DNA from: an uncultured bacterium | GTDB lineage: Bacteria > Patescibacteriota > Minisyncoccia > Minisyncoccales > UBA10102 | Assembly (NCBI GenBank): GCA_913054235.1 | Contig: CAJXJI010000001.1 | Span: forward strand, 6,868 to 70,867 | Length of the DNA: 64,000 nt | Direction of reading: 5' to 3' | Part shown: in pieces, positions 1 to 64,000 of the stretch | Position numbering within the stretch: position 1 is the stretch's first letter | Layout: the number at the start of each line of letters is the position of its first letter | Program-made: the position numbers and the translations under genes | Notes under the pieces: model-generated | Database searches by the model: none | What the model was told of the DNA's origin: nothing | What the model saw: only the letters and a program-made list of their open reading frames with translations

Positions 1-64
1 TCTTACTCTGAATGCCAAGAAGTTTTGTAATCATAATTTACCCTATTCTACCTTAAAAATCATG

Positions 65-86
65 AAAAAACCACCTTAAGAGGTGA
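65..86 (-). terminator. Rho-independent terminator downstream of rnpB
   Basis: Minus strand reads stem CACCU / loop / AGGUG followed by GTTTTTT (plus strand caccttaagaggtg preceded by aaaaaa). It lies immediately 3' of the RNase P RNA end. Confidence 0.5.
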
Positions 87-96
87 TCTTTTCAAT

Positions 97-462
97 GTCC
101 AAGAAGACAGTAAGCCGAATTCTGTTCCCAGTTACACTGGGCGGTAATCATCTATCTGTTCTTTTAATTACTTAAAAGAATCAAGCGAACTACCTTGCCA
201 AAAGTTCCACATGAAACGCAGATCTTCTGGTTTGCTCTTGCACTCAGGCAGGATTTAGCCGTTTCACCCCTCATGTTGCCATGAGGACTCATCCACTGTT
301 GGATGCCGGTTTTCTTTCAAATCCCGGCGTCTCTGCTCGCACCTCTCAGATTACTCTGGCAGGGCATTACCCTGACCCGCAGAACTCAATGAGTGAGTGT
401 TCGGACTTTCCTCCAGGTATTCAACATATTGAATACCCAGCGATTACCTCGTCTTCTTGGAC
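97..462 (-). ncRNA. rnpB: RNase P RNA (bacterial type, rnpB)
   Basis: Minus strand carries GGAGGAAAGUCCG (P4 5' strand) and ACAGAAUUCGGCUUAC (P4 3' strand). GGGUGAAACGG (J11/12-like) and GUGCGAGCAGAGA (GUGCAACAGAGA-like) are also present. The P3 hairpin is ggtattcaa-tatg-ttgaatacc. Terminal helix P1 is GUCCAAGAAGAC pairing with GUCUUCUUGGAC; the ends are approximate. Confidence 0.85.
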
Positions 463-474
463 CCTTATATTATG

Positions 475-1446
475 CTAGTATCCAGCACTTTTGTCAACTA
501 GGTTGGGGAGCTTCTCTCCTTTTATATACGCTTTAAGATTTTCGCAAAAAAGATCAATGGCCCGCTCCATATATCTTTCTGAAATGCCAGAATGATGAGG
601 AGTGATAATAACATTTTCCATTTCCCACAATGGGCTCTCTTTTGGTAGTGGTTCTTCTTCTGTGACATCCAACGCTGCTCCTGCAATACGCTGTTCTTTT
701 AAGGCAGAAATCAGTGCCTGCTCATCTACCACTCCCCCTCTCCCAATATTCACCAATACGCCATGAGACTGCATTGCTTCCAGACGTTCTTTATTCATAA
801 AATGATGAGTATCTTTAGTGTGGGGCAATGTAAGTACTACAAAGTCTGCTCTCCCAAGAAATTCCATTAACTGTTCTTCTGTTCCTAACTCTTTAACAAA
901 GTTTGGCTTTTCTTTCCCTTGAGTATCAAGAGCAATAACATGTGCATTAAAACAAGAAGCAAGACGCGCTGTTTCACTCCCAATCTTCCCAAGTCCAATC
1001 ACCAATACAGTCTTATCCTTAAGTTCTGTTAACTCATTGATTCTTTCCCATGTCTTTTCTTGCTGATTGCGAAAACTTTGATAAAACTGTCTGGTAAAAA
1101 TCAATAAAAACCCAATAATATGCTCTGCAATAGGAGTTGCATGAATACCAGAAGAATTACTTGCAAGGACAGGAGAAGCAACTAGCTCTGGAGTCAAGAC
1201 TCTATCCATGCCAGCAGAAAAAGAATGAACCCATCTGAGCTTTCCCACAAGAGATAAATCAGGAATTGCTCGCGGGATACCAGCTACAATCTCTGCGTCT
1301 TTAAGATGTTCTTCAATGTCCTTACTATTGGAAGCTGAAACAACTTTAAGCTCAATGTCTGAACTTAAACTTAAAATCTGCTCTTTTTGCTCCTTTGTTA
1401 TGCTTCGCAAAGGACGATCTTGTGGTTCAATGAGAAGAATTTTCAT
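475..1446 (-). CDS. D-isomer-specific 2-hydroxyacid dehydrogenase (NAD-binding; PGDH/glyoxylate reductase-like)
   Basis: Rossmann motif GLGKIGSETARLA; catalytic region like NIGRGGVVD...ITPHHSG typical of the D-2-hydroxyacid DH family. Confidence 0.8.
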   Translation of the reverse strand: MKILLIEPQDRPLRSITKEQKEQILSLSSDIELKVVSASNSKDIEEHLKDAEIVAGIPRAIPDLSLVGKLRWVHSFSAGMDRVLTPELVASPVLASNSSGIHATPIAEHIIGFLLIFTRQFYQSFRNQQEKTWERINELTELKDKTVLVIGLGKIGSETARLASCFNAHVIALDTQGKEKPNFVKELGTEEQLMEFLGRADFVVLTLPHTKDTHHFMNKERLEAMQSHGVLVNIGRGGVVDEQALISALKEQRIAGAALDVTEEEPLPKESPLWEMENVIITPHHSGISERYMERAIDLFCENLKAYIKGEKLPNLVDKSAGY

Positions 1447-1454
1447 AAATTCAT

Positions 1455-1745
1455 TTAGCTAGCAAAGGTATGAAAATATTTGGAAGGCACAATACCTTCT
1501 TGTAAGTTAATACCATCTTTTCTTAAAAGCTTTGCTTTGGTTATAAGGCCTCCAGGCGCACTATATCCTGTAAGTTTGCCATCAGACGCCACCACCTTAT
1601 AGCAGGGGTATTCTATGGGATGATCGTTTCCTCCCATAATTCTCCCTATGGCGCGAGGCGAGGTCTTACACACCCTTGCCATCTCTTTATAGGTTGCAAC
1701 CTTGCCCTTGGGTATCTTTTTTAACAAAAGAATTGCTTTGTGCAT
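1455..1745 (-). CDS. MGMT-family (O6-alkylguanine DNA alkyltransferase) DNA-binding domain protein, stand-alone 96 aa
   Basis: YPCYKVV motif matches the PCHRV active-site region with the Cys retained. Helix-turn-helix region KVATYKEMA...SPRAIGRIMGGN. It lacks an N-terminal domain. Confidence 0.65.
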   Translation of the reverse strand: MHKAILLLKKIPKGKVATYKEMARVCKTSPRAIGRIMGGNDHPIEYPCYKVVASDGKLTGYSAPGGLITKAKLLRKDGINLQEGIVPSKYFHTFAS

Positions 1746-1764
1746 TCAAATACTTTAAAAATTT

Positions 1765-2205
1765 CTATATCAATTGCTTTGTATGCCCTTTTGCGTCCAG
1801 AGCCTGATTCACCATTCTATCTGCCTCTTTATTCTTCTCTCTTGGAATTGCGCTAAAGGTTACATTCTTAAAATCAATGGTAAGATTCCAAAGTTCCAGG
1901 AAAAACTTTTGCATACTTTCATTCTCCACCTTATACTCCCTGTTAAATTGCCTTACCACGAGCTGGGAATCTGAAAAAATCTGAACCTCTGTTTTTTTTG
2001 CTTTCTCCTTTCCCCATAAGGCTTTAATTTTCTTTAAAGCAAATATTGGTGCTCGATATTCTGCCTCGTTATTAGTCTTTTCCCCTATATACTCGCCATG
2101 CTCTTTTAGAGTTTCTCCCTTCTCATTTTTAATCACATAGCCCAAAGCCGCTGGACCCGGATTCCCTCTTGCTCCTCCATCTGTAAAAACAATAAATTTA
2201 TCCAT
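1765..2205 (-). CDS. rnhA: Ribonuclease HI
   Basis: FTDGGARGNPGPAALGYV ... TNNEAEYRA ... SDSQLVV: RNase H catalytic D/E/D motifs. Confidence 0.85.
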   Translation of the reverse strand: MDKFIVFTDGGARGNPGPAALGYVIKNEKGETLKEHGEYIGEKTNNEAEYRAPIFALKKIKALWGKEKAKKTEVQIFSDSQLVVRQFNREYKVENESMQKFFLELWNLTIDFKNVTFSAIPREKNKEADRMVNQALDAKGHTKQLI

Positions 2206-3355
2206 TTTGTTCTTTAAAATATTCTATTAAGCAACTCTTAAACTTCTCAAGATTTTTATGCTCTACTCGAAATCCAGAAGCCTGAGGATGTCCTCCATAG
2301 GTTATAGTATACTCCTTGCAATGCTTCATTGCTTCAACAGTATCTTGCCCTGAAGGAGCACGCACTGACCCAATACACTCTTCTTTCATTTTTCTATACA
2401 TAAAAGTAGGTTTCTTTTCTTCCTGGGAAATAATAGACGCAAGGCCACCCAGTAAAATATAGTCAAAATCTTCTCCTCCCTCAAATACAATAGATTCATC
2501 CTTTTTTTCTAAAATATCATTTCTTACCTTTGCTAAAAGCCTATCTCTTTGTTGACGCCTTAGCTCATGCACCTCCAAAAGACGCTCTGTAATCAAAGTT
2601 ACTTCTCGCTCTGAATCAGAGCTTAAAATGCGAAACGAAGCTGGATATCCATCCTCAACATCACGAACATTCAATATGGAAATCATTTTTTGCAACTTTG
2701 ACTCAATATTAGGAAACTTCTTTAACTCTTGTATGCCAAAAAACGCACGTACACCAGGTCTCCATGAGTTTTCCAGAGTTTCCATCCCCTCCTCTATAAT
2801 CTCATTATTATCCTGCTCCCTTACCATCATATCAGCTATCGTTCCAATAGCAGCTAACTCCACTAAGCTCTTTCTCATGGCAGATGACATTTTATTCCCC
2901 AATATTTCCTCAGCTAAGCGAAATGTCAGCCCACAAGCAGCTAATTCTTTAAATGGGTACGTATCTCCGTCTTGCTTTGGATCAACAATAATATCGGCAT
3001 CGGGAAGTTTACCAAGTACCACATGATGATCAACTAATATAACATCAAACCCTAGTTTTTTTGCTTCTTTAATTTCCTTGAAGTTTGAAATACCCAAATC
3101 CATTGCACACAAAAGAGCCGGTGAAAATGTTTTCAATTCCTCTAAGGCTTTTTGCGTAATGCCATAGCCATCATTTTCGCGATCAGGAAAATATACACGA
3201 ACTATATTCCCTCCAAGACTTTTTAGCGTCTCTTGCATGATAATGGCAGAACAAACTCCATCTAAATCAGCATCCCCATAAAGAATAATACGCTCTCCTT
3301 TTTTAACTGCTTCTTTAAGGCGCGCCGCAGCCTTATCTAGGTTCTTAAGTGCCAT
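2198..3355 (-). CDS. DHH/DHHA1 phosphoesterase (NrnA-like nanoRNase / pAp phosphatase)
   Basis: DHH motifs DADLDGVCS and ILVDHH; C-terminal DHHA1 GGHPQASG. Confidence 0.8.
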   Translation of the reverse strand: MALKNLDKAAARLKEAVKKGERIILYGDADLDGVCSAIIMQETLKSLGGNIVRVYFPDRENDGYGITQKALEELKTFSPALLCAMDLGISNFKEIKEAKKLGFDVILVDHHVVLGKLPDADIIVDPKQDGDTYPFKELAACGLTFRLAEEILGNKMSSAMRKSLVELAAIGTIADMMVREQDNNEIIEEGMETLENSWRPGVRAFFGIQELKKFPNIESKLQKMISILNVRDVEDGYPASFRILSSDSEREVTLITERLLEVHELRRQQRDRLLAKVRNDILEKKDESIVFEGGEDFDYILLGGLASIISQEEKKPTFMYRKMKEECIGSVRAPSGQDTVEAMKHCKEYTITYGGHPQASGFRVEHKNLEKFKSCLIEYFKEQNG

Positions 3356-4406
3356 AATAGTTGAGTGCTTCTAATCCAGGAAGTTTTTCTCCTGCCAAAA
3401 AGATAAGCATGGAGCTTCCTCCAGTAGAAACATGATCAAATTTATCTCGTAAATTATATCTCCCCAAAAAATCCAGTAAATTCCCTCCACCAGCTACCGC
3501 GTAGCTCATGTCCTCTACAATGGCTTCTGCTATAATCTTTGAACCCTCAACATATTCTTCTTCCTCATATTTTCCCAAAGGACCTGACCAAAACACGGTT
3601 TTAGCATTTCTTACTTTCTCTTGGTACAACTTCCTTGTCTCAGGCCCTATATCATACTCTTTTCCATTTCCTGGTATTCCATCAAGAGGAAATACTATCT
3701 TTTCTTTTTGCGCAAGAGAAATGTTTTTTTGTGTAATTTCATTTGCCAAAAGATTTCCTAAAAGTACTTCATCGGCAAATTCCGCTATACTGTCAATCAC
3801 AGGAAGCTTGCTCTCAATCTTTCTTCCTCCAATGATAGCTACCATTGGATGCTCTGGATTTTTTTGAAGTTGTTTTAATCCTTCAATCTCTTTTGCAAGT
3901 AAAAATCCACCGGCTGAAGGCAGGAGCTTAGGGACTAAAGCCACAGAAGCATGCTTACGATGCACCACTCCAAATGCATCGCAAACATATATATCTGCAA
4001 GTTTTGCTAATCCTTTTGCAAAATCCTTATCATTCTCCTCTTCCTCTTTGTGGAAACGAAGGTTTTCTAAAAGCAAAATCTCGCCTTCCTTCATATTTTT
4101 TGTTCTCTCCTCAATCTCTTTTCCAATACAGTCTTGCATAACCTCAACAGGAACCAAAAGCAGCTCTGTAAGTCTTTTTGCAACATTCTGCATGCTCAAT
4201 CGCTCATCATACACACCCTCAGGGTCTCCTAAATGACTTGCCACCACAAGCTTTCCTCCTTGCGCAAGAATATGCTGCATGGTAGGCAGAGTTGCTCTGA
4301 TACGAAAATCATCTGCAATATCTCCATTTTCCTTTAAGGGAACATTAAAATCAGCACGCAGAAACACACGCTTTCCTTTAAGAGAAAAATCAGAGAGCCA
4401 TTTCAT
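3345..4406 (-). CDS. pgk: Phosphoglycerate kinase
   Basis: N-terminal VFLRADFNVPL; AHLGDPEG; C-terminal STGGGSMLIFLAGEKLPGLEAL. Confidence 0.93.
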   Translation of the reverse strand: MKWLSDFSLKGKRVFLRADFNVPLKENGDIADDFRIRATLPTMQHILAQGGKLVVASHLGDPEGVYDERLSMQNVAKRLTELLLVPVEVMQDCIGKEIEERTKNMKEGEILLLENLRFHKEEEENDKDFAKGLAKLADIYVCDAFGVVHRKHASVALVPKLLPSAGGFLLAKEIEGLKQLQKNPEHPMVAIIGGRKIESKLPVIDSIAEFADEVLLGNLLANEITQKNISLAQKEKIVFPLDGIPGNGKEYDIGPETRKLYQEKVRNAKTVFWSGPLGKYEEEEYVEGSKIIAEAIVEDMSYAVAGGGNLLDFLGRYNLRDKFDHVSTGGSSMLIFLAGEKLPGLEALNYYGT

Positions 4407-4409
4407 ACA

Positions 4410-6149
4410 TTATGAGAAACGCAGAGTTTCTCCAGGTTTAAGTTCACCTTTTTGGATATTTTTTTCAGATTGCCTCTCTTGCAGGGCCGCTCCCAAAACT
4501 TCTTTTAATCCTTGCTTGTCTACCTCTTTTTTCTTTTGATTTTGTCCTTCTTGCTTCTTTTTTGAAGGATGAAACATTACAGGTTCCTTATCCATTGCTT
4601 CCTTTAAGGAGGATTGCTGTTGTTTCTGCGCTTGAGGTTCTTCTTTTACCTGAGGTTGTTCTTTTTTTGAACCTTGCTCTGCCTGTTCCTTTTGCTGCTG
4701 AAGCTTTTTTCTACATGCCTTACAGTAGACTTTACGCTTTCCGTCTGGGAGAAATACCACTTTAGTGTCCTTACCACAATTATCACACCTGGCGTCATAC
4801 AGTTCTTGCTGAGGAGCTTGCGGCTTTGATTCTGGTACTTTTTTTTGTGGTGCCCCACTATCAGCCTGTGTCCATGTTGTAATCTCCTCTTCCACCTCTC
4901 CACGCGCCGTTGCGTACCGCTCTCTACTCATACGGATAATCTCTGCTTCATTGGATTCTTCAGGAGAAGCAAAAGGCAACACCAAGGGAGGCAGGGTTTG
5001 AGCAGAAAAAGGACGTCCTGCAATACCATCAATCATAAGTTTTGCATAAATACTATACTTCCCTAAATTCACAAAGTCTAAAGCCAAAAACTCTGGGGTA
5101 AATTCCTTTTCTAAAAATTCTGCATCCTCGGCTCCTACACGAAAAGATATAATTGTGCCAACATTTCCAAATACAGCCCCACGAACCCTAGATTCATTCT
5201 CATCTAACTGTGATATGTATTGGTGGCTTAAAATCAAGCAAAGACGATACTTTCTTGCCTCAGATAAAATATTTACAAAAGAATCTGATGCAAAGTTTTG
5301 AAACTCATCAATATACAAAAAGAAATCCTGCCGTTCATTTTCCGGAATATCCACACGTGACATGGCAGCTAACTGAATTTTGGTTATAAGCATTGCACCT
5401 AAAAGACGGGAGTTGTCTTCACCAATACGCCCTTTTGAAAGATTGAGAATCAAGATTTTCTTTTGATCCATAAGCTCTCGCATATTAAAAGAGGATCTCG
5501 TCTGCCCCACAATGTTTCGAATCAAAGGATTGGAAACAAATTGACCCACCTTGTTTTGGATAGCAGCAGTCGCCTCAATCTCGTATCGCTGGGTGTATCT
5601 GGCATATTCTTGCACCCAAAATGCCTTTACCACTGGATCTGAAACCTTATCAATAACTTTTGCCCTGTAATCTGCGTCTACGAGCATTCGGTTAATTCCC
5701 AAAAGCGTAGCTCCCGGATACTCAAGTAGAGCAAGCACTGTATTGTTTAAAATATACTCCATTCTTGCTGACCATACATCGGGCCAAACTTTTTTAAACA
5801 CGGACATTAAACCAGAAGCCATTAAATGACGATGCTCTGGTTCCACATTCTCCATAACATTAAATGCAATGGGATAATCCATATCAGCAGGGTTAAAATA
5901 TACAACATCTTTAATCCGTTCAGTAGGAATATATTGCAATAATTCTTCTGCTGCCTCTCCGTGCGGGTCCACAAACCCTACGCCATTCCCTCCTTGAATA
6001 TCCTGCACCGCCATATTCTTTAACATCTCGGTCTTTCCCATACCAGTCTTTCCCACAACATAAAAATGACGTCTCCGGTCATCTTCTTTTATACCAAAGC
6101 GCCTTTGTGAATCTCGAAAATTAGTAATTCCAAAAAAATTAATATCCAT
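4410..6149 (-). CDS. TraG/VirD4/TraD-like P-loop ATPase (DUF87 / type IV coupling-protein-like) with C-terminal zinc ribbon and K/Q/E-rich tail
   Basis: Walker A VVGKTGMGKTEML; Walker B FLYIDEFQNF; Cys4 ribbon CDNCGK...CKACRKK; low-complexity QQKEQAEQGSKKEQPQVKEE tail. Confidence 0.6.
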   Translation of the reverse strand: MDINFFGITNFRDSQRRFGIKEDDRRRHFYVVGKTGMGKTEMLKNMAVQDIQGGNGVGFVDPHGEAAEELLQYIPTERIKDVVYFNPADMDYPIAFNVMENVEPEHRHLMASGLMSVFKKVWPDVWSARMEYILNNTVLALLEYPGATLLGINRMLVDADYRAKVIDKVSDPVVKAFWVQEYARYTQRYEIEATAAIQNKVGQFVSNPLIRNIVGQTRSSFNMRELMDQKKILILNLSKGRIGEDNSRLLGAMLITKIQLAAMSRVDIPENERQDFFLYIDEFQNFASDSFVNILSEARKYRLCLILSHQYISQLDENESRVRGAVFGNVGTIISFRVGAEDAEFLEKEFTPEFLALDFVNLGKYSIYAKLMIDGIAGRPFSAQTLPPLVLPFASPEESNEAEIIRMSRERYATARGEVEEEITTWTQADSGAPQKKVPESKPQAPQQELYDARCDNCGKDTKVVFLPDGKRKVYCKACRKKLQQQKEQAEQGSKKEQPQVKEEPQAQKQQQSSLKEAMDKEPVMFHPSKKKQEGQNQKKKEVDKQGLKEVLGAALQERQSEKNIQKGELKPGETLRFS

Positions 6150-6152
6150 GTG

Positions 6153-7454
6153 TTACTCCGTGGGAAGCTCAGGGGGAGCTTCTCCTTTCTTTGGACCAAC
6201 TCTCAGAACTGCAGCAGAAGGAGTAGAAATTCTGCCGGGAAAGTGAAAAATAGTAGCCAATTCCTCAACATTCAATACAAATGTGCCTCCTGGGCGCGGG
6301 AAATAAGGAGGGAGACGCAGAATATAGTTTCGAAACAAGCGTCTTTTTTTTACAAACGCTCTTCTCTTGTCCGTAAACCAGGTAAAAATAGTGTACATCT
6401 TAGTTAAGGTTGGTTTCAAAGGACGAAAGTTATTATAGGTTGCAGTTCCAAATTGAGTGAACCAAGTCATGGCAAGAGCCTTTGCTGGGCTAAAATAATT
6501 TTCTCTCTTTGCAATATACATAAATCTACAATGAGCTCCAAAGGAATACTTACTGATTTTCTCTTCAATCGCAGAAACAATATCTCGCTCTCCGGGAGTT
6601 AATCTCATTTCAGGAGGAATAATCTCTTGTGGAGCTTGTTCTTTGTTGCCATTTTGTTTAACTCCCATGGCAACATGTGTCCCCACAGCTTTTATATCCC
6701 CAAGTAATCCTGGATTTTTAAGAGGAGGAGGACGTTTTACAATCTCAGCTACAATCTCTCTTCCCTCTTGGACCATTGTACTCTCATTTGGACTGGTATG
6801 TAAAATTGGAGTTAAAACAAATTGAATCCAAAGGTTTTCCCCTTTTCCAATTCGAGACAAGCCCTCAATCAAAAGAGCCATGGGATTAATTCTCATTTCT
6901 TCTTTATCAGTAACGTTTGGCTCAAAAAACTTGCTATACGTCTTTATGGGATACGGGCTGGGACGTTCTAAAATATAGTTCGTACCCCATAAATCCCACT
7001 CTTTATTAGGAATGTCTTGTGGGATAAGTTTCGTGTAATCCTCCACCACCACAAATTCTGCTGTAGGATAATGAGAATAAACGGCAGATTCCACCAGTTT
7101 TTGCGCTCCTTCTGGAATACGAAAATAGAAATGGATATTTCCTTCTGTAGAAACTATTTCCAAGGAAAAGGAAAGTTGGAATTTTCCATCAAGCCATGCT
7201 TCTCTTTGGTTTGGAGGATCATGCATTTGCCATAGACCAATAAACACGTCCTCCATTGCCTTAAACGGCCGAGGAGCATCCTCTGGCATTTTAATCTCCA
7301 GGAGAATATAACGTTGCTGTGCAGAAAAAATTTCCTTGCGCCACCAAACCCACAAAAACACCACTGGTTTCCATAAAAGAAATGGGAGAAACAGCCACCA
7401 CCATGTAATAGCTACTTGCCAGATGAATCCCAAAAAGAGGAGAAGTTCTTGCAT
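6153..7454 (-). CDS. Hypothetical membrane protein, N-terminal Trp-rich TM segments
   Basis: 433-aa ORF, N-terminus WQVAITWWWLFLPFLLWKPVVFLWVWW; no recognisable catalytic motif; packed with neighbours. Confidence 0.5.
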   Translation of the reverse strand: MQELLLFLGFIWQVAITWWWLFLPFLLWKPVVFLWVWWRKEIFSAQQRYILLEIKMPEDAPRPFKAMEDVFIGLWQMHDPPNQREAWLDGKFQLSFSLEIVSTEGNIHFYFRIPEGAQKLVESAVYSHYPTAEFVVVEDYTKLIPQDIPNKEWDLWGTNYILERPSPYPIKTYSKFFEPNVTDKEEMRINPMALLIEGLSRIGKGENLWIQFVLTPILHTSPNESTMVQEGREIVAEIVKRPPPLKNPGLLGDIKAVGTHVAMGVKQNGNKEQAPQEIIPPEMRLTPGERDIVSAIEEKISKYSFGAHCRFMYIAKRENYFSPAKALAMTWFTQFGTATYNNFRPLKPTLTKMYTIFTWFTDKRRAFVKKRRLFRNYILRLPPYFPRPGGTFVLNVEELATIFHFPGRISTPSAAVLRVGPKKGEAPPELPTE

Positions 7455-7461
7455 GAAAAAA

Positions 7462-8481
7462 CTATAGTTTTAAGGTATAACTGCCGTCTTGGTTTTTCAA
7501 AAAGTATCTTTGGTCTTGAAGATTTAAAACAATGGTACTCTCTTTTACCTGGCGCTTCTCTAAAGTTTGGGCAATAAGTTTTGCTTTATTCATGGTTTTT
7601 CCATTGCTCTTTAAAATTGAGCGCATAACATCTTTTACAGTACCAGGAGCCAGTCCCCAATCAGATAATCCATAGGTCCCTCTTCCAATCAACACGAATC
7701 GTGAGTCTTTAATTAATTCATTATGTACGGTTTGAGGAAGTACAACTTTCTTTTTTTGCAAGGTAAGATTTTCTTGCAGCTTCCCAATCAATTTTGCAAC
7801 ATCCTTAAAATGCAAAGGATTCCCTTGCTGCCTTAAAACAAGGTATGCCTTATCTCTCATGCCTCTTGGATTTACTTCAGGCCATGTTCTTAGTCCCCAT
7901 TTTCCTTCAGGACTTTTCTCAATAATTTTTGAAACTTCAAGGTAGGGCAGCACTTCCTTGCCATACGCTTTTGTGAGCTCCTGCTGTGCTACAGGACTCT
8001 TTTTCTTTTGAAAAAATGTAAGAAGGCGCTGATGTAAAGGCTGAGCTTCTTTGACCATATCTTTTTTTATGGTCCAGAAAGAATAAAAGTCCTGGGTTTC
8101 TCTTTGGTTATAGAACTGATCTCCCAAGGTCAAAAGAAATAGAGCATGGTTTATTGCGCCTTGCGCTTCCAATAGCTTCATTAATAGATCCTCTCGCGCC
8201 AAAGACCCTGCCCTTTTTAATATGGTAGCTGCCTCTGTAAAAGCGGCTGTATACCGTTCTTTACGCTTCTGATGCCCTATATCCTCTTGAAGCTGAGCTA
8301 ATCCTTCTTTTACAATCTGTCTTACTCTTTCCCTGGTTATTTGATGCTGTTTCCCAACAGCTTCTAGGGTTTTGGGAGGCTCCATGCTCAAACCAAAACG
8401 CCCCACAACCACATCTTTTACTCGTGGTTGGAGCTCTTCTATAAGCTCTAGACTTAGTTTTTCAAAAGATATCTTTGCCAT
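7462..8481 (-). CDS. Sigma-70 region-4-like HTH plus HARE-HTH-like domain DNA-binding protein
   Basis: N-terminus VVVGRFGL...TLEAVGKQHQITRERVRQIVKEGLAQL resembles sigma70 r4. C-terminal region DKAYLVLRQQGNPLHFKDVAKLI resembles the HARE-HTH of RpoE-delta. Confidence 0.5.
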   Translation of the reverse strand: MAKISFEKLSLELIEELQPRVKDVVVGRFGLSMEPPKTLEAVGKQHQITRERVRQIVKEGLAQLQEDIGHQKRKERYTAAFTEAATILKRAGSLAREDLLMKLLEAQGAINHALFLLTLGDQFYNQRETQDFYSFWTIKKDMVKEAQPLHQRLLTFFQKKKSPVAQQELTKAYGKEVLPYLEVSKIIEKSPEGKWGLRTWPEVNPRGMRDKAYLVLRQQGNPLHFKDVAKLIGKLQENLTLQKKKVVLPQTVHNELIKDSRFVLIGRGTYGLSDWGLAPGTVKDVMRSILKSNGKTMNKAKLIAQTLEKRQVKESTIVLNLQDQRYFLKNQDGSYTLKL

Positions 8482-8522
8482 ATATTTTAATTAGTCTATC
8501 AAACCATCTATTAATGAATTTG

Positions 8523-9404
8523 TCAAGCTCTTAACATTTCTTTTCTCCACATCAGCAAAAGAGTGGGTGCTAAGAACAAAGAAGAGAACGTTCCAACAAC
8601 AATTCCTATCATCAGCATAAAGGAAAACTCCTTTAAAGTATCCCCACCAAAAAGATAAATAGACAAAAGTACCACCAATGTAGTTAAGGAAGTGCTCAAA
8701 GAACGAAACCAGGTCTGACGCAATGCCTGCTTTATTGTATCCTGAAAATCAAATCCAACACGCTTAAAAATGTTTTCTCTGATACGATCAAACACCACCA
8801 CCGTATCATTAATGGAATACCCCACAACTGTAAGAAGTGCAACCACAACAGGAATAGTTATCTCAACCCCAGCATATTCTCCCAATAGTGCAAACACTCC
8901 AATGGACAGGAGAATATCATGCGCGGAAGCTACCAGAGCCGCTCCTGACCAGTGCCAGGGACGAACACGCTCTGCGGTTCTCCTAAAAGAAAAAGCAATG
9001 TATAAAATTACTACAAGCATGGCCAAACCTGCCAAGAGCAAGGTTTTTTCACGAAGCTCTTTTCCAATAACAGGACCGATAGATTCAAATCTCAATTCCA
9101 AAGCTTCGCTTCCCAGCGAAGAGAGAACCTGTTGATGCGTTACTTCTTTAATATCTTTCATGCGAATCAACGCTCCTTGTTCTCCTGTATGCTGCACAGA
9201 AAAAGAACCCAAATCAATATCCCCTAAAGCTTTTTGAATGTCCTGCACGCTAGGACGCGCCTGTATATATTCTACTTCCAGCAAACTTCCTCCAGTAAAA
9301 TCGATCCCCAAATTCAAGCCAAAAAACGAAAGTGCAAAAGCACTCGCCCCCATAGCTACAAAGGAAAGAATAAATAATATACGTTGTATTTTTTGAAACG
9401 TCAT
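8523..9404 (-). CDS. secF: Protein translocase subunit SecF
   Basis: 293-aa multi-TM protein directly downstream of secD; LGIDFTGGSLLEV motif typical of SecF. Confidence 0.85.
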   Translation of the reverse strand: MTFQKIQRILFILSFVAMGASAFALSFFGLNLGIDFTGGSLLEVEYIQARPSVQDIQKALGDIDLGSFSVQHTGEQGALIRMKDIKEVTHQQVLSSLGSEALELRFESIGPVIGKELREKTLLLAGLAMLVVILYIAFSFRRTAERVRPWHWSGAALVASAHDILLSIGVFALLGEYAGVEITIPVVVALLTVVGYSINDTVVVFDRIRENIFKRVGFDFQDTIKQALRQTWFRSLSTSLTTLVVLLSIYLFGGDTLKEFSFMLMIGIVVGTFSSLFLAPTLLLMWRKEMLRA

Positions 9405-9405
9405 A

Positions 9406-10731
9406 TTAGCGAAAGAGCCATAAAACTTTTGAAATCTTTGTTTCTACAAATAGTCGTAACATGCTCTTGGTAATAAAAATGGCAGAAAACAAGCTCACTA
9501 AAATTCCCAAAGACAAGGTTAGGGCAAATCCCTTTACAAAAGAGCTCCCAAACCAAAAGAGGATTAATGCCACAGCCAAGGTGGTGATGTTGCCATCTCG
9601 AATAGCAGGCCATGCTCGAGAAAATCCTTCCTCCAAGGCCGAGCCAAAACTCTTTCCTTCACGAAGCTCCTCTCGTATGCGAGCAAAGATAAGAATGTTT
9701 GCATCCACCGCAATACCCAAAGAAAGAATACCTCCTGCTATTCCAGCTAAGGTTAACGTAATAGGAATAAGTTTGAATAAAGAGAGAAGAAACAGAGCAT
9801 ACAAAATCAAAGCAATACCAGCAATAATACCTGGAATGCGATACACCAAAACCATAAACAAAAGAACTAAGGCTAAGCCTGCTAAGGCTGCAACTAGACT
9901 TTTTTGCAAGGATTCCTGACCCAGGGTTGCTCCTATGCTCTGCTGACTCAATAGAGTTATAGGGACTGGCAGTGCTCCAGCATTTAACTCCCGGGAAATA
10001 CGCTGCGCTTCCTTAACGCTAAAGCCTCCGGTAATTTGAGCTCTTCCCCCAGAAATAACGCTTTGTACTGTGGGAGCCTGTAATAAAGTTCCATCCAAAA
10101 AGATAGCTAGAGGCAACCCAATATTCTCTTTGGTAAGTTCTTCAAACAATAAAGAGCCTTCTTTATCAAACTGCAGGATGATAAGAGGTTCTTGGGTTAC
10201 ATTATCAAGCCCAATCTCTGCTCGCGCAAGATATCTTCCAGTTAATAGGGTTGGTTCAAACGGACTTTCAAATTCTCCTTCTCCTCTTTCCTCTACTACC
10301 TGATTATTTGTAAAAATATCAAGATAATTGTCCTTGTATTCTCTAAACTCCAAATACGGTGTCTGTCCTATTAATGCAATAGCTTGACTTGGGTTTTGAA
10401 TGCCAGCCAGCTCCACAATAAGGCGCCTTGACTCTTCTTCCCCTTGTAATTGAATAATAGGCTCTGCTACTCCAAAAAAGTTCACTCTACGCTCAATTAC
10501 GTCCCGCAGTCCTTGCATGGCACTATCCCGATCGTATTTAGGAATAGTTTCCAAGTCAGCTTCATATACCAAATGGAGCCCTCCTTGCAAATCAAGTCCC
10601 AACTTAAAAGGCGTGTTCCCTATACCAGGAATCTTAACATACTGAGGAAATACAAAAGAAGCAGCTAGTGCTCCCCCCAAAAATACAAAGAAAAGTATCA
10701 ATAATGCCTTCTTCTTTGGTGTCATAACCAT
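9406..10731 (-). CDS. secD: Protein translocase subunit SecD
   Basis: LGLDLQGGLHLVYEAD periplasmic motif; C-terminal 6-TM SecD/SecF fold LGIAVDANILIFARIREE. Confidence 0.88.
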   Translation of the reverse strand: MVMTPKKKALLILFFVFLGGALAASFVFPQYVKIPGIGNTPFKLGLDLQGGLHLVYEADLETIPKYDRDSAMQGLRDVIERRVNFFGVAEPIIQLQGEEESRRLIVELAGIQNPSQAIALIGQTPYLEFREYKDNYLDIFTNNQVVEERGEGEFESPFEPTLLTGRYLARAEIGLDNVTQEPLIILQFDKEGSLLFEELTKENIGLPLAIFLDGTLLQAPTVQSVISGGRAQITGGFSVKEAQRISRELNAGALPVPITLLSQQSIGATLGQESLQKSLVAALAGLALVLLFMVLVYRIPGIIAGIALILYALFLLSLFKLIPITLTLAGIAGGILSLGIAVDANILIFARIREELREGKSFGSALEEGFSRAWPAIRDGNITTLAVALILFWFGSSFVKGFALTLSLGILVSLFSAIFITKSMLRLFVETKISKVLWLFR

Positions 10732-10786
10732 CTCATACTAGCACCCAAGGTCCTCTGGGTAAACCCCTTTCTTCTTTTCTCTCAAC

Positions 10787-11434
10787 CTATCCTAAGCCAG
10801 CTAACAGTGCAGCTACTATTCCCACAAGGAATATACCGTCAAACACTCCGGCTCCTCCAATAGACATTAATCCTACCGTACCTTTCATTACTTGGGGCAA
10901 GCGCAAAAGATCAGCTCCAATTAAAACTCCCAAAGTTCCTGCAATAAAGGCAACCAAAGCCGCATCTTGTGGCGCTAAAAGAAAAGCAAAGAGCGCAGCA
11001 AACAAAGGCGGAATAAGAACAGGCACAACGATTCCTTTGCCAGGAACCACGCGTGAAAGCTTCCAGGTAATCAATGTCATAAGGAAAACCGCAATAAAAG
11101 TTTCCTCTAAAGGCACGCGAAACAACAAGAATCCCACGATAAGTAAAGGAATAAGCGCACCTCCAACATTAAGCGAAAGACCTTGCGCTAAAAGTCGCTG
11201 TCTCTTAAATAATCCAAAAAAATGCGATTGTGTAACTTCAATTAATTTTCTCCTTCCCAGAGGAATATTCACAAAAGAACCCACAAACATTGAAAATAAT
11301 GTTAGGAGCACCAGTTCTGGCGGAAATCCAAGATTTTCAAATCCAGCTTGTATTATCTGGAAGAACCCAAAAACAAGCAGCACTGGAATCGCAAGAATGA
11401 TAAGGATAATAAAAAGAATTGGAGCAAATATCAT
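10787..11434 (-). CDS. Hypothetical polytopic membrane protein
   Basis: 215 aa, almost entirely hydrophobic helices; no motif recognised. Confidence 0.5.
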   Translation of the reverse strand: MIFAPILFIILIILAIPVLLVFGFFQIIQAGFENLGFPPELVLLTLFSMFVGSFVNIPLGRRKLIEVTQSHFFGLFKRQRLLAQGLSLNVGGALIPLLIVGFLLFRVPLEETFIAVFLMTLITWKLSRVVPGKGIVVPVLIPPLFAALFAFLLAPQDAALVAFIAGTLGVLIGADLLRLPQVMKGTVGLMSIGGAGVFDGIFLVGIVAALLAGLG

Positions 11435-11453
11435 TTTTTCATTTTATCTCTCT

Positions 11454-11772
11454 TTATAAAATTAAGGAATCAACTTCTTTGAGTGTATGGTCAAGGAGAG
11501 TATCTTGGTCTTGAAAGAAAAATCGCCCATGCAAGGTTTTTCCTTCAAGAAACAATGGAAGCCAATACCTATCATCTGGCCACATGTGATCAAAAGGAAG
11601 TTCTTTTTGAGAAAACCACTGTGGTTTCATTTCTTCTGTTTCTTGTATCTTACCTTCAAAAGAAGAGATATAGAATACATGGACTTCAAGATATTCAAAA
11701 TTATCTTTAAAATGAAACTCGAAAAGTGCTTTCTTTTCAAAATAAACTAACTCTTATGAGATGATGAACCAA
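11454..11772 (-). pseudogene. 5'-truncated Nudix/MutT-like hydrolase remnant
   Basis: Open frame LVHHLIRELVYFEKKALFEFHFKDNFEYLEVHVFYISSFEGKIQETEEMKPQWFSQKELPFDHMWPDDRYWLPLFLEGKTLHGRFFFQDQDTLLDHTLKEVDSLIL. It aligns with the MutT region C-terminal to the Nudix box (xRELxEE then FSLFEKLEYEF...W...). The GX5EX7REUXEEXGU box would fall inside the secA 3' end, which is impossible, and the only in-frame Met leaves 58 aa. Coordinates approximate. Confidence 0.35.
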
Positions 11773-14200
11773 TTAACCCGCATCGTTTCCATTTGAGGCC
11801 ACTACCACAAGGACAAGGATCATTTCTTCCAACTTCTTTGTGTTGTGAGTTCTGTTGAACTTGCCTTGGCACGTGTTTGTGTTTATGCTCATGAACCTCA
11901 GAAACATTCAGCAAAGCATTTGCAATCGTACCTTCTAGATTATCCATAAAAGACTGAAACATTTTTCTCCCCTCATTCTTATATTCAATTAAAGGGTCTT
12001 GCTGGCCATATGCTCTCAAGCGTACAGAATCTCTTAAAGATTCCATATTTTCCAAATGCTCAACCCACAAAGAATCCAACACACGCAAAACAACAATCTT
12101 TTCTGCTTGGCGCATATTCTCCTCTCCCAATTCCTTTTCTTTTTCCACATATTGTTCCCTGCTTTTCCCCATCTTCTCCACAACTTTCTCAACATACTCT
12201 TTTAAAGTTCCTTTTTGCCCCATCTCTAAAAATTCCTCTCTTTTTCGATATACAGCCTCTCGATGCTTATTTAATACATCGTCATACTCAAGTAAGTGTT
12301 TTCTTGCATCAAAGTTAAACCCCTCAATCTTGCTTTGAGCTGATTCTATGGTTCCCGATATCATCTTGGATTCAATAGCTTCCTCTTTTGGCAAACGAAG
12401 CTTCTCCATCATTTTTTGAATACGCTCTCCTCCAAAAATACGAATAAGATCATCTTCCAAGGAAACAAAAAATTGGGTAGATCCTGGGTCTCCTTGGCGA
12501 CCCGAGCGTCCTCTCAACTGATTATCAATTCTTCGCGCTTCATGACGCTCACTGCCAATAACATGGAGCCCTCCCACGTTTTTAACTTCTTTTGCTTCCT
12601 TTGCGTCCAATGGATTCCCTCCCAAAACAATATCTACTCCGCGGCCCGCCATGTTTGTTGCAATGGTCACAGCTCCTTTTCTTCCGGCTTGTGCAATAAT
12701 AGCAGCTTCTCTCTCATGATTTTTTGCATTGAGCATTTCATGCGTAACTCCTTGTCGCTCCAAAAGTTTACCTAAGTATTCATTCTTTTGAATGGAGCCT
12801 GTACCAACAAGCACGGGCTGTCCTTTTTCTTGTCGCTCTTTTATCTCCTCTATAATTGCATTGAACTTTGCTTCTTGTGATTGATATACTTTATCCGGCA
12901 TATCTTCTCGCATCATTGGCTTGTTGGTAGGAACAGGGATCACTTCAATACCATATACTCGAGAAAACTCTTCTGCTGAGGTCAGCGCAGTTCCTGTCAT
13001 TCCAGCTAGCTTTTTATACATGCGAAAATAGTTCTGAAAAGTAATGGAGGCTAGCGTGACAGATTCTGGCTGCACCTGAACATTTTCCTTTGCTTCCAAG
13101 GCTTGATGTAATCCACCAGAATACCTTCTTCCAGGAAGTAGTCTTCCGGTGAATTCATCTACAATAACAACATTTCCATCCCGAACCACATAATCTTTAT
13201 CCCGCTCAAATATAATTTCTGCTTTTAAAGCTTGCTCCAGGTGGTGCAGAAACTTAATTCCTCGCTCCTGATAAATATCCTTAACTCCCATTAACCGCTC
13301 TATTTTGTTAATGCCGTCTTCCGTTAGGGTTACTGCTTTTAATTTTTCGTCTAACTCATAATCCTCTTCTTTTTTAAGCTGTGGAATGAGCCCTGCAAAC
13401 TCTTTGTACCAAGAAGAGCTTTCCTGGTCTGGCGCAGAAATAATCAATGGAGTTCTTGCTTCGTCAACTAAAACTGAGTCTACTTCATCAATAATGGCAT
13501 AGTTATGGCCTCGCTGAACTCTTCCCTCCAGTACTTGAGCCATATTATCTCGTAAATAATCAAAGCCAAACTCATTATTGGTGCCATAGGTAATATCCGC
13601 AAGATACGCCTCCTTGCGCGTAACAGGGCGAAGATAGGCTTCCTCTACCTGAAAGGAGCCCAGGGTATCTCGCTCCTCGTCCTTGTCCTCCTCTTTTGCA
13701 AAAGAAGGGTCATATATATAGGAAGCGTCGTGGATAATACAAGAAACAGACAAGCCTAAAGCATAATAAATCTGACCCATCCACACAGCATCTCTCTTTG
13801 CCAAATAGTCGTTTACCGTAATAACATGCACGCCTTTTCCTTCAAGAGCATTAAGATACACAGGAAGCGTTGCACAAAGCGTCTTTCCTTCTCCAGTCTT
13901 CATCTCAGCAATCTTCCCTTCATGTAAAACCATGCCCCCTAAAAGCTGTACATCAAAATGACGCTGTTCAAGGGTGCGCCTGGCTACCTCTCTTACATAC
14001 GCAAAAGCCTCAGGAAGAATATCCTCCAAGCTATCTCCCTTTGCGAGACGTTCTTTAAACTCCTTGGTCTCTTTTGTAAAATCCTCATCTGTAAGCTCTT
14101 TTGCCTCTTTTTCAAGCTCATTGATTTCTTTTGTCTGAGGACCAAGTTTCGCTATATATTTTTCACTATCTCCTTTAAAAAATTTATCAAGAATCTTCAT
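11747..14200 (-). CDS. secA: Preprotein translocase ATPase SecA
   Basis: 817 aa; DEAD-like motor motifs including EMKTGEGKT and DEVDSVLVDEARTPLIIS; C-terminal zinc finger CPCGSGLKWKRC. Confidence 0.95.
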   Translation of the reverse strand: MKILDKFFKGDSEKYIAKLGPQTKEINELEKEAKELTDEDFTKETKEFKERLAKGDSLEDILPEAFAYVREVARRTLEQRHFDVQLLGGMVLHEGKIAEMKTGEGKTLCATLPVYLNALEGKGVHVITVNDYLAKRDAVWMGQIYYALGLSVSCIIHDASYIYDPSFAKEEDKDEERDTLGSFQVEEAYLRPVTRKEAYLADITYGTNNEFGFDYLRDNMAQVLEGRVQRGHNYAIIDEVDSVLVDEARTPLIISAPDQESSSWYKEFAGLIPQLKKEEDYELDEKLKAVTLTEDGINKIERLMGVKDIYQERGIKFLHHLEQALKAEIIFERDKDYVVRDGNVVIVDEFTGRLLPGRRYSGGLHQALEAKENVQVQPESVTLASITFQNYFRMYKKLAGMTGTALTSAEEFSRVYGIEVIPVPTNKPMMREDMPDKVYQSQEAKFNAIIEEIKERQEKGQPVLVGTGSIQKNEYLGKLLERQGVTHEMLNAKNHEREAAIIAQAGRKGAVTIATNMAGRGVDIVLGGNPLDAKEAKEVKNVGGLHVIGSERHEARRIDNQLRGRSGRQGDPGSTQFFVSLEDDLIRIFGGERIQKMMEKLRLPKEEAIESKMISGTIESAQSKIEGFNFDARKHLLEYDDVLNKHREAVYRKREEFLEMGQKGTLKEYVEKVVEKMGKSREQYVEKEKELGEENMRQAEKIVVLRVLDSLWVEHLENMESLRDSVRLRAYGQQDPLIEYKNEGRKMFQSFMDNLEGTIANALLNVSEVHEHKHKHVPRQVQQNSQHKEVGRNDPCPCGSGLKWKRCGLIGSSSHKS

Positions 14201-14251
14201 ACTAGCTATTATTGCTTAAAATAGAGCGTTTGTAAAAAAAGGAGTCGTTAG

Positions 14252-15121
14252 CTATTTTGCCAAGAAATCTTTTATATACCTTGGTAAAACAGCTGAAGCG
14301 GCAGCAATGTCTGGGAACCAATATTTCAAATTCATTTTTTTTGCCTTCTTAAATTTACTTTTTAAAGCACTATAAGATACATTTAAAAAATCAGAATCTG
14401 AAGCCATAGTAAAGGTAAACAATCCCTCTTGATACGATGGAACTACTGCAGCGCGAACACTCACAAAGCGAAAGATACTTTCCAATCGCTTTTTAATAAG
14501 TGCTACAAGCTTTGGTTGGCAACTTAAGGAACCTGACTGCACGGAAATAATCCCCCCCTTCTTAAGAATCTTTTTTACATCGTAATAAAACTTCTTTGAG
14601 ATAAGGTCTTGTGCTGGTCCTCCAGGATCTGAAAGATCCATGATAATAATATCAAACAATCCCTTATATTCTTGAACAAATTTCTTCCCATCTTCAATAA
14701 CAAGATGGGTTCTTTTATCATAAAACGCATTCTTTGATATAGAAGGAAGGTATTTTCTTGCAATATCAATCGCTTTTTTATCTATCTCAACCATCCAAAC
14801 TTCCCTTACTGATGTATGCTTTAATACTTCCTCTAGTGCGCCTCCATCAGCTCCACCAATAATCAAAACACTCTTGGGAGAAGAATGCAGGAATAAAGGT
14901 GCCTGGCAAAGCATTTCATGGTAAATAAACTCATCCTTTGGTGTTGTTTGTAAAATGCCATCTAAAAATAATGCTCTTCCATAAAACTCCAAGTCAAGCA
15001 CATCAATTTCCTGATATGCAGATTTCCCGGAATACAGTTTCTTTTTTACCTCATACCCAATCACCACCTTTGTTTCATCAAAAGGAACTTCGTCTACAAA
15101 TACAATATTGCGTTTCTTCAT
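14252..15121 (-). CDS. Aminopropyltransferase (spermidine synthase family), paralog 2
   Basis: SAYQEIDVL...LFLDGILQTTPKDEFIYHEML...VLIIGGADGGALEEVLKH...VEID...DLSDP: full SpeE signature. Confidence 0.85.
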   Translation of the reverse strand: MKKRNIVFVDEVPFDETKVVIGYEVKKKLYSGKSAYQEIDVLDLEFYGRALFLDGILQTTPKDEFIYHEMLCQAPLFLHSSPKSVLIIGGADGGALEEVLKHTSVREVWMVEIDKKAIDIARKYLPSISKNAFYDKRTHLVIEDGKKFVQEYKGLFDIIIMDLSDPGGPAQDLISKKFYYDVKKILKKGGIISVQSGSLSCQPKLVALIKKRLESIFRFVSVRAAVVPSYQEGLFTFTMASDSDFLNVSYSALKSKFKKAKKMNLKYWFPDIAAASAVLPRYIKDFLAK

Positions 15122-15122
15122 A

Positions 15123-15971
15123 CTATTTTTTAACCAAGCTTAGTATCTCAAACAAAGCTCTTGTAGTTAAAAACTCTGTTATCTGGTTTCCCTTTATGGG
15201 TTTTAAGCAACAAACATCAAAACCTACAATATTGCCTGCTATAGCATGCATTAAATTCTTAAATTGAGAAAAGTATATTCCGTCTGGCTCTGGCTGATGT
15301 ACTGCTGGCGCAATACTTGGATCAAAAACATCTACATCAAGAGTAATGTACACATCTTCGTTTTGCGTAAATTCTTCAATAACCTTACTTACTGCTTCCT
15401 TATTTTCCTGGATATCCTGTGCGCTAACATATGTAATGCCACTCTCTTCAATAAACTTCAATTCTTTTGCATCACATGATCTCACTCCTACTAAAAGAAT
15501 GTTCTTTGGATCTATGATTTCGCTTAATCTTCTAAGCCATGTTGCTCCATTTACCCTTGCATCAAACTCGCCATTCCATGAAGTACTTAGGTCCACAATA
15601 TTATCGTCTTCATACTCATCTTTTAAATCACAGTGGGCATCAAAACTTATCACTTTAATATCCTTTTTAAAAGCTGGGATAGTAAAGAGCGATGGATGGT
15701 CCCCCGCAATCGCAACCGGTATTTTATTATTCTCTACAATGAGGCGAGTATACTTTGTGATATCTTCATTGTTTTTAGGCTTTAAATCCCCGGCATCTAC
15801 AACTCGCACGCCTTCAAGTAATTCCTTTTTACTTTCAATATCAAAATCCTCCATGTACACAGGAGTTTGACGCAGTGCCTTTGCGCCATCAGAAAATCGC
15901 TTTCCGATAGGCACGCCAAAGAAAACAACATTTGCTTCTTTAAAACTATACGGTGAATTCAAAAACTTCAT
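15123..15971 (-). CDS. speB: Agmatinase-family ureohydrolase (SpeB-like; possibly N1-aminopropylagmatine ureohydrolase)
   Basis: Arginase-family Mn ligand motifs AGDHPS, DAHCDL and ITLDVDVFDPSIAP. Confidence 0.8.
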   Translation of the reverse strand: MKFLNSPYSFKEANVVFFGVPIGKRFSDGAKALRQTPVYMEDFDIESKKELLEGVRVVDAGDLKPKNNEDITKYTRLIVENNKIPVAIAGDHPSLFTIPAFKKDIKVISFDAHCDLKDEYEDDNIVDLSTSWNGEFDARVNGATWLRRLSEIIDPKNILLVGVRSCDAKELKFIEESGITYVSAQDIQENKEAVSKVIEEFTQNEDVYITLDVDVFDPSIAPAVHQPEPDGIYFSQFKNLMHAIAGNIVGFDVCCLKPIKGNQITEFLTTRALFEILSLVKK

Positions 15972-15989
15972 AGAAAATTAAAAGGAACT

Positions 15990-16853
15990 TTACTTAAAGG
16001 AAGGAGGGAAAACACTTGAGGCAAGATGCATTGCTGGAGAATAGTATAAGGTAGAAATCTTTCTTTGCTTATATCTTTTTTCAAGAACAGTTTTTGTTAT
16101 ATTTTTAAGATTCACTTTTAAAGATGCAACAGGAAAAGAATGCTCATCTCGAGGAAAGCTCCCAACAAAAGCGCGGTGTAATTCATAGAAAGGAAATACT
16201 TTTTTCATAACAATTCGTGCTTTCATTCCAAAGGTATCAGAAATATATCCGGTCTGCGCAGAAAAAATGCCGTCTTTGGTAAGAGCATTTTTGACAGCAC
16301 GCAAAAACTTCTCTTCAAAAAGTTTTGCTGCCATGATTCCATCTGGATCGTTGGAATCAAGAATTATACAATCAAAATAGTTTTTATACTTCAAAATAAA
16401 CTCGATTCCATCAGTTACCACAATCTTACTTCTCTTATCTTGAAAAGCTGAACGACATAATGTGGGAAGATATTTTTTTGCAACCTGAATCACTTTCTCA
16501 TCAATCTCAACTAAAAACGCTTCTTTTACAGGGTGCTTTAGTACTTCACGTAACGCTCCTCCATCTCCACCACCAATAATGAGGACTCGCTTAGGAGAAG
16601 GATGGTTCATTAATGCAGGGTGCACCAGCATTTCATGGTACACAGCTTCGTCTTTTGTGGAAAGCTGCACTAATCCATCAAGAAAAAACATTCTGCCATA
16701 CCCCTGCGTGTCAAAAATATCTATACTTTGATACTTACTCTTTCCCGTATATATCTTTTTTTTTATTGCAAAACCTGCAAGAAATACTTCTTTTTCTCCA
16801 GGAAGACATCCTTCAATCGCCCAGGTCTTTTTTAGAATTGAAATCTTTCTCAT
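15990..16853 (-). CDS. speE: Aminopropyltransferase (spermidine synthase), paralog 1
   Basis: SKYQSIDIF...FFLDGLVQLSTKDEAVYHEML...VLIIGGGDGGALREVLKH...VEIDEKV...DSNDP. Confidence 0.88.
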   Translation of the reverse strand: MRKISILKKTWAIEGCLPGEKEVFLAGFAIKKKIYTGKSKYQSIDIFDTQGYGRMFFLDGLVQLSTKDEAVYHEMLVHPALMNHPSPKRVLIIGGGDGGALREVLKHPVKEAFLVEIDEKVIQVAKKYLPTLCRSAFQDKRSKIVVTDGIEFILKYKNYFDCIILDSNDPDGIMAAKLFEEKFLRAVKNALTKDGIFSAQTGYISDTFGMKARIVMKKVFPFYELHRAFVGSFPRDEHSFPVASLKVNLKNITKTVLEKRYKQRKISTLYYSPAMHLASSVFPPSFK

Positions 16854-17266
16854 GTTGTATTGTCTTCTACCACACCTCTTTTTATTTCCTTTACATCCAT
16901 TTTCTTTGGCTCCAAGTAATCCTCAAAAAACTTCAATGCTTTTTGGGGTCGAGCTTTTTTTCCACACGTAAAGATATCTATTGCAATGTATCCTATTTCA
17001 GGCCATGTATGCACAGCAATATGGGACTCTGCAAGCAAAATAACCCCAGTAATACCACGAGGTTTAAACTTATAAATAGAAAGTTGTAATGGATTGCTAT
17101 TTGCAGCCTTTGCGGCGCCTCGCAAAAGTGTCTCTAGTTCTTTTTTGTTTTTAATAACTTTACCATTCCAAAAGTCGGCTACCATGTGGGTGCCTGCATA
17201 CGCAAACTTGGGAACTATTGTATTGATAGAATTGGTCCATTGCGGAACCCTCTTTGTGTGCTGCAT
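16850..17266 (-). CDS. speH: S-adenosylmethionine decarboxylase proenzyme (pyruvoyl-dependent, SpeH/SpeD type)
   Basis: LLAESHIAVHTWPE self-cleavage/active-site motif (E-S processing site); 138 aa. Confidence 0.85.
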   Translation of the reverse strand: MQHTKRVPQWTNSINTIVPKFAYAGTHMVADFWNGKVIKNKKELETLLRGAAKAANSNPLQLSIYKFKPRGITGVILLAESHIAVHTWPEIGYIAIDIFTCGKKARPQKALKFFEDYLEPKKMDVKEIKRGVVEDNTT

Positions 17267-17460
17267 AGAGCATATGTATTCAATCGCTTACCCGGCACAA
17301 TTACCAGGCCCCAACACAAGACATGTCCTGCGTGAGTGCCCTCTGACGAGGGCAATCTTTCCTGTCTTAAACAGAAAAGAAAAAAGAGGAAAAAAGCGAT
17401 TAAAGATTAATTATTACTTCAAAAGTATCTTAGCACATATTGTCAACATGCGCAAGGGTT

Positions 17461-17488
17461 AAAAAGCCCGCCCCAGAGTTGGGGCGGG
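17461..17488 (-). terminator. Rho-independent terminator after the lysine-rich small ORF
   Basis: Minus strand: CCCGCCCC-aactct-GGGGCGGG followed by TTTTT (plus aaaaagcccgccccagagttggggcggg). Confidence 0.6.
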
Positions 17489-17501
17489 AAGAAATTGGAG
17501 A

Positions 17502-17615
17502 CTACCTCTTTTTCTTTCTTTTTGCTGCTTTCTTCTTCTTTGGAGCAGCTTTCTTTTTCTTTGGGGCTGCTTTCTTTTTAGGAGCAGCTTTCTTTCTTTT
17601 TTTCTTTGCTGGCAT
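17502..17615 (-). CDS. 37-aa lysine-rich basic protein with KKAAPKKK repeats (histone H1/Hc-like tail)
   Basis: Minus-strand ORF MPAKKKRKKAAPKKKAAPKKKKAAPKKKKAAKRKKKR, stop TAG, then the strong terminator. The predicted plus-strand ORF here (17440..17880) is an implausible poly-Phe/Ala antisense product. Confidence 0.4.
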   Translation of the reverse strand: MPAKKKRKKAAPKKKAAPKKKKAAPKKKKAAKRKKKR

Positions 17616-17756
17616 AGTATGTATCAAATATTTTAAAGTCTACTTAGGATGGCTCGACTTTTTAATTGTACCATCACAACGCTATTACTTTATTTTTCCA
17701 TTCCAAACGCATACTGTCAACCCTTTTTTACATATTTTTCCACACGAACAAAAAAA

Positions 17757-18695
17757 TCATTCAACAAATTGTATTTCTTGTTCCAAATTAATAGAAAATT
17801 TCTTTTTAATAATATTTTTTACCTTTTTTGCAATATGTAATACATCTTTTGCTGTTGCTCCTCCCTTGTTTACTATATAGTTTGGATGTTTCTTTGATAC
17901 TTGTGCTTTCCCCACACGTAATCCTTTTAATTTTGCTTGTGAAATTAAATATGCGGTTGGTACAACAGGAAAAGGATCTACTTTTATTACATCTTGAAGT
18001 TCCTCCTGGAGTTTTTTTGAAAACTTTTTGACATCACAATTCTTAAACACACTTCCGGCGTTAGGATACTCTAGAGGATGGCGCTCCTTTCTATATTCTC
18101 TATGATCTTTTGCTGTGGCTTGAATAATTCTCTTGTTTCCCTTTTCTAATTTAAAAATACAAGAAAGTACAATTAAATTATTTTTCTTAATTAAAGAATC
18201 TCGATAAGAAAACTTACATTGCTTTTGAATAAGCGTTACTATATTCCCTTTTGCATTTAACACTCTAATTGAAACAATACTGTCTTTAATTTCTCCACCA
18301 AAGGCTCCTGCATTTCCTCGCACAGCTCCTCCAACAGAACCTGGTAAACCACCTGCCCACTGAAGCCCGCTTAATCCTTTTGAACCTGTTTTTTTAACCA
18401 ACGTTTCCATAGATACTCCAGCATCAGCATGCACGTTAGTCTTTGATATTGTATATGCAGTATTTTGCACTTTAATAACTAATCCATTAAATCCTTTGTC
18501 TGAAACAAGTACATTGCTTCCTCCTGCCAAAACAAAAAACGGTAGCTTTAAACTCTTAGCTTGAGCTACCGCGTCAACAATATCTTTTGTGGATCGGGCG
18601 ATATAAAAGTACTTTGCTGTCCCGCCGATCTTAAAGGTGGTATATGGAGCAAGAGAAACATTTCTTCTTGTTCCTAAAGGAAGTGCTATATCCAT
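17757..18695 (-). CDS. murB: UDP-N-acetylenolpyruvoylglucosamine reductase MurB
   Basis: NVSLAPYTTFKIGGTAKYFY...LAGGSNVLVSD (FAD-binding PCMH domain); C-terminal MurB domain. Start set at an internal Met (MDIALP...); the track start is 18725. Confidence 0.85.
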   Translation of the reverse strand: MDIALPLGTRRNVSLAPYTTFKIGGTAKYFYIARSTKDIVDAVAQAKSLKLPFFVLAGGSNVLVSDKGFNGLVIKVQNTAYTISKTNVHADAGVSMETLVKKTGSKGLSGLQWAGGLPGSVGGAVRGNAGAFGGEIKDSIVSIRVLNAKGNIVTLIQKQCKFSYRDSLIKKNNLIVLSCIFKLEKGNKRIIQATAKDHREYRKERHPLEYPNAGSVFKNCDVKKFSKKLQEELQDVIKVDPFPVVPTAYLISQAKLKGLRVGKAQVSKKHPNYIVNKGGATAKDVLHIAKKVKNIIKKKFSINLEQEIQFVE

Positions 18696-18893
18696 ATATA
18701 TATACCCCATGTACATGAGGTGCATATATATGGATCAGAAGCGCTTGACTCCACTTGTAAGACTTCGTGAGCGCTACTCCTGATCCAATTGTTATAGTAT
18801 CAAAAAACCCTTTAGAAAGCAAAAAACCTCGATTGAACAAGGTTTTCTGCCGTCTTACGTAGAGCACCCCGAAGGGTAACACTCACACTCCCT

Positions 18894-18921
18894 TTATACC
18901 TTATACATCTAATTTTGTCAA
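18894..18921 (-). promoter_or_regulatory. Near-consensus sigma70-type promoter (TTGACA-17-TATAAA) facing murB
   Basis: Minus strand reads TTGACAaaattagatgtataaggTATAAA. It sits in a 475-bp noncoding gap, about 170 nt upstream of the murB start. Confidence 0.4.
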
Positions 18922-19201
18922 TCCCCTCCCTCCGAATGGTTTTACCTCCCAAATAATCCTTGAATAAAACTTGTAAGGCCAGCAGCGCCAGATATGGTTT
19001 GTGCAAGAAAGTTGTAGTAGCGAACAGACATCTGACAGGACAATATAGATAAGGATAATCTCTCTTGAACGAAGACTATATTATTTCCCTTGAACTACTT
19101 GATAAGGAAATACTATAATTATAATTGGTAATAGAGAGGCCTACGTAGAATAAGAATTTTGATTTTTACTTAAATCTAAAGTTATCCACAGCTTGACCGA
19201 G

Positions 19202-20926
19202 TCAAGGCAGAAATGAATTGATTTTCGCTCGAGTAAAGAATCCAACATACCCATTTCCCTTTGCAAGATTTACAGGAGTTAAAATATCATCGGCATACTT
19301 TTCCTGAAACCGAATTACCGCATTGAGAGTTAGGGGACCAAAGTTTCCCGTTACTAAACCTTCAGGATAAATCTCCTCTCCTTGTGCTTTCAAAAACTCC
19401 TGTAAACAACTAACTTTTCCTCCTTTCATACCAAAAAACAGGTTGCCAGAAATACTGTTGCAAGCTACCTTCACTCCTCCAAGTTTAAGAGCAAGCTCTG
19501 TCTGGAGTCTTGCTATCTCTTTGCGTAAAAACTCAATCTGGCTTAATAGCTGTGAAATAAGGGCATCTTCTTCTTGCGGCGTTCTGCTTGAAGCCGTCGC
19601 AACAAAAGAAAAAGGATGCGACAAGTAAGGCTCCTCTAGCTTAGTGCTCTTGGTCTTTGAAAAAGGAAGAAAGATAATTGAGCGAACCTCACTATTAAAC
19701 TTTGGCAGCACCACGCTCCCTCCTCCCTCAAGATTTAATTCTAAGGTATGCACAGAAAATGTGCGATCAACATTCTCTATAATATATGGGACATCAAACA
19801 GGGCAGATGAATTTCCTTGAAACTTCACTTCCAGAACTTCCTGCCCTCCCAATATCTTTACCCAATTTCCAGCCCAATCTTTCGTAGAGTTGTTTAGCGT
19901 TAAGGTGCTGTTTCCAACTCCCGGAAGAAAATTGGTCTGAGGAATAATTCTAAAGTTTACCAAATGCGGGTTGTGGTAGCAATAGCGTTCCCCGTAGGAA
20001 CAATCATTTAAAAACAATGCTATGAGCCAATCAGAAAACACCTGAGTAAAGGTCTTCTCAAATTTGCCTTTCGCTAATGCGTCGTTTAAGGAAACAATCC
20101 CCACTTCGTGGGAATTTAAAGAATCTGCTAAGACCTGCACCCCATATTGATCAACTAAATACTGAGAAAACAAATGCACTGCTCCATAGTCTACAGTTAT
20201 ATTAAACCACTCTGTGAGTGAATTGGTGGAGTCGGAAAGAAAGTTTTCAACCCTTTGTTTTACCACACTGGTTTCATATGAGAGATCGTATCCCAAAAGT
20301 GTTGAGGCATATTCAGCCCGCACTTCATTGAGCCACACTTCTTCCGTAACATCTTTTAGGCGATTCTTTTGGTTAAAGGTAATAACATGCACAAACTCAT
20401 GGGCTAAAAAACTCTTGAGCAAAGGGCTTTGCAAGTTCTTTGCATTAAGATAAATCATCTCCCGTTCATTAGACTTTGGATTCTGCAAACGCAAAAATTC
20501 GTCTCCGTAATTTGTGTATCCTCCGGCATGCTCTCTCATTTCATGAAACAGCACGGTAATAATAGGGTCATTATCAATACCGGGCTTCCATTCTGAGCCA
20601 AAGGTCTGCGTTAATCTAGGATATGCATTTTGCTCAAATTCGTCAGCTAAAGCAATAAGTGATTGTTCGCCTTGTTCTCGTGCGTTTTCAGAAAGACTAG
20701 CCCACCAAGTCTTCTCAATATAGAAATATATCGTTGAGTTGGCGACTTGAAGCACGGCGTCAAGCTCTTCTCTTTGTTTTATGTCGTATTCTGAGTCAAC
20801 AGAAAAACGCTGTTGATCACCTAAAACATCAGCTATGACCCCTAAAGGCAAAAACAAGGCGCTTAAAAGAACGCCTGCAAAAAACAGTTTACTGAGATTT
20901 TGAACTTGCATTGAGAAGATTTGCAT
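19202..20926 (-). CDS. Secreted HExxH zinc metallopeptidase with C-terminal coiled-coil plus peptidoglycan-binding-like (PG_binding_1) module
   Basis: Signal peptide LSKLFFAGVLLSALFLPLGVIA; HEFVHV zinc motif; coiled coil IEFLRKEIARLQTELALKL. C-terminal domain VSCLQEFLKAQG...GNFGPLTLNAVIRFQEKYADDILTP...GYVGFFTRAKIN. The start is uncertain (track 21013; internal Met about 20926). Confidence 0.7.
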   Translation of the reverse strand: MQIFSMQVQNLSKLFFAGVLLSALFLPLGVIADVLGDQQRFSVDSEYDIKQREELDAVLQVANSTIYFYIEKTWWASLSENAREQGEQSLIALADEFEQNAYPRLTQTFGSEWKPGIDNDPIITVLFHEMREHAGGYTNYGDEFLRLQNPKSNEREMIYLNAKNLQSPLLKSFLAHEFVHVITFNQKNRLKDVTEEVWLNEVRAEYASTLLGYDLSYETSVVKQRVENFLSDSTNSLTEWFNITVDYGAVHLFSQYLVDQYGVQVLADSLNSHEVGIVSLNDALAKGKFEKTFTQVFSDWLIALFLNDCSYGERYCYHNPHLVNFRIIPQTNFLPGVGNSTLTLNNSTKDWAGNWVKILGGQEVLEVKFQGNSSALFDVPYIIENVDRTFSVHTLELNLEGGGSVVLPKFNSEVRSIIFLPFSKTKSTKLEEPYLSHPFSFVATASSRTPQEEDALISQLLSQIEFLRKEIARLQTELALKLGGVKVACNSISGNLFFGMKGGKVSCLQEFLKAQGEEIYPEGLVTGNFGPLTLNAVIRFQEKYADDILTPVNLAKGNGYVGFFTRAKINSFLP

Positions 20927-21554
20927 ATTCAACAAACTTTTCGTTATTCCCTGTTTCCAAAAAGTATGAAATAAGCCAGTTAAACAGATCAAAGTGATTA
21001 TTCGTTGCCTCAAGTCCTTTTAGAAATAAAGCTTCTATTTCCTCTGGCGATTTTAAAAGTCTAAATTGATATAGATAGCCAAGACTTCGGTATGCAGGCA
21101 CTCTATTAGGATAGGCCTCAAGGAGAGTGAGCCATGCAGTTTCTGATTCCTCGTATCTTGCCAAGTCGCTATAGATATTTGCAATGTTATTTAAGGCAGT
21201 AATGTTAGTTAAATCAAGCAAAAGCGCTTTTCCATACCACTCTAAAGCCTCCTCCTTTTCTTCCAATAGATTGAGGTTCGCTCCCATTGCCAAGAGCGCG
21301 TTTAAATCGTTTATACTATCTTCATCTTCCAAATCATCAAGCGCATTCAGTATTCCTTGAACAAATTCATCTCCCCGAGGATGCCTATCTTTTAAAGATT
21401 CATATGGCACACGGTCAATGACTACTGGGGCTAAAATATCATCACGTGTTTCTTGTTTCTTTTCTGATTGTTTTAGATTTTTTGAAGAGCTTAAAACAAA
21501 ACCAACTCCGACTAACAAAAGCACAACAATAATAACAACAATAATTTTTTGCAT
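20889..21554 (-). CDS. TPR-repeat protein with N-terminal transmembrane anchor
   Basis: N-terminal MQKIIVVIIVVLLLVGVGFVL; repeated AxxxYxxLGxxY-type TPR units (ALEWYGKALLLD, NIANIYSDLARYEE, AWLTLLEAYPNRVPAYRSLGYLY). Confidence 0.7.
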   Translation of the reverse strand: MQKIIVVIIVVLLLVGVGFVLSSSKNLKQSEKKQETRDDILAPVVIDRVPYESLKDRHPRGDEFVQGILNALDDLEDEDSINDLNALLAMGANLNLLEEKEEALEWYGKALLLDLTNITALNNIANIYSDLARYEESETAWLTLLEAYPNRVPAYRSLGYLYQFRLLKSPEEIEALFLKGLEATNNHFDLFNWLISYFLETGNNEKFVEYANLLNASSKSQ

Positions 21555-21586
21555 ATGTTCAATATATCATAAAGAAATCCAAACCA

Positions 21587-21607
21587 AAAGCCCCCTTAGG
21601 GGGCTTT
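21587..21607 (-). terminator. Hairpin terminator (AAAGCCCCC-uaag-GGGGCUUU then UGGUUU) closing the GC-rich block
   Basis: Perfect 9-bp GC-rich stem seen directly; followed on the minus strand by TTGGTTTGG. Confidence 0.45.
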
Positions 21608-21609
21608 GG

Positions 21610-21970
21610 CATCCTCACCAGGAATGGATTACTGTTGAAGTAATAAGTTCAATTGCGCTCTTGTTTTGGGGCAGAAACTCAACTGCTTGAGTTTCTGCGA
21701 GTTTGCCTGCCCCGAGTCCCCGAGAAACAGAACTATGTAAACCCAGGGCCCTGCTTTGAAAAACTGTCGAAGGCAAATCGTTTTACAAGGCAGGTACATT
21801 TACCTACTGTCCCAATAGGGAATTCAGTTGGGCGCGAGTCTTCGGGTTGCGAGTGGGATAGCCAAGGCTGCACCATTGGGTGCGTAACTGCTTCTGCTCA
21901 AGACCCTTCAGTGGAATGTGCAAATGCTGGAGGCGCATGGGATGGATTCACCTGTCTTTTTGAGCCTAAA
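21610..21970 (-). ncRNA. Candidate structured ncRNA of unknown class (GC-rich, hairpin-dense intergenic block)
   Basis: Local GC is about 50% against about 38% around it. Perfect 12-bp hairpin GCAGAAACUCAA/UUGAGUUUCUGC at 21671-21698; further stems GCACC-auug-GGUGC and CAGGUA/UACCUG. Bounded by hairpin terminators at 21587-21607 and 21968-22003. Strand inferred from terminator orientation. Confidence 0.35.
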
Positions 21971-22003
21971 AACCAAACCCCACCCCCCTTTTGAGGGGTG
22001 GGG
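21968..22003 (-). terminator. Rho-independent terminator after the giant surface-protein gene
   Basis: Minus strand: GCCCCACCCCUC-aaaa-GGGGGGUGGGG followed by TTTGGTTTTT, about 50 nt past the stop at 22053. Confidence 0.6.
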
Positions 22004-22052
22004 CTGGAATCCTCATCTTGCTTTAGCTGAGGCAAGATGCACAAGAGTAGGA

Positions 22053-25000
22053 TTAGTAACTGTAGGTAGGTCCTGTTGCGGCAGAACCGTAGCTATCGGT
22101 TTCTGTCTTATAGGTAGCAGCACCGGAAGTGTTTAGTGGGGTGTAATCCCAGCTAAATCCTTCAACCTGTGCTGTTGTAACCTGGTTTGGTCCTTTGGCT
22201 CCAGGAATTCTGATTCCAAAGCTTGCCGATACTGAAGTTACGAGACCTGAACTATCTTCTGCTCGCTTCACGTTTGACGTGTCAGCTTTCACTACCAATG
22301 TCATTGTTTGGCCTGCAGTTACTGTCTGCTCGGCCAAAGCCGTTACAGCAGAACGTGCATCAAATACAACAGTACCAGAACCTCTAGTAAGGTTGTAGAT
22401 GTCAGCCGGCTCAGTGCCAGCCACAGCAGCTGCGTTGGTGGAAATTCCAGATATTGCTACCTGGGTTACAGTAACTGTGTTTGCTCCAATAGAAGCAACT
22501 GTTGCTGTACCACTATCTGCAGCAGTACCCGCTATAACGTAGAGCTGATCACCAACCTGATACTTTGAAGCATCTGCAACGTCATAAGTCAAACCACTAT
22601 TTGCAGTGGCGCCATCAACGTCAGATACCGTGTACACAATGTAGGTGTCATCAGTTGCTATGGTGCCATCTACAACATCGGCTGCCATAACCATAACTGT
22701 AGAACTCGTAATACTGGCCACTGTGGTTGTTCCAGAGTTCGCTTCTGTACTTAAATCAATATAAAGGACAGAGTCACCAACTAGGAATCCAGCTGTACCA
22801 GCAACAGTAGCAGTAGCTGTACTACCTGAAGTAGCTGTAGTTCTGGTGTTTGTTGCAAGACCTGATACTTCAGCGATTATAGTATCGCCATTAAACAACT
22901 TAAAGTCTTTTACATTCCAGTCTGCGCTACTACCAAGCTTCTCTACTACCAAGCTTCTAAACGTCATGTCTCGGCTTCCAGAAGCTTTAATGCTAATGGT
23001 TCCAACAACCTGATCAAGGGCAGGTGATGCAACTCCTCCTGTTGGAAGAGAGTCACTTCCTGTGACAGTAAGCACTGGTTGCACCTCTTCATACCTCATG
23101 GTGTTACCCGTAAGGCTATTGGTGTTCGTGATCTTAGTAACATGGTCTCCAGCTGCTGCGATTGCAATTGAACCAGCAGGGCTAAAGGCAAGGCCTGAAA
23201 TTGCACTACCTGAAGCCACAGCCGTGGTCACGATTGCAAATCCTGCCTCGTTATCATCAGAGTCATATACATACACCAGATCACCTACGGCGTAAGCTAC
23301 CCCAGCGTTTGCATTTCCAAGAATGGCCTCTACCTTAGAAAGCTTGGTGATAATATCACCTGCTGCCCAAGAAGTGTCAGTTGCTTCTCCTTCAAGATCC
23401 AGGTCAGCTGATGCCAAGTTCACTGAATCATCATCCGTAGTTACCAATGCAAATCCTGGAGCTGTGGTTGTTCCAGCATCAGCTGTTACAGTCCAGTATA
23501 CAACGTCACCCACGTCTCCAGAGTAAGCATCCGTACCTGCGGTATACGCAGTTCCAGATGAAAGGGACTCTTGCGTGGTCAAACCAGAGCCTGATCCAAT
23601 TACATCAGCAGCGCTAAATCCGAGAACTCCAAGGTTTGATGCGGTCAACGTTCCAACTACCGTAGTATCCACAACTGCGGTTATTACTCGGGAACCATAT
23701 GAAGGAACAATGATCTCATTTCCTGAGCCAAAGGTAAACGTTGCAGTTCCTGCTGTGAGAGCTGTTGAAGGGTCGCTTGAAAGACCCGTGCCAAGCAACT
23801 TCACATTTGCAATGTTTCCTGCTCCATTCAATGTTCGCAGTACAAGCCTTTCTACCTTCATGTCTTCTACTGTTGCAGACAACTTAATTCTTGCCATTTC
23901 AATTCCGGTTAAACCAGGGGTCAAGAATCGGCTGGAAGCAGCTCCGGTAGAATCCATAGCAACTGTTACAGTTCCTGATTCAACAATAGTCAAAGTTCTT
24001 GCTGTCACAGTCGCTGAAGGACCCGTAATGGATGATCCAGATGTTGCACCAACTCCCGTAACATCAGCTGCATTCAGAGAAGCAATGTATGTGTCATTGG
24101 TACCTCCATCAGAAGCTGCGGTGTTTGCGCTTGCATACACATCAACCTGCACTGTCGTGGAAGCTAGAATATTCAGCTCTCCTGAGACAGTAAAGGTGTT
24201 GTTGGTAGCAGTAGGGGAGGCAATAGTGCTTCCCATCTGTGCTCCAGTGCTTGTCAGCTTTACCTTCATGTTGGTCAAACCAGTTGCAACCGCAACATCA
24301 CCTGCAGTAAGATCTACTACGATAGTAGAGATGTTTACTCCTTCAGAAGAGTTAGTTTGCATCAAGAAAGAACCAATAAGAAGCTCTGACTGACCCTCAA
24401 TCACAGTAGCAGCACCTATAGAAGCATTGTTCACAACCGTCAAGGTTGCGGTAGATGCTGTTAAGGTGTTAGTTGAGATATGAGCGTTTGCGTCAGACGC
24501 AGTTCCATAGGTGTTGGATGTCATTCTCTTATAGTACACTCGTCCTAGTCCACCAATGATGGTTTCTGCATCATCGATGCCGGTTCCAGCGTCAACCACA
24601 ACTTTTACCTTAAGTACGGTTCCAGCTGGAATAGTGTAGTACGTAGAAAATGTTACTTGGTCACCACTGTCATTTGCAGCGTTATCATCATCAAACAAAT
24701 CATCTGCTCCAGCTGACTGACTGTGAAGAGTTTGTCCTGCGTCAGTCATGAACTTAATTGTTCCAGAAAAGTCTCCATCGTCAGAGCTTCCACCAAGCTC
24801 ATAGTCAGCTCGCTGAATCTGAATATCTTCACCCTGAGCCTGAAGTTCCCAGACACCAACAACAATGTTGGCCTGTCCGATACCAAAGGTTCCTGAAGGT
24901 GAGCTACCTGACTTGTTCACGGTCAAAGTTCCCTGACTCACAGTCAAGAGGTTGTATCCTGAATTTCCAGTGGTGATGTCACCAATAGGAATTGCGGAGT

Positions 25001-26402
25001 CAACTGTTCCTGCGGCTGTTGGCAAAATACCAAGGCCAGTAGATACTCCGACTACCTGAAGATCGTAATCGTTTTGAATGATAACCTGTCCAGTTCTGTT
25101 AGAACCAGAGATTACATCAACTCGAACGGTTAAATCTTTTGTTGTTCCTTTCAAAATCGTGTAAGGCTCGGAGAGAATAAACTCAACCGACTTGCTGGTT
25201 GCTCCAGCAACCGTTGCCAACACAACTCCGTTAGGATCAACCAAATCAAAGTTTACGAGATCAGCATCAGCTGCAGTTCCATTCTGGAACAATGTCAATC
25301 TGTTAATCTTCGCGTCTTCGTTTCCAGTTGTCTCAACAAAGCGGAACTTGCTCAAAACATAATCAGTTCGTCCAATATCCACACTTACTGAGGTTGAGGT
25401 CTGTGAGACCACATCTATAGTTACTGCTCCCAAAATGCTTGAGGTGGCAGTAAGAGTCTGAAGGTTTCCATTTATAGGAAGACCTGTTGGGTCACCGTTT
25501 ATGCCAGTTACGTTAAATCCAATAGTTCCTGCAGTTGCTGCAGAGTTTACGTGCACTTGCACATTAAACGTGGTAGAGCCTCCTGCTGAGGCCACAATAG
25601 GATCTCCAGTAAATGGAATAGTTACTTTGCCATCAGCTAAAGTAACAACACTTCCGTGTCGATTACCGTTTGCGTCAACGATTAATACTCCGTCAACATT
25701 CGTGTCAATGGAAAGACCAAATCTCTCCACAGTAACAGATGTGACAGAAGCTCCACTTGCTCCTCCATTTACTTGCACCTGAACTACGGTGTTGTAAGCA
25801 GAAGATGCTCCCAATGTTCCAGCTGCTGGGTTGTTAAATCCAACTTGTACGCTGGAAGGACCGGTTGTTGGAGCTGGGGTTGGAGTACCAGGCGTTGGGC
25901 TTGGCGTTGGTGATGCTACAAACAATGCATTGATCTTTGCTCTTGAGGAAGAACCAAAGAATCCGGTTCCAGCACTCAATCCCAAAGGCTCCAATACATT
26001 TGCAGCATACTTGTCCTGAAATTTAATAACTCCGCTTCGGGTAATTGGCCCAAAGAAAGTTGTTTCATTTCCAGGAGAGCCAGCTCCAGAGTCTGCCAAT
26101 TTCGTGGCAGGGTCGGAGTTCAAGAACATCTGGAGGTACATTACGTCCTGTCCCTTAGATCCTACCGTAAGACTTGTGTCCCAGGTAAAACCAGCAGGAA
26201 TGCCAGAAACGCTTACCGTTCCAGTGTCTCCTCCGTCTATGTCTGTTAATTGCGCTTGCAATGTTGCCAATTGCGCCATAAGAGCGTCAATCTGTACCTG
26301 CAATTCAGCTGCGGTTAACGCAGAAGCTGGTGCAGGAACAGCTACGATCCCAAGCATAGCAACAACAGTTACAACGGCAAATATTTTCTTAAATCTACTC
26401 AT
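22053..26402 (-). CDS. Giant (1449 aa) secreted Thr/Ser/Gly/Ala/Val-rich surface protein: N-terminal coiled-coil plus PG-binding-like anchor, then tandem beta-rich domains (putative S-layer/adhesin)
   Basis: Signal peptide MSRFKKIFAVVTVVAMLGIVAVPAPASA. Coiled coil LQVQIDALMAQLATLQAQL. PG_binding_1-like domain GQDVMYLQMFLNSD...FFGPITRSGVIKFQDKYAANVLEP...GFFGSSSRAKIN. Recurring modules of the form ...R(F/L)..V.K..R..F..(L/V)...G......V.F.L.D.NG.V.A.V.G. The coding GC is much higher than the genome background. Confidence 0.75.
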   Translation of the reverse strand: MSRFKKIFAVVTVVAMLGIVAVPAPASALTAAELQVQIDALMAQLATLQAQLTDIDGGDTGTVSVSGIPAGFTWDTSLTVGSKGQDVMYLQMFLNSDPATKLADSGAGSPGNETTFFGPITRSGVIKFQDKYAANVLEPLGLSAGTGFFGSSSRAKINALFVASPTPSPTPGTPTPAPTTGPSSVQVGFNNPAAGTLGASSAYNTVVQVQVNGGASGASVTSVTVERFGLSIDTNVDGVLIVDANGNRHGSVVTLADGKVTIPFTGDPIVASAGGSTTFNVQVHVNSAATAGTIGFNVTGINGDPTGLPINGNLQTLTATSSILGAVTIDVVSQTSTSVSVDIGRTDYVLSKFRFVETTGNEDAKINRLTLFQNGTAADADLVNFDLVDPNGVVLATVAGATSKSVEFILSEPYTILKGTTKDLTVRVDVISGSNRTGQVIIQNDYDLQVVGVSTGLGILPTAAGTVDSAIPIGDITTGNSGYNLLTVSQGTLTVNKSGSSPSGTFGIGQANIVVGVWELQAQGEDIQIQRADYELGGSSDDGDFSGTIKFMTDAGQTLHSQSAGADDLFDDDNAANDSGDQVTFSTYYTIPAGTVLKVKVVVDAGTGIDDAETIIGGLGRVYYKRMTSNTYGTASDANAHISTNTLTASTATLTVVNNASIGAATVIEGQSELLIGSFLMQTNSSEGVNISTIVVDLTAGDVAVATGLTNMKVKLTSTGAQMGSTIASPTATNNTFTVSGELNILASTTVQVDVYASANTAASDGGTNDTYIASLNAADVTGVGATSGSSITGPSATVTARTLTIVESGTVTVAMDSTGAASSRFLTPGLTGIEMARIKLSATVEDMKVERLVLRTLNGAGNIANVKLLGTGLSSDPSTALTAGTATFTFGSGNEIIVPSYGSRVITAVVDTTVVGTLTASNLGVLGFSAADVIGSGSGLTTQESLSSGTAYTAGTDAYSGDVGDVVYWTVTADAGTTTAPGFALVTTDDDSVNLASADLDLEGEATDTSWAAGDIITKLSKVEAILGNANAGVAYAVGDLVYVYDSDDNEAGFAIVTTAVASGSAISGLAFSPAGSIAIAAAGDHVTKITNTNSLTGNTMRYEEVQPVLTVTGSDSLPTGGVASPALDQVVGTISIKASGSRDMTFRSLVVEKLGSSADWNVKDFKLFNGDTIIAEVSGLATNTRTTATSGSTATATVAGTAGFLVGDSVLYIDLSTEANSGTTTVASITSSTVMVMAADVVDGTIATDDTYIVYTVSDVDGATANSGLTYDVADASKYQVGDQLYVIAGTAADSGTATVASIGANTVTVTQVAISGISTNAAAVAGTEPADIYNLTRGSGTVVFDARSAVTALAEQTVTAGQTMTLVVKADTSNVKRAEDSSGLVTSVSASFGIRIPGAKGPNQVTTAQVEGFSWDYTPLNTSGAATYKTETDSYGSAATGPTYSY

Positions 26403-26510
26403 TTTTGTAATGTTTTTTTGTTTTAATTTTTATGCGACTTATCTTTGAGTTTCGACCTTTAAAAAATTATCAATCCCACAGATTGTTAAGTGGGTTCGTC
26501 CTCAAATAAA

Positions 26511-27254
26511 TTAATTGGAAATCATCCAAATATTCTCTAATGCTTTCTGGTAGTTTGCCGCCTGATATGCACCAATAGCTTCTTTGAGCAATACTTCCTG
26601 CTCACTGGTCAATGATCTTTTAAGCAAATCATTTAACTCAGATTCAACTAGAATCTTGGTTGCGCTTTTCAATCCTGATGTTTCTTCTTCTCCGATAGTA
26701 GCACCCAAAATCTGCTCTATTTGAGCTTTACCCTTTTGCAATTGTACTAGTTCTCGAGAAGCCTGTAAAGCCTTTTCAGGTTCGTTTTCCACAAGGGCTA
26801 AAAGACCTCGTGAAACCTCTGCTACGCTTAGGTTAAATTCCTCTGTTGCAGAAGCAAGATTCTTTACCTTGTTCCCCTCAACTACCCTTCTTAAGTCTGC
26901 CAAGCGTCTTTCAGCTACCTTAAAGGTAGCTGAAGAGTCACTTCCTGTGGTTGCCTTTTCAATAATAGAGCGAACCGAGTATAGGGGGTCTCCAGGAAGA
27001 CTGTTTTGTGAAACCTTATACCCAATCCCTCCAAATACCACAAATGCCAAGACTGCAAAGATATAGGCTGGTCTTTCAAGGTATCGGACATAGGATACAA
27101 GATGTCCTATCTTGTAAATAAGGCTAGGATTTTGTCCTATCTCCTTATTAGCCTCATTTGGAATACTGGTCTTAGCAAAAAGCACCCAACTGTTTCTAGG
27201 TTCAATTTCCTTTAAGCGAGATAATTTTGTTATGAGATCCTTTTCGTAGGCCAT
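26511..27254 (-). CDS. Single-pass membrane anti-sigma-factor-like protein (DUF5667-like LPGDPLY motif)
   Basis: Cytoplasmic N-terminus, one TM helix (AYIFAVLAFVVFGGIGYKV), then SLPGDPLYSVRSIIEK and a helical extracytoplasmic domain. Sits immediately downstream of the ECF sigma gene. Confidence 0.6.
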   Translation of the reverse strand: MAYEKDLITKLSRLKEIEPRNSWVLFAKTSIPNEANKEIGQNPSLIYKIGHLVSYVRYLERPAYIFAVLAFVVFGGIGYKVSQNSLPGDPLYSVRSIIEKATTGSDSSATFKVAERRLADLRRVVEGNKVKNLASATEEFNLSVAEVSRGLLALVENEPEKALQASRELVQLQKGKAQIEQILGATIGEEETSGLKSATKILVESELNDLLKRSLTSEQEVLLKEAIGAYQAANYQKALENIWMISN

Positions 27255-27311
27255 TATAGTTATGACGTAAAATAAGGGAAAGTATTACACTATCGGCTAT
27301 CCTAATTTGCT

Positions 27312-27815
27312 CTAAACATCCACCTTGCCCTTTAGGGCTTGAATGGCTCTATGAACCCCTACTCTCACGTTCTCCTCAGTCTTGCCGGTAATTTGAGCTA
27401 TTTCAGGCACAGTGAGCTCATCTACATATCGCCAGATAATAAGGTCCTGATAGTCTCCTTGGAGCTTTGCTATAGCCTCTTTTATCCTATCCATTTCCAA
27501 GCTTACTTCGCCCTGTTCTCTTGTTCTTTCCTGAATATCTTCAATTTCAATAGTGGTTTTCTCAATAGATACCACGGTAATCTTTTTGCTCCTATAATGG
27601 TCTGCTATGACATTCCTTGCTATTTGGTAGACAAAGGCCTGAGGATTCTCAATTACAGGATTGTTCTTTTGAATATGCCTGTATAAGCGCAAAAACACCT
27701 CAGACGACAAATCCTCTGCCGTCTCAACTAAACTAACCTTCAGGTATATAAACCGATAGATCTTGTTGACATATTGATCGTATACCTGATTAAAATATTG
27801 ATCTATTTCTTCCAT
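27312..27815 (-). CDS. ECF-type RNA polymerase sigma factor (sigma-70 regions 2 and 4)
   Basis: Region 2 FIYLKVSLVETAEDLSSEVFLRLYRH...QAFVYQIARNVIADHYR; region 4 HTH LTVPEIAQITGKTEENVRVGVHRAIQALK; 167 aa. Confidence 0.85.
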   Translation of the reverse strand: MEEIDQYFNQVYDQYVNKIYRFIYLKVSLVETAEDLSSEVFLRLYRHIQKNNPVIENPQAFVYQIARNVIADHYRSKKITVVSIEKTTIEIEDIQERTREQGEVSLEMDRIKEAIAKLQGDYQDLIIWRYVDELTVPEIAQITGKTEENVRVGVHRAIQALKGKVDV

Positions 27816-27901
27816 ATCTATATGAATGTCCTACCGCATATGATAGGACAAATAGCCTACAAAGTCAATGTCCTAGTTTTATGCACAGTTATTCCCCAGT
27901 T

Positions 27902-28528
27902 TTAACGAATCTGATAAAAAATCTCATTCCACTCTCCTTGTCTGATAATAAAGCTACGCTGGAGTAAGTCATCTAAATCTCTTCGCAAAGTTCTTTTCGT
28001 AACTTCAGGAAGTACCTTTTGTAATTCCCAAACCTGTACTTTTGGCTTGTTTCGCATAAGCTCTAAAATCCTAGATTGTCTAAAGGAAAGCTTCCCTTTA
28101 GATACTGACGTATTTTCCTTGCTCTTTATAACAGGAACTGTCTGTCTTGTGCTTATATCTTGCTTCAGAACAACTCGCTCTTGATTTACTACTATTGATT
28201 TTTCGTGAATCTTACGTAAAAACTCTCCCACCCTGTTATACTCCCGCTCCAGCATTATAAAGTTTTCTGGGTTTATTTCAGCTGTGCGTTTTGCATAGTT
28301 TAAATAAGCTACAAGTTTACCAGTCTCCCGAATTGCTCTTGCGGTCACCGTAGGCCTTTGCCCTGACATAGCGGGGTTTTCTTGCACAAGCAAAATAAGG
28401 CTTACCAAAAGCTTATTTGAAGAATCTTGCACCTGAGCTCTTAAAGGATCCTCTCGGGGCAAGATATTAACTACTTTATGAGTAGCTACTATGAGACGAA
28501 CAAAAAAGTCAGCATTCATTATACGCAT
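27902..28528 (-). CDS. Putative transcriptional regulator with C-terminal DeoR-like winged-helix HTH
   Basis: C-terminal RQSRILELMRNKPKVQVWELQKVLPEVTKRTLRRDLDDLLQRSFIIRQ matches the HTH_DeoR pattern; the N-terminal 120 aa are unassigned. Confidence 0.5.
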   Translation of the reverse strand: MRIMNADFFVRLIVATHKVVNILPREDPLRAQVQDSSNKLLVSLILLVQENPAMSGQRPTVTARAIRETGKLVAYLNYAKRTAEINPENFIMLEREYNRVGEFLRKIHEKSIVVNQERVVLKQDISTRQTVPVIKSKENTSVSKGKLSFRQSRILELMRNKPKVQVWELQKVLPEVTKRTLRRDLDDLLQRSFIIRQGEWNEIFYQIR

Positions 28529-28570
28529 TTTACTATACCAAAGACCTATCCCTCGGTCAAAGACCGTTCA

Positions 28571-28598
28571 TTGACAAAACATAAATATAATATATACT
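28571..28598 (+). promoter_or_regulatory. Sigma70-like promoter TTGACA-16-TATACT for the first islet gene
   Basis: Seen directly; followed by RBS GGGAGG and the ATG at 28690. Confidence 0.4.
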
Positions 28599-28689
28599 AT
28601 AACAAGGACATCGCTTGGATAAACCAAGCAAATTACCACGGTCTCTATGGGTAGTGTGGGGAAGAGGCTGATGTAGGGAGGCTCACATA

Positions 28690-28914
28690 ATGATAAGAAT
28701 GACAAAATTGATGCAGCGTGTAGCAAAGGAACAACAGCAACCATTGGAGCGGTTGCTACCAGAAATGATCAATGACATCGGGTTTTCAGCTACTGCAAAG
28801 GAACTGGACATCAATAAGGCAACCCTAGGGTACTGGCTCTTAAAGCTCGGCATACGTGTACAGCGAGTAGCTCTTGCTCCAGGGGAAACCCTGGAAATAA
28901 AGAGGCTATCTTAG
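28690..28914 (+). CDS. Small (74 aa) helix-turn-helix protein
   Basis: IGFSATAKELDINKATLGYWLLKLGI is HTH-like; it has its own promoter, RBS and downstream hairpin plus T-run. Confidence 0.5.
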   Translation: MIRMTKLMQRVAKEQQQPLERLLPEMINDIGFSATAKELDINKATLGYWLLKLGIRVQRVALAPGETLEIKRLS

Positions 28915-28945
28915 GTCTTTAATCTAGGGGTTTTTCCCCAAAATA

Positions 28946-28979
28946 GGCGCTAGTATCCCCTGCTGGCGCCCTTTTTATT
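28946..28979 (+). terminator. Hairpin plus CTTTTTATT terminator after the HTH gene
   Basis: GGCGC...GCGCC stem with a 15-nt loop, then CTTTTTATT. Confidence 0.35.
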
Positions 28980-29046
28980 ACCAACAAAACCTTATTTACC
29001 TTGACATACCATATATCTTGGAGTATACCCTTAAGGATACTATACT

Positions 29047-29265
29047 GTGGAGAAGATAGTGGTAAAACAGAGAGATAAGCGGAGTAAAAATCCCAAAAAG
29101 AAGAGCCCATTTCGCAAAAACAGAAAAGTACGTATTAATGGAGGCCGCTTTGATGGTGCTATAGCAACAATCATGTTTGCTGGTAATAGCGAAGCTACAG
29201 TCAGAATACCAGGACGCGAAAAACCTGAGTCATTTTCCCTCGATCAACTACGCTTGGCCTCCTAA
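29047..29265 (+). CDS. Small (72 aa) basic protein with KOW-like motif
   Basis: N-terminus KQRDKRSKNPKKKSPFRKNRK is highly basic; KVRINGGRFDGAIATIMFAGNSEATVRIPG resembles a KOW/L24-like beta barrel; followed by a strong terminator. Confidence 0.45.
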   Translation: MEKIVVKQRDKRSKNPKKKSPFRKNRKVRINGGRFDGAIATIMFAGNSEATVRIPGREKPESFSLDQLRLAS

Positions 29266-29294
29266 GGAGAAGCAAATCTCCAGAAAAAGCAAAA

Positions 29295-29328
29295 GCCCTT
29301 GGCATATTGCCAAGAGCTTTTTTATTTT
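29295..29328 (+). terminator. Rho-independent terminator
   Basis: GCCCUUGGCA-uau-UGCCAAGAGC (one mismatch), followed by TTTTTTATTTT. Confidence 0.6.
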
Positions 29329-29426
29329 CTATCCTTGGTTCGGCCAAGTTATTAACACCTGCCTGCGCAGGCAGGCCTTAGCAAGATTAAGTTTCCTTTC
29401 CATTCAAAACCAATATTACAACACCA

Positions 29427-29454
29427 TTGACAAATCCAAAATAAGGTGTATAAT
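29427..29454 (+). promoter_or_regulatory. Near-consensus sigma70 promoter TTGACA-16-TATAAT
   Basis: ttgacaaatccaaaataaggtgTATAAT seen directly; drives the downstream 49-aa ORF or sRNA unit. Confidence 0.5.
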
Positions 29455-29495
29455 ATCACTTAAGTACCAAGAGAGGGGTATCTTATGGAGGCACA

Positions 29496-29645
29496 ATGAG
29501 CCACAATATACGCGCAACATGTATCTTTCATTATGGGGATTCAAGCCCCACCACAAAAGAACTAGCAGTACTTGCATCCAATGGATGGGATATACTTCTA
29601 GACGGCGATGCACAGACGTGCACACTCGTCAAAAATGATTTCTAG
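29496..29645 (+). CDS. 49-aa peptide MSHNIRATCIFHYGDSSPTTKELAVLASNGWDILLDGDAQTCTLVKNDF (alternatively a ~280-nt sRNA)
   Basis: Consensus promoter upstream, RBS GAGAGGGG, a 4-codon uORF (MEAQ) whose stop overlaps the main ATG (AATGA), and a strong terminator downstream. No homology recognised. Confidence 0.35.
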   Translation: MSHNIRATCIFHYGDSSPTTKELAVLASNGWDILLDGDAQTCTLVKNDF

Positions 29646-29707
29646 CTAGCAAAATCCAGCAAGCAATATTCTTTGTTTTAAAAATCTTCTCTCTTGGGCA
29701 AACAAAA

Positions 29708-29742
29708 GCCCCCCGGCACAAAACACCGGGGGCTCTTTTTTA
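29708..29742 (+). terminator. Strong rho-independent terminator
   Basis: GCCCCCCGG-cacaaaaca-CCGGGGGCU followed by CTTTTTTAT. Confidence 0.7.
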
Positions 29743-29828
29743 TCTAATGCTCCCTTAACTAAGTTGAGCATTTTTAGTCTAGCCAAGTTATCTATACAGA
29801 TTACTATGCGTATCAATATCAATAAAAA

Positions 29829-30548
29829 TCAAAGTCCAAGAAAAGTCCTCAGCACCGAAGAAGGAATAACAAAGATGTTTCTTTGAAGGTCAGCATCTGC
29901 TAAACCCGCAACTCTTCCTTCCACGTCAAACAAAGGAGCACCATCAACATTTTCATTCTCCACGATTGAAGTGGATAAAGAATCTTCTTCTACTTTCTTT
30001 ACAATCCCCATATTCACAATTAGAGTTCCTTCACCCTCCTCAATAATTTTTGCTAGTAATACCACTCGCTCTCCAAGCTTAACTCCCCCATTACCAACAA
30101 AACCAGCTGTTTTAAGTCCCATATCTTCTATTTTTAAAAGCACAAGATTATTTTTTACATCACGTTTTAAAACTTGGGCCTCCAATGGATCTTGTCCTTC
30201 AGGATATATCATAATCTTAAAGCCAGTTGGAACCAGGGAAGATAAAGTAACAATTAATCCGTCTGAAGTATATACAAGGCCAGAACCTGCTCGCGTGCCA
30301 GAACTCTTTAGCGCAACCACAGTATTTTTTACTTCTTGAATTGTCCTCTCTATTGCCTCATTCTCACGAACAAAAATCTGCTCTACGGGAGCTATTATTT
30401 GAGTTCTTGCATTCCAATCTTTTAAAAATTGCCAATCTGCAAAAGCAGGGTTTGCTGCCAAAGAAGGTAGCAAAAAAGCTTGGGACCAGAGGCCCCCAGC
30501 AGCTCCTGCTAAAAACAGAAGTAAAAACAAAAGAATTCGTCTTGTCAT
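29829..30548 (-). CDS. Catalytically inactive trypsin-fold HtrA/DegP-like pseudoprotease with signal/TM anchor
   Basis: Collinear with the neighbouring HtrA. GSGLVYTSDGLIVTLSSLV aligns with GSGFIVSPDGLIITNKHVV (His to Ser). NNLVLLKIED aligns with QDLAVLKIDQ (Asp to Asn). NVDGAPLFD aligns with GNSGGPLLN (the nucleophile Ser falls on Asp). No PDZ domain. Confidence 0.6.
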   Translation of the reverse strand: MTRRILLFLLLFLAGAAGGLWSQAFLLPSLAANPAFADWQFLKDWNARTQIIAPVEQIFVRENEAIERTIQEVKNTVVALKSSGTRAGSGLVYTSDGLIVTLSSLVPTGFKIMIYPEGQDPLEAQVLKRDVKNNLVLLKIEDMGLKTAGFVGNGGVKLGERVVLLAKIIEEGEGTLIVNMGIVKKVEEDSLSTSIVENENVDGAPLFDVEGRVAGLADADLQRNIFVIPSSVLRTFLGL

Positions 30549-33257
30549 CTAGCGTGCTGTTTTTTGGAGTTTTCGCTTTGGCATGGTTTTTAAAGAATCC
30601 ATGGAACCCAAAACTACAATCTCCTTATTCTCTGCATCTACCCGCACCTTTCCTCCAGACTGAACTTCTCCTGTAACAATTTTAAGTGACAGCGGATCTA
30701 ATACTTTGCGCAAAATAACACGGCGCAAGGGACGGGCTCCCAGTGCAGGATCAAATCCTTGTTCTGCCAGAAGCTCTTTTGCTTTTTCTGTAACATCCAT
30801 TGTAATTCCCTTAACAGAGATACGCGAAGCAACTTTGGCTAATTCCAACTCCACAATCTTTTTTATTTCCAGCTTTGCTAAGTAGTCAAAGATAATGATT
30901 TCATCAATACGATTTAAAAATTCAGGGCGAAACTCCTCTTTTAAGACTGCCATAACCTTATCTCGAACAGAATTCTTTTTCTCTTCCATGTTGTCTCCCA
31001 TAAAGCCGAGGGGAGACATTTCAGCTATATGCTGCGAACCAACGTTTGAAGTCATAATAATAATGGCGTTTTTAAAGGAAGCAACTCTCCCTTTTGCATC
31101 GGTAAGACGACCATCTTCCATTATCTGCAAAAGCACATTAAATACCTCAGGATGAGCTTTTTCAATCTCATCAAACAAAATAACTGAATAGGGACGTCTC
31201 CTTATTTTCTCAGTTAGCTGACCTCCTTCTTCATGTCCCACATATCCTGGAGGAGAGCCAATCATGCGTGAAGTGGTATGACGTTCCATATACTCTGACA
31301 TATCCAAACGAATCAAAGCATTTTCATCATTAAAGAGAAACTCAGCTAATGCTTTTGCAGTTTCGGTCTTGCCTACTCCAGTCGGACCCAAAAACAAGAA
31401 CGAACCCAAAGGTCTATTTTCTTCAGATAACCCCGCCCTGTTTCTTCGAATAGCACTTGAAATAGCAACCACTGCTTCTTCTTGCCCAATGATCCTTTTC
31501 TTTAATGCATGTTCCATCTTTTCTAATTTCTTTGCCTCCTCTTCCATTAATCGCATAACAGGAATACCGGTCCATTTTGAAACTACACGAGCAACATCTT
31601 CTTCCGTAACCTCTTCTTTGAGTAGAGGATTAGTCTTTTGAAATCTTGCCAATTTTTTTTCTTCTCCCCGAAGTTTCTTCATAAAGTCCGGGATTGTTGC
31701 ATATTTTATCTCAGCTGCCTTTTGCGAATCCCCTGATGCCTGCTCTCGCTCCACCTGAAACCTTGCATCTTCCAAATCCTTCTTAATATCTTTTATGGTA
31801 TCAATAACATCTTTTTCTGATCTCCACTTTGACTCAATTGCTTTTGCTTTTTCCCGCAAATCAGCCAAAGCTCTGGAATTTGCTTTTACCTTTTTTTCTT
31901 CAACTCCCTCTGCTTTAAACGCAGCTTGTTCAATCTCAAGTTTTTGAATCTGCCGCTTTAAAGAATCAAGTTCGGCGGGTTCAGATTCCATTTCCAAGCG
32001 CAAAGAAGACATTGCCTCGTCCATTAAATCGACAGCCTTGTCTGGCAAGAATCTATCTGAAATATATCTTGCTGCCAAGTTTGCTGCAGACACAAGTGCA
32101 GAATCTTTAATCTTTACTCCATGATGCAGTTCATATTTTTCTTTAATTCCCCGCAAGATTGAAATAGCATCTTCAATGCTGGGTTCTACTACCAAGATAG
32201 GTTGGAACCTGCGCTCTAAAGCAGGGTCTTTCTCAATATATTTTTGATATTCCTTGAGCGTTGTAGCTCCAATTGCTCTTAGTTCTCCGCGCGCCAAAGC
32301 TGGCTTTAAGAGATTGGAGGCATCAATGGCTCCTTCAGCCGCCCCAGCTCCCACCAGCGTATGCAGCTCGTCAATAAACAAGAGGTATTTTCCTGCTGCT
32401 CTTTCAATCTCTTTTAAAAGCGCCTTAATACGATCTTCAAATTCACCTCGGTATTTGGTACCTGCTACCAAAGCTCCAATATCCAAAGCAATAATTTCTT
32501 TTTCTTTTAAAGATTCTGGGACATCTCCTTTTATAATTTTTTGTGCCAATCCTTCCACTACCGCAGTTTTTCCAACACCAGCCTCTCCAATAAGGACAGG
32601 GTTGTTCTTTGTTCTCCGAGACAACACTTGCATTAATCTTCGAATCTCATCTTCCCTTCCAATAACAGGATCAAGCTTCCCTTGCTCAGCTAAACGGGTA
32701 AGATTTCGTGCATACTTTTCTATAACCTGATACTTGCTCTCTGGCGCAGGGTCTGTAATGCGAACACCCCCTCTTATCTGAGCTAAGATTTTTAAAGCCA
32801 TTTCGTAATTTAAACTACCAAACTCCACCGCCTCTGGTCCTCCAGCACTGGGTTTAAGAAAACTCGTACGTTCCAAGATTTCTTTTGCTTTAGAGTTTGT
32901 ATCCAGCAATCCTAAAAATAAATGTTCTACTGAAACATACTCGTCTCCCATTTTAGAAGCCTCCTGGCGAGCACGTTCCATTACCTTTGCTAGGTCTTGA
33001 GTAAGATAAAACTGACCAAGAGGATTCGCTCCAGATACCACAGGAAGACGTCCTAAAGCTGTCTCTGTCTTACGCTTTAGGCCATCAATATCTGCTCCAA
33101 TCTTTTGCAATAATGTTAATACCACGCTCTCTTCTTGTCCAAGTAATGCAAAAAGCAAGTGCAACGCATCCACCTGTTGCTGTCCTCGCTCCTGAGCAAG
33201 ATTTTGTGCTTGAAACAAGGCTTCTTGTGCCTTATGGGTAAAGTTTCCTGAATTCAT
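30549..33257 (-). CDS. clpB: ATP-dependent chaperone ClpB
   Basis: Clp N-domain; two AAA+ modules (GEAGVGKTA and GPTGVGKTE Walker A); long coiled-coil middle domain; 902 aa. Confidence 0.93.
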   Translation of the reverse strand: MNSGNFTHKAQEALFQAQNLAQERGQQQVDALHLLFALLGQEESVVLTLLQKIGADIDGLKRKTETALGRLPVVSGANPLGQFYLTQDLAKVMERARQEASKMGDEYVSVEHLFLGLLDTNSKAKEILERTSFLKPSAGGPEAVEFGSLNYEMALKILAQIRGGVRITDPAPESKYQVIEKYARNLTRLAEQGKLDPVIGREDEIRRLMQVLSRRTKNNPVLIGEAGVGKTAVVEGLAQKIIKGDVPESLKEKEIIALDIGALVAGTKYRGEFEDRIKALLKEIERAAGKYLLFIDELHTLVGAGAAEGAIDASNLLKPALARGELRAIGATTLKEYQKYIEKDPALERRFQPILVVEPSIEDAISILRGIKEKYELHHGVKIKDSALVSAANLAARYISDRFLPDKAVDLMDEAMSSLRLEMESEPAELDSLKRQIQKLEIEQAAFKAEGVEEKKVKANSRALADLREKAKAIESKWRSEKDVIDTIKDIKKDLEDARFQVEREQASGDSQKAAEIKYATIPDFMKKLRGEEKKLARFQKTNPLLKEEVTEEDVARVVSKWTGIPVMRLMEEEAKKLEKMEHALKKRIIGQEEAVVAISSAIRRNRAGLSEENRPLGSFLFLGPTGVGKTETAKALAEFLFNDENALIRLDMSEYMERHTTSRMIGSPPGYVGHEEGGQLTEKIRRRPYSVILFDEIEKAHPEVFNVLLQIMEDGRLTDAKGRVASFKNAIIIMTSNVGSQHIAEMSPLGFMGDNMEEKKNSVRDKVMAVLKEEFRPEFLNRIDEIIIFDYLAKLEIKKIVELELAKVASRISVKGITMDVTEKAKELLAEQGFDPALGARPLRRVILRKVLDPLSLKIVTGEVQSGGKVRVDAENKEIVVLGSMDSLKTMPKRKLQKTAR

Positions 33258-33298
33258 AGAATATACTTAAAATACCACAAAAAAGAACATAAAGCAAC

Positions 33299-34654
33299 CT
33301 ATTCTGAGCGCTCGTCCAACTTCACACTAAAGATGTGTTCCTCACTATCACGAAGCACTTTGAGCACAACCTCCTCGTCAGGATTATACTGTTGGAGAAT
33401 ATTTGCCAAAGAGTTCTCTTTGTCAATACGCTCCCCATTTATTTCCAAGATAATGTCTCCTGCAACAATTCCTGCTGCCTCTGCAGCTGACCCTGGGACA
33501 ACAGCAGCCTTCCCATCGGGGCCGGATTTAATCCATACTCCGTGCGTGACCGATAAGTTTTCTTCTTGCGCCACTGCCTCTATTATTTCAACATAGCGCA
33601 CACCCAAGAAAGGATACACTATCTTGCCCAATTCCATTACCTGTTTAATATCACGCGCTGCTCTGTTCACAGGAATTGCAAAACCAATATTTTGGGCATC
33701 CAGCACAGTTGCAGTATTAATACCAATAACTTCCCCAGCCAGATTCAACAAAGGGCCCCCTGAATTACCTTTATTAATAGCAGCATCAGTTTGGATCACA
33801 TTTTCTATGGTTTCAACAAAATTTCCAGAGCCCGAAGCAGTGATAGTACGCCCCAACCCAGAAATAACTCCTACGGAAACCGTATTACGAAACTCAGCTA
33901 ATGCATTTCCAATGGTAATTACAGTCTGCCCAATTTTAAGAATATCAGAGTCACCTAAGACCACTGATACAAAAGGCACTCTCGTAAGATTCCCATCAGC
34001 ATCAATAATACTTTCCTGATCAATCTTTAAGACCGCCAAATCCTGCAAAGGATCTTTTGCCAGCACGCGAGCAGTAAAGGAATTACCATCTGTGGTAAAA
34101 ACCGTATACTCTGCTTCATCATCCAACACCACATGCTTATTGGTAATAATGAGTCCGTCTGGAGAAACAATGAATCCCGACCCACCTCCTACCTCACGTC
34201 TCTCTATCCCCTGCTGGCGAAATTGTGGAATCTGAAATCGAGAACGTCCACCAAAGAAACCTTCAAAAGGGTCAACAAAAAATTGCTCTATAATTGGAAC
34301 ATCCTTGGTAATGATAATACTTACCACGGCAGGAGAAACACTTTCTACAACATTAATAATCTTTTGCTCCTGCGTGGTCTGGGGAATATATTCTTTTTCT
34401 ATCACTCTTTCTTGTATAGTCCTTTCTGGCAATTCAAACCCAACCTGCGTTAGCAGTGTTGAGACTTGTTGGTATAGAACTCCTCCAACCACTGCTCCTG
34501 CGGTGAAACCAGAGAACGAAGAAATCGCAACCACCAAAACCAAGAGAGAAATCAACTCACTTTGCCCAAGTTTTTTTGCAAGTTTTTGCAAGGGATTTTT
34601 ATCTTGCTTAAAAATCCTTTTTGGTTCTGTTGGAGGTAGTTCATTAAGTGCCAT
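33299..34654 (-). CDS. htrA: HtrA/DegP-family serine endoprotease with PDZ domain
   Basis: N-terminal TM; catalytic TNKHVV, DLAVLKID and GNSGGPL; C-terminal PDZ GVWIKSGPDGKAAVVPGSAAEAAGIVAGDIILEING. Confidence 0.9.
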   Translation of the reverse strand: MALNELPPTEPKRIFKQDKNPLQKLAKKLGQSELISLLVLVVAISSFSGFTAGAVVGGVLYQQVSTLLTQVGFELPERTIQERVIEKEYIPQTTQEQKIINVVESVSPAVVSIIITKDVPIIEQFFVDPFEGFFGGRSRFQIPQFRQQGIERREVGGGSGFIVSPDGLIITNKHVVLDDEAEYTVFTTDGNSFTARVLAKDPLQDLAVLKIDQESIIDADGNLTRVPFVSVVLGDSDILKIGQTVITIGNALAEFRNTVSVGVISGLGRTITASGSGNFVETIENVIQTDAAINKGNSGGPLLNLAGEVIGINTATVLDAQNIGFAIPVNRAARDIKQVMELGKIVYPFLGVRYVEIIEAVAQEENLSVTHGVWIKSGPDGKAAVVPGSAAEAAGIVAGDIILEINGERIDKENSLANILQQYNPDEEVVLKVLRDSEEHIFSVKLDERSE

Positions 34655-34669
34655 ATTACACTTTCTATT

Positions 34670-35869
34670 TTACTTCTTTATCCTGAGCTGTTCAATCACC
34701 TTTTCAAGAACCTTCACGGTCTTTTCTACTTCCTCTTTTTTTGTATGCTTTCCTAAAGTTATACGCACAGCACAAGAAGCTTCTGTTTTTGTGTATCCCA
34801 TGCTCAAAAGCACATGGGAGGGTTCCTGAGATCTTTCAGAACATGCTGAACCAGCAGAAATCGCAATCCCTTTTTGGTCAAGCAATAAAACAACATCCTT
34901 TCCCTCAACTCCTTTAAAGCGAATATGTACATTATTTGGCAATCGCTTTAGCAATGAACCTGTTACTTCTGCGGTAGAAATTCTCTGCTGGATAATCTTT
35001 ATAAACATGTCTCGCAACTGCCGTATCCTGATGTTTTGCACTTTAGTCTTTGGATTTTGAATCTCTCCTATTGCCTCTCCCATGCCAACAATGCCAGCTA
35101 CATTTTCTGTGCCAGGCCTCATATCTTGTTCTTGCCCTCCTCCAAGAAACAGAGGCTCAATTGCGCTTCCCTTCCTTATATACAACACTCCAGCTCCTTT
35201 TGGGCCATATATTTTATGTGAACTTAAGGTCAAAAGATCCACCCCAAGTTTTTCTACATTACAATCAAGATATAATGCAGCCTGCACAGCATCGCTGTGA
35301 AATACTACCTGACGCTTTGCATCTTCCTTCTTGTACTTCCTGAGCATTTTCCCTATTTCTGCTATTGGCTGAATGGTGCCTATCTCGCTATTTGCATATT
35401 GGATAGATACAAGAATAGTATTTTTTTGAAGTGATTTTTCTATGTCTTTTAGATTTACAACTCCCTCTTTTCCAACCTTAATATAGGTAGCTTCAATTAC
35501 TCCTTTCTTTTCTAATGCTTCAATGGGAGCTAGGAGCGACTCATGCTCTATTACGCACGTAATAACATGAGGCTTTGTAAAAGAGCTCTGTTTGATAACT
35601 CCTTGAATCGCAATATTATTTGCCTCGGTAGCTCCCGCCGTAAATACTACCTCGTTTGCGAAGCAAGAAAGGAACTTTGCAACTTGCTCGCGAGCTCCTT
35701 CCACTGCGGCTTTTGCACGCTGTCCTACTTGATGGACCGAAGAAGGATTCCCAAACTCACGTGCAAAAAACGGCAGCATTACTTTTTGTACCTTTGCGTC
35801 TTGTGGAGTAGAAGCTGCGTAATCTAAATAAATAAATCTCTTTCTCATGATTTCTTTTTTGCTTTCCAT
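34670..35869 (-). CDS. Cysteine desulfurase (class V aminotransferase, IscS/NifS-like)
   Basis: PLP-lysine motif SSHKIYGPKGAGVLY; active-site loop SAGSACS. Confidence 0.88.
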   Translation of the reverse strand: MESKKEIMRKRFIYLDYAASTPQDAKVQKVMLPFFAREFGNPSSVHQVGQRAKAAVEGAREQVAKFLSCFANEVVFTAGATEANNIAIQGVIKQSSFTKPHVITCVIEHESLLAPIEALEKKGVIEATYIKVGKEGVVNLKDIEKSLQKNTILVSIQYANSEIGTIQPIAEIGKMLRKYKKEDAKRQVVFHSDAVQAALYLDCNVEKLGVDLLTLSSHKIYGPKGAGVLYIRKGSAIEPLFLGGGQEQDMRPGTENVAGIVGMGEAIGEIQNPKTKVQNIRIRQLRDMFIKIIQQRISTAEVTGSLLKRLPNNVHIRFKGVEGKDVVLLLDQKGIAISAGSACSERSQEPSHVLLSMGYTKTEASCAVRITLGKHTKKEEVEKTVKVLEKVIEQLRIKK

Positions 35870-36564
35870 CCTTTGGGAATATGATTAAAGCGATACTTAA
35901 ACATATCCGTTCGAATGGGACCAATAAAAGTCATATATGCCTCAGCCAAAAAGTATTGGGTAATAATTTTTGCCATATCTTGTTCCGCTCTTCTTGGAGA
36001 AATATGGAACCATACATTTGTTAAAAACCCAAACTTCCCTTTCTTTGATGCTTCCTGAATATATTTAAAATCTTCGCCAAGCTTGATTGTTTCGTCAAAG
36101 CCTTTTATCTCTTCATGGAGCCATTTCTTTACCACAATACAATTGGTGGCATGAGGATAGAATTTTTCCGTGCTCTTAAAATATAGCTTATACAATCTTT
36201 CAAACACACGATAGATACGTTTTTTGTTCGGAATTTTCATTAAGCAGCCTGCTACATCTAAGCGACGTCGTTCAAACTCTTTAAGAAAACCTTTCAAAAA
36301 ATTACGGGGAAGATTAGCATCAGCATCCAAAAATACAAGAATGTCTCCCTTTGCAATCTTTGCGCCCTCATTTCGTCCGCGCCCTGGCATACCTCCTTTC
36401 ACAACCTTGCACCCAAAAGATTTTGCAATCTGTACTGTTCCATCTTTTGAACCAGCATCTGCCACAATAATTTCAATATCTTTTATCCCCTGTTTTTTAA
36501 CGGCGCGCAATGCAACAGGAAGATACTCTTCTTCGTTAAGTGTTGGGATAATAACGCTAATCAT
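35845..36564 (-). CDS. Family 2 glycosyltransferase (GT-A)
   Basis: ISVIIPTLNEEEYL...ADAGSKDGT...FLDADANLP DxD motifs. Start taken at the internal Met so the overlap with the upstream gene is 4 nt. Confidence 0.75.
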   Translation of the reverse strand: MISVIIPTLNEEEYLPVALRAVKKQGIKDIEIIVADAGSKDGTVQIAKSFGCKVVKGGMPGRGRNEGAKIAKGDILVFLDADANLPRNFLKGFLKEFERRRLDVAGCLMKIPNKKRIYRVFERLYKLYFKSTEKFYPHATNCIVVKKWLHEEIKGFDETIKLGEDFKYIQEASKKGKFGFLTNVWFHISPRRAEQDMAKIITQYFLAEAYMTFIGPIRTDMFKYRFNHIPKGWKAKKKS

Positions 36565-37151
36565 TTTTCCAATACAAAGAGAACATGTTTTGTCATAAAG
36601 TGCGTTGTTTCTCTCTTTGATACAACGCGCAGCCCAAGATCTTGAAATACTCTTTCCCAATCTGCAACCCTGCGATAATTATACGGCATATTCATTTTTA
36701 AAGGATTAGTAAGAAAAAAAGGAGAGTTTGAGATAAAATCGTTAATGCTTACAAGTATCCGGCCAAAAGGAGAACTATATGTATCTTCGTGAATAATAAC
36801 ACGCTTTTTCGTCACTCGAATTGCTTCTTTTAATACCCGAAGAGGTTCTTTGCAATGATGAAGTACAAAAAGTAGTAAGGAATTATCAAAAGAGTTATCT
36901 TCAAACGGAATCTTCTCCCCATTATACAGCATCAGGGGAAGTTTGGTTCGGTTAAAATCCTCCACATCCAAAAGCTGTATTTTGACTCCCTTTTTTTCTG
37001 AGATAAGCTCCCCTGACCATCCACCTCCTGCGCCAATATCCAAAACACGTTCTCCTGTTTTAAGAAACGGGCCAATGTCGTTTAACACTATGGGAGCCCA
37101 CCATGTTCTCCCATAATAATGCACGAGGGAATCAAAAATTGGGATTTTCAT
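36561..37151 (-). CDS. Class I SAM-dependent methyltransferase
   Basis: Motif I VLDIGAGGGW; Rossmann-fold methyltransferase topology. Confidence 0.7.
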   Translation of the reverse strand: MKIPIFDSLVHYYGRTWWAPIVLNDIGPFLKTGERVLDIGAGGGWSGELISEKKGVKIQLLDVEDFNRTKLPLMLYNGEKIPFEDNSFDNSLLLFVLHHCKEPLRVLKEAIRVTKKRVIIHEDTYSSPFGRILVSINDFISNSPFFLTNPLKMNMPYNYRRVADWERVFQDLGLRVVSKRETTHFMTKHVLFVLEK

Positions 37152-38148
37152 TTGCAGTTTTAAAAAGTTTCTTTGCTTCTTGCCAAAACTCTTCTCTTCC
37201 ATGAATCTTCTTCATTTGATACCACCATTCAGCGCCCCACAAATAAAAAGTATCTAAGCCAGTATTTTTTGCAAAGGCAATATTCTTTTGTAACTGCGTG
37301 AGACTCATAGTCTTTTCCTGTTCTTTAAATGTAGAATTTTCCAACTCTTCTTTAACCCAAGGTTCTGCCTGCAGCTCTCCTACTATCACCTCTTTACCAA
37401 AAAGCTTTTCTATGAGCCATGCCTTTCTTTGATATGAAATCGGGGGGAAAGGAGTAGTAAGAAAGGTATGCAACTCTTTTGACCATATCCTTTTATACAA
37501 AGTAACTGCCACCTTATCTCCGAGGCGCGCTGCATTCATCCACAGTGATAATTCTCCTGAATCTGAGACAAAGACCTCGTGCTCTGAATCCAACGATTGT
37601 ACCAAATTAACCTCATTTTGCAAGAATGAAAAGTCGCGCCAAGGACATTTGCCAAAGGGGAACAAGGGCTCATTTTCAACCTGCCAAGCAAAGAGAGCTT
37701 CATGATCCTTATACCTTAAAACCACTGTTTCAAGCATTTCTAATATCTCCTCTCGTAACTCCTCTTTTGTGAAAGTGTTTGCCCACTCTGGAATATGGCA
37801 CTCAGGCCACCTTGGAGTTTTCATACCTATTGCCAAGAGTATCTTAGCTCCCACGCGCTCTGCCTCATTTAATTGCCAATCTAGGTCTTTAAAGAAAAAC
37901 TCCTGGTTCTTTGGCTCCAAAATATCCCAATGAGCAGCAATCTTTAGATTTTTAACATTCAAGTCTTCAAGCAATGCTCCATACGTTTCCTTCCAGTCTG
38001 GATTTAAGTATGTTGCCTGTTTTTGAGAGAAATTAACTCCCCAAGTAATGTTCTCTGCCTCTTTTGCTTCTCCTATAAATAAAAACGCAAATACAGCAGA
38101 AAAAAGCACACTTAAGATAATAAAAAACAATCTTCTGCGTCTGAACAT
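37132..38148 (-). CDS. Secreted clan GH-A (GH5-like TIM-barrel) glycoside hydrolase
   Basis: Signal peptide MFRRRRLFFIILSVLFSAVFA; WQVENEP acid/base motif; downstream GELQAEPW nucleophile-like region. Confidence 0.55.
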   Translation of the reverse strand: MFRRRRLFFIILSVLFSAVFAFLFIGEAKEAENITWGVNFSQKQATYLNPDWKETYGALLEDLNVKNLKIAAHWDILEPKNQEFFFKDLDWQLNEAERVGAKILLAIGMKTPRWPECHIPEWANTFTKEELREEILEMLETVVLRYKDHEALFAWQVENEPLFPFGKCPWRDFSFLQNEVNLVQSLDSEHEVFVSDSGELSLWMNAARLGDKVAVTLYKRIWSKELHTFLTTPFPPISYQRKAWLIEKLFGKEVIVGELQAEPWVKEELENSTFKEQEKTMSLTQLQKNIAFAKNTGLDTFYLWGAEWWYQMKKIHGREEFWQEAKKLFKTANENPNF

Positions 38149-38216
38149 ATCATCACTCTACCAAAAAACCGCCTTTTTGGCGATTCTTATAAAACATACA
38201 TCATCTTTAATTTCAT

Positions 38217-39503
38217 TTAATCGCCATTTGATTCTATAACATTTGCAATGTTCGCTGCTCCATTGCGCTCCATTTCCACAAACCCTTGCATGGCAGCCTC
38301 TGCAAACAATCCTTGGTTTAAAAAGTCTACAATCCATTCTCCGGCATACTCCACTTTAAGTTGTGGTATAGCAGATCCCAAACGAGTCAGCCATTTTTGA
38401 TTCTGCACCTCTTGGGACCCTATAGGAGGACTTAAAAGTAAAGGGATGCCGAGAGCAGCATAGAAGCAAAGTTCAGAAGGCTTGGTCCATAAAATATCTG
38501 TCTTTCGCAAAACTTCAGTAAATCTTTTAAAATATTCATCCTTGGTTTTACAAAAGACCACCTCAACCTCTTTTTCAGACAACCCATTCTCTATTGCTGT
38601 TTTACTAAATCCTATAGCAGCATCCTTATGAGTAGCTGCCACCATGCACAATTTAACTTTCCCTTCTTTTATGAGTGGAGCTAAATATTGAATTATTTGT
38701 TTACCTAAGGCTTGCTGCGCCCCCGCTCCACCCACAGCAAATGTAATAACAACAGCTCCATCATGATACCTTGGCACCGAACCAAGATATGCTCTCACAA
38801 CATCGGCATATTTTGTGCGATATTTACTCTTTTGATCCAAGCGCACCAACCTTCTCCTCAAGTCTTCTTTGGTCTGTGAAAATCCTTCCTTGTTTGTAAA
38901 CTCCTCTGGTAACGGGAATCCAGTTAAAGTAATCTTTTCTTTTGTAATTCCATATTGCAAAAGACGTTCTGCAACCAGTTCACTGGGAGCTAGGTATTGA
39001 ATCTTGCTCTCTTTGGGAAAGAAGGGGACCCAAGCGCGAGCAGCATCACTATCGGTTACCAAAAGATAAATATCTCCTCTGTATTTCCAGTGCTCTGCCA
39101 TAAACCCTGGAACCGGAAATGTACAAATCATGGGAATTGGATCTTCATCCAATCTTTCCATTAAATGTCTTCCCCATTGTTTTTTCTCTATTAACCCATA
39201 AATGGTTCTGAGTTGAAGTCCTGGAGGTTCCAAGGGACGCTCCTTTGGATAAAACGGCTTTATCTCTTGCACCTTATCCATTAAGGAGAACGCCAAGTCT
39301 CCTAAAACCGGTACTTTCTTAAACTTTGAAATAAACTCATACACTCTTCGGGTTTCCCGCCACAGCGTTTGATCAAGCTCTGGAATACCAGGATAGTCAT
39401 TTGCGCTGATTACCTTTCCTCGAAATGCAATATGCCTCAATGCAAAAGCGGGACGCTGATGTCCGTATCCCATGTCCACCGCAACAACCCATGCTTTTTT
39501 CAT
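38217..39503 (-). CDS. GT-B glycosyltransferase, MGDG-synthase/UgtP-like (diacylglycerol glycosyltransferase family)
   Basis: N-terminal VVAVDMGYGHQRPAFAL (G-x-G-H motif of the MGDG_synth N-domain); C-terminal GT-B half with E-rich sugar-nucleotide binding region. Confidence 0.6.
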   Translation of the reverse strand: MKKAWVVAVDMGYGHQRPAFALRHIAFRGKVISANDYPGIPELDQTLWRETRRVYEFISKFKKVPVLGDLAFSLMDKVQEIKPFYPKERPLEPPGLQLRTIYGLIEKKQWGRHLMERLDEDPIPMICTFPVPGFMAEHWKYRGDIYLLVTDSDAARAWVPFFPKESKIQYLAPSELVAERLLQYGITKEKITLTGFPLPEEFTNKEGFSQTKEDLRRRLVRLDQKSKYRTKYADVVRAYLGSVPRYHDGAVVITFAVGGAGAQQALGKQIIQYLAPLIKEGKVKLCMVAATHKDAAIGFSKTAIENGLSEKEVEVVFCKTKDEYFKRFTEVLRKTDILWTKPSELCFYAALGIPLLLSPPIGSQEVQNQKWLTRLGSAIPQLKVEYAGEWIVDFLNQGLFAEAAMQGFVEMERNGAANIANVIESNGD

Positions 39504-39814
39504 ACATCTATAGTATCATTGTTTCTTCACGAAATAAAAATCGCTTTTTCTTTTGGAACCTCCATGCAAAAAAAGAAGCTGGCACCAATAAGGGAAGCAG
39601 TATCCATGCAGAAAATCCCTCAACATTGCTTGCTGCAAAAGGAAAATTAGAAAACATTGTGATAATAAAAGAGAGATATGAAAAAAGAAGTCCCACGGGG
39701 AAGACAAAAACAAAAGAAAGGAAATTAGAAAATATGAGGATGAAAAAAATGAGGCAAAAAAAATTCCGGCTCCAAAGGCCAGAATGCTGCCAAATACGAC
39801 TTGAGAAAACAGCA

Positions 39815-40762
39815 TCAAGAAAACATTCCTTTTTTAAAGCCTGTGGCAATAAGGGTAATCTTTACCTCTCCTGCTTTAAGCCCTTTATCGTACACAGCGC
39901 CAAAAATTATGGAGGCATCTTGCGCAACCTTTTCTTTAATCTTTTGCGCTGCCTCATTTACCTCAGAGAGCGAAAGATCATCTCCTCCCGCCACGTTAAA
40001 AAGCACTCCCTGAGCTCCCTGAATAGACATATTGAGCAAAGGTGAGTGAAGCGCTGTCTCCAGGGCCTGTTCAATACGCTGCTCTCCTTTTGCCTTTCCT
40101 ACTCCAAATACTGCCTGCCCAGCTGAACTCATAATACTTCTTACATCCGCAAAGTCCACGTTGATAATTCCAGGAACCATAATAAGGTCAGAAATACCTT
40201 GTACCGCCTGACGCAAGATTTCATCTGCCTGCCAAAAAGCAGAGAGTACGGTAGTGTCTTTGGATGCTAATTCCAAAATCTGGTCATTTTCAATAACCAA
40301 AAGAGTATCTACCTTGCCTTGAAGCTCTTGTAAAGCCTTGTCTGCTAATCTATTTCTCCAGTTTCCTTCAAACGAGAAAGGTTTGGTTACTACCGCAACA
40401 GTCAAAATCTTTTGTGCTCGTGCCATTTCAGCTATGGGGATAATGGCTCCTCCTCCTGTTCCTCCTCCCAAACCTGCTGCCAAAAACACCATATCAGCTC
40501 CACTAAGTGCCTCCACCAACTCTTCTTTACTTTCCAAAGCAGCCTTCTTTCCTAACTCCGGGTTCATGCCAGCTCCTAGTCCCTTAGTACTTTCTTTGCC
40601 AATACGAATCTTATGATGTGCCCTGATTTTTTTTAAGTCTTGTGCATCTGTATTAATCGCAACAAGATCAACACCTTTAATCTTGGCCTGTACCATGCGA
40701 TCCACCGCATTACTCCCACCTCCTCCTATTCCAAACACTTTAATTACTGTTTTTGGATTCAT
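39815..40762 (-). CDS. ftsZ: Cell division GTPase FtsZ (short form, essentially no C-terminal linker/tail)
   Basis: GIGGGGSNAV and tubulin signature GLGGGTGGGA; ends ...IATGFKKGMFS just after the core. Confidence 0.92.
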   Translation of the reverse strand: MNPKTVIKVFGIGGGGSNAVDRMVQAKIKGVDLVAINTDAQDLKKIRAHHKIRIGKESTKGLGAGMNPELGKKAALESKEELVEALSGADMVFLAAGLGGGTGGGAIIPIAEMARAQKILTVAVVTKPFSFEGNWRNRLADKALQELQGKVDTLLVIENDQILELASKDTTVLSAFWQADEILRQAVQGISDLIMVPGIINVDFADVRSIMSSAGQAVFGVGKAKGEQRIEQALETALHSPLLNMSIQGAQGVLFNVAGGDDLSLSEVNEAAQKIKEKVAQDASIIFGAVYDKGLKAGEVKITLIATGFKKGMFS

Positions 40763-40768
40763 CTAATC

Positions 40769-41971
40769 TTAAGGAATAAAAGACTTTAATAATTTCTTTA
40801 AAAATCCTGCTGTGCGAGAAGATTTTTGCGTTACACTTGTTGATTCTTCATCTTGCAAATTACCTACCAGAAGACCAAGAACCCCCAGAAATGCAGGGTC
40901 CTCTTGGAGTGTAATCAAACCTTTTGCGCTCCCTATTTTTACAGGAAGCTTTAGCTCTTTTTTGGCAAATTCCGCTATTTTTGGCAATTTTGCTCCTCCA
41001 CCACATATTACCACACCTCCTGGCAATTGACCTTGCTTGCCTAATTTCTTTAGTTCTTTATTTAAAAGTTGAAAGATTTCTTTTACTCGCTCCTCAATAA
41101 TGTGGCCTACAAACTTTGAAGAAAAAGTAAAGGTTTCTCCATTGGCAAGCTCAATCTTTTCCATGCGCTTTCCTTTGGAGCCAAGACATGTTCCAAATTC
41201 GGTTTTAATACGCTCTGCTAAGTCATGCTCAATCCGCAAACCAATAGCAATATCGTGAGTAATGTTTTCTGCTCCCACGGGAAGAATAGCAATATGCTTT
41301 AAATCTTCCTCTTCAAACACCGCAAGCGATGTGGTTCCAGCTCCCAACTCTACTACAGCTACACCCATTTCTTTTTCTTGAGCACTAAGCATTCCATAAG
41401 CCGCTGCCAGAGGACTTGGCACCACTCCTGCAATCTCAAGATTTGCTTCTAGTACAGCGGCAGTCAGGTTTTTTAAATCAGGAGAAAACAAACACACTGC
41501 AATAACATCTGTTTCCAAGCGCACTGCTTTCATGCCAATAGGCTCTCGAATACCTTCCTCTCCATCTACTACATACTGAGTAGGGTAAGCCTCCAATATT
41601 TCCTGATTTTGAGATAAAGAAAAAGTCTGCGCAGCTTGCAGAACTCTATCCACATCCTCTTTTGAAATATCGCCATCGGCCCGAGATACCGCAACCAATC
41701 CATGGGAAGAAACCGCAAAAAGCCTGCTTCCTCCCAAAGAAACTATCACCTCTTTAATGTGGACAGATGTCATCTGCTCTGCTTTGCGCACCAAAGATGC
41801 AATGCGTTTTGCTGTTTCCTCTGGACGTACCACCACGCTCTTTCGAACTCCGGAACTAGGTTCTTCAACCACACCCAAAATCTCCAAACCTCCGTCTTCT
41901 TTAATCTTAGCTATTGCCATCTTTAAAGAGTTTGTTCCAATGTCTAATGCAACAAGGATACGTTGTTTCAT
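40769..41971 (-). CDS. ftsA: Cell division protein FtsA
   Basis: Actin-fold motifs LDIGTNSLKMAI and VVELGAGTTSLAVF; immediately upstream of ftsZ. Confidence 0.9.
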   Translation of the reverse strand: MKQRILVALDIGTNSLKMAIAKIKEDGGLEILGVVEEPSSGVRKSVVVRPEETAKRIASLVRKAEQMTSVHIKEVIVSLGGSRLFAVSSHGLVAVSRADGDISKEDVDRVLQAAQTFSLSQNQEILEAYPTQYVVDGEEGIREPIGMKAVRLETDVIAVCLFSPDLKNLTAAVLEANLEIAGVVPSPLAAAYGMLSAQEKEMGVAVVELGAGTTSLAVFEEEDLKHIAILPVGAENITHDIAIGLRIEHDLAERIKTEFGTCLGSKGKRMEKIELANGETFTFSSKFVGHIIEERVKEIFQLLNKELKKLGKQGQLPGGVVICGGGAKLPKIAEFAKKELKLPVKIGSAKGLITLQEDPAFLGVLGLLVGNLQDEESTSVTQKSSRTAGFLKKLLKSFIP

Positions 41972-42420
41972 ATAAGATATTTCTTTTCTTTTTGAGTCAT
42001 TATCTTTTCATTTTTTGAAGTTTCATGGTCATATCCTAAAAGATGCAAAAGACCATGTACAAACATCCAAGAAATAGCCCTCTTAAAGGATATCTTATAT
42101 TCTAGCGCATCTTTGGCAATCACAGAAGGGCACAGAACAATCTCTCCTAAAGCTTCTTTGGCACCAGGAAAGGCAAGCACGTTAGTTGCCTTATCCTTAT
42201 CTCTATATGCTTTATTAAGCTTACGCATTTTTTGAGGACTTACTATAACTACTGAGACATCCATGCTCCTTGGTTTTTCCTTTTTAAGAACACGTTCTGC
42301 CAAAAGCTTGAGTGCGCTAACAGGTACCTTCTTTTTTGTGAGATTTTGTATTTCAATCATTATATTCATCTTATTGTAATACCTTTTTGACAAGAAAGGA
42401 ATTAATCTAAGTATTGACAA
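41968..42420 (-). CDS. ybeY: rRNA maturation endoribonuclease YbeY
   Basis: Zinc-binding HGLLHLLGYDHE motif. Confidence 0.88.
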   Translation of the reverse strand: MSILRLIPFLSKRYYNKMNIMIEIQNLTKKKVPVSALKLLAERVLKKEKPRSMDVSVVIVSPQKMRKLNKAYRDKDKATNVLAFPGAKEALGEIVLCPSVIAKDALEYKISFKRAISWMFVHGLLHLLGYDHETSKNEKIMTQKEKKYLI

Positions 42421-42442
42421 AATTATTAAATTATGTTATATT
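42414..42442 (+). promoter_or_regulatory. Sigma70-like promoter TTGACA-17-TATATT
   Basis: Seen directly upstream of the TTG-initiated secreted-protein gene (RBS GGAG 7 nt before TTG at 42493). Confidence 0.4.
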
Positions 42443-42492
42443 AATAATATTCCCAATTCTCATAGGGAAAAAATATAGCTTGGAGACATACC

Positions 42493-42843
42493 TTGAATAA
42501 AATTACTAAAGTACTAGCTGGTTTACTTTTGGTGGCTGCGCTGCTAATGAGCGCAATTCCCTTATTCTCCCCCAATATTACAGACCAACGCCTCAATCTC
42601 CTTCTTGAGAAGGGCTTCCCAGTCTGGTTATACGAGGACGACGGAATCAATCAAGGAGGGAGAATCCCGGTCCCCGCAAGAATCAAATTCCTATTCGTGA
42701 ACGATCAAAGCGGGACTTCCGCAGAAGACAATCGTCTCACGTTCGTAATTTCAAGAGAAGAAGAGTCTAAGGGTCTATTCAGAGATGGAACACGCATCAT
42801 CGTGCATGTCTCTGACGAGAACATCCGGCCCCCAAGACAATGA
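42493..42843 (+). CDS. Small secreted hypothetical protein (116 aa, signal peptide, TTG start)
   Basis: Signal peptide KVLAGLLLVAALLMSAIPLF; the body is GC-rich (about 50%) compared with neighbours; it has its own promoter and terminator. Confidence 0.55.
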   Translation: MNKITKVLAGLLLVAALLMSAIPLFSPNITDQRLNLLLEKGFPVWLYEDDGINQGGRIPVPARIKFLFVNDQSGTSAEDNRLTFVISREEESKGLFRDGTRIIVHVSDENIRPPRQ

Positions 42844-42871
42844 TCTCAATCAATCTCGCTACAACCAAAAA

Positions 42872-42903
42872 CCCCGACAGACTCCAATCTGTTGGGGTTT
42901 GTC
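42872..42903 (+). terminator. Rho-independent terminator
   Basis: CCCCGACAG-acuccaau-CUGUUGGGG then TTTGTCATTT. Confidence 0.55.
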
Positions 42904-42918
42904 ATTTCTATACTACAA

Positions 42919-43380
42919 TTAGCCTGCGATCTTTATAGAATCAATATAGTAAGTATCAAGTATTTTAAGAATACGCATCAATCGAACCTGCGGAAGCAAG
43001 TCTTCATTCTCAATCTCTACCTGTGCTCGAAACTCACTTACACCTACCTGATCTAACTGTATAATTCTATGTCCCAAGATACGCTCTGTTAGAGAAAATG
43101 CGCCTTCTTCCTCTTGTACCACTGCATTTTCTGTAAGAAAACGAAGAGCAAGTTTTGAATTTCCTTGTTCCAAAGCATCAAGAAAAGAAACAATAGTTTC
43201 TTTTGCAGACTTCCTTTCTATCTCTTCTCTTTGCTCAAGTAACTGCTTCTCAATTAAAGGTAAACGTTTTTCCTCTAAGCGATAATACTGCCATGCAAGT
43301 ACAAGCTGCCCTATAACAACTGCAATAATTGCTATGGCAACGCCTTTCCATGCCTCTTTATTTAAAAATCTAGGCTCCAT
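42919..43380 (-). CDS. Hypothetical membrane-anchored protein
   Basis: N-terminal TM VAIAIIAVVIGQLVLAW followed by a charged helical segment; 153 aa. Confidence 0.45.
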   Translation of the reverse strand: MEPRFLNKEAWKGVAIAIIAVVIGQLVLAWQYYRLEEKRLPLIEKQLLEQREEIERKSAKETIVSFLDALEQGNSKLALRFLTENAVVQEEEGAFSLTERILGHRIIQLDQVGVSEFRAQVEIENEDLLPQVRLMRILKILDTYYIDSIKIAG

Positions 43381-43393
43381 TATATTATACCAA

Positions 43394-43837
43394 TTAAGCT
43401 GCCAAGAGCTCTTGCACGGTTTTTGCTACTAAAGCTCCGTCTGCCTTTCCTTTCACCTGTGGGGCTAGCTCTCCCATGACCTTACCCATATCTTTTTGAT
43501 CTGTAGCACCAGTCTTTTCAATGGCTTTTACGGCCAAGTCTTTAATCTCCTCCTCTGTTAATTGTGAAGGAAGATAAGGAAGCAAAACTTCAAGCTCTGC
43601 TTGTTCTTTTTGTGCAAGCTCTGGCCTTTCTCCTTTTATAAAAGCTTCTTTTGCCTCCCTGCGCTTTTTTGCCTCAAATAAAACCACATCTAAAAACTGC
43701 TCTTCTGTAACCTCTTTGCCTTCTTTCTCTTTGTTCATTATGGCAGCAAGTAACATCCGTAATGTTAAAGAGCGAACCTCATCTCTTGCTTTAAGCGATA
43801 CTTTAAGGTCCTCTTGTACTTTGTCTTTTAGAGACAT
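43394..43837 (-). CDS. GatB/YqeY domain protein
   Basis: Typical YqeY layout, with ...MKARD...LRMLLAAI...KEAFIKGERPELAQKEQAELEVLLPYLP motifs. Confidence 0.75.
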   Translation of the reverse strand: MSLKDKVQEDLKVSLKARDEVRSLTLRMLLAAIMNKEKEGKEVTEEQFLDVVLFEAKKRREAKEAFIKGERPELAQKEQAELEVLLPYLPSQLTEEEIKDLAVKAIEKTGATDQKDMGKVMGELAPQVKGKADGALVAKTVQELLAA

Positions 43838-43858
43838 TTTAATAAATCAAATAATGTA

Positions 43859-44083
43859 TTATATTTGTCCGAGCTTTTGTTTTTTCTCATATATTGCTCG
43901 CGTTTCTATTTTGCGCAGTACCGCCTTCTTTCTCATCTGAACTGATTTTGGGCGTTTTTTAAATTGAGATTTCTTTGCGTTAATCAAAATACCACTATCC
44001 CGTAAGCGCTTGGTAAAACGACGAATAAGGGCTTGATTAGTTTCCCTTTCTTTTCTTACAATTTCAAACTTAGGTTTTTTCAT
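43859..44083 (-). CDS. rpsU: 30S ribosomal protein S21
   Basis: 74-aa basic protein; ETNQALIRRFTKRLRDSGIL matches the S21 ALRRFKR...G pattern. Confidence 0.75.
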   Translation of the reverse strand: MKKPKFEIVRKERETNQALIRRFTKRLRDSGILINAKKSQFKKRPKSVQMRKKAVLRKIETRAIYEKKQKLGQI

Positions 44084-44403
44084 GATTTCTTGTCTGCCAA
44101 TAAGTGAAGGTGGATGTGGTCTACAACCTGTCCCCCTTCCTTGCCAACATTAAAGTGAAGCTTATATCCAGCAAGATTATGCTGACGTGCGACCTTTTGC
44201 GCAGTTAGTATTAAACTACCCATTAATTCTTTGTCTTCCTTTTCAACATGGTCAATGGAATGAATATGTTTTCTTGGAATAATTAAAAGATGTAGCGGAG
44301 CTTGAGGATTAATATCGTTAAACACAACAAATGTGTCATCTTCATATACAATATCAGAGGATACCTCTTTTTTTGCTATCTTACAAAACAAGCAATCTTC
44401 CAT
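44080..44403 (-). CDS. HIT-family (histidine triad) nucleotide hydrolase
   Basis: HIHLHLL histidine triad; N-terminal CLFCKI zinc-binding motif. Confidence 0.85.
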   Translation of the reverse strand: MEDCLFCKIAKKEVSSDIVYEDDTFVVFNDINPQAPLHLLIIPRKHIHSIDHVEKEDKELMGSLILTAQKVARQHNLAGYKLHFNVGKEGGQVVDHIHLHLLADKKS

Positions 44404-44407
44404 GTGA

Positions 44408-45712
44408 CTACTTCTTCAAACGCTTCCTTAACTCCTCTACAACCTTATCCATTTTTACTATTGCCTGCTCCCCTGTATCCATTTTACGAATAACAATGGT
44501 TTCATCCAACATTTCTCGCTGCCCTAGAATTAATGTATATTCTACTTCCAGTTTATCTGCTCTGGCTAATTGCGTTCGCAATGAATCCCGTCCCAAAGAT
44601 TCTGTAATGGAAATCTTTGCCCTGCGTAATTCCTCCAAAAGCTTTAAGCTCTTTTTCTTTGGCAAATCTCCAAGTTGAGCCAAAAATACCTTGGGGACAG
44701 GAATCTCTGCTCCAAGAAATCCTTTTTCTTTCATTAAAGCAACAATGCGCTCAACACCCGCTGCTCCCCCCATAGCAGGAACATCTTTTCCTCCCAATAG
44801 CCTTACTAAATTATCATACCTTCCTCCTCCTACCAAAGCGCTTCTGGTGACTGTTTCTTCTCCTTCTTTTTGCTCTACCGTGCTTTCAGAAAAAATCTCA
44901 AACACAGTCTTTGTATAATAGTCCAATCCACGAACCAAATAAGGGTCCAGGTGATAAGGAAGATCAATTTCATCCAAAAATTCCAACAGAGACTTAAAGT
45001 GCGTCTTGCAACTATCACACAAGTGATCTAAGAATTGCGGAGCTTGAGCTTTCACTCTTTGACACTTCTCTTCCTTACAATCCAATACACGAAGAGGGTT
45101 TTCTCGTATTCTTCTCCTACAATCAGCACAAAGAGAATTCTGACGAGGACGTAAGTAGTTTACCAGCACCTTTTTATAATAAGGGCGACACTGAGCATCT
45201 CCAATAGAGTTTACCTCAATAATGAGATGGCTAAATTTCAAGTCCCTTAAAAACGCATAGAAGATCTGAATAATCTGGGCATCAATAGCAGCACTCTCCT
45301 CCCCAAATACTTCAAAGTCCACCTGGTTAAATTGTCTAAACCTTCCTGCTTGAGGATGTTCATAGCGAAACAAAGGTCCATACGTATAGAGCTTTACTGG
45401 TTGAGGGAGATTAAGCATACCATTTTCATTAAACGCCCGAACAATTCCTGGAGTAAACTCAGGACGCATTGCCAAGACATCTCCTCCTTTAGTTTTTATG
45501 GTATACATTTGTTTTTCCACAATATCGGTGGACTGTCCGGTACCTCTTTCGTACAATTCTGAATCCTCCACCATAGGAGTATCTATTTTCCCAAAACCAT
45601 AAAACCTTGCTATGTCGTCTACCGTGCGGTAGATTTTCTCAAAGTATGGTTGCTCCTCTGGCAGGATATCTTTCATACCAGTTGGACGCTGAAATTTTGG
45701 TCTTTTTGCCAT
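44408..45712 (-). CDS. hisS: Histidine--tRNA ligase
   Basis: Class II aaRS motifs; N-terminus MAKRPKFQRPTGMKDILPEE (track start 45763; the internal Met avoids overlap with lepB); C-terminal anticodon-binding domain. Confidence 0.9.
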   Translation of the reverse strand: MAKRPKFQRPTGMKDILPEEQPYFEKIYRTVDDIARFYGFGKIDTPMVEDSELYERGTGQSTDIVEKQMYTIKTKGGDVLAMRPEFTPGIVRAFNENGMLNLPQPVKLYTYGPLFRYEHPQAGRFRQFNQVDFEVFGEESAAIDAQIIQIFYAFLRDLKFSHLIIEVNSIGDAQCRPYYKKVLVNYLRPRQNSLCADCRRRIRENPLRVLDCKEEKCQRVKAQAPQFLDHLCDSCKTHFKSLLEFLDEIDLPYHLDPYLVRGLDYYTKTVFEIFSESTVEQKEGEETVTRSALVGGGRYDNLVRLLGGKDVPAMGGAAGVERIVALMKEKGFLGAEIPVPKVFLAQLGDLPKKKSLKLLEELRRAKISITESLGRDSLRTQLARADKLEVEYTLILGQREMLDETIVIRKMDTGEQAIVKMDKVVEELRKRLKK

Positions 45713-45713
45713 A

Positions 45714-46349
45714 TTATTTAGTTGGAATAATTTCTTTTGCAAAAGCTTCAAGAGAAAAGACACTTAAAAATACTCTCCCTACAATCAAATCTTCTTCCAA
45801 GATTCCCCATTTGCGCGAATCTGAAGAAAAAGACCTATTATCTCCCAAAACAAAATATTCTTCTTCTTTTAAATCAATGCGAACATCGCCTGGAGTTTGA
45901 AGACTAAGAGGAAGATATATTGATTCATCCAACACAATGGCATCTCTTCCATTCTCTTCTTTCTCTCCATACACTACCACTTTACCATCTTTCACTTCTA
46001 CGGTTTCCCCTGGCAATCCTACGATTCTTTTAATAAAGCGTTGAGAGGAATCAAGCGGAAACTTCAATACAATGACTTCACCTCGCTCGGGAGAACGAAA
46101 ACGATAGGAAAGCTGATCTACAATAAGGTAGTCCCCTGTATGGTAATTTGGTTCCATAGAATCTCCTCTAACCAAAAAAGGCTGGAACACAAAAACCCGA
46201 AGAGGTACTACTATAACTAAAGCAATGACAACTACCTTGCCTACCTCAAGAATAAATTGGAGGAGTCCTTTCATAATTGTCTCATTATACTCCATTATTA
46301 TCACAAATTCAAGTGCTCTTTTTCTCCATAAAGCAGTCCCTAAGCACAT
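45714..46349 (-). CDS. lepB: Signal peptidase I
   Basis: S26 catalytic GDSMEPN (Ser) and the RIVGLPGE region; N-terminal TM. The true start is probably an internal Met. Confidence 0.85.
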   Translation of the reverse strand: MCLGTALWRKRALEFVIIMEYNETIMKGLLQFILEVGKVVVIALVIVVPLRVFVFQPFLVRGDSMEPNYHTGDYLIVDQLSYRFRSPERGEVIVLKFPLDSSQRFIKRIVGLPGETVEVKDGKVVVYGEKEENGRDAIVLDESIYLPLSLQTPGDVRIDLKEEEYFVLGDNRSFSSDSRKWGILEEDLIVGRVFLSVFSLEAFAKEIIPTK

Positions 46350-46376
46350 CTTTAAAATGATGCTATATTATATGTA

Positions 46377-46898
46377 ATGTATCTTATTGTAGGACTTGGA
46401 AACCCAGGAAAGAGTTATATAAAAACCAGACATAATGTTGGTTTTTTAATGATAGATGAATTACAAAAGAGATATAGTTTCCCGGAATTTACTTTATCTA
46501 AAAAACATACTTCTCTTGTTTCAGAGGGCATTGTGAATGAAACCAAGGTACTCTTGGCAAAGCCCCAAACCTTTATGAATAATTCTGGCAAAGCAGTAAA
46601 GTCTTTTGCCAAAGCAAAACCCACGCTCATCGTCGTACACGACGATATTGATATTCCCTTGGGGAGCATAAAAGTTTCTGAGAATAGAGGATCAGCAGGA
46701 CACAAAGGAATTGATTCCATTATCCAGTCTCTGGGAACAAAGAATTTCACCAGGATAAGGATAGGTATTCGGCCAACAAAAGGAAAGCCAGATAATATAG
46801 AAAAATTTGTCTTAAAGTCTTTTTCATCAACAGAAACAAAACTTCTCACACCTAGCATTGCTGATGCAATGCAAAATCTTCTTTTATTGGTGAAATAA
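46377..46898 (+). CDS. pth: Peptidyl-tRNA hydrolase
   Basis: MYLIVGLGNPG...RHNVGF...VVHDDIDIPLG motifs. Confidence 0.9.
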   Translation: MYLIVGLGNPGKSYIKTRHNVGFLMIDELQKRYSFPEFTLSKKHTSLVSEGIVNETKVLLAKPQTFMNNSGKAVKSFAKAKPTLIVVHDDIDIPLGSIKVSENRGSAGHKGIDSIIQSLGTKNFTRIRIGIRPTKGKPDNIEKFVLKSFSSTETKLLTPSIADAMQNLLLLVK

Positions 46899-46900
46899 TA

Positions 46901-46928
46901 AAACCGGGATCATTTGATCCCGGTTTTT
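46901..46928. terminator. Bidirectional hairpin terminator between convergent genes
   Basis: CCGGGAUC-auuu-GAUCCCGG flanked by A-run and T-run (aaaccgggatcatttgatcccggttttt). Confidence 0.65.
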
Positions 46929-46946
46929 AGGTTTCAGGCTAAGTGC

Positions 46947-47531
46947 CTAAACCTTCTTTTTGACTCTGAATGTTCCCCTTTTTTTTGGAGAAAGATTCCT
47001 CAGAACATCACCTGCCCCTTCTACTGCCCCCACCCAAACATTTACAATTGTTGAGGGCTGCCTCCCATATTTTTTAGCAGTCTCATCTACCCCCAATTCT
47101 TGAAGTGAGCTTAAAAATTCAGCATCAGGAGGTCTACCAGTTTGCCTTGTTTTTCTTGAATCTCCCCTCTTGGAAGGTCCATATCTATCAGAAGCAAAAA
47201 GCTTTTCCCTTTTTTCTCGCTCTTCCCTTAACTCTTCCTCCTGTTCTCTAGTCGCAATTTTCTCTTCGTACTCTCTAAGGGACAACCAAGAAAGCTCTTG
47301 TGCTGCCCCAGAATCTCCCTTTTCTTTTGTATTTCCTGTTGCCTTTATTTCCACCAACTGAAATGCGCGACTAAAATACCCTATCCTCTCCATATTGCTT
47401 TCTTCTGGCCAAACATAGAAATATTCTTCCTGTACTCCCCATGCCGCCCTCGCAATTAAGGAAATATGGAAGAATGCCCGACTCAAACGAAAAGGACTAG
47501 AGCCGCTAAGAACAATTACTTGATTGTCCAT
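46947..47531 (-). CDS. Hypothetical protein with Glu/Arg-rich segment
   Basis: 194-aa ORF; REQEEELREEREKREKLF charged helix; no recognisable domain. Confidence 0.4.
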   Translation of the reverse strand: MDNQVIVLSGSSPFRLSRAFFHISLIARAAWGVQEEYFYVWPEESNMERIGYFSRAFQLVEIKATGNTKEKGDSGAAQELSWLSLREYEEKIATREQEEELREEREKREKLFASDRYGPSKRGDSRKTRQTGRPPDAEFLSSLQELGVDETAKKYGRQPSTIVNVWVGAVEGAGDVLRNLSPKKRGTFRVKKKV

Positions 47532-47606
47532 GTCATTCCTCCTTCTTCTCTTAATTTTTCAAGGATTTCATTGACTTTACTAATTTTACCATTAAACTAG
47601 GTTTGG

Positions 47607-49562
47607 ATGGGATTGTCAACTCAGATGGATAGAATATTGATTGTGGGAATCACCCCCTACTTTTTGGAAAAGGGGTGGCTTTGGTTTGAAGAAAACTTCA
47701 CAAAGATTCTTCAAGCAAGGAAAGGTCAGCTTTTTTTCCAAGAACACACACTTTTTTTAGAGCAAGGACAATCCTTCTCTTTAACAGAGCTTCTGCGTAA
47801 GCTAGACGAGCTTGGATATGAAAAAGTATTTGAGATAAGAGATCCGGGAGAATTCTCGCACCAAGGGGGAATGATTGAGGTTTTTCCTTTAAACAAAAAA
47901 AATGCTCTTAGAATTGAGTTTATAGGAAATAAGATTGAAAGCCTTGAAGAACTTAATATTACCACACAGGAAGAATCTTCTCGCACAGTTTTAAAAAAGC
48001 GACTTTCCTCTCAAAAAGTATTTTCTGATATCACAGGACTTAAGCAAGATGAGTATGTGGTGCACCTGGACCATGGGATAGCAAAGTTTACAGGCATGAG
48101 CGAAATGCATGGGCAATCCTACTATGTTTTGGAATATTTAGCAGGAGACAAACTCTTTTTGCCCAAGGGATTGGAAAAAAAACTCTCGCACTATGTTGGC
48201 TTTATGCAACCTAAGGTTTCTCGCTTAGGTTCTCCTTTTTGGGTAAAAACCAAGCGAAGAATCAAGAATGAGGTAGAGAAGCTCGCAAAAGAACTTCTTG
48301 CCTTATATGCCCAAAGAGAAGTTTCTTTGCGTCCTCCCTACAACCCTCCAGAAGAACTTTCCTTTAGCGTTCAAGAAAGCTTTCCCTTTGAGGAAACACC
48401 GGACCAACTTCAAGCATTAAAAGACATTGAAAACGACTTCTTAAAAGAAGAGCCCATGGACAGAATCGTAGTGGGCGATGTAGGATTTGGAAAAACAGAA
48501 ATTGCTTTGCGGTCCATGGTACGCGCAACAGAACAAGGATATCAAGCTGCTCTCCTTGCTCCCACTACAATTTTGGCTTACCAGCATTTTTCAAACTTCA
48601 GAAAGCGCCTTAAGGGACTCCCTATTAATATAGTCCTCTTATCTCGTTTACAAACAAAAAAAGAACAAGACAAGATCCTGAAATATATCAAAGAAGGAAA
48701 AACAGATATTATTATTGGAACCCATCGTCTCTTGTCTAACGATATTGAGTTTCACAAGCTCGGATTCCTGGTAATTGATGATGAGCAAAGATTTGGCGTA
48801 AAACAAAAAGAAAAACTCAGGCAACTAAGAACTTCCTTGGATATGCTTTCCCTTTCTGCAACTCCAATTCCCCGCACCCTATACATGTCCCTTTCTTCTT
48901 TAAAGGGTATGAGCATGGTGCAAACTCCCCCCGAAGGAAGATTCCCGGTCTCTTTGGTTGTTTGTAAAAGAAATGACAAGGTTATTAAAGAAGCAATAGA
49001 ACAGGAATTAAAAAGAAAAGGGCAGGTGTATTATCTGCACAATAGAATTGGAACCATTGCCATGGTAAAAAATAGGTTGGAAAAGCTCATACCCAAAGCA
49101 AAGATAGTAATTATTCATGGACGCCTTGGCGAAAAAGAACTTATACGCGTTATGGACGAATTTGAAAAAAAGCATTACGATATCTTGGTTGCAACTACTA
49201 TTATTGAAAACGGGCTAGACCTTCCCAATGTAAATACTTTAATTGTAGAAGATGCAACAAAGTTGGGACTTGCGCAGGCTTACCAAATTAGGGGACGCAT
49301 TGGAAGATCGCATATCAAATCCTTTGCCTGGTTCCTTCATGGTTCCAATGTTCAAACTAAAGCACAACTTAGATTACAAGCCCTGCAAGAATCCAGCGAA
49401 CTTGGTTCTGGATACAAGATTGCCTTGCGAGACATGGAAATTCGAGGAGCAGGAAACATTTTGGGCAAAGAACAATCTGGTAACGTGAATATTGTTGGAT
49501 TAAACCTCTATTGCCAAATGCTTGCTGAAGCGGTTGAAAAGATGAAGAATAGAGATACATGA
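47607..49562 (+). CDS. mfd: Mfd-like transcription-repair coupling helicase, N-terminally truncated form (651 aa)
   Basis: RecG/Mfd helicase motifs GDVGFGKTEIALR, LAPTTILAYQHF, DEQRFGV, SATPIPRT and QIRGRIGR; TRG-like region. It lacks most of the UvrB-homology N-terminal domains of canonical Mfd. Confidence 0.8.
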   Translation: MGLSTQMDRILIVGITPYFLEKGWLWFEENFTKILQARKGQLFFQEHTLFLEQGQSFSLTELLRKLDELGYEKVFEIRDPGEFSHQGGMIEVFPLNKKNALRIEFIGNKIESLEELNITTQEESSRTVLKKRLSSQKVFSDITGLKQDEYVVHLDHGIAKFTGMSEMHGQSYYVLEYLAGDKLFLPKGLEKKLSHYVGFMQPKVSRLGSPFWVKTKRRIKNEVEKLAKELLALYAQREVSLRPPYNPPEELSFSVQESFPFEETPDQLQALKDIENDFLKEEPMDRIVVGDVGFGKTEIALRSMVRATEQGYQAALLAPTTILAYQHFSNFRKRLKGLPINIVLLSRLQTKKEQDKILKYIKEGKTDIIIGTHRLLSNDIEFHKLGFLVIDDEQRFGVKQKEKLRQLRTSLDMLSLSATPIPRTLYMSLSSLKGMSMVQTPPEGRFPVSLVVCKRNDKVIKEAIEQELKRKGQVYYLHNRIGTIAMVKNRLEKLIPKAKIVIIHGRLGEKELIRVMDEFEKKHYDILVATTIIENGLDLPNVNTLIVEDATKLGLAQAYQIRGRIGRSHIKSFAWFLHGSNVQTKAQLRLQALQESSELGSGYKIALRDMEIRGAGNILGKEQSGNVNIVGLNLYCQMLAEAVEKMKNRDT

Positions 49563-51601
49563 AATTAATTGTAGTAGAAAGCCCTGCAAAGGGCAGAACA
49601 ATTGAATCGTTTCTTGGGAAAGAGTACAAGGTGCTTTCTTCTTACGGACACATACGAGACCTTCCTAAGGGGAAGCTTGGTATTGACGTGGAAAAAGATT
49701 TTGAACCAACATATGTTATCCCTACCAAAGCAAGAAAAACTGCTACCTCTTTAAAAAACGCTGCTAAGAAAGCAACCGAAGTTATTTTAGCTACTGATGA
49801 GGACCGAGAAGGTGAAGCAATTGCGTGGCATTTAGCTGAGCTGTTGGATTTAAAAAATCCAGAGCGTATTGTATTTCATGAAATCACAAAAACAGCAATT
49901 GAGGAGGCACTCAAAAATCCAAGGAGCATTGATCATAATAAAGTAGAAGCTCAGCAGGCAAGAAGAATTCTGGATCGCTTAGTTGGATACAACCTCTCTC
50001 CTTTTTTATGGAAAAAGGTTTCCCGAGGCTTAAGTGCAGGAAGAGTGCAGTCTGTTGTGGTGCGTCTCATAGCTGACCGAGAGGAAGAGATTAACAAATT
50101 TATTGCACAAGAATATTGGAGTATTGAAGCTGATTTTATAAAAGATAAAAAAGTCTTTCGAGGGTTCTTACAAAAAGAGAATGGCAAGGCCATAGAGAAA
50201 TTAAGCATTAAAGATAAAAAAGAGGCAGATGAAATTATAAAGAACCTCAAAGAAGCAGACTACAAGGTGACGCAAATTGAGCAAAAGGAAGTAAAACGAA
50301 ATCCCCTTCCCCCTTTTACCACCTCTACTCTGCAACAAGCCTCAGGACAAAGACTGCACTTTCCGGCAAAACTCACCATGCAAATGGCCCAACAATTGTA
50401 TGAACAGGGCCTTATTACCTATCATCGAACAGACTCTGTAAGTCTTTCCCAGGTCTCTTTGAGCGGCGCAAAGACATTTCTTCAAAAAACATATGGCGCA
50501 CAGTACTGGCCGGGATTTCAAAGAACCTTCAAAACCAAGTCTAAAGGAGCTCAAGAAGCTCACGAGGCAATTCGTCCCACAGATGTTCAAAAGACTCCAG
50601 AGGCTCTTTTGCTTACGGGTCCTAAAGCAAAACTATACACATTAATATGGCAAAGATTTCTTGCTTCGCAAATGGCGCCTGCCCTGGTGGACGCAACCAG
50701 TATAGATATTAGCGCTGTAAATTATACTTTTCGCGTAACAGGCCAAATGTTAAAGTTTGATGGTTTTTTAAAAGTCTATCCTATACAGTTTGAAGAAGCA
50801 GAGCTCCCCTTACTTAAAAAAGGAGAAGTACTTTCGCTGCAAGAACTTCTTTCCTTGCAACACTTTACCCAACCTCCAGCAAGATATACTGAAGCCTCAC
50901 TTATTAAAACTTTAGAGGAAAACGGTATTGGAAGGCCCTCCACCTATGCTCCAACCCTTTCCACTGTCCAGGACAGAGGATATATTGTAAAAGATGAAAA
51001 GCGCCGTCTTGCTCCAACTGAACTTGGTCAGGTTGTAAATACTATAATGACAGAACACTTTCCAAATATTGTAGATGTTGGATTTACCGCAAGCATGGAG
51101 GAAGGCTTGGACGAAATCGCACAAGGAAAAAAGGAATGGGTTCCTATGCTGCAAGAATTCTATGGTCCTTTTAGCTTAAACCTTCAAAAAAAATACGAAG
51201 AAGTTCAAAAAAAAGACTTAATAGAAGTTGTTGAAGATAAAAAGTGTCCTGAATGCCAAGCCTCCATGGTCATACGCTTTGGAAGATATGGTAAGTTCTA
51301 TGCTTGTAGCAAATTTCCTGAGTGTCGCCACACAGAACCACTGGAAAAGAATAAACCAAAATCACTTGGTATCACTTGCCCTAAATGTAAGGAAGGAGAT
51401 ATCGTGGCAAAGCCAACCAAACGAGGCAAAATCTTCTATGGATGCAGCAAGTACCCTGATTGCGACTTTGCCCTGTGGGATAAGCCAACAGGAGAAGTCT
51501 GCAAGGAATGTGGCACCCTATTAATAGAGACCAAGAAGGGTAAAGTTAAATGCTCCAACAAAGAGTGTAGGAGTTTACAAAAGAAAGAAAAATCAGTATA
51601 G
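49559..51601 (+). CDS. topA: DNA topoisomerase I
   Basis: Toprim MKLIVVESPAKGRTI; catalytic-Tyr region GLITYHRTDS; C-terminal zinc ribbons CPECQ...CSKFPEC and CPKC...CSKYPDC. Confidence 0.93.
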   Translation: MKLIVVESPAKGRTIESFLGKEYKVLSSYGHIRDLPKGKLGIDVEKDFEPTYVIPTKARKTATSLKNAAKKATEVILATDEDREGEAIAWHLAELLDLKNPERIVFHEITKTAIEEALKNPRSIDHNKVEAQQARRILDRLVGYNLSPFLWKKVSRGLSAGRVQSVVVRLIADREEEINKFIAQEYWSIEADFIKDKKVFRGFLQKENGKAIEKLSIKDKKEADEIIKNLKEADYKVTQIEQKEVKRNPLPPFTTSTLQQASGQRLHFPAKLTMQMAQQLYEQGLITYHRTDSVSLSQVSLSGAKTFLQKTYGAQYWPGFQRTFKTKSKGAQEAHEAIRPTDVQKTPEALLLTGPKAKLYTLIWQRFLASQMAPALVDATSIDISAVNYTFRVTGQMLKFDGFLKVYPIQFEEAELPLLKKGEVLSLQELLSLQHFTQPPARYTEASLIKTLEENGIGRPSTYAPTLSTVQDRGYIVKDEKRRLAPTELGQVVNTIMTEHFPNIVDVGFTASMEEGLDEIAQGKKEWVPMLQEFYGPFSLNLQKKYEEVQKKDLIEVVEDKKCPECQASMVIRFGRYGKFYACSKFPECRHTEPLEKNKPKSLGITCPKCKEGDIVAKPTKRGKIFYGCSKYPDCDFALWDKPTGEVCKECGTLLIETKKGKVKCSNKECRSLQKKEKSV

Positions 51602-51615
51602 TATACCAGAAACTT

Positions 51616-51699
51616 GCCTGGGTGGCGGAACTGGCAGACGCACAGGACTCAAAATCCTGCGAGGGCAACCTCATGAGAGTTCAAGTCTCTCCCCAGGCA
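51616..51699 (+). tRNA. tRNA-Leu (anticodon CAA), class II with long variable arm
   Basis: Acceptor GCCTGGG/CCCAGGC; D-arm GCGGAACTGGCAGACGC; anticodon stem-loop CAGGA-CUCAAAA-UCCUG; long variable arm; T-arm GAGAG-TTCAAGT-CTCTC; discriminator A. Confidence 0.85.
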
Positions 51700-52155
51700 C
51701 TATTTAAAGAATCTTTTAGATAGTTTCACTACAAGAAATGCAGAAGCAATCCCTATAGCAGCTCCTGCAAAAATATCTGAAGGCCAGTGAAGAAAAGCAA
51801 GGACTCGCGCGCCAGAAAGAATTGTAGCTCCCAGCAAGAATAGAATTCCTGCCTTTTTGTTATAAAAATACAAAATTGCTCCTAATGCAAAAAAGAACGT
51901 TGCGTGTCCCGAAGGAAAAGAAGAAGAAGCTGTATGTTCAATTAAAGGCGCCATATTGTTTTCAATGAATGGACGGGGCCTGTCCCAAAAAAGTCGCACT
52001 GCCTCTGTAATAATCCCTCGAGAAAGAATAGCAGCCACAATTACTTGCCATAAAAACTTTGGGTGCTTTTTTTTGTTTTGCCACCAAAACACCAAAAATC
52101 CTGCAATGAGGATATAGGCAAGGTATTCTCCTAAAAAAATAATGATACTATTCAT
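51700..52155 (-). CDS. PAP2-family phosphatase (undecaprenyl-diphosphatase-like)
   Basis: PAP2 motifs KxxxxxxRP (FWDRPRP), PSGH (SFPSGHAT) and SRxxxxxHxxxD-like (HWPSDIFAG); multi-TM. Confidence 0.8.
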   Translation of the reverse strand: MNSIIIFLGEYLAYILIAGFLVFWWQNKKKHPKFLWQVIVAAILSRGIITEAVRLFWDRPRPFIENNMAPLIEHTASSSFPSGHATFFFALGAILYFYNKKAGILFLLGATILSGARVLAFLHWPSDIFAGAAIGIASAFLVVKLSKRFFK

Positions 52156-52963
52156 TTATCAAAAAGAGGTTTTGAAATAAACAGGCAACAGTTAAGGGGC
52201 CCACTCCTCCAGGAACTGGAGTAATAAAGCTTGCTCTCTTTGCAACACTCTCAAAATCCACATCTCCCTTGCTGCTTCCCCCTTCAACTGAAGTTCCAGC
52301 ATCAATTACCACAGCCCCTTTCTTTACCATCTTTCCTGTTATGAGGCCTGGCTTCCCAACTCCTGAAATAATAATATCAGCTTTTGCAATTATCTGTGAA
52401 GCATTCCTCGTTTCCTTTTGCACCAGAGAAATAATGGCTCCCTGATGCGCCAGCCACAAGGCTGTTGGTAATCCCACTAAACGTCCTACTCCAACAACTA
52501 CAACCTTCCTTCCTTCAAGCTTCTTTTTAGTCTCGCGGAGCAGCAATGCAATGGCACCTACCGTAGGAGGCATGATAGGTAATACACCCAAGGCAAAGGC
52601 AGAAAAAGATACGGAAGATAGCACATCTACATCCTTTTCTTTTAGAATTGAGTCTAAGATATTTTGAGTATTAAAACGCTTTGGCAAAGGAAGCTGCACA
52701 ATCATGCCACTAACCTTTTTATCTCTACCTATTTTCTCTATACGTTTTTTAAGATCTGCCTGGGAAATACTTGAAGGAAGTAGAACTAAACGAAACACAA
52801 CACCAAGCTCTTTTGCAATTTTTCCTTTTTCCTCAATGTATTTTTTAGATACTAAATTATCTCCAACCTGAATTACGCAAAGACAAAGATTCTTCTTTCG
52901 CTTTTTCTTTAAGTTAGCAAGGATGCGCTTTGCAATAGGCGCGCCAGATAGAATATGGGCCAT
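52148..52963 (-). CDS. folD: Bifunctional methylenetetrahydrofolate dehydrogenase / cyclohydrolase FolD
   Basis: QVGDN...SKKYI region; GRSxLVGxP-like VVVGVGRLVGLP; C-terminal PVPGGVGPLT. Start taken at the internal Met. Confidence 0.88.
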   Translation of the reverse strand: MAHILSGAPIAKRILANLKKKRKKNLCLCVIQVGDNLVSKKYIEEKGKIAKELGVVFRLVLLPSSISQADLKKRIEKIGRDKKVSGMIVQLPLPKRFNTQNILDSILKEKDVDVLSSVSFSAFALGVLPIMPPTVGAIALLLRETKKKLEGRKVVVVGVGRLVGLPTALWLAHQGAIISLVQKETRNASQIIAKADIIISGVGKPGLITGKMVKKGAVVIDAGTSVEGGSSKGDVDFESVAKRASFITPVPGGVGPLTVACLFQNLFLINE

Positions 52964-52983
52964 ATTTTTTAGCTTCCTTAAAA

Positions 52984-54318
52984 TTAGTAAGGAAGAGGAA
53001 ACTTCCTGCAAAACTCCTTAATTTCTTTTTGTATATCCTTGAGAACCTGGTTGTTTAAAATATCCTTTTTAAATTGTTTTATCTGCAACACGCGTTCTTT
53101 TTTATCTTCTAGAAGACGATAATCTTTTACTTCTTGCAACGCCCTTACAATCCATTCTGCAATTTTTTTCATATCCTTTTCCTTCATTCCTCTTGTGGTA
53201 ATAGCTGGGGTACCAAGACGAACTCCGCTTGGGTAAAAAGGAGAAGAAGGATCTTGTGGGACGGTATTCTTGTTTGCCGTAATACCAGCTCTCTCTAAAG
53301 CTTCTTCTAAAAATACTCCATGCCCCTTCCCATAGGCAGTAAGATCAAGAAGCATAAGGTGATTTTCTGTACCTCCAGAAACAATCTTTACCCCTTTTTC
53401 AGTTAATGCCTCTGCAAGAACCTTTGCGTTTTTCACAACCTGGTGCCCATATTCTTTAAACTCCGGGGTCATGGCCTCCTTTAGCGCCACAGCAATAGCT
53501 GCTGTTTGATGGTTATGGGGACCAGCTTGAACACCAGCAGGAAATACTGCTTTATCTATCTTTTTTGCTAAATCTGGATCTTTATCCAGGCCCTTTTGAG
53601 TTACCATAACAATTGCTCCTCTTGGACCCCGCAGGGTCTTGTGCGTTGTAGTAGTAATAATATGAACATATGGCGCAGGATTTGGATGAGCTCCAGCTAT
53701 CACTAATCCTGCAACATGAGCAATATCAGCTACCAAATACGCCCCTACCTCATCTGCGATCTCTGCCATTTCTTTGAAAGGAAAGAGCTTTGGATAGGCA
53801 GATGCTCCTACCCAAATAAGTTTTGGCTTATTCTCTTTTGCTATCTTCATTACTTTTTTAAAATCAATTGAACCATCCTGCTCAACATAGTACGGAACAC
53901 TCTTGTAGAATTTAGAGGAGAAAGTTCCCTTTGCTCCATGAGTTAAATGCCCGCCATCAGCTAAGTTCTGACCCATAATGACTTCTCCTAGCTCACACAC
54001 CGCAAGATACACTGCTGTATTCGCTGGACTCCCAGACAAAGGCTGTACATTAGCATGGGGTACCAAAAAAGCCTGCTTTACTCGTTCAATTGCAAGATTC
54101 TCTACCTTGTCTATAATATCGTTTCCTGCGTAGTATCTCTTGCCAGGATATCCTTCAGAATATTTATCGGTAAGTATGGAGCCCAAAGCCTCCAGCACTG
54201 CCAAAGACGTGTGGTTTTCAGAAGGAATCATTTCCAGGCCATCTTTTCTTCGTTGCAACTCTTCTTTAATGAATCCTGCAATTTCTGGATCTTGCTTTTG
54301 TAAATTGTCTTTTTTCAT
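52984..54318 (-). CDS. glyA: Serine hydroxymethyltransferase
   Basis: PLP-lysine motif TTTTHKTLRGPRGA and other conserved SHMT blocks. Confidence 0.93.
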   Translation of the reverse strand: MKKDNLQKQDPEIAGFIKEELQRRKDGLEMIPSENHTSLAVLEALGSILTDKYSEGYPGKRYYAGNDIIDKVENLAIERVKQAFLVPHANVQPLSGSPANTAVYLAVCELGEVIMGQNLADGGHLTHGAKGTFSSKFYKSVPYYVEQDGSIDFKKVMKIAKENKPKLIWVGASAYPKLFPFKEMAEIADEVGAYLVADIAHVAGLVIAGAHPNPAPYVHIITTTTHKTLRGPRGAIVMVTQKGLDKDPDLAKKIDKAVFPAGVQAGPHNHQTAAIAVALKEAMTPEFKEYGHQVVKNAKVLAEALTEKGVKIVSGGTENHLMLLDLTAYGKGHGVFLEEALERAGITANKNTVPQDPSSPFYPSGVRLGTPAITTRGMKEKDMKKIAEWIVRALQEVKDYRLLEDKKERVLQIKQFKKDILNNQVLKDIQKEIKEFCRKFPLPY

Positions 54319-54320
54319 TA

Positions 54321-55514
54321 TTACAGTGAAAACTTTGGTATTTTACCTGCAAACATAAATCCTAAAGATAATACTGCTGCACCAAAGAAAATACCATTAA
54401 TTGGCAGTAAAGGAAAGACCCAAAACACTAAGGCTGCCAACCCTAAAAATATAAAACGCGTAACATTTATAATGATCTCTCTGTTTACAATGAACTCATC
54501 GGCTTCCTCTCCCTTTTCCGCTGCCTTTTCATAGAAAAAGGTTTGAAAAGGAACTGCAGCAGCAGATCTTGAAAGACGATACAGCGTATGGGCAAGAAAG
54601 GCATCAAAGGTGGTAGCAATGAAATATTTAATAATCCAAGAAATACTCGTCCACAAGGCCCCTACATTTAAAAGCCAAGGGCGCTCTGTTGTATCTGAAA
54701 CTTTACCGATATACAGCATAAACAAAGAAGAAATAACCAAGGAAAAAGACGCAATGGCCCCCATAGATTCAAATGTAACCGCAAGAGAAAACAAAAATAA
54801 CGGCCAAAATATAGAAACAACTATTACCTCAAGGCCATTTGAAATAAAAGCAATACTTGTTTTAATGTTTTCTTTTTTCCATGCTCGTTTCCACGCCCCT
54901 TTATATGAATCGATATATACCTCATGAGTTTCTTTAGCGTACAGTAATGGAATAATAGAAGTGAGCAATACCACAAGTACCACTGCAAACAGCACAGGAT
55001 ATCCAAACAGCACGAGTATCCATCCTCCAAGAATAGGGCTTACAATCATGGGTAAAAGGCGCATCACATTAAGTTTCCCTACATCTTTTCCTCTGCTTTC
55101 TTTTGAAGAAAAACGGGCAAAGTCAGTATGAAATGCAGGCCAGAACAAAAGTAATCCAAAAATAATAAGCAGAACAGAAAGAGGAACAAACCAAAAAGAA
55201 ACGGGGAACAAAAACAAAGAAAGAAAATATCCAAAGTAGAAAAACAAGCTTACAAGAATGGATTTAGTAGGTCCTATCCTTGCCATTATCCTGCCTCCAA
55301 AAGGAGCGAGTACTCCATACGCTCCATATATGATGGCAAAGAATACAAGGGTAAGGGGTAAAGATTTATCAAAATACAAATAAAGATATATTGGCTCAAA
55401 CAATACCACCATACCTAAAGCCAGATTGCGAATGGACATTGCAATATAAAACTTGCTCACGTCTCTCTTTAAAAGATAGTCAAAATAGTGATGTGGGTTT
55501 AAAGAAAGAATCAT
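54321..55514 (-). CDS. MFS-family transporter
   Basis: About 12 predicted TM helices; GRIMARIGP-like MFS loop motif. Confidence 0.7.
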   Translation of the reverse strand: MILSLNPHHYFDYLLKRDVSKFYIAMSIRNLALGMVVLFEPIYLYLYFDKSLPLTLVFFAIIYGAYGVLAPFGGRIMARIGPTKSILVSLFFYFGYFLSLFLFPVSFWFVPLSVLLIIFGLLLFWPAFHTDFARFSSKESRGKDVGKLNVMRLLPMIVSPILGGWILVLFGYPVLFAVVLVVLLTSIIPLLYAKETHEVYIDSYKGAWKRAWKKENIKTSIAFISNGLEVIVVSIFWPLFLFSLAVTFESMGAIASFSLVISSLFMLYIGKVSDTTERPWLLNVGALWTSISWIIKYFIATTFDAFLAHTLYRLSRSAAAVPFQTFFYEKAAEKGEEADEFIVNREIIINVTRFIFLGLAALVFWVFPLLPINGIFFGAAVLSLGFMFAGKIPKFSL

Positions 55515-55520
55515 AGAAAA

Positions 55521-56111
55521 TTATTTGCGTAAAACTTTTGGTTTTGTTTTTGTAATATCAATTACTTTTGAGGGACGAGGATAAGGGAGTTTTCCTGCAT
55601 CAATGACTATATCTGGCTTATGCTTTCTTCTGTCAAATACCTCTATTATATCTTTACTATCAGCCAGAGAAGGTTTCCTTGCAAGATTAGCTGAAGTTCC
55701 TGTTAAGGGAATATCTATTTCTTTTAAGATTGCCTGAATAAACTTGTGCTTTGGAATACGAATACCAATAAATTCTTTTGTTCCGGTTTCTTTTGGCAAC
55801 ACTCCTTTGCTTTTTAAAATCAAGGTTGTCTTTCCTGGCCAAACCTTCTTCATATACTTTCCTTGCAAAAGAGAAACCTTTGCAAGGATTTTTGCCATAA
55901 CAATGTCTTTTACAAAAATTGGCAGAGGCTTCCCCTTTTCTCTTCCTTTTATTAAAAACACTTTTTGCACGGCTTTTCTGTTCGTAGCATTTGCCAACAA
56001 TCCATAGACCGTATCTGTGGGGCAAACAATAACTCCTCCATTTTGTAAAACATCCAAGGCAATCTTAACTTCTTTTTTAAAACTCTTTTTTGAGAGTACG
56101 ATAACTTTCAT
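55521..56111 (-). CDS. tsaC: L-threonylcarbamoyladenylate synthase (YrdC/Sua5 domain, TsaC-type)
   Basis: GGVIVCPTDTVYGL and the YrdC fold; 196-230 aa depending on the start. Confidence 0.8.
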   Translation of the reverse strand: MKVIVLSKKSFKKEVKIALDVLQNGGVIVCPTDTVYGLLANATNRKAVQKVFLIKGREKGKPLPIFVKDIVMAKILAKVSLLQGKYMKKVWPGKTTLILKSKGVLPKETGTKEFIGIRIPKHKFIQAILKEIDIPLTGTSANLARKPSLADSKDIIEVFDRRKHKPDIVIDAGKLPYPRPSKVIDITKTKPKVLRK

Positions 56112-56213
56112 TCCATAGTATATCAGTTTTTCAACTAAAAGAAAAAAGCTCATGAGGAGCCCTTCGAATGTGCTGTATGAGGTGTCACCCTCCCTGTTTG
56201 GGCAGAGTAACAC

Positions 56214-56517
56214 CTTAAGAAGGATATCCCTGGAGAGCGCTAAGGCAAAACACGCTCCAGAAAAAATGCTAAAAAGTGCTTTGCTTCACCCTCCCTTTCC
56301 CACTAAGGAGAGTGAAGCAGGAAGAGAACCTCCCGGAAGGAAAGATCCTCAAAAATGCGGAGGGGGGAGAGCATTGCCTCATCGTGCTACCGTAGCAAAA
56401 ATAAGACAAACCTCTACCTGGGAATGTGGAAATGAGCACCCTCCTGACTAACATAAAAAACTACTCAATTATTATCCTATCTTACGCTCTTTATGCTTCT
56501 TGTCAAACAGAAGAACT
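56214..56517 (+). ncRNA. Candidate structured ncRNA of unknown class (GC-rich block; contains the SRP-RNA-like 10-mer CCGGAAGGAA)
   Basis: A roughly 300-nt gap between two minus-strand genes with visibly higher GC. Direct repeat UCACCCUCCCU at 56185 and 56276. Hairpin GCUUCAC-CCUCC...GGAG-A-GUGAAGC at 56271-56308. CCGGAAGGAA at 56323-56332 matches the apical helix-8 motif of bacterial 4.5S/SRP RNA. Strand and class are unresolved. Confidence 0.3.
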
Positions 56518-57405
56518 TTAAGTAGAAAGCTGTTGTTTGTACCATTCAAAAGTTTCTTCTAGTCCATGCGCTAGGGTATAGGATGGCTCCCACTTCAACT
56601 CCTTTTTTGCTTTTCCAATTGAAAGAGAACTTCTCTGCTGGCCTCCAGATTTCTCTCGTTCATAATATACCTTCGCCTTGCGTTGCGTAATGTCTTCAAT
56701 AATCTTTAATAGTTCGTTCAGAGAAGTTTCCTTTTCGGTTCCAATGTTATATGCCCCAATCGCGCTACTCTGCGCAGCAAGAATACTTACTCTTACAACA
56801 TCGCCGACAAAGACAAAATCGCGGGTCTGTTCTCCATTCCCATGAATAGAAATCTCCTTTTCAGATAAAATGCTTTCAAAGAATGAACCAATTACCGCAG
56901 TAGAGTGTTGCCTTGGACCATATACATTCGCAAAACGCAGAGCAACAAATGGAAGATTTAAGCTTTGAGAGTAATAAGCAAGATATTTCTCAGTAGTAGC
57001 TTTTGCTATGCCATATGGAGAGGGGCGATCAGGAGCTGCATCTTCTGGGGTCGGAAATGTGGATGCTTCTCCGTACACCGCAGCACTCGATGCGAATACG
57101 ATTTTCTTTACGCCAACTTTGCGAGCTGCATCAAGAACATTTAAGCTCCCCATAATATTTACGCTAGCATCTTGTGCGGGTTGTTCATTTGATACTCGCA
57201 CATTTGTTTGGGCTGCAAAGTGAAATATAACTTCTGGCTGTATATCTTCAAACACATCGAAGAGTCTGTGATCACAGATGTCTAAACCAGTTTTATTTTT
57301 ATTGTCAACGACAGTTACCTTATTGCCGTTTTCAACGAGTTTGTCTCTTAAATGACTTCCTATAAAGCCCTCACCTCCCGTAATGAGAATCTTCTTATTG
57401 CTCAT
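56518..57405 (-). CDS. NAD-dependent sugar-nucleotide epimerase/dehydratase (SDR family)
   Basis: ILITGGEGFIGSHL Rossmann motif; YxxxK catalytic pair in PYGIAKATTEK. Confidence 0.85.
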   Translation of the reverse strand: MSNKKILITGGEGFIGSHLRDKLVENGNKVTVVDNKNKTGLDICDHRLFDVFEDIQPEVIFHFAAQTNVRVSNEQPAQDASVNIMGSLNVLDAARKVGVKKIVFASSAAVYGEASTFPTPEDAAPDRPSPYGIAKATTEKYLAYYSQSLNLPFVALRFANVYGPRQHSTAVIGSFFESILSEKEISIHGNGEQTRDFVFVGDVVRVSILAAQSSAIGAYNIGTEKETSLNELLKIIEDITQRKAKVYYEREKSGGQQRSSLSIGKAKKELKWEPSYTLAHGLEETFEWYKQQLST

Positions 57406-57452
57406 AAAATCAATATTACCTTATTCTCAGCATAAAAAAAGGGGGCTGGTTT

Positions 57453-58226
57453 TTACCAGACCCCTTTGAGTTCTGCAAAAGACGCGGCAACGAGATTGTG
57501 AAATAAATTGGTAAGATAGATTCTACCATCAATTTCCACGATCCCCTTACACAGAACATCCTTGAACCCGTCCTTGGTGAGAAAAACTCTTCCCAAGATA
57601 CCCTCATGGTCTTCACGAGGTTCTCCTAAATTAGGAGTCACATGAACCAGCCAAATCTCAGACATCTCTGAAGTAATACCAGGGAGCATCGGACAGCCAG
57701 GCGAATCACGGGAATCCAGTCTTTGTGGTTCTCCGATAAGAGATAGATTGCCTTCAGCAACAACCTCTTCCTCAATAGACTCCAGAATAGTCTTGCCTAT
57801 ACGCTGTCCAAAAGAAGGGACTTCAAGCTCCCATCCTTCCCCAAAATGCTGATGGAGTGTGGGACGCTGATGCTTAACCATAACCACGCGCTTTACACCA
57901 TCGTTGTCAATCCACAATGGGAACAGTACAATCCCTTTTCCATTGTATATCTCCGAGCGCGCCACCTGGTGATAAACCCCATAGCTCCCATCTGCCCTTT
58001 TAACAGGGTGAAGGAATATAACTATAGGAGAGGTGGGGGTAGATAAGACAAATACGCGAGCCTTGTCTCCCGTTGCCTTTTCCCAAGCTTCTATCTCTGC
58101 TGGTTCTGTGAGAATACGAAGCGAAGAAAAATTATTTCTTGGAATCACACGAGCAAACTGCTCAAGTGCTTTAAGGTATGGGATTTCCTGAATAAGCTTC
58201 TTTGCAGTCATCGTGTTTTCCTCCAA
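57453..58226 (-). CDS. Hypothetical protein, possible divergent Nudix-fold
   Basis: 257-aa ORF; the segment SFGQRIGKTILESIEEEVVAEG is only loosely Nudix-box-like; no confident motif. Confidence 0.35.
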   Translation of the reverse strand: MEENTMTAKKLIQEIPYLKALEQFARVIPRNNFSSLRILTEPAEIEAWEKATGDKARVFVLSTPTSPIVIFLHPVKRADGSYGVYHQVARSEIYNGKGIVLFPLWIDNDGVKRVVMVKHQRPTLHQHFGEGWELEVPSFGQRIGKTILESIEEEVVAEGNLSLIGEPQRLDSRDSPGCPMLPGITSEMSEIWLVHVTPNLGEPREDHEGILGRVFLTKDGFKDVLCKGIVEIDGRIYLTNLFHNLVAASFAELKGVW

Positions 58227-58313
58227 AAGAGTGAGCTACGCCCACTAAGAAGCACGCAAACAAAGATGTCAAGCCCCTGTTCTTTTTTAGAAAAAGGTGT
58301 ATAAACAAGAGAT

Positions 58314-58991
58314 ATGCAAGCAGTTATTCTCGCAGCGGGCAAGGGTACGCGCATGCGGCCCTTAACCTCAAAACTTCCCAAGCCACTTTTGCAAATTGGG
58401 GGGCAAAGAATTTTAGAACACACCATCGAACAACTACACGGAATCGTGGACGAAGTGATTCTGGTAGTAGGATACAGAGGAAAGCTCATTCAAAAATCTT
58501 TTCGGGATAATTACAAGGGAATAAAAATCACCTATGCGTGGCAAAAAGAGCAATCGGGTACGGGGGACGCAGCAAAACAAGCACTCCCATTTCTAAAAGG
58601 ACCCTGTCTTTTCATAAATGGGGATGATCTGTATGATAAGCGCGATATCAAAAAGATTCTAGGAAAGTATCCTTCAATCTTGGTCGCCACAACAGAACAC
58701 CCTGAACGCTATGCAGTAATAGAAACAAAAGGAAATAGAGTTATAAGCTTGTTGGAAAAACCAAAACACCCTACTGGAAACCTCGTAAGCGTAGGAATGT
58801 ATTTTTTGGATCCCTTAATTTTTCAATGGAATATCAAAAAATCTTCAAGGGGAGAGTATGAGTTTACTGACTATATTCGAAAATGGCTCAAAAAAAAGAC
58901 TTTGCATTATGTTATTTCGAGTCGCTGGATTCCTATTACTACTCCAGAAAATCTTCTTGAAGCAAAACGCATTCTTAAGCTGGGTAACTGA
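58314..58991 (+). CDS. Sugar-phosphate nucleotidyltransferase (NTP_transferase family)
   Basis: MQAVILAAGKGTRMRPLT (the G-x-G-T-R motif of glucose-1-P thymidylyl/uridylyltransferases). Confidence 0.8.
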   Translation: MQAVILAAGKGTRMRPLTSKLPKPLLQIGGQRILEHTIEQLHGIVDEVILVVGYRGKLIQKSFRDNYKGIKITYAWQKEQSGTGDAAKQALPFLKGPCLFINGDDLYDKRDIKKILGKYPSILVATTEHPERYAVIETKGNRVISLLEKPKHPTGNLVSVGMYFLDPLIFQWNIKKSSRGEYEFTDYIRKWLKKKTLHYVISSRWIPITTPENLLEAKRILKLGN

Positions 58992-59027
58992 CCCTCTAAA
59001 TTGATATCAGGCTACCTCCAGGAGAAA

Positions 59028-60863
59028 TTACTCTACCGTTACTGATTTTGCAAGATTCCTTGGTTTGTCTACGTCGTATCCTTTCAATATTCCCATATAA
59101 TAGGCAAAGAGTTGGAGCGGAATAACAGAAAGGATGGGGGTAAGCATCTCTAAGGTTTTGGGAATATATATCACATCGTCTGCGATAGTTTTAATATCCT
59201 CATTGCCTTGTGTTGCAATAGCAATCACTGGTCCCTTTCTTGCTTTTATTTCTTGAATATTAGAAATCATCTTTTCGTACACAGAATCTGAAGGGCATAA
59301 GGCAATGGTTGGAAAATTCTCATCAATCATTGCAAGGGGACCATGTTTCATCTCTCCAGCCCCGTATCCTTCAGCATGAATATATGAAATCTCCTTTAAT
59401 TTTAGTGCTCCTTCCAAGGCAACAGGGTAGTTATACTTTCTTGCAATAAAGAGAAAATCCCTTGCGCCTTGATACTTTATTGCAATCTTCTCCATAATGG
59501 CATTTGTCGTTTCCAGAGTTTCTTTTACAAGCACCGGAAGGTTTGCTATCTCCTTTGCGATTCTTTGACCCATAGTAAAAGACATGCCTCGTTGCCTTCC
59601 CAAGAACAGGGTGAGTAAAGCCAATACTGTGAGTTGTGAAGTAAAAGCCTTGGTGGATGCTACTCCAATCTCAGGGCCCGCATGATTATACACTCCTGCC
59701 TCAGTTTCTCTAGCAATGGAAGAGCCAACTGTATTCACAATACCCAGAGCAAGCCCGCCTTTCTTTTTTACCTCTTTTAGAGCAGCGAGAGTATCTGCAG
59801 TCTCTCCTGATTGAGAAATAAACAAGTATGCAGTCTTTTTATCTATAATAGGCTTTTTGTAACGAAATTCAGAGGCAATATCTGCCTTCGTTGGCATGCC
59901 AGTATACTCTTGGAGCATATATGTTCCTACCGATCCCGAGAGGTAGGCCGTACCACAAGCCAAAATCTCCACCTGCTCAATGTTCTTGAGTTTTTCTTGA
60001 ACCTGTTCCAATCCTCCCAACCTTACGTCTCCTGTATCCAGAAGCAATCTTCCTCGCAGGGAATTGATGATGCTCTCTGGTTGTTCCATAATTTCCTTCT
60101 GCATAAAGTGAGGATATCCCCCCTTCTTTGCGTCTTCCAGACTCCATTCAATTTCCTCAGCGTCTCTTTCAACCAATTCTTGTTGGTAGTTTTGGATAGA
60201 AAAAGTCTTTGGTGTAAGAATCGCAAGCTCACCATCTTCCAGATATATTACCTTGTTGGTATGGGTAATAACTGCAGAGGGATCAGAGGCCGCAAGATAC
60301 TCCCCGTCTCCCAAACCAATAAGCAAGGGGGCAGAATATTTTGCCAAGACCAGTTTTTCTGAATCATCTCTTGCAATAATGGCTAAGGCATATGCACCAT
60401 GAACCAAAGATAATGCTTTTCTTGTTGCATCCTCTAAATTTCCTGTAAAGAACTTTTCAATTAAGTGAGGGAGAACCTCGGTATCTGTTTCTGAAAGAAA
60501 AACATGACCTTCTCCTAAAAGCTCTTGTTTTAGCTGTTGATAGTTTTCAATAATCCCATTGTGAGCCACCCATATATTTCCTGTGCAATCTGCATGAGGG
60601 TGACAATTTTCTTCTGTTACTTGCCCATGTGTCGCCCATCTTGTATAGAACAAAAATGGGCTCCCTTCAAAATTTGTGCTTCTCAATTTTTCTTCAAGAG
60701 AAGCAACCTTACCCACGGCTTTTATCGAATCGATTTCCTTTCTCTCTTTGTTATACACTGCCATACCAGCTGAATCATACCCTCGATATTCCAAGCGCTT
60801 TAACGCCTCCATTCCAATGCGAATATCTTTTTGCTTTCCAATATAACCTACAATGCCACACAT
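59028..60863 (-). CDS. glmS: Glutamine--fructose-6-phosphate aminotransferase
   Basis: N-terminal MCGIVGYIG (Ntn glutaminase Cys); two SIS domains; C-terminal ...KSVTVE. Confidence 0.93.
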   Translation of the reverse strand: MCGIVGYIGKQKDIRIGMEALKRLEYRGYDSAGMAVYNKERKEIDSIKAVGKVASLEEKLRSTNFEGSPFLFYTRWATHGQVTEENCHPHADCTGNIWVAHNGIIENYQQLKQELLGEGHVFLSETDTEVLPHLIEKFFTGNLEDATRKALSLVHGAYALAIIARDDSEKLVLAKYSAPLLIGLGDGEYLAASDPSAVITHTNKVIYLEDGELAILTPKTFSIQNYQQELVERDAEEIEWSLEDAKKGGYPHFMQKEIMEQPESIINSLRGRLLLDTGDVRLGGLEQVQEKLKNIEQVEILACGTAYLSGSVGTYMLQEYTGMPTKADIASEFRYKKPIIDKKTAYLFISQSGETADTLAALKEVKKKGGLALGIVNTVGSSIARETEAGVYNHAGPEIGVASTKAFTSQLTVLALLTLFLGRQRGMSFTMGQRIAKEIANLPVLVKETLETTNAIMEKIAIKYQGARDFLFIARKYNYPVALEGALKLKEISYIHAEGYGAGEMKHGPLAMIDENFPTIALCPSDSVYEKMISNIQEIKARKGPVIAIATQGNEDIKTIADDVIYIPKTLEMLTPILSVIPLQLFAYYMGILKGYDVDKPRNLAKSVTVE

Positions 60864-60935
60864 ACAAATATCTTTTTAACAAGATTAAAACTCCTTACTC
60901 TTGTTAAGGAGCAAGCCTACTATCTTGTCAAGAGG

Positions 60936-63341
60936 TTAGTATGATACGAGATTTAGTAATTTTCCTTTCACAAATACTATGTTCTTTGGCTTTCCTGTGG
61001 GGAACCATTTCTTTATCTTCTCTTGCTTTAAAGCTAAGGCGACGGCTTCTTTCTCTTTGATGCCAGGAGAAACTTCCAGAATGTCTCTTACTCTTCCATT
61101 TACCTGTACCACAAGTCGAACAATTTTTTCCTCCAATGCTTTTGCATCATATGTTGGCCAAGGTTGTTCATGCACACTTCCCTTATTACCAAGCTTTCCC
61201 CATAATTCTTCTGTTAAATGAGGAGCAAAAGGTGAAAGGAGAATCAAGAGCGTATTGAATTGCTCTTTTGTTGGAGGATTCTTTAAAAACCCATTTGAAT
61301 ATTCCATTAAAGCTGCAATGGCAGTGTTATAGCGAAGACCTTCCAAGTCCTCAGTCACCTTCTTTATGGTTTGATTCCGTGCAACTTCAAGCTCATTACT
61401 CTCTTGTTTTGGGGCTTTAAAGTTTTCTTGAAAATTCCACAAACGATTAAAGAATCTTGAAATCCCAACAATGCCTTTGTCTGACCAATCTCCACCTTCA
61501 GCAAGAGGACCAATAAACATTAAGTATGTTCGGATTGTATCTGCTCCATGCGTTTTAAAGTATTCATCTGGGTTTACTACGTTCCCCTTGGACTTGGACA
61601 TCTTTGTTCCTTCTTTGGTAATTAATCCATGAGCACGAAACTTTAAAAAAGGTTCTTCAAACTCAATATGTCCCATATCTTTTAGTGCCATGGTAACGAA
61701 TCTGGTATACAAAAGATGAAGCACCGCATGCTCGTGCCCTCCAATATACATATCAACAGGGAGCCACTTTTTAGTTCTTATCTTATCAAAAGGTTCATCT
61801 TCAAATTCAACTGAAGGATAGCGAAAAAAGTACCAAGCTGAATCCAAAAATGTATCTGACACATCTGTTTCTCTTTTTGCTGGTCCTTTGCATTCAGGAC
61901 ATGTGGTTTCAACAAAGCTTGTAACTGAAGCTAAGGGAGACTTTCCAGTCCCAGTAGGTCTAAAATCTTCTACGTCTGGTAATAATACTGGGAGATCTTT
62001 TTCTGGAACTGGAATCGTGCCACACTTCACGCAATAGATAATAGGAATAGGAGGACCCCAATATCGCTGGCGAGAAATGAGCCAGTCTCGGAGATGATAC
62101 GTTACCTTCCCACCACCCCGTCCTTTCTTGATAAGCCATTCCCTCACTTTTATTATTGCTTCCTTTGAGCTTAAACCTGTAAACGAACCAGAATTCACTA
62201 AGGTGCCATAACCTATAAAGCATTCTTTAAGCTTTAAAATCTTTTCATCTTTCTCTTTATCTCCTGTGATTATAGTGGGCTTGAGTGGAATACTATACTT
62301 TCTTGCAAATTCAACATCACGCTCATCATGAGCATCTCCAAACAAAGCACCTGTTCCATAACCTATTAGGGCATAATCAGCAATCCAGACAGGAATCTTT
62401 TCCTCACTAAGAGGGTTTATCGCATAAAGGCCTGAAAAAATTCCTGTTTTTTCTTTTCCTTCAGCTTTTCTTTCCAATTCAGTTTTCTGTTTTGCTCTCT
62501 CTACATATTCTTGAACCTCTTTTACGTTCTTAAGAGAATCTACTATAGGATGTTCTGGCGCTAAAACAATAAACGTTGCGCCATAAAGCGTATCAACACG
62601 CGTCGTGAAAACCTCAACTTCATACTTAGAATCAACAACTTTAAATTTTATAGTTGTTCCTTCTGATCTCCCAATCCAGTTTCTTTGCGCAATCTTAGTT
62701 TTCTCAGACCAATCAATCCACTCTAAATTTTTAAGTAATCTATCTGCATACTTGGTAATCTTAAAAAACCATTGCTCAAGTTCTTTTTGAATTACTTCAG
62801 TGCTGCATCGTTCGCACTTTCCTTCAATTACCTGCTCATTTGCTAATACGGTCTTGCAAGAAGGACACCATTCAACTGGTGCTTCTTTTTTATGTGCAAG
62901 CCCTGCTTTATACAATTGTAAAAACAGCCATTGAGTCCATTTATAGTATTCTGGCTCTGAGGTAGTAACAGAGTGTTCCCAATCAAAAAGACTTCCTAGT
63001 TGCTTTAACTGCTTAGTAAAATGTGTAATATTCTTTGTAGTCTGCTCTTTTGGATGAGTTCCCTGCTTTATGGCAAAGTTTTCTGAATGAATACCAAAAG
63101 AATCAAATCCCATGGGCTCAAACACATCATTGCCTTGCATTCTCGCAAACCGTCCATGAATATCAGATCCGACAAAAGCATACACATTCCCTACGTGTAA
63201 TCCTTCAGCAGAAGGATAGGGAAACATCATTAGGTTGTAGTAGGGCTTTTTTGCCTTGGCAAGATCCACTTTCCACGTCTTATTTTTCTCCCAGATTTTA
63301 GCCCACTTTGCCTCTATTTTTTGATGATCGTAACGCTCCAT
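60936..63341 (-). CDS. leuS: Leucine--tRNA ligase
   Basis: Class I HIGH-region variant HVGNVYAFV; KMSKS motif; CP1 editing domain; 801 aa. Confidence 0.93.
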   Translation of the reverse strand: MERYDHQKIEAKWAKIWEKNKTWKVDLAKAKKPYYNLMMFPYPSAEGLHVGNVYAFVGSDIHGRFARMQGNDVFEPMGFDSFGIHSENFAIKQGTHPKEQTTKNITHFTKQLKQLGSLFDWEHSVTTSEPEYYKWTQWLFLQLYKAGLAHKKEAPVEWCPSCKTVLANEQVIEGKCERCSTEVIQKELEQWFFKITKYADRLLKNLEWIDWSEKTKIAQRNWIGRSEGTTIKFKVVDSKYEVEVFTTRVDTLYGATFIVLAPEHPIVDSLKNVKEVQEYVERAKQKTELERKAEGKEKTGIFSGLYAINPLSEEKIPVWIADYALIGYGTGALFGDAHDERDVEFARKYSIPLKPTIITGDKEKDEKILKLKECFIGYGTLVNSGSFTGLSSKEAIIKVREWLIKKGRGGGKVTYHLRDWLISRQRYWGPPIPIIYCVKCGTIPVPEKDLPVLLPDVEDFRPTGTGKSPLASVTSFVETTCPECKGPAKRETDVSDTFLDSAWYFFRYPSVEFEDEPFDKIRTKKWLPVDMYIGGHEHAVLHLLYTRFVTMALKDMGHIEFEEPFLKFRAHGLITKEGTKMSKSKGNVVNPDEYFKTHGADTIRTYLMFIGPLAEGGDWSDKGIVGISRFFNRLWNFQENFKAPKQESNELEVARNQTIKKVTEDLEGLRYNTAIAALMEYSNGFLKNPPTKEQFNTLLILLSPFAPHLTEELWGKLGNKGSVHEQPWPTYDAKALEEKIVRLVVQVNGRVRDILEVSPGIKEKEAVALALKQEKIKKWFPTGKPKNIVFVKGKLLNLVSY

Positions 63342-63431
63342 AATACACAGATTGTAACCAATTTACCCCTATTTGTCCATTCTCTCCTTCGTAAGCTTAA
63401 TTTCATGGAAGAATAGAGATATAATAGAAAT

Positions 63432-64000
63432 ATGACCATACCAAAATTCCAAAAGCTTATCTTAACTTGGCATAAAGAGAACCGAAGGGATATGCCATGG
63501 AGAAAAACAAAGGATCCCTATAAAATACTGGTGTCTGAAATTATGCTTCAACAAACTCAAGTTGTAAGAGTCTTGCCCAAATACAAAGAGTTTTTAAAAG
63601 AATTTCCAACTCTTAACTCTCTGGCAAAAGCATCCGATAAAAAGCTCCTTCACATATGGGCAGGTCTAGGATATTGGAAACGAGCCCTTTCTTTAAAAAA
63701 GACTGCACAAATAATATCTAAAGAATACCAAGGGAAATTCCCTAAAGAACCTGAACTCTTAAAAAAACTCCCTGGCATTGGTCCATATACTGCTGGAGCT
63801 GTTGCCTGCTTTGCTTTTCAAAGCAAAGATGCTTTTTTAGATACTAATATTAGGAGAGTATATCTTTATTTCTTTTTCTCAGGGAAAAATAATATATCAG
63901 ATAGAAAGATTCTTACTATTGCAAAAAAAGCAGTATGGAAGAAAAATCCAAGAGAATGGCATTATGCCTTGCTTGATTATGGCGCTGTGATTCTTAAAGA
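63432..64000 (+). CDS. mutY: A/G-specific adenine glycosylase MutY (HhH-GPD family), 5' partial at the window edge
   Basis: WHKENRRDMPWRKTKDPYKILVSEIMLQQTQV...LPGIGPYTAGAVACFAF (HhH-GPD); the ORF runs off the end of the window. Confidence 0.8.
   Translation, partial: MTIPKFQKLILTWHKENRRDMPWRKTKDPYKILVSEIMLQQTQVVRVLPKYKEFLKEFPTLNSLAKASDKKLLHIWAGLGYWKRALSLKKTAQIISKEYQGKFPKEPELLKKLPGIGPYTAGAVACFAFQSKDAFLDTNIRRVYLYFFFSGKNNISDRKILTIAKKAVWKKNPREWHYALLDYGAVILK

Follow-up and report, generated by a model that had tools for sequence, protein, structure and literature searches.

Base pairing at the extreme 5′ end shields bacterial mRNAs from 5′-end-dependent decay. The 5′ UTR of ompA in E. coli and the ermC and aprE leaders in B. 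subtilis stabilise mRNAs through 5′-terminal stem-loops, and these are local hairpins. Pairing can also join the two ends of an mRNA. In Staphylococcus aureus, the icaR mRNA shows base pairing between its 5′ UTR and 3′ UTR, in which a UCCCCUG motif binds the Shine-Dalgarno region; initiation is thereby blocked, and a substrate for RNase III arises (PMC3868564). In the case of hok, which encodes a membrane toxin, the tac/fbi fold-back indirectly sequesters the ribosome-binding site of mok, prevents binding of the Sok antisense RNA and keeps the toxin mRNA inert (PMC9841398).

The locus described here occupies positions 29427-29741 of a 64-kb window, the window being the whole stretch of DNA that was analysed. 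Like hok, it is predicted to have a long-range 5′–3′ helix that closes the full-length mRNA, and it carries a small ORF with an overlapping upstream frame. Unlike hok, it encodes a non-hydrophobic protein (49 aa), its upstream ORF (uORF) is not conserved, its ribosome-binding site is left free by the predicted helix, and no antisense promoter was found (a consensus scan gave no minus-strand promoter-like site of at least 9/12 within 29461-29760). In comparison with icaR, the predicted pairing involves the extreme 5′ end, 9 nt before the GGAGG site, which stays accessible; the 3′ UTR is short (~96 nt), and the terminator follows directly on the helix. As in the ompA, ermC and aprE leaders, pairing that begins only a few nucleotides into the mRNA would impede decay through RppH/RNase E or RNase J; unlike in those leaders, the partner strand is ~220 nt away, in the 3′ UTR.

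With respect to its product, the locus resembles unannotated sORF proteins of 50 aa or less. It has its own ribosome-binding site, promoter and terminator, it was missed by automatic annotation, it shows purifying selection in a relative, and its product is predicted to form a compact soluble domain and probably binds a larger partner. It differs in that the 49-aa family has no match in Pfam, NCBIfam, PHROG, PADLOC or PDB and no fold match, and is represented by two species so far. We consider it likely that 29427-29741 is a self-contained single-gene unit, encoding a real cytoplasmic 49-aa protein from an mRNA whose ends are clamped together.

Signals of the predicted transcription unit

The features of the unit and its neighbours, in window coordinates, are as follows.

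27312-27815, neighbouring gene: ECF-type sigma factor
27902-28528, neighbouring gene: DeoR/WYL-like HTH protein
28690-28914, neighbouring gene: 74-aa HTH protein
29047-29265, neighbouring gene: 72-aa KOW-like protein
29358-29375, no strand assigned: perfect 18-bp palindrome, CCTGCCTGCGCAGGCAGG, ~50 bp upstream of the −35 hexamer
29427-29454, plus strand: sigma-70-type promoter, TTGACA-16 nt-TATAAT, 12/12 consensus match
29464-29478, plus strand: 5′ arm of the predicted closing helix, GU-ACCAAGAGAGGGG, ~4 nt from the predicted mRNA 5′ end
29485-29499, plus strand: 4-codon uORF, MEAQ* (ATG GAG GCA CAA TGA), its stop sharing an ATGA with the main start codon at 29496
29487-29491, plus strand: Shine-Dalgarno GGAGG, read from the sequence, 4 nt upstream of the ATG at 29496
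29496-29645, plus strand: small protein gene, 49 aa, MSHNIRATCIFHYGDSSPTTKELAVLASNGWDILLDGDAQTCTLVKNDF, supported by a homologue, dN/dS and a predicted fold
29646-29685, plus strand: non-conserved 3′-UTR spacer, unalignable with the sister-species locus and of different length there
29686-29699, plus strand: 3′ arm of the predicted closing helix, CUUCUCUCUUGGGC, a CU-rich tract; sister-species counterpart CCUCUCUCUUUGAUC
29704-29741, no strand assigned: intrinsic terminator hairpin with A-tract and T-tract, GC-rich stem and T6
29829-30548, minus strand: trypsin-like protease gene, convergent to the 49-aa unit

The sequence-only reading that drew attention to this locus had called its promoter the most canonical in the window. 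This is borne out, as TTGACA-N16-18-TATAAT occurs exactly once in the 64 kb with both strands counted (−35 hexamer, 29427-29432; −10 hexamer, 29449-29454; spacer, 16 nt), where 0.06 occurrences are expected from dinucleotide shuffles and 6 of 100 shuffles contain one. At the sister-species locus (L016), the homologous ORF is also preceded by a 12/12 promoter with a 16-nt spacer. From the position of the promoter, transcription would start near 29461; the distance from there to the end of the T-run is ~281 nt, in agreement with the ~280 nt that promoter and terminator had been said to bracket. The palindrome CCTGCCTGCGCAGGCAGG further upstream is present in one copy in the window, where 0.03 are expected, and is not present upstream of the homologous L016 promoter. 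It could be an operator or a hairpin, and its membership of the transcription unit is uncertain.

The proposed GC-clamp terminator with its T6 was recovered at 29708-29741. A 5′ arm (G29708-G29716, GCCCCCCGG) and a 3′ arm (C29726-C29733, CCGGGGGC) form a stem of 7–8 G-C pairs that has a single bulged C and a loop of 9 nt; TC and the T6 at 29736-29741 come next on the plus strand. The terminator scan lists the hairpin on the minus strand only, because the plus-strand loop of 9 exceeds the limit of 8. AAAA lies upstream of the stem, with a CTTTTGTTT tail on the minus strand, and the hairpin is found ~95 nt beyond the stop codon of the convergent protease gene. Bidirectional termination is possible because of the AAAA upstream and the T6 downstream, and the arrangement suggests a terminator that is probably common to the 49-aa unit and the protease gene.

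The 49-aa ORF was found at 29496-29645 with the protein sequence that had been quoted for it. The main ORF has its own strong GGAGG site, absent from the earlier account; the site is retained in L016, 6 nt upstream of the ATG, as is the ATG AGC start. The uORF said to overlap the main start is also present, at 29485-29499, but it is not conserved: its start codon is ACG in L016, where the spacing between ribosome-binding site and ATG differs by 2 nt. For this reason we judge the uORF to be probably incidental, a by-product of the ATGGAGG context of the ribosome-binding site. The 49-aa ORF has no gene call on any examined contig of the window species. Its codon-usage score is highest in frame 0 of the six frames, lying above 98.7% of off-frame gene chunks and below 99.7% of true-frame chunks from long genes of the window, and gene callers probably skip the ORF because of this intermediate codon usage.

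A homologue in a sister species

A phmmer search against 1.84 billion representative proteins identified one genuine homologue, P0001 (52 aa, E = 1.3e-9), and BLASTP aligned the 49-aa protein to it with 25/46 identical (54%) and 34/46 similar residues and 0 gaps. The two ORFs, of 49 aa in the window and 52 aa in P0001, share the same frame and differ by one 1-codon indel. Six further phmmer matches (P0002-P0007) were rejected as spurious, with weaker E-values and several matched stretches each; P0003 and P0005 are, on inspection, translated tandem repeats. A search with the two-sequence profile returned P0001 as the sole match, while a word-indexed protein search with the 49-aa query returned zero candidates. 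P0001 is encoded on seven contigs of the sister organism, and the seven L016-type contigs are mutually identical. No relative was found in viral contigs and a phage collection, and tblastn of the 49/52-aa family in loci L028-L034, which carry distant, Chloroflexota-type homologues of the 74-aa neighbour, gave no match. The family is so far known only from one Patescibacteria species and one sister species.

The comparison of the two ORFs points to a protein-coding gene. Nucleotide identity between the species is only 64% across the ORF, and the codon alignment of the window ORF with the P0001 ORF yields dN 0.34, dS 1.45 and dN/dS 0.235, a ratio that, like the covariation described below, comes from one species pair and thus from two diverged sequences. 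Frame 0 is open in both species, and all five other frames contain stops in both. With the 52 observed substitutions scattered randomly over the window ORF, 0.09% of trials attained the observed amino-acid identity, and 0.05% attained it with the frame still open (p ~5e-4). Contigs of the window species from many samples are 98.8–100% identical across 29266-29829, and because of this similarity the within-species data say little on covariation or dN/dS. In these contigs, the ~560-bp interval from the 72-aa gene to the protease contains the 49-aa ORF, and contigs with identical flanking proteins are found in many ENA, JGI and Logan samples.

P0001 lies next to sigma-70-family, DeoR-HTH, 74-aa and 72-aa genes, all of which recur in the window, where the small genes run 74-72-49; in the sister species they run 52-74-72. 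In L016, the homologue of the window terminator follows the 72-aa gene, and the terminator of the 52-aa gene is not homologous to it. The CU-rich arm therefore sits before different terminators in the two species, indicating that promoter, ORF and CU tract moved as a block while the terminators stayed. This argues for the CU tract being part of the gene and not of the terminator.

This change in gene order bears on a second explanation, in which the ORF is a chance reading frame in an intergenic spacer, the promoter is orphan or spurious and the terminator is that of the protease gene only. The terminator, homologous to that of a different gene in L016 and probably also serving the protease strand, lends itself to such an explanation, as do the relatives L001-L003, whose protease is 75–77% identical and which have none of the 49-aa unit region. 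Synteny in L001-L003 ends directly after the protease (in L002, an IS200-like Y1 transposase follows at this point), and on account of this break the three loci are uninformative for the unit. A chance ORF is nevertheless very improbable given that the block of promoter, ORF and CU tract is conserved in L016 despite its relocation, that the 12/12 promoter match is kept in both species, and that both dN/dS and the substitution null carry a coding signature.

Single-sequence AlphaFold2, in two independent runs, predicts a beta-alpha-beta-beta arrangement for both proteins, with a mean pLDDT of 74.6 for the 49-aa protein and 71.4 for P0001. Nothing significant was found for the 49-aa product in Pfam, PHROG, NCBIfam, PADLOC or a PDB sequence-profile search, and Foldseek against PDB and BFVD returned nothing at E ≤ 0.001. 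We considered a resemblance to small alpha/beta domains of the DUF4177 type, and the window model retrieves DUF4177 proteins from BFVD by Foldseek at E 0.1–0.5. A DUF4177 or DUF1737-like identity was rejected, as the Pfam HMMs give no match even at E ≤ 10 and the likeness is not recovered with the P0001 model. The description of the peptide as having two Cys and no transmembrane segment holds insofar as there is no hydrophobic segment; of the two Cys, only C42 is conserved in the homologue. Predicted tryptic peptides of the 49-aa protein include ATCIFHYGDSSPTTK and ELAVLASNGWDILLDGDAQTCTLVK.

Predicted pairing between the ends of the mRNA

The predicted helix between the two ends of the transcript comprises 12–14 bp, and its 3′ arm lies directly before the terminator. 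With the transcripts folded separately, pair probabilities are 0.5–1.0 in the window species and 0.7–1.0 in L016; the core 8–9 pairs reach 0.97–1.0 in each species and the end pairs 0.5–0.86. The L016 helix contains one C-U mismatch. The RNAalifold consensus of this one species pair has 14 pairs, with 1 compensatory change, 5 one-sided consistent changes and 2 breaks. Two strain variants, 29465 T>C and 29476 G>A, replace one G·U each by a Watson-Crick pair, and 29478 G>T disrupts the innermost pair of the helix. The UTR-UTR duplex energies of −22.3 and −20.5 kcal/mol are equalled or bettered in 14 and 36 of 1000 dinucleotide shuffles, a significance that is only moderate because purine-rich and pyrimidine-rich tracts pair readily. 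Both arms are near-identical between the species despite the 64% identity of the ORF and the unalignable spacer.

At ~14 bp, the closing helix is short for RNase III. A general 5′–3′ closure design for the small genes of this organism was considered and rejected, as the 74-aa and 72-aa units are without closure in both species.

The predicted transcript (29461-29742) has an MFE of −81 kcal/mol with z = −4.1, a score that is not strand-specific since the minus strand folds equally strongly. Such structure could belong to a regulatory sRNA of ~280 nt, or to a dual-function RNA, with helix and terminator as its functional scaffold and the CU tract or another loop pairing to target mRNAs; the ORF would then be incidental or of secondary importance. 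In favour of this, only ~281 nt lie between the strong promoter and the terminator, a closing stem beside a terminator is typical of small-RNA architecture, and both species share several internal hairpins, in some of which both bases of a pair have changed; moreover, the ORF has atypical codon usage and no gene-finder call. We regard this explanation as unlikely in view of the dN/dS of 0.235 at a dS of ~1.45, the conserved length of the only shared open frame, and the conserved ribosome-binding site and ATG. Random substitutions seldom keep such amino-acid identity, both proteins are predicted to fold, and conservation is lacking in the stretch of 3′ UTR that separates the ORF from the CU arm. 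There is also no match to an Rfam family. Rfam 15, run on the whole window at the gathering threshold, gave no match in the 29427-29742 region (RNase P RNA and a tRNA were found elsewhere in the window), and at E ≤ 10 the interval 29200-29900 gave sub-threshold chance matches only, mostly over terminator hairpins. ARAGORN found no tmRNA or tRNA in the region.

A more elaborate proposal, which we think quite unlikely, is that of a dual-function element restricted to the CPR. Here, the ~280-nt end-paired transcript would be both the mRNA of a mini-protein and a stable riboregulator, whose CU tract, freed by processing, would target Shine-Dalgarno-like sequences; or else the clamp would be a new cis mechanism for very long mRNA life in slow-growing, ultra-small bacteria. 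If the dual-function reading were true, the unit would encode a founding member of a new mini-protein family acting with the ECF-sigma/HTH/KOW island.

The helix also invites comparison with type I toxin-antitoxin units of the hok/sok style, in which a toxic peptide mRNA would be held inactive by 5′–3′ fold-back and the leader ORF would act as mok. There is a superficial likeness to tac/fbi and mok (PMC9841398) in the conserved 5′–3′ pairing, the small ORF and the uORF that overlaps it (ATGA). However, the peptide is polar, lacks a transmembrane segment and is predicted to fold into a soluble alpha/beta domain, the uORF has no start codon in L016, PADLOC gives no match, the minus-strand scan is empty of promoter-like sites at its threshold, and the helix leaves the ribosome-binding site unsequestered in silico. 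An explanation of this type is already largely refuted, and we hold it to be extremely improbable.

We likewise rejected a model in which the 3′ tract masks the ribosome-binding site. The 5′ arm of the helix covers 29464-29478 and the site 29487-29491, and the unpaired probabilities of the ribosome-binding site and AUG are essentially the same after in silico deletion of the 3′ arm. By itself, the ribosome-binding site forms a duplex with the 3′ UTR of just −4.4 to −7.4 kcal/mol.

The sequence-only reading had left three options for the unit and had staked it on conservation in relatives at the nucleotide or amino-acid level; the unit is conserved in a relative. Of the three options, the small protein is upheld by the homologue, purifying selection, the conserved ribosome-binding site and ATG, and the consistent folds. 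The toxin-like peptide did not survive the search for a hydrophobic segment, an antisense promoter and a PADLOC match, and a noncoding RNA with an incidental ORF is unlikely as the sole function, though the transcript is strongly structured.

We therefore return to the small protein with a clamped mRNA, the transcription and translation of which we infer from the sequence. In the proposed mechanism, the consensus sigma-70 promoter would drive a ~281-nt transcript, GGAGG would direct translation to start at the ATG at 29496, and transcription would stop at the hairpin that is probably shared with the convergent protease gene. Some 20 nt at the start of the mRNA would then pair with the CU tract before the terminator, looping out the whole coding region and leaving almost no free 5′ end. 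Such a clamp may mainly guard the short mRNA from end-dependent RNases, allowing high and stable expression, and would leave translation unblocked, the site being as accessible with the predicted clamp as without it. Since the helix is placed directly against the terminator hairpin and does not involve the ribosome-binding site, the folding models suggest that the clamp stabilises the short mRNA rather than repressing translation.

Gene neighbourhood and significance

Besides the genes listed above, a DUF5667 protein gene is found in the neighbourhood. The sigma factor, DUF5667, HTH and KOW-like genes form a cluster related to transcription that accompanies the small gene in both species; on this basis, the 49-aa protein could tentatively be a small adaptor or binding protein acting on a larger partner, whose activity it would modulate, in a regulatory island.

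To specialists, the 49-aa gene is a useful and unsurprising addition, a lineage-restricted small protein with a noteworthy conserved UTR clamp. Conserved 5′–3′ UTR pairing is known from very few bacterial mRNAs, icaR and hok among them, and this unit is a further candidate. The geometry of the clamp suggests end protection over translational repression, and the clamp, if confirmed, would be a compact natural means of stabilising short mRNAs. The protein itself would offer a handle on the small regulatory gene island beside the ECF sigma factor. Patescibacteria (CPR) have tiny genomes in which a large share of the genes have no known function, and unannotated small proteins widen this blind spot; in the present case, a conserved 49-aa protein that is probably highly expressed has been overlooked by gene callers on all examined contigs of the window species.

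Order and control elements of the small-gene units

Comparison of window positions 28571-29741 with positions 1855-2907 of L016, the sister-species locus that encodes the 52-aa homologue of the 49-aa protein, revealed three single-gene small-protein units, each with its own near-consensus promoter and terminator. The order of these units is 74-72-49 in the window versus 52-74-72 in L016. The breakpoints of the reordering appear to coincide with a shared -35 element, TTGACA(AAA), beside the divergent DeoR-HTH promoter, and appear to lie also at the terminator starts, 'AAAAGCCC'. The small-gene blocks seem to have exchanged places while the terminators kept their positions. The elements of the window considered here are as follows.

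28690-28914, + strand, gene for a 74-aa HTH-like protein, directly upstream in the small-gene island
29047-29265, + strand, gene for a 72-aa protein with weak similarity to the NusG/UpxY KOW / C-terminal region
29358-29375, perfect 18-bp palindrome CCTGCCTGCGCAGGCAGG, some 50 bp before the 49-aa gene's -35 hexamer

The palindrome occurs only once in the window, where 0.03 occurrences would be expected, and L016 lacks it at the homologous promoter. It might serve as an operator or form a hairpin.

Surroundings of the small-gene island

Divergence between the window and L004, the corresponding locus of another strain, is strongly mosaic across window positions 26151-30293. Per 100 bp, parts of 26500-26700 and 28100-28200 show up to 22-27 differences, compared with 0-2 throughout 27400-27900 and 28800-30300, a pattern that suggests recombination between strains. 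In L002, a relative's locus whose protease is 75% identical to that of the window, the position of the small-gene island is occupied by an IS200-like transposase, which marks a synteny break with the window.

L002 4752-5423, - strand, IS200-like Y1 transposase (Pfam PF01797, E 2.5e-7)
Window 22053-26402, - strand, 1449-aa ORF, lying on the same strand as the sigma-factor/DUF5667 genes and downstream of them

The 1449-aa ORF has no match in the precomputed Pfam tables. A search of the window with Rfam and ARAGORN returned nothing beyond two RNA genes.

96-459, - strand, bacterial class A RNase P RNA (129 bits, E 2.6e-39)
51616-51700, + strand, tRNA-Leu(CAA)

In L016, the 72-aa gene is followed by approximately 400 bp (2920-3312) that contain no called gene and no Rfam match. 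Several GC-rich hairpins are found within this stretch, among them one with a 10-bp stem (3084-3107), and it could represent an uncharacterised RNA or simply the contig end.

The 72-aa and 74-aa proteins

Some gene calls place the start of the 72-aa gene at an alternative GTG (29059), yielding a protein of 68 aa. The 72-aa protein is weakly similar to the KOW / C-terminal region of the antiterminators NusG and UpxY (E 3e-4 in NCBIfam, short of the cut-off, and E 0.059 in PHROG), and members of its JGI cluster carry the name "transcription antitermination factor NusG". The protein may represent a stand-alone KOW mini-protein.

The 74-aa HTH-like protein matches no Pfam or NCBIfam family and is unusually conserved, with 1264 database proteins matching at E <= 0.001. 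In the large-genome loci examined (L028-L034), which encode distant homologues, its gene is flanked by approximately 200-700 bp without called genes. Outside its own species, the best matches show full-length identities of 73-78%, and the few of them that bear an organism name are assigned to Chloroflexota or SAR202. For a Patescibacteria gene such conservation is remarkable; it suggests strong constraint or horizontal transfer.

Follow-up and report, generated by a model that had tools for sequence, protein, structure and literature searches.

An HtrA-fold pseudoprotease with a predicted membrane anchor is coupled to clpB across the Parcubacteria

INTRODUCTION

Bacteria of the candidate phyla radiation (CPR) have tiny genomes that encode few recognizable chaperones, and genetic study of them is not possible. 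A locus in one such genome raises the question of what a protease-like protein that has lost its catalytic residues might do for its cell. In the 64-kb stretch of DNA that was analyzed here as a whole (referred to below as the window), an open reading frame designated ORF239 lies beside clpB and resembles the protease domain of HtrA, which is itself encoded nearby, with every residue of the catalytic triad replaced.

Bacterial pseudoproteases with an HtrA fold are, as such, already established. MamO, from alpha-proteobacterial magnetotactic bacteria, is an HtrA-family pseudoprotease of the magnetosome and promotes MamE proteolysis (PMC4794232), and PflC is an HtrA homologue without the triad in the flagellar medial disk of Campylobacter jejuni (PMC12222027). 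Furthermore, the mutants DegP S210A and Helicobacter pylori HtrA S221A are protease-dead and still protect in a chaperone-like manner under heat stress (PMC6892219). Full-text literature searches combining Patescibacteria or CPR with ClpB and HtrA retrieved no description of the family to which ORF239 belongs. Here, we describe this family, its loss of the catalytic site, and its association with clpB, and we weigh the functions that these features suggest.

RESULTS

An HtrA fold without a PDZ domain

ORF239 matched the Pfam Trypsin_2 profile over the whole length of the profile (positions 1–144 of 144; E = 9.5e−10; score, 39.8 bits; cut-off, 27.6), and BLASTP aligned it with the HtrA encoded in the window at 27% identity over 171 columns (E = 4e−7). 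Among proteins of solved structure, its best sequence matches by phmmer were human HTRA1, DegP-like proteins, and MucD. The AlphaFold2 model, for which 34 family members were used as input (mean pLDDT, 87.6), consisted in order of an N-terminal helix at residues 2–32, two more helices, and beta-strands arranged as in a trypsin-like double barrel. When this model was compared with the PDB using Foldseek, the top 50 matches were all HtrA-family protease domains or proteins, and the top HTRA1 matches had E-values of about 1e−13, with an rmsd of 2.0–2.5 Å and a target-normalized TM-score of 0.78–0.85. The positions of the domain and of the other features discussed below are given in Table 1.

Table 1. 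Features of the clpB-ORF239 locus, in coordinates of the window
Feature	Coordinates	Strand	Basis and remarks
ORF239 gene	29829..30548	minus	239 aa; ATG start; stop codon within coordinates
N-terminal hydrophobic helix of ORF239, residues 5–29, ILLFLLLFLAGAAGGLWSQAFLLPS	30462..30536	minus	Predicted membrane anchor, N-terminus inside
HtrA-type double beta-barrel domain of ORF239, residues 77–239	29832..30320	minus	Secondary structure of the model; HtrA/HTRA1 alignments; Pfam stretch 88–216
S104 codon (TCC), catalytic His position	30237..30239	minus	Three alignments, codon checked; TLSS vs TNKH
N134 codon (AAT), catalytic Asp position	30147..30149	minus	Alignments, codon checked; KNNLVLLKI vs LQDLAVLKI
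D202 codon (GAT), catalytic Ser position	29943..29945	minus	Alignments, codon checked; NVDGAP vs GNSGGP
clpB, first cistron	30549..33257	minus	902 aa; Pfam Clp_N, AAA, AAA_lid_9, AAA_2, ClpB_D2-small
htrA	33299..34654	minus	451 aa; membrane anchor; intact TNKH / QDLAV / GNSGGP; Trypsin_2; one PDZ domain
Promoter-like element, TTGCTT, 17 nt, TG-extended TATTTT	33269..33297	minus	Consensus match in the 41-nt htrA-clpB spacer
Intrinsic-terminator-like hairpin	29710..29732	minus	10 pairs, 7 of them G-C, then T-rich tail; about 100 nt past the ORF239 stop

Nothing follows the protease-like domain, which extends to the last residue (239), and a Pfam scan of ORF239 at E ≤ 1 gave no match to any PDZ family. 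In the MAFFT alignment, the region aligned with the L3 sensor loop of HtrA was about 14 residues shorter in ORF239, consistent with there being no PDZ domain with which the loop could communicate. No model reached its cut-off when ORF239 was scanned against NCBIfam; the HtrA models scored 28.2 of the required 416.2 bits (TIGR02037), 24.2 of 470 (NF047968), and 16.0 of 423 (TIGR02038). Judged from its sequence and its model, ORF239 is a PDZ-less HtrA-fold pseudoprotease that is predicted to be anchored in the membrane. The first-pass annotation of the window had likewise called it a conserved-fold HtrA pseudoprotease with three replaced triad residues and no PDZ domain, and the profile match, the three alignments described below, and Foldseek all bear this out.

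Outside the N-terminal helix, most of the highly conserved positions of the family, namely, G88/G90, D96-G97, D130, L135/L137/K139, G159, G181, T193, G203, and G215, are identical in the active HtrA of the window, and these residues probably serve to maintain the fold. Conserved in the pseudoprotease family only were an E62-N63 motif that precedes the domain, N134, and F150, to which the 34-member alignment added R129 and E197.

No family member examined has a full catalytic triad

The triad positions were located by BLASTP against the HtrA of the window, by phmmer against human HTRA1 structures, and in a 200-member MAFFT alignment that included HtrA, and all three placements agreed. The catalytic His, Asp, and Ser are replaced by S104, N134, and D202 (Table 1), and neither pairwise nor profile alignments moved the triad to other positions with intact residues, an outcome against which the first-pass annotation had advised checking. 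The Gly of the oxyanion hole, two residues before the catalytic Ser, is likewise replaced, by N200, such that NVDGA stands in place of GNSGG; across the family, this column is variable (N, S, A, I, L, and E). ORF239 contains no Cys and no His at all. Therefore, a His-Asp-Ser triad could not be recovered by any other alignment, and a di-histidine metal site of the MamO type is also excluded.

Among the 200 family members examined, none had the full triad. The catalytic His column contained His in a single member, and in the catalytic Asp column, Asn (150 members) far outnumbered Asp (14). The catalytic Ser column was occupied by nineteen different residues, including Ser in 28 members, and never by Ser in a member that also had the catalytic His.

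These counts also bear on whether ORF239 could still act as a hydrolase through non-canonical catalytic residues. D96, K128, D130, K139, and T193 are strongly conserved and reactive in principle, and a Ser lies two positions past the old nucleophile site in 115 of the 200 members. However, D96, D130, K139, and T193 are identical in the active HtrA of the window, where they are not the triad. Moreover, the nucleophile column is hypervariable, the oxyanion-hole Gly has been lost, and 116 of the 200 relatives, like ORF239 itself, have no His anywhere in the chain. We consider a remaining hydrolase activity to be extremely improbable.

A large family under purifying selection

A word-indexed search with ORF239 yielded 67 relatives, down to 32% identity and nearly all 220–255 aa in length, whose source names included "serine protease [Patescibacteria group bacterium]" and "Candidatus Pacebacteria." By exhaustive profile searching, at least 214 representative clusters (50% identity) were recovered at E ≤ 1e−30; the best 150 of them were mostly full-length matches of about 220–260 aa that included the N-terminal helix. 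The named members belong to Candidatus Wildermuth-, Nealson-, Portnoy-, and Pacebacteria. In the databases, members carry the names "serine protease" or "hypothetical protein." The remark in the first-pass annotation that dead HtrA paralogues are rarely annotated in bacteria is apt with regard to these names and to the absence of a matching NCBIfam model, but too broad in that MamO and PflC have already been described.

The dN/dS values of ORF239 against four of the relatives (L001–L004) were unreliable because the synonymous sites were saturated, and two closer relatives (L021 and L022) were used instead. Against these two, dN/dS was 0.105 (dS 0.39) and 0.117 (dS 0.73). In the comparison at dS 0.73, the corresponding values were 0.040 for clpB, 0.134 for the intact htrA, and 0.129 for a neighboring cysteine desulfurase gene. 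The value for ORF239 is close to those for htrA and the cysteine desulfurase, indicating that the dead protease is constrained about as strongly as the adjoining enzymes. With a degenerate triad and retention under purifying selection, ORF239 is an HtrA-fold pseudoprotease of the general kind represented by MamO and PflC.

A gene that has lost its catalytic residues together with its PDZ domain could be a decaying duplicate of htrA, that is, a pseudogene in progress, and the first-pass annotation had recommended examining relatives for this reason. However, the reading frame was intact in every relative found, dN/dS was about 0.11 and close to the values for the neighboring enzymes, and length and architecture are conserved in a family of at least 214 clusters (50% identity). 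These results rule out decay to the point where its probability is negligible.

The N-terminal helix is predicted to anchor the protein in the membrane

Near the N-terminus, 196 of the 200 family members had a strongly hydrophobic 19-mer that started at about residue 6. A mean of 1.8 Lys/Arg residues lay just before the 19-mer, and about one Lys/Arg and about one Asp/Glu lay within the 15 residues after it. Under the positive-inside rule, this charge bias predicts that the N-terminus of ORF239 is inside and its domain outside the membrane, as in membrane-anchored HtrAs, and we infer from the sequence and the model that the domain is extracytoplasmic. The description of ORF239 as secreted in the first-pass annotation is better put as membrane-anchored, with the domain predicted to be outside. 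The hydrophobic residues at about 5–29 (helix 2–32 of the model) look like an anchor and form a stretch that is too long for a typical cleaved signal peptide.

The helix is conserved as well as hydrophobic. The best-conserved positions of the family include G15, G18, G19, and P28, and the segment 11–20 is conserved as strongly as the core of the fold, which points to helix-helix packing within the membrane and suggests that ORF239 has an intramembrane partner.

One candidate for this partner is HtrA. ORF239 may be a non-catalytic partner or regulator that joins membrane-anchored HtrA trimers or docks on them, and it could either activate the protease, as MamO does with MamE, or damp it, as a subunit whose shortened L3 region is unable to relay the activation signal. 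The precedent is that of a pseudoprotease promoting its active paralogue (PMC4794232). The helix of the pseudoprotease is conserved in the manner of a contact surface and, in the window and in close relatives, the anchors of both proteins contain a similar motif rich in small residues (AGAAGGLW in ORF239 and AGAVVGGVLY in HtrA). This likeness is suggestive, but it weighs little because Gly-rich helices are common. Against an HtrA trimer that includes ORF239, Y169 and F171 of HTRA1, which we take to be the aromatic trimer-lock residues, fall on N63 and A65 of ORF239 in a hand alignment. The gene neighborhoods described in the next section provide further evidence on both sides.

The pseudoprotease gene follows clpB in all loci examined

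The order of transcription in the window is htrA, clpB, ORF239, and then the terminator-like hairpin. The first-pass annotation was right that clpB and a catalytically intact, PDZ-containing HtrA are encoded nearby (Table 1), but it placed htrA downstream, when on the coding strand htrA lies upstream. At the junction of clpB and ORF239, the TAG stop codon abuts the ATG start codon with a 0-nt spacer (TAGATG).

We examined 17 distinct loci in addition to the window. Seven were from species-representative genomes, sought with the 14 closest family members, and ten were contigs with diverse members, extending to rank 150 of the profile search. The pseudoprotease gene had clpB upstream of it in all 17 and directly adjacent in 16. 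The junctions ranged from an overlap of about 8 nt to a spacer of 82 nt and mostly involved only a few nucleotides (ATGA-type overlaps, TAGATG, and TAAATG). In L014 and L015, one ORF of 237 aa was located between clpB and the pseudoprotease gene; that of L014, examined in case it was a second pseudoprotease paralogue, proved to be unrelated.

Immediately upstream of clpB, htrA was found in 13 of the 17 loci, as it is in the window, whereas in L008, L014, L017, and L020, no htrA was present in the 2–3 kb upstream of clpB. The conserved unit is therefore clpB with the pseudoprotease gene, and not htrA with the pseudoprotease gene. The frequent adjacency of htrA favors a partnership of ORF239 with HtrA, but the four loci that keep the clpB-pseudoprotease pair without an htrA in this upstream interval speak against it, and we regard such a partnership as the sole role of ORF239 as unlikely, although it is the main alternative to the interpretation preferred below. 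The emphasis placed on a regulator or decoy of HtrA in the first-pass annotation is likewise weakened, since htrA is a common neighbor (13/17) and clpB is the invariant one (17/17); its other suggestion, a substrate-binding chaperone, is still plausible.

The junction between clpB and the pseudoprotease gene was retained down to about 27% protein identity, while the other neighbors changed. That abutting or overlapping stop and start codons persist at this divergence speaks for co-expression with clpB under selection rather than for passive synteny. Therefore, ORF239 is a conserved second cistron behind clpB and not, as the first reading of the sequence suggested, a gene inserted beside it.

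Gene order was, in general, well conserved among the loci examined. Recurrent neighbors included the gene for a giant surface protein and an ECF sigma cluster; the recurrence of an ECF sigma factor paired with a putative anti-sigma factor is mentioned only as a lead. No flagellar gene was found in any of the loci examined.

Promoter-like, terminator-like, and heat-shock elements around the pair

The promoter-like element in the htrA-clpB spacer of the window (Table 1) ends 11 nt before the ATG of clpB. In 10 of the 10 loci aligned, a comparable motif (TTGAyTTT, about 17 nt, and a TAnAAT-like hexamer, often TG-extended) was found just before clpB, regardless of the upstream gene. This motif is a consensus match, of which only a part forms a conserved alignment column. 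In four of the 10 loci, clpB was not preceded by htrA. At the other end, the strong hairpin beyond ORF239 is likely to be where the clpB-ORF239 transcript stops. The gene-poor stretch that follows ORF239 was scanned with Rfam models and for tRNAs, with nothing above threshold; the sole match, STnc380, was at chance level (25 bits; gathering score, 60).

A perfect CIRCE element (TTAGCACTC-N9-GAGTGCTAA) was located 244 nt upstream of clpB in L014, and imperfect elements were located 73 nt upstream in L012 (3 mismatches) and 51 nt upstream in L005 (4 mismatches). These elements suggest that, in these three loci, HrcA probably controls the pair as part of the heat-shock response. In the 64-kb window, no CIRCE was found at up to 3 mismatches, and heat-shock control of the window pair is thus only assumed.

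The CIRCE elements and the clpB junctions are also relevant to the possibility that ORF239 is a structural or scaffolding protein of the envelope, built on the HtrA fold and without a role in quality control, whose position behind clpB reflects a frozen gene order. PflC offers a precedent because, with an Asp-to-Asn substitution and a lost triad, it became a lattice-forming scaffold (PMC12222027), and the generally conserved gene order and the recurrent surface protein and ECF sigma cluster would fit this explanation. However, a frozen order does not account well for a stop/start overlap or abutment that is kept to about 27% identity while other neighbors change, and CIRCE before some of the clpB-pseudoprotease pairs probably puts those pairs in a heat-shock regulon. 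A purely structural role therefore appears to be distinctly unlikely.

DISCUSSION

Our preferred interpretation, to which we assign a probability of roughly 45%, is that ORF239 is a non-catalytic, extracytoplasmic, membrane-tethered quality-control factor that is produced together with ClpB and acts as a holdase, a partner of HtrA, or both. In this model, clpB and ORF239 would form a two-gene transcript with ORF239 as the second, translationally coupled cistron. ClpB would disaggregate proteins inside the cell, and ORF239, anchored by its N-terminal helix with its domain on the outer face of the cytoplasmic membrane, would hold unfolded exported or membrane-proximal polypeptides through what remains of the substrate-binding surface of HtrA, without cleaving them and possibly while in contact with the membrane-anchored active HtrA. 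It would then be a natural equivalent of the protease-dead, chaperone-competent DegP S210A and HtrA S221A. The model builds on the observed fold, the family-wide loss of the triad, purifying selection, the coupling to clpB, the flanking promoter- and terminator-like motifs, and the CIRCE elements of relatives; the outside topology, the binding of clients, and induction by stress in the genome of the window are what we infer beyond these observations.

Some features do not sit easily with a holdase. The chaperone activity of DegP-type HtrA proteins is usually tied to PDZ-mediated cages, and ORF239 has no PDZ domain and a region aligned with L3 that is about 14 residues shorter. In addition, ClpB is cytoplasmic and the domain of ORF239 is predicted to be outside, which leaves the specific link with clpB unexplained, and the holdase model does not name the intramembrane partner suggested by the conserved helix. 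The comparison with DegP S210A and HtrA S221A is limited in the same way. They share with ORF239 the fold and the absence of a working nucleophile, and they belong to the heat-shock response and protect against heat stress without cleaving proteins. However, they are single-residue laboratory mutants that keep the PDZ domains, all regulatory loops, and cage formation, whereas ORF239 is natural, lacks PDZ domains, has shortened loops, and binds clients only putatively.

Translational coupling usually hints at a physical partnership, and ORF239 might accordingly work with ClpB across the membrane, its dead domain recognizing misfolded exported or membrane proteins and its helix passing them to ClpB. 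Derlin with Cdc48 provides the analogy of a pseudoprotease paired with an AAA+ protein. The invariant, translationally coupled linkage with clpB and the unusually conserved Gly-rich membrane helix are in keeping with such a partnership. However, the cytoplasmic tail of ORF239 consists of about 4 residues, which offers ClpB almost nothing to bind, and ClpB is not known to act on membrane-embedded clients in such a manner. We therefore judge direct cooperation of the two proteins to be very improbable. It would be a long shot, too, to regard ORF239 as the external part of a quality-control device that spans the membrane and is peculiar to Parcubacteria or, in a weaker form, as the first of a new class of extracytoplasmic stress chaperones. 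If the former were true, the ectodomain would capture misfolded exported and membrane proteins, the Gly-rich helix would couple to ClpB inside, and the pair would be a bacterial counterpart of the pseudoprotease-plus-AAA+ extraction systems. If the latter were true, ORF239 would be the founding member of dedicated ATP-independent stress chaperones in bacteria without a periplasm.

Among the known systems, MamO shares with ORF239 the HtrA/trypsin_2 fold, a degenerate triad, and a residue other than Gly in the oxyanion hole, and it is likewise kept by selection beside an active paralogue, MamE, and acts non-catalytically. However, MamO keeps H116 and D149, with Thr in place of Ser, and has a di-histidine metal site and a C-terminal TauE transporter domain, whereas ORF239 has no His, consists of a single domain, occurs in Parcubacteria, and is linked to clpB. 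None of the features of the MamO family, namely, a surface di-histidine, TauE, and a location in a magnetosome island, was found for ORF239, which scored 17.2 bits with the NCBIfam MamO model (NF040961; cut-off, 800 bits). PflC resembles ORF239 in the HtrA fold, the change of the catalytic Asp to Asn, the atrophied active-site region, and the extracytoplasmic location, which is predicted for ORF239. It differs in keeping a protease:PDZ:PDZ architecture and in forming a lattice in the flagellar motor, while ORF239 lacks PDZ domains, has a membrane anchor by prediction, is tied to clpB, and has no flagellar genes near it in the loci examined.

The fold, homology, and stress-gene neighborhood relate ORF239 to the HtrA, DegP, and DegS proteases (MEROPS S1C), and an N-terminal membrane anchor such as that predicted for ORF239 is found in DegS and in Gram-positive HtrAs. 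In contrast to these proteases, ORF239 has no triad, oxyanion hole, or PDZ domain and scores far below the NCBIfam HtrA cut-offs; with a predicted anchor but neither triad nor PDZ domain, it is not a site-1 protease of the DegS type, an active enzyme that is anchored in the membrane, senses peptides through its PDZ domain, and cleaves an anti-sigma factor. The family of ORF239 is thus undescribed, large, and Parcubacteria-wide, with an architecture of its own (an anchor, by prediction, and a PDZ-less dead domain) and an invariant coupling to clpB.

After MamO and PflC, this family is a third, independent, and much larger case of the HtrA fold having been turned into a non-enzyme. Unlike MamO and PflC, it occurs in a classical heat-shock context, which opens the long-debated chaperone side of HtrA to study in a natural protein without protease activity. 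The database entries that wrongly bear the name "serine protease" number in the hundreds, and the family needs a model of its own. For CPR bacteria, the pair that the pseudoprotease gene forms with clpB is fixed, translationally coupled, and long kept, and it is therefore among the clearer leads to how these bacteria protect the proteins of their envelope.

Surroundings of the clpB–pseudoprotease pair

A sigma-70 promoter with a perfect consensus sequence lies on the plus strand in a gene-poor stretch, with small plus-strand ORFs on one side and, on the other, ORF239, the gene for the 239-aa pseudoprotease directly behind clpB. Downstream of this promoter, neither a convincing ORF nor a tRNA or Rfam family was found, and a minus-strand terminator hairpin stands in its path. 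The two small ORFs, which constitute the plus-strand islet, had no tblastn match in the related loci (L-numbered, carrying other pseudoprotease family members), where different genes occupy this position; the islet stretch (28690–29265) therefore looks variable.

A few kilobases downstream of the pair, a minus-strand gene cluster (22053–28528) recurs in L006, L007, L008, L012, L017, and L020, and the large proteins encoded at the position of the giant surface protein contain an LTD domain in L008, L012, and L017. The DUF5667 protein could be the anti-sigma factor of the neighboring ECF-type sigma factor. The proximity of this putative sigma/anti-sigma pair to a membrane-anchored DegS-like fold, that of the pseudoprotease, is a lead only.

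In the window, htrA and clpB are separated only by a 41-nt spacer, whereas in several more distant loci this interval contains a small ORF (56–69 aa, no Pfam match), accompanied in L012 by a sigma-70-like gene. In L014 and L015, clpB and the pseudoprotease gene are separated by a 237-aa ORF that is unrelated and lacks a Pfam match. At 346 aa, the family member predicted in L020 extends 110 residues further at its N-terminus and may be an over-long gene call.

Features of the window and of related loci
Feature	Locus	Position	Strand	Remarks
Giant low-complexity surface protein	Window	22053–26402	−	
DUF5667 protein	Window	26511–27254	−	
ECF-type sigma factor	Window	27312–27815	−	
Protein with C-terminal DeoR-type HTH	Window	27902–28528	−	
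Small ORF, 74 aa	Window	28690–28914	+	No Pfam match
Small ORF, 72 aa	Window	29047–29265	+	Very basic; no Pfam match
Palindromic hairpin	Window	29291–29321		Reads as terminator on both strands
Sigma-70 promoter	Window	29427–29454	+	TTGACA, 16 nt, TATAAT (12/12)
Terminator hairpin	Window	29710–29732	−	
Pseudoprotease membrane helix	Window	30468–30506	−	LAGAAGGLWSQAF
Promoter-like element 5′ of clpB	Window	33269–33297	−	Consensus match
Active HtrA membrane helix	Window	34474–34512	−	TAGAVVGGVLYQQV
htrA–clpB small ORF	L010	5172–5342		
htrA–clpB small ORF	L012	4955–5164		
htrA–clpB small ORF	L016	2930–3139		
237-aa ORF	L014	5207–5920		
Family member, 346 aa	L020	6001–7041		
CIRCE, perfect	L014	~244 nt upstream of clpB		
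CIRCE, 3 mismatches	L012	~73 nt upstream of clpB		Overlaps TTGACT −35-like hexamer
CIRCE, 4 mismatches	L005	~51 nt upstream of clpB		

Membrane helices and expression signals

The membrane helices of the pseudoprotease and the active HtrA have a small-residue motif in common, both in the window and in close relatives. This likeness could mean that the entire N-terminus of the two proteins shares one ancestry or that the two helices pack against each other.

When the window was aligned with L001–L003, L007, L008, L010, L017, L020, and L022, the promoter-like element ended approximately 6–12 nt before the clpB ATG in most loci (11 nt in the window), so the clpB mRNA may lack a leader altogether or carry only a very short one, without space for a Shine–Dalgarno site. 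Upstream of ORF239 (…AACAGCACGCTAGATG), no obvious Shine–Dalgarno sequence was found. CIRCE, the HrcA heat-shock operator, occurs upstream of clpB in L014, L012, and L005 and was found neither in the window nor in the relatives closest to it; from this distribution, the heat-shock wiring of the clpB–pseudoprotease pair seems to vary by lineage.
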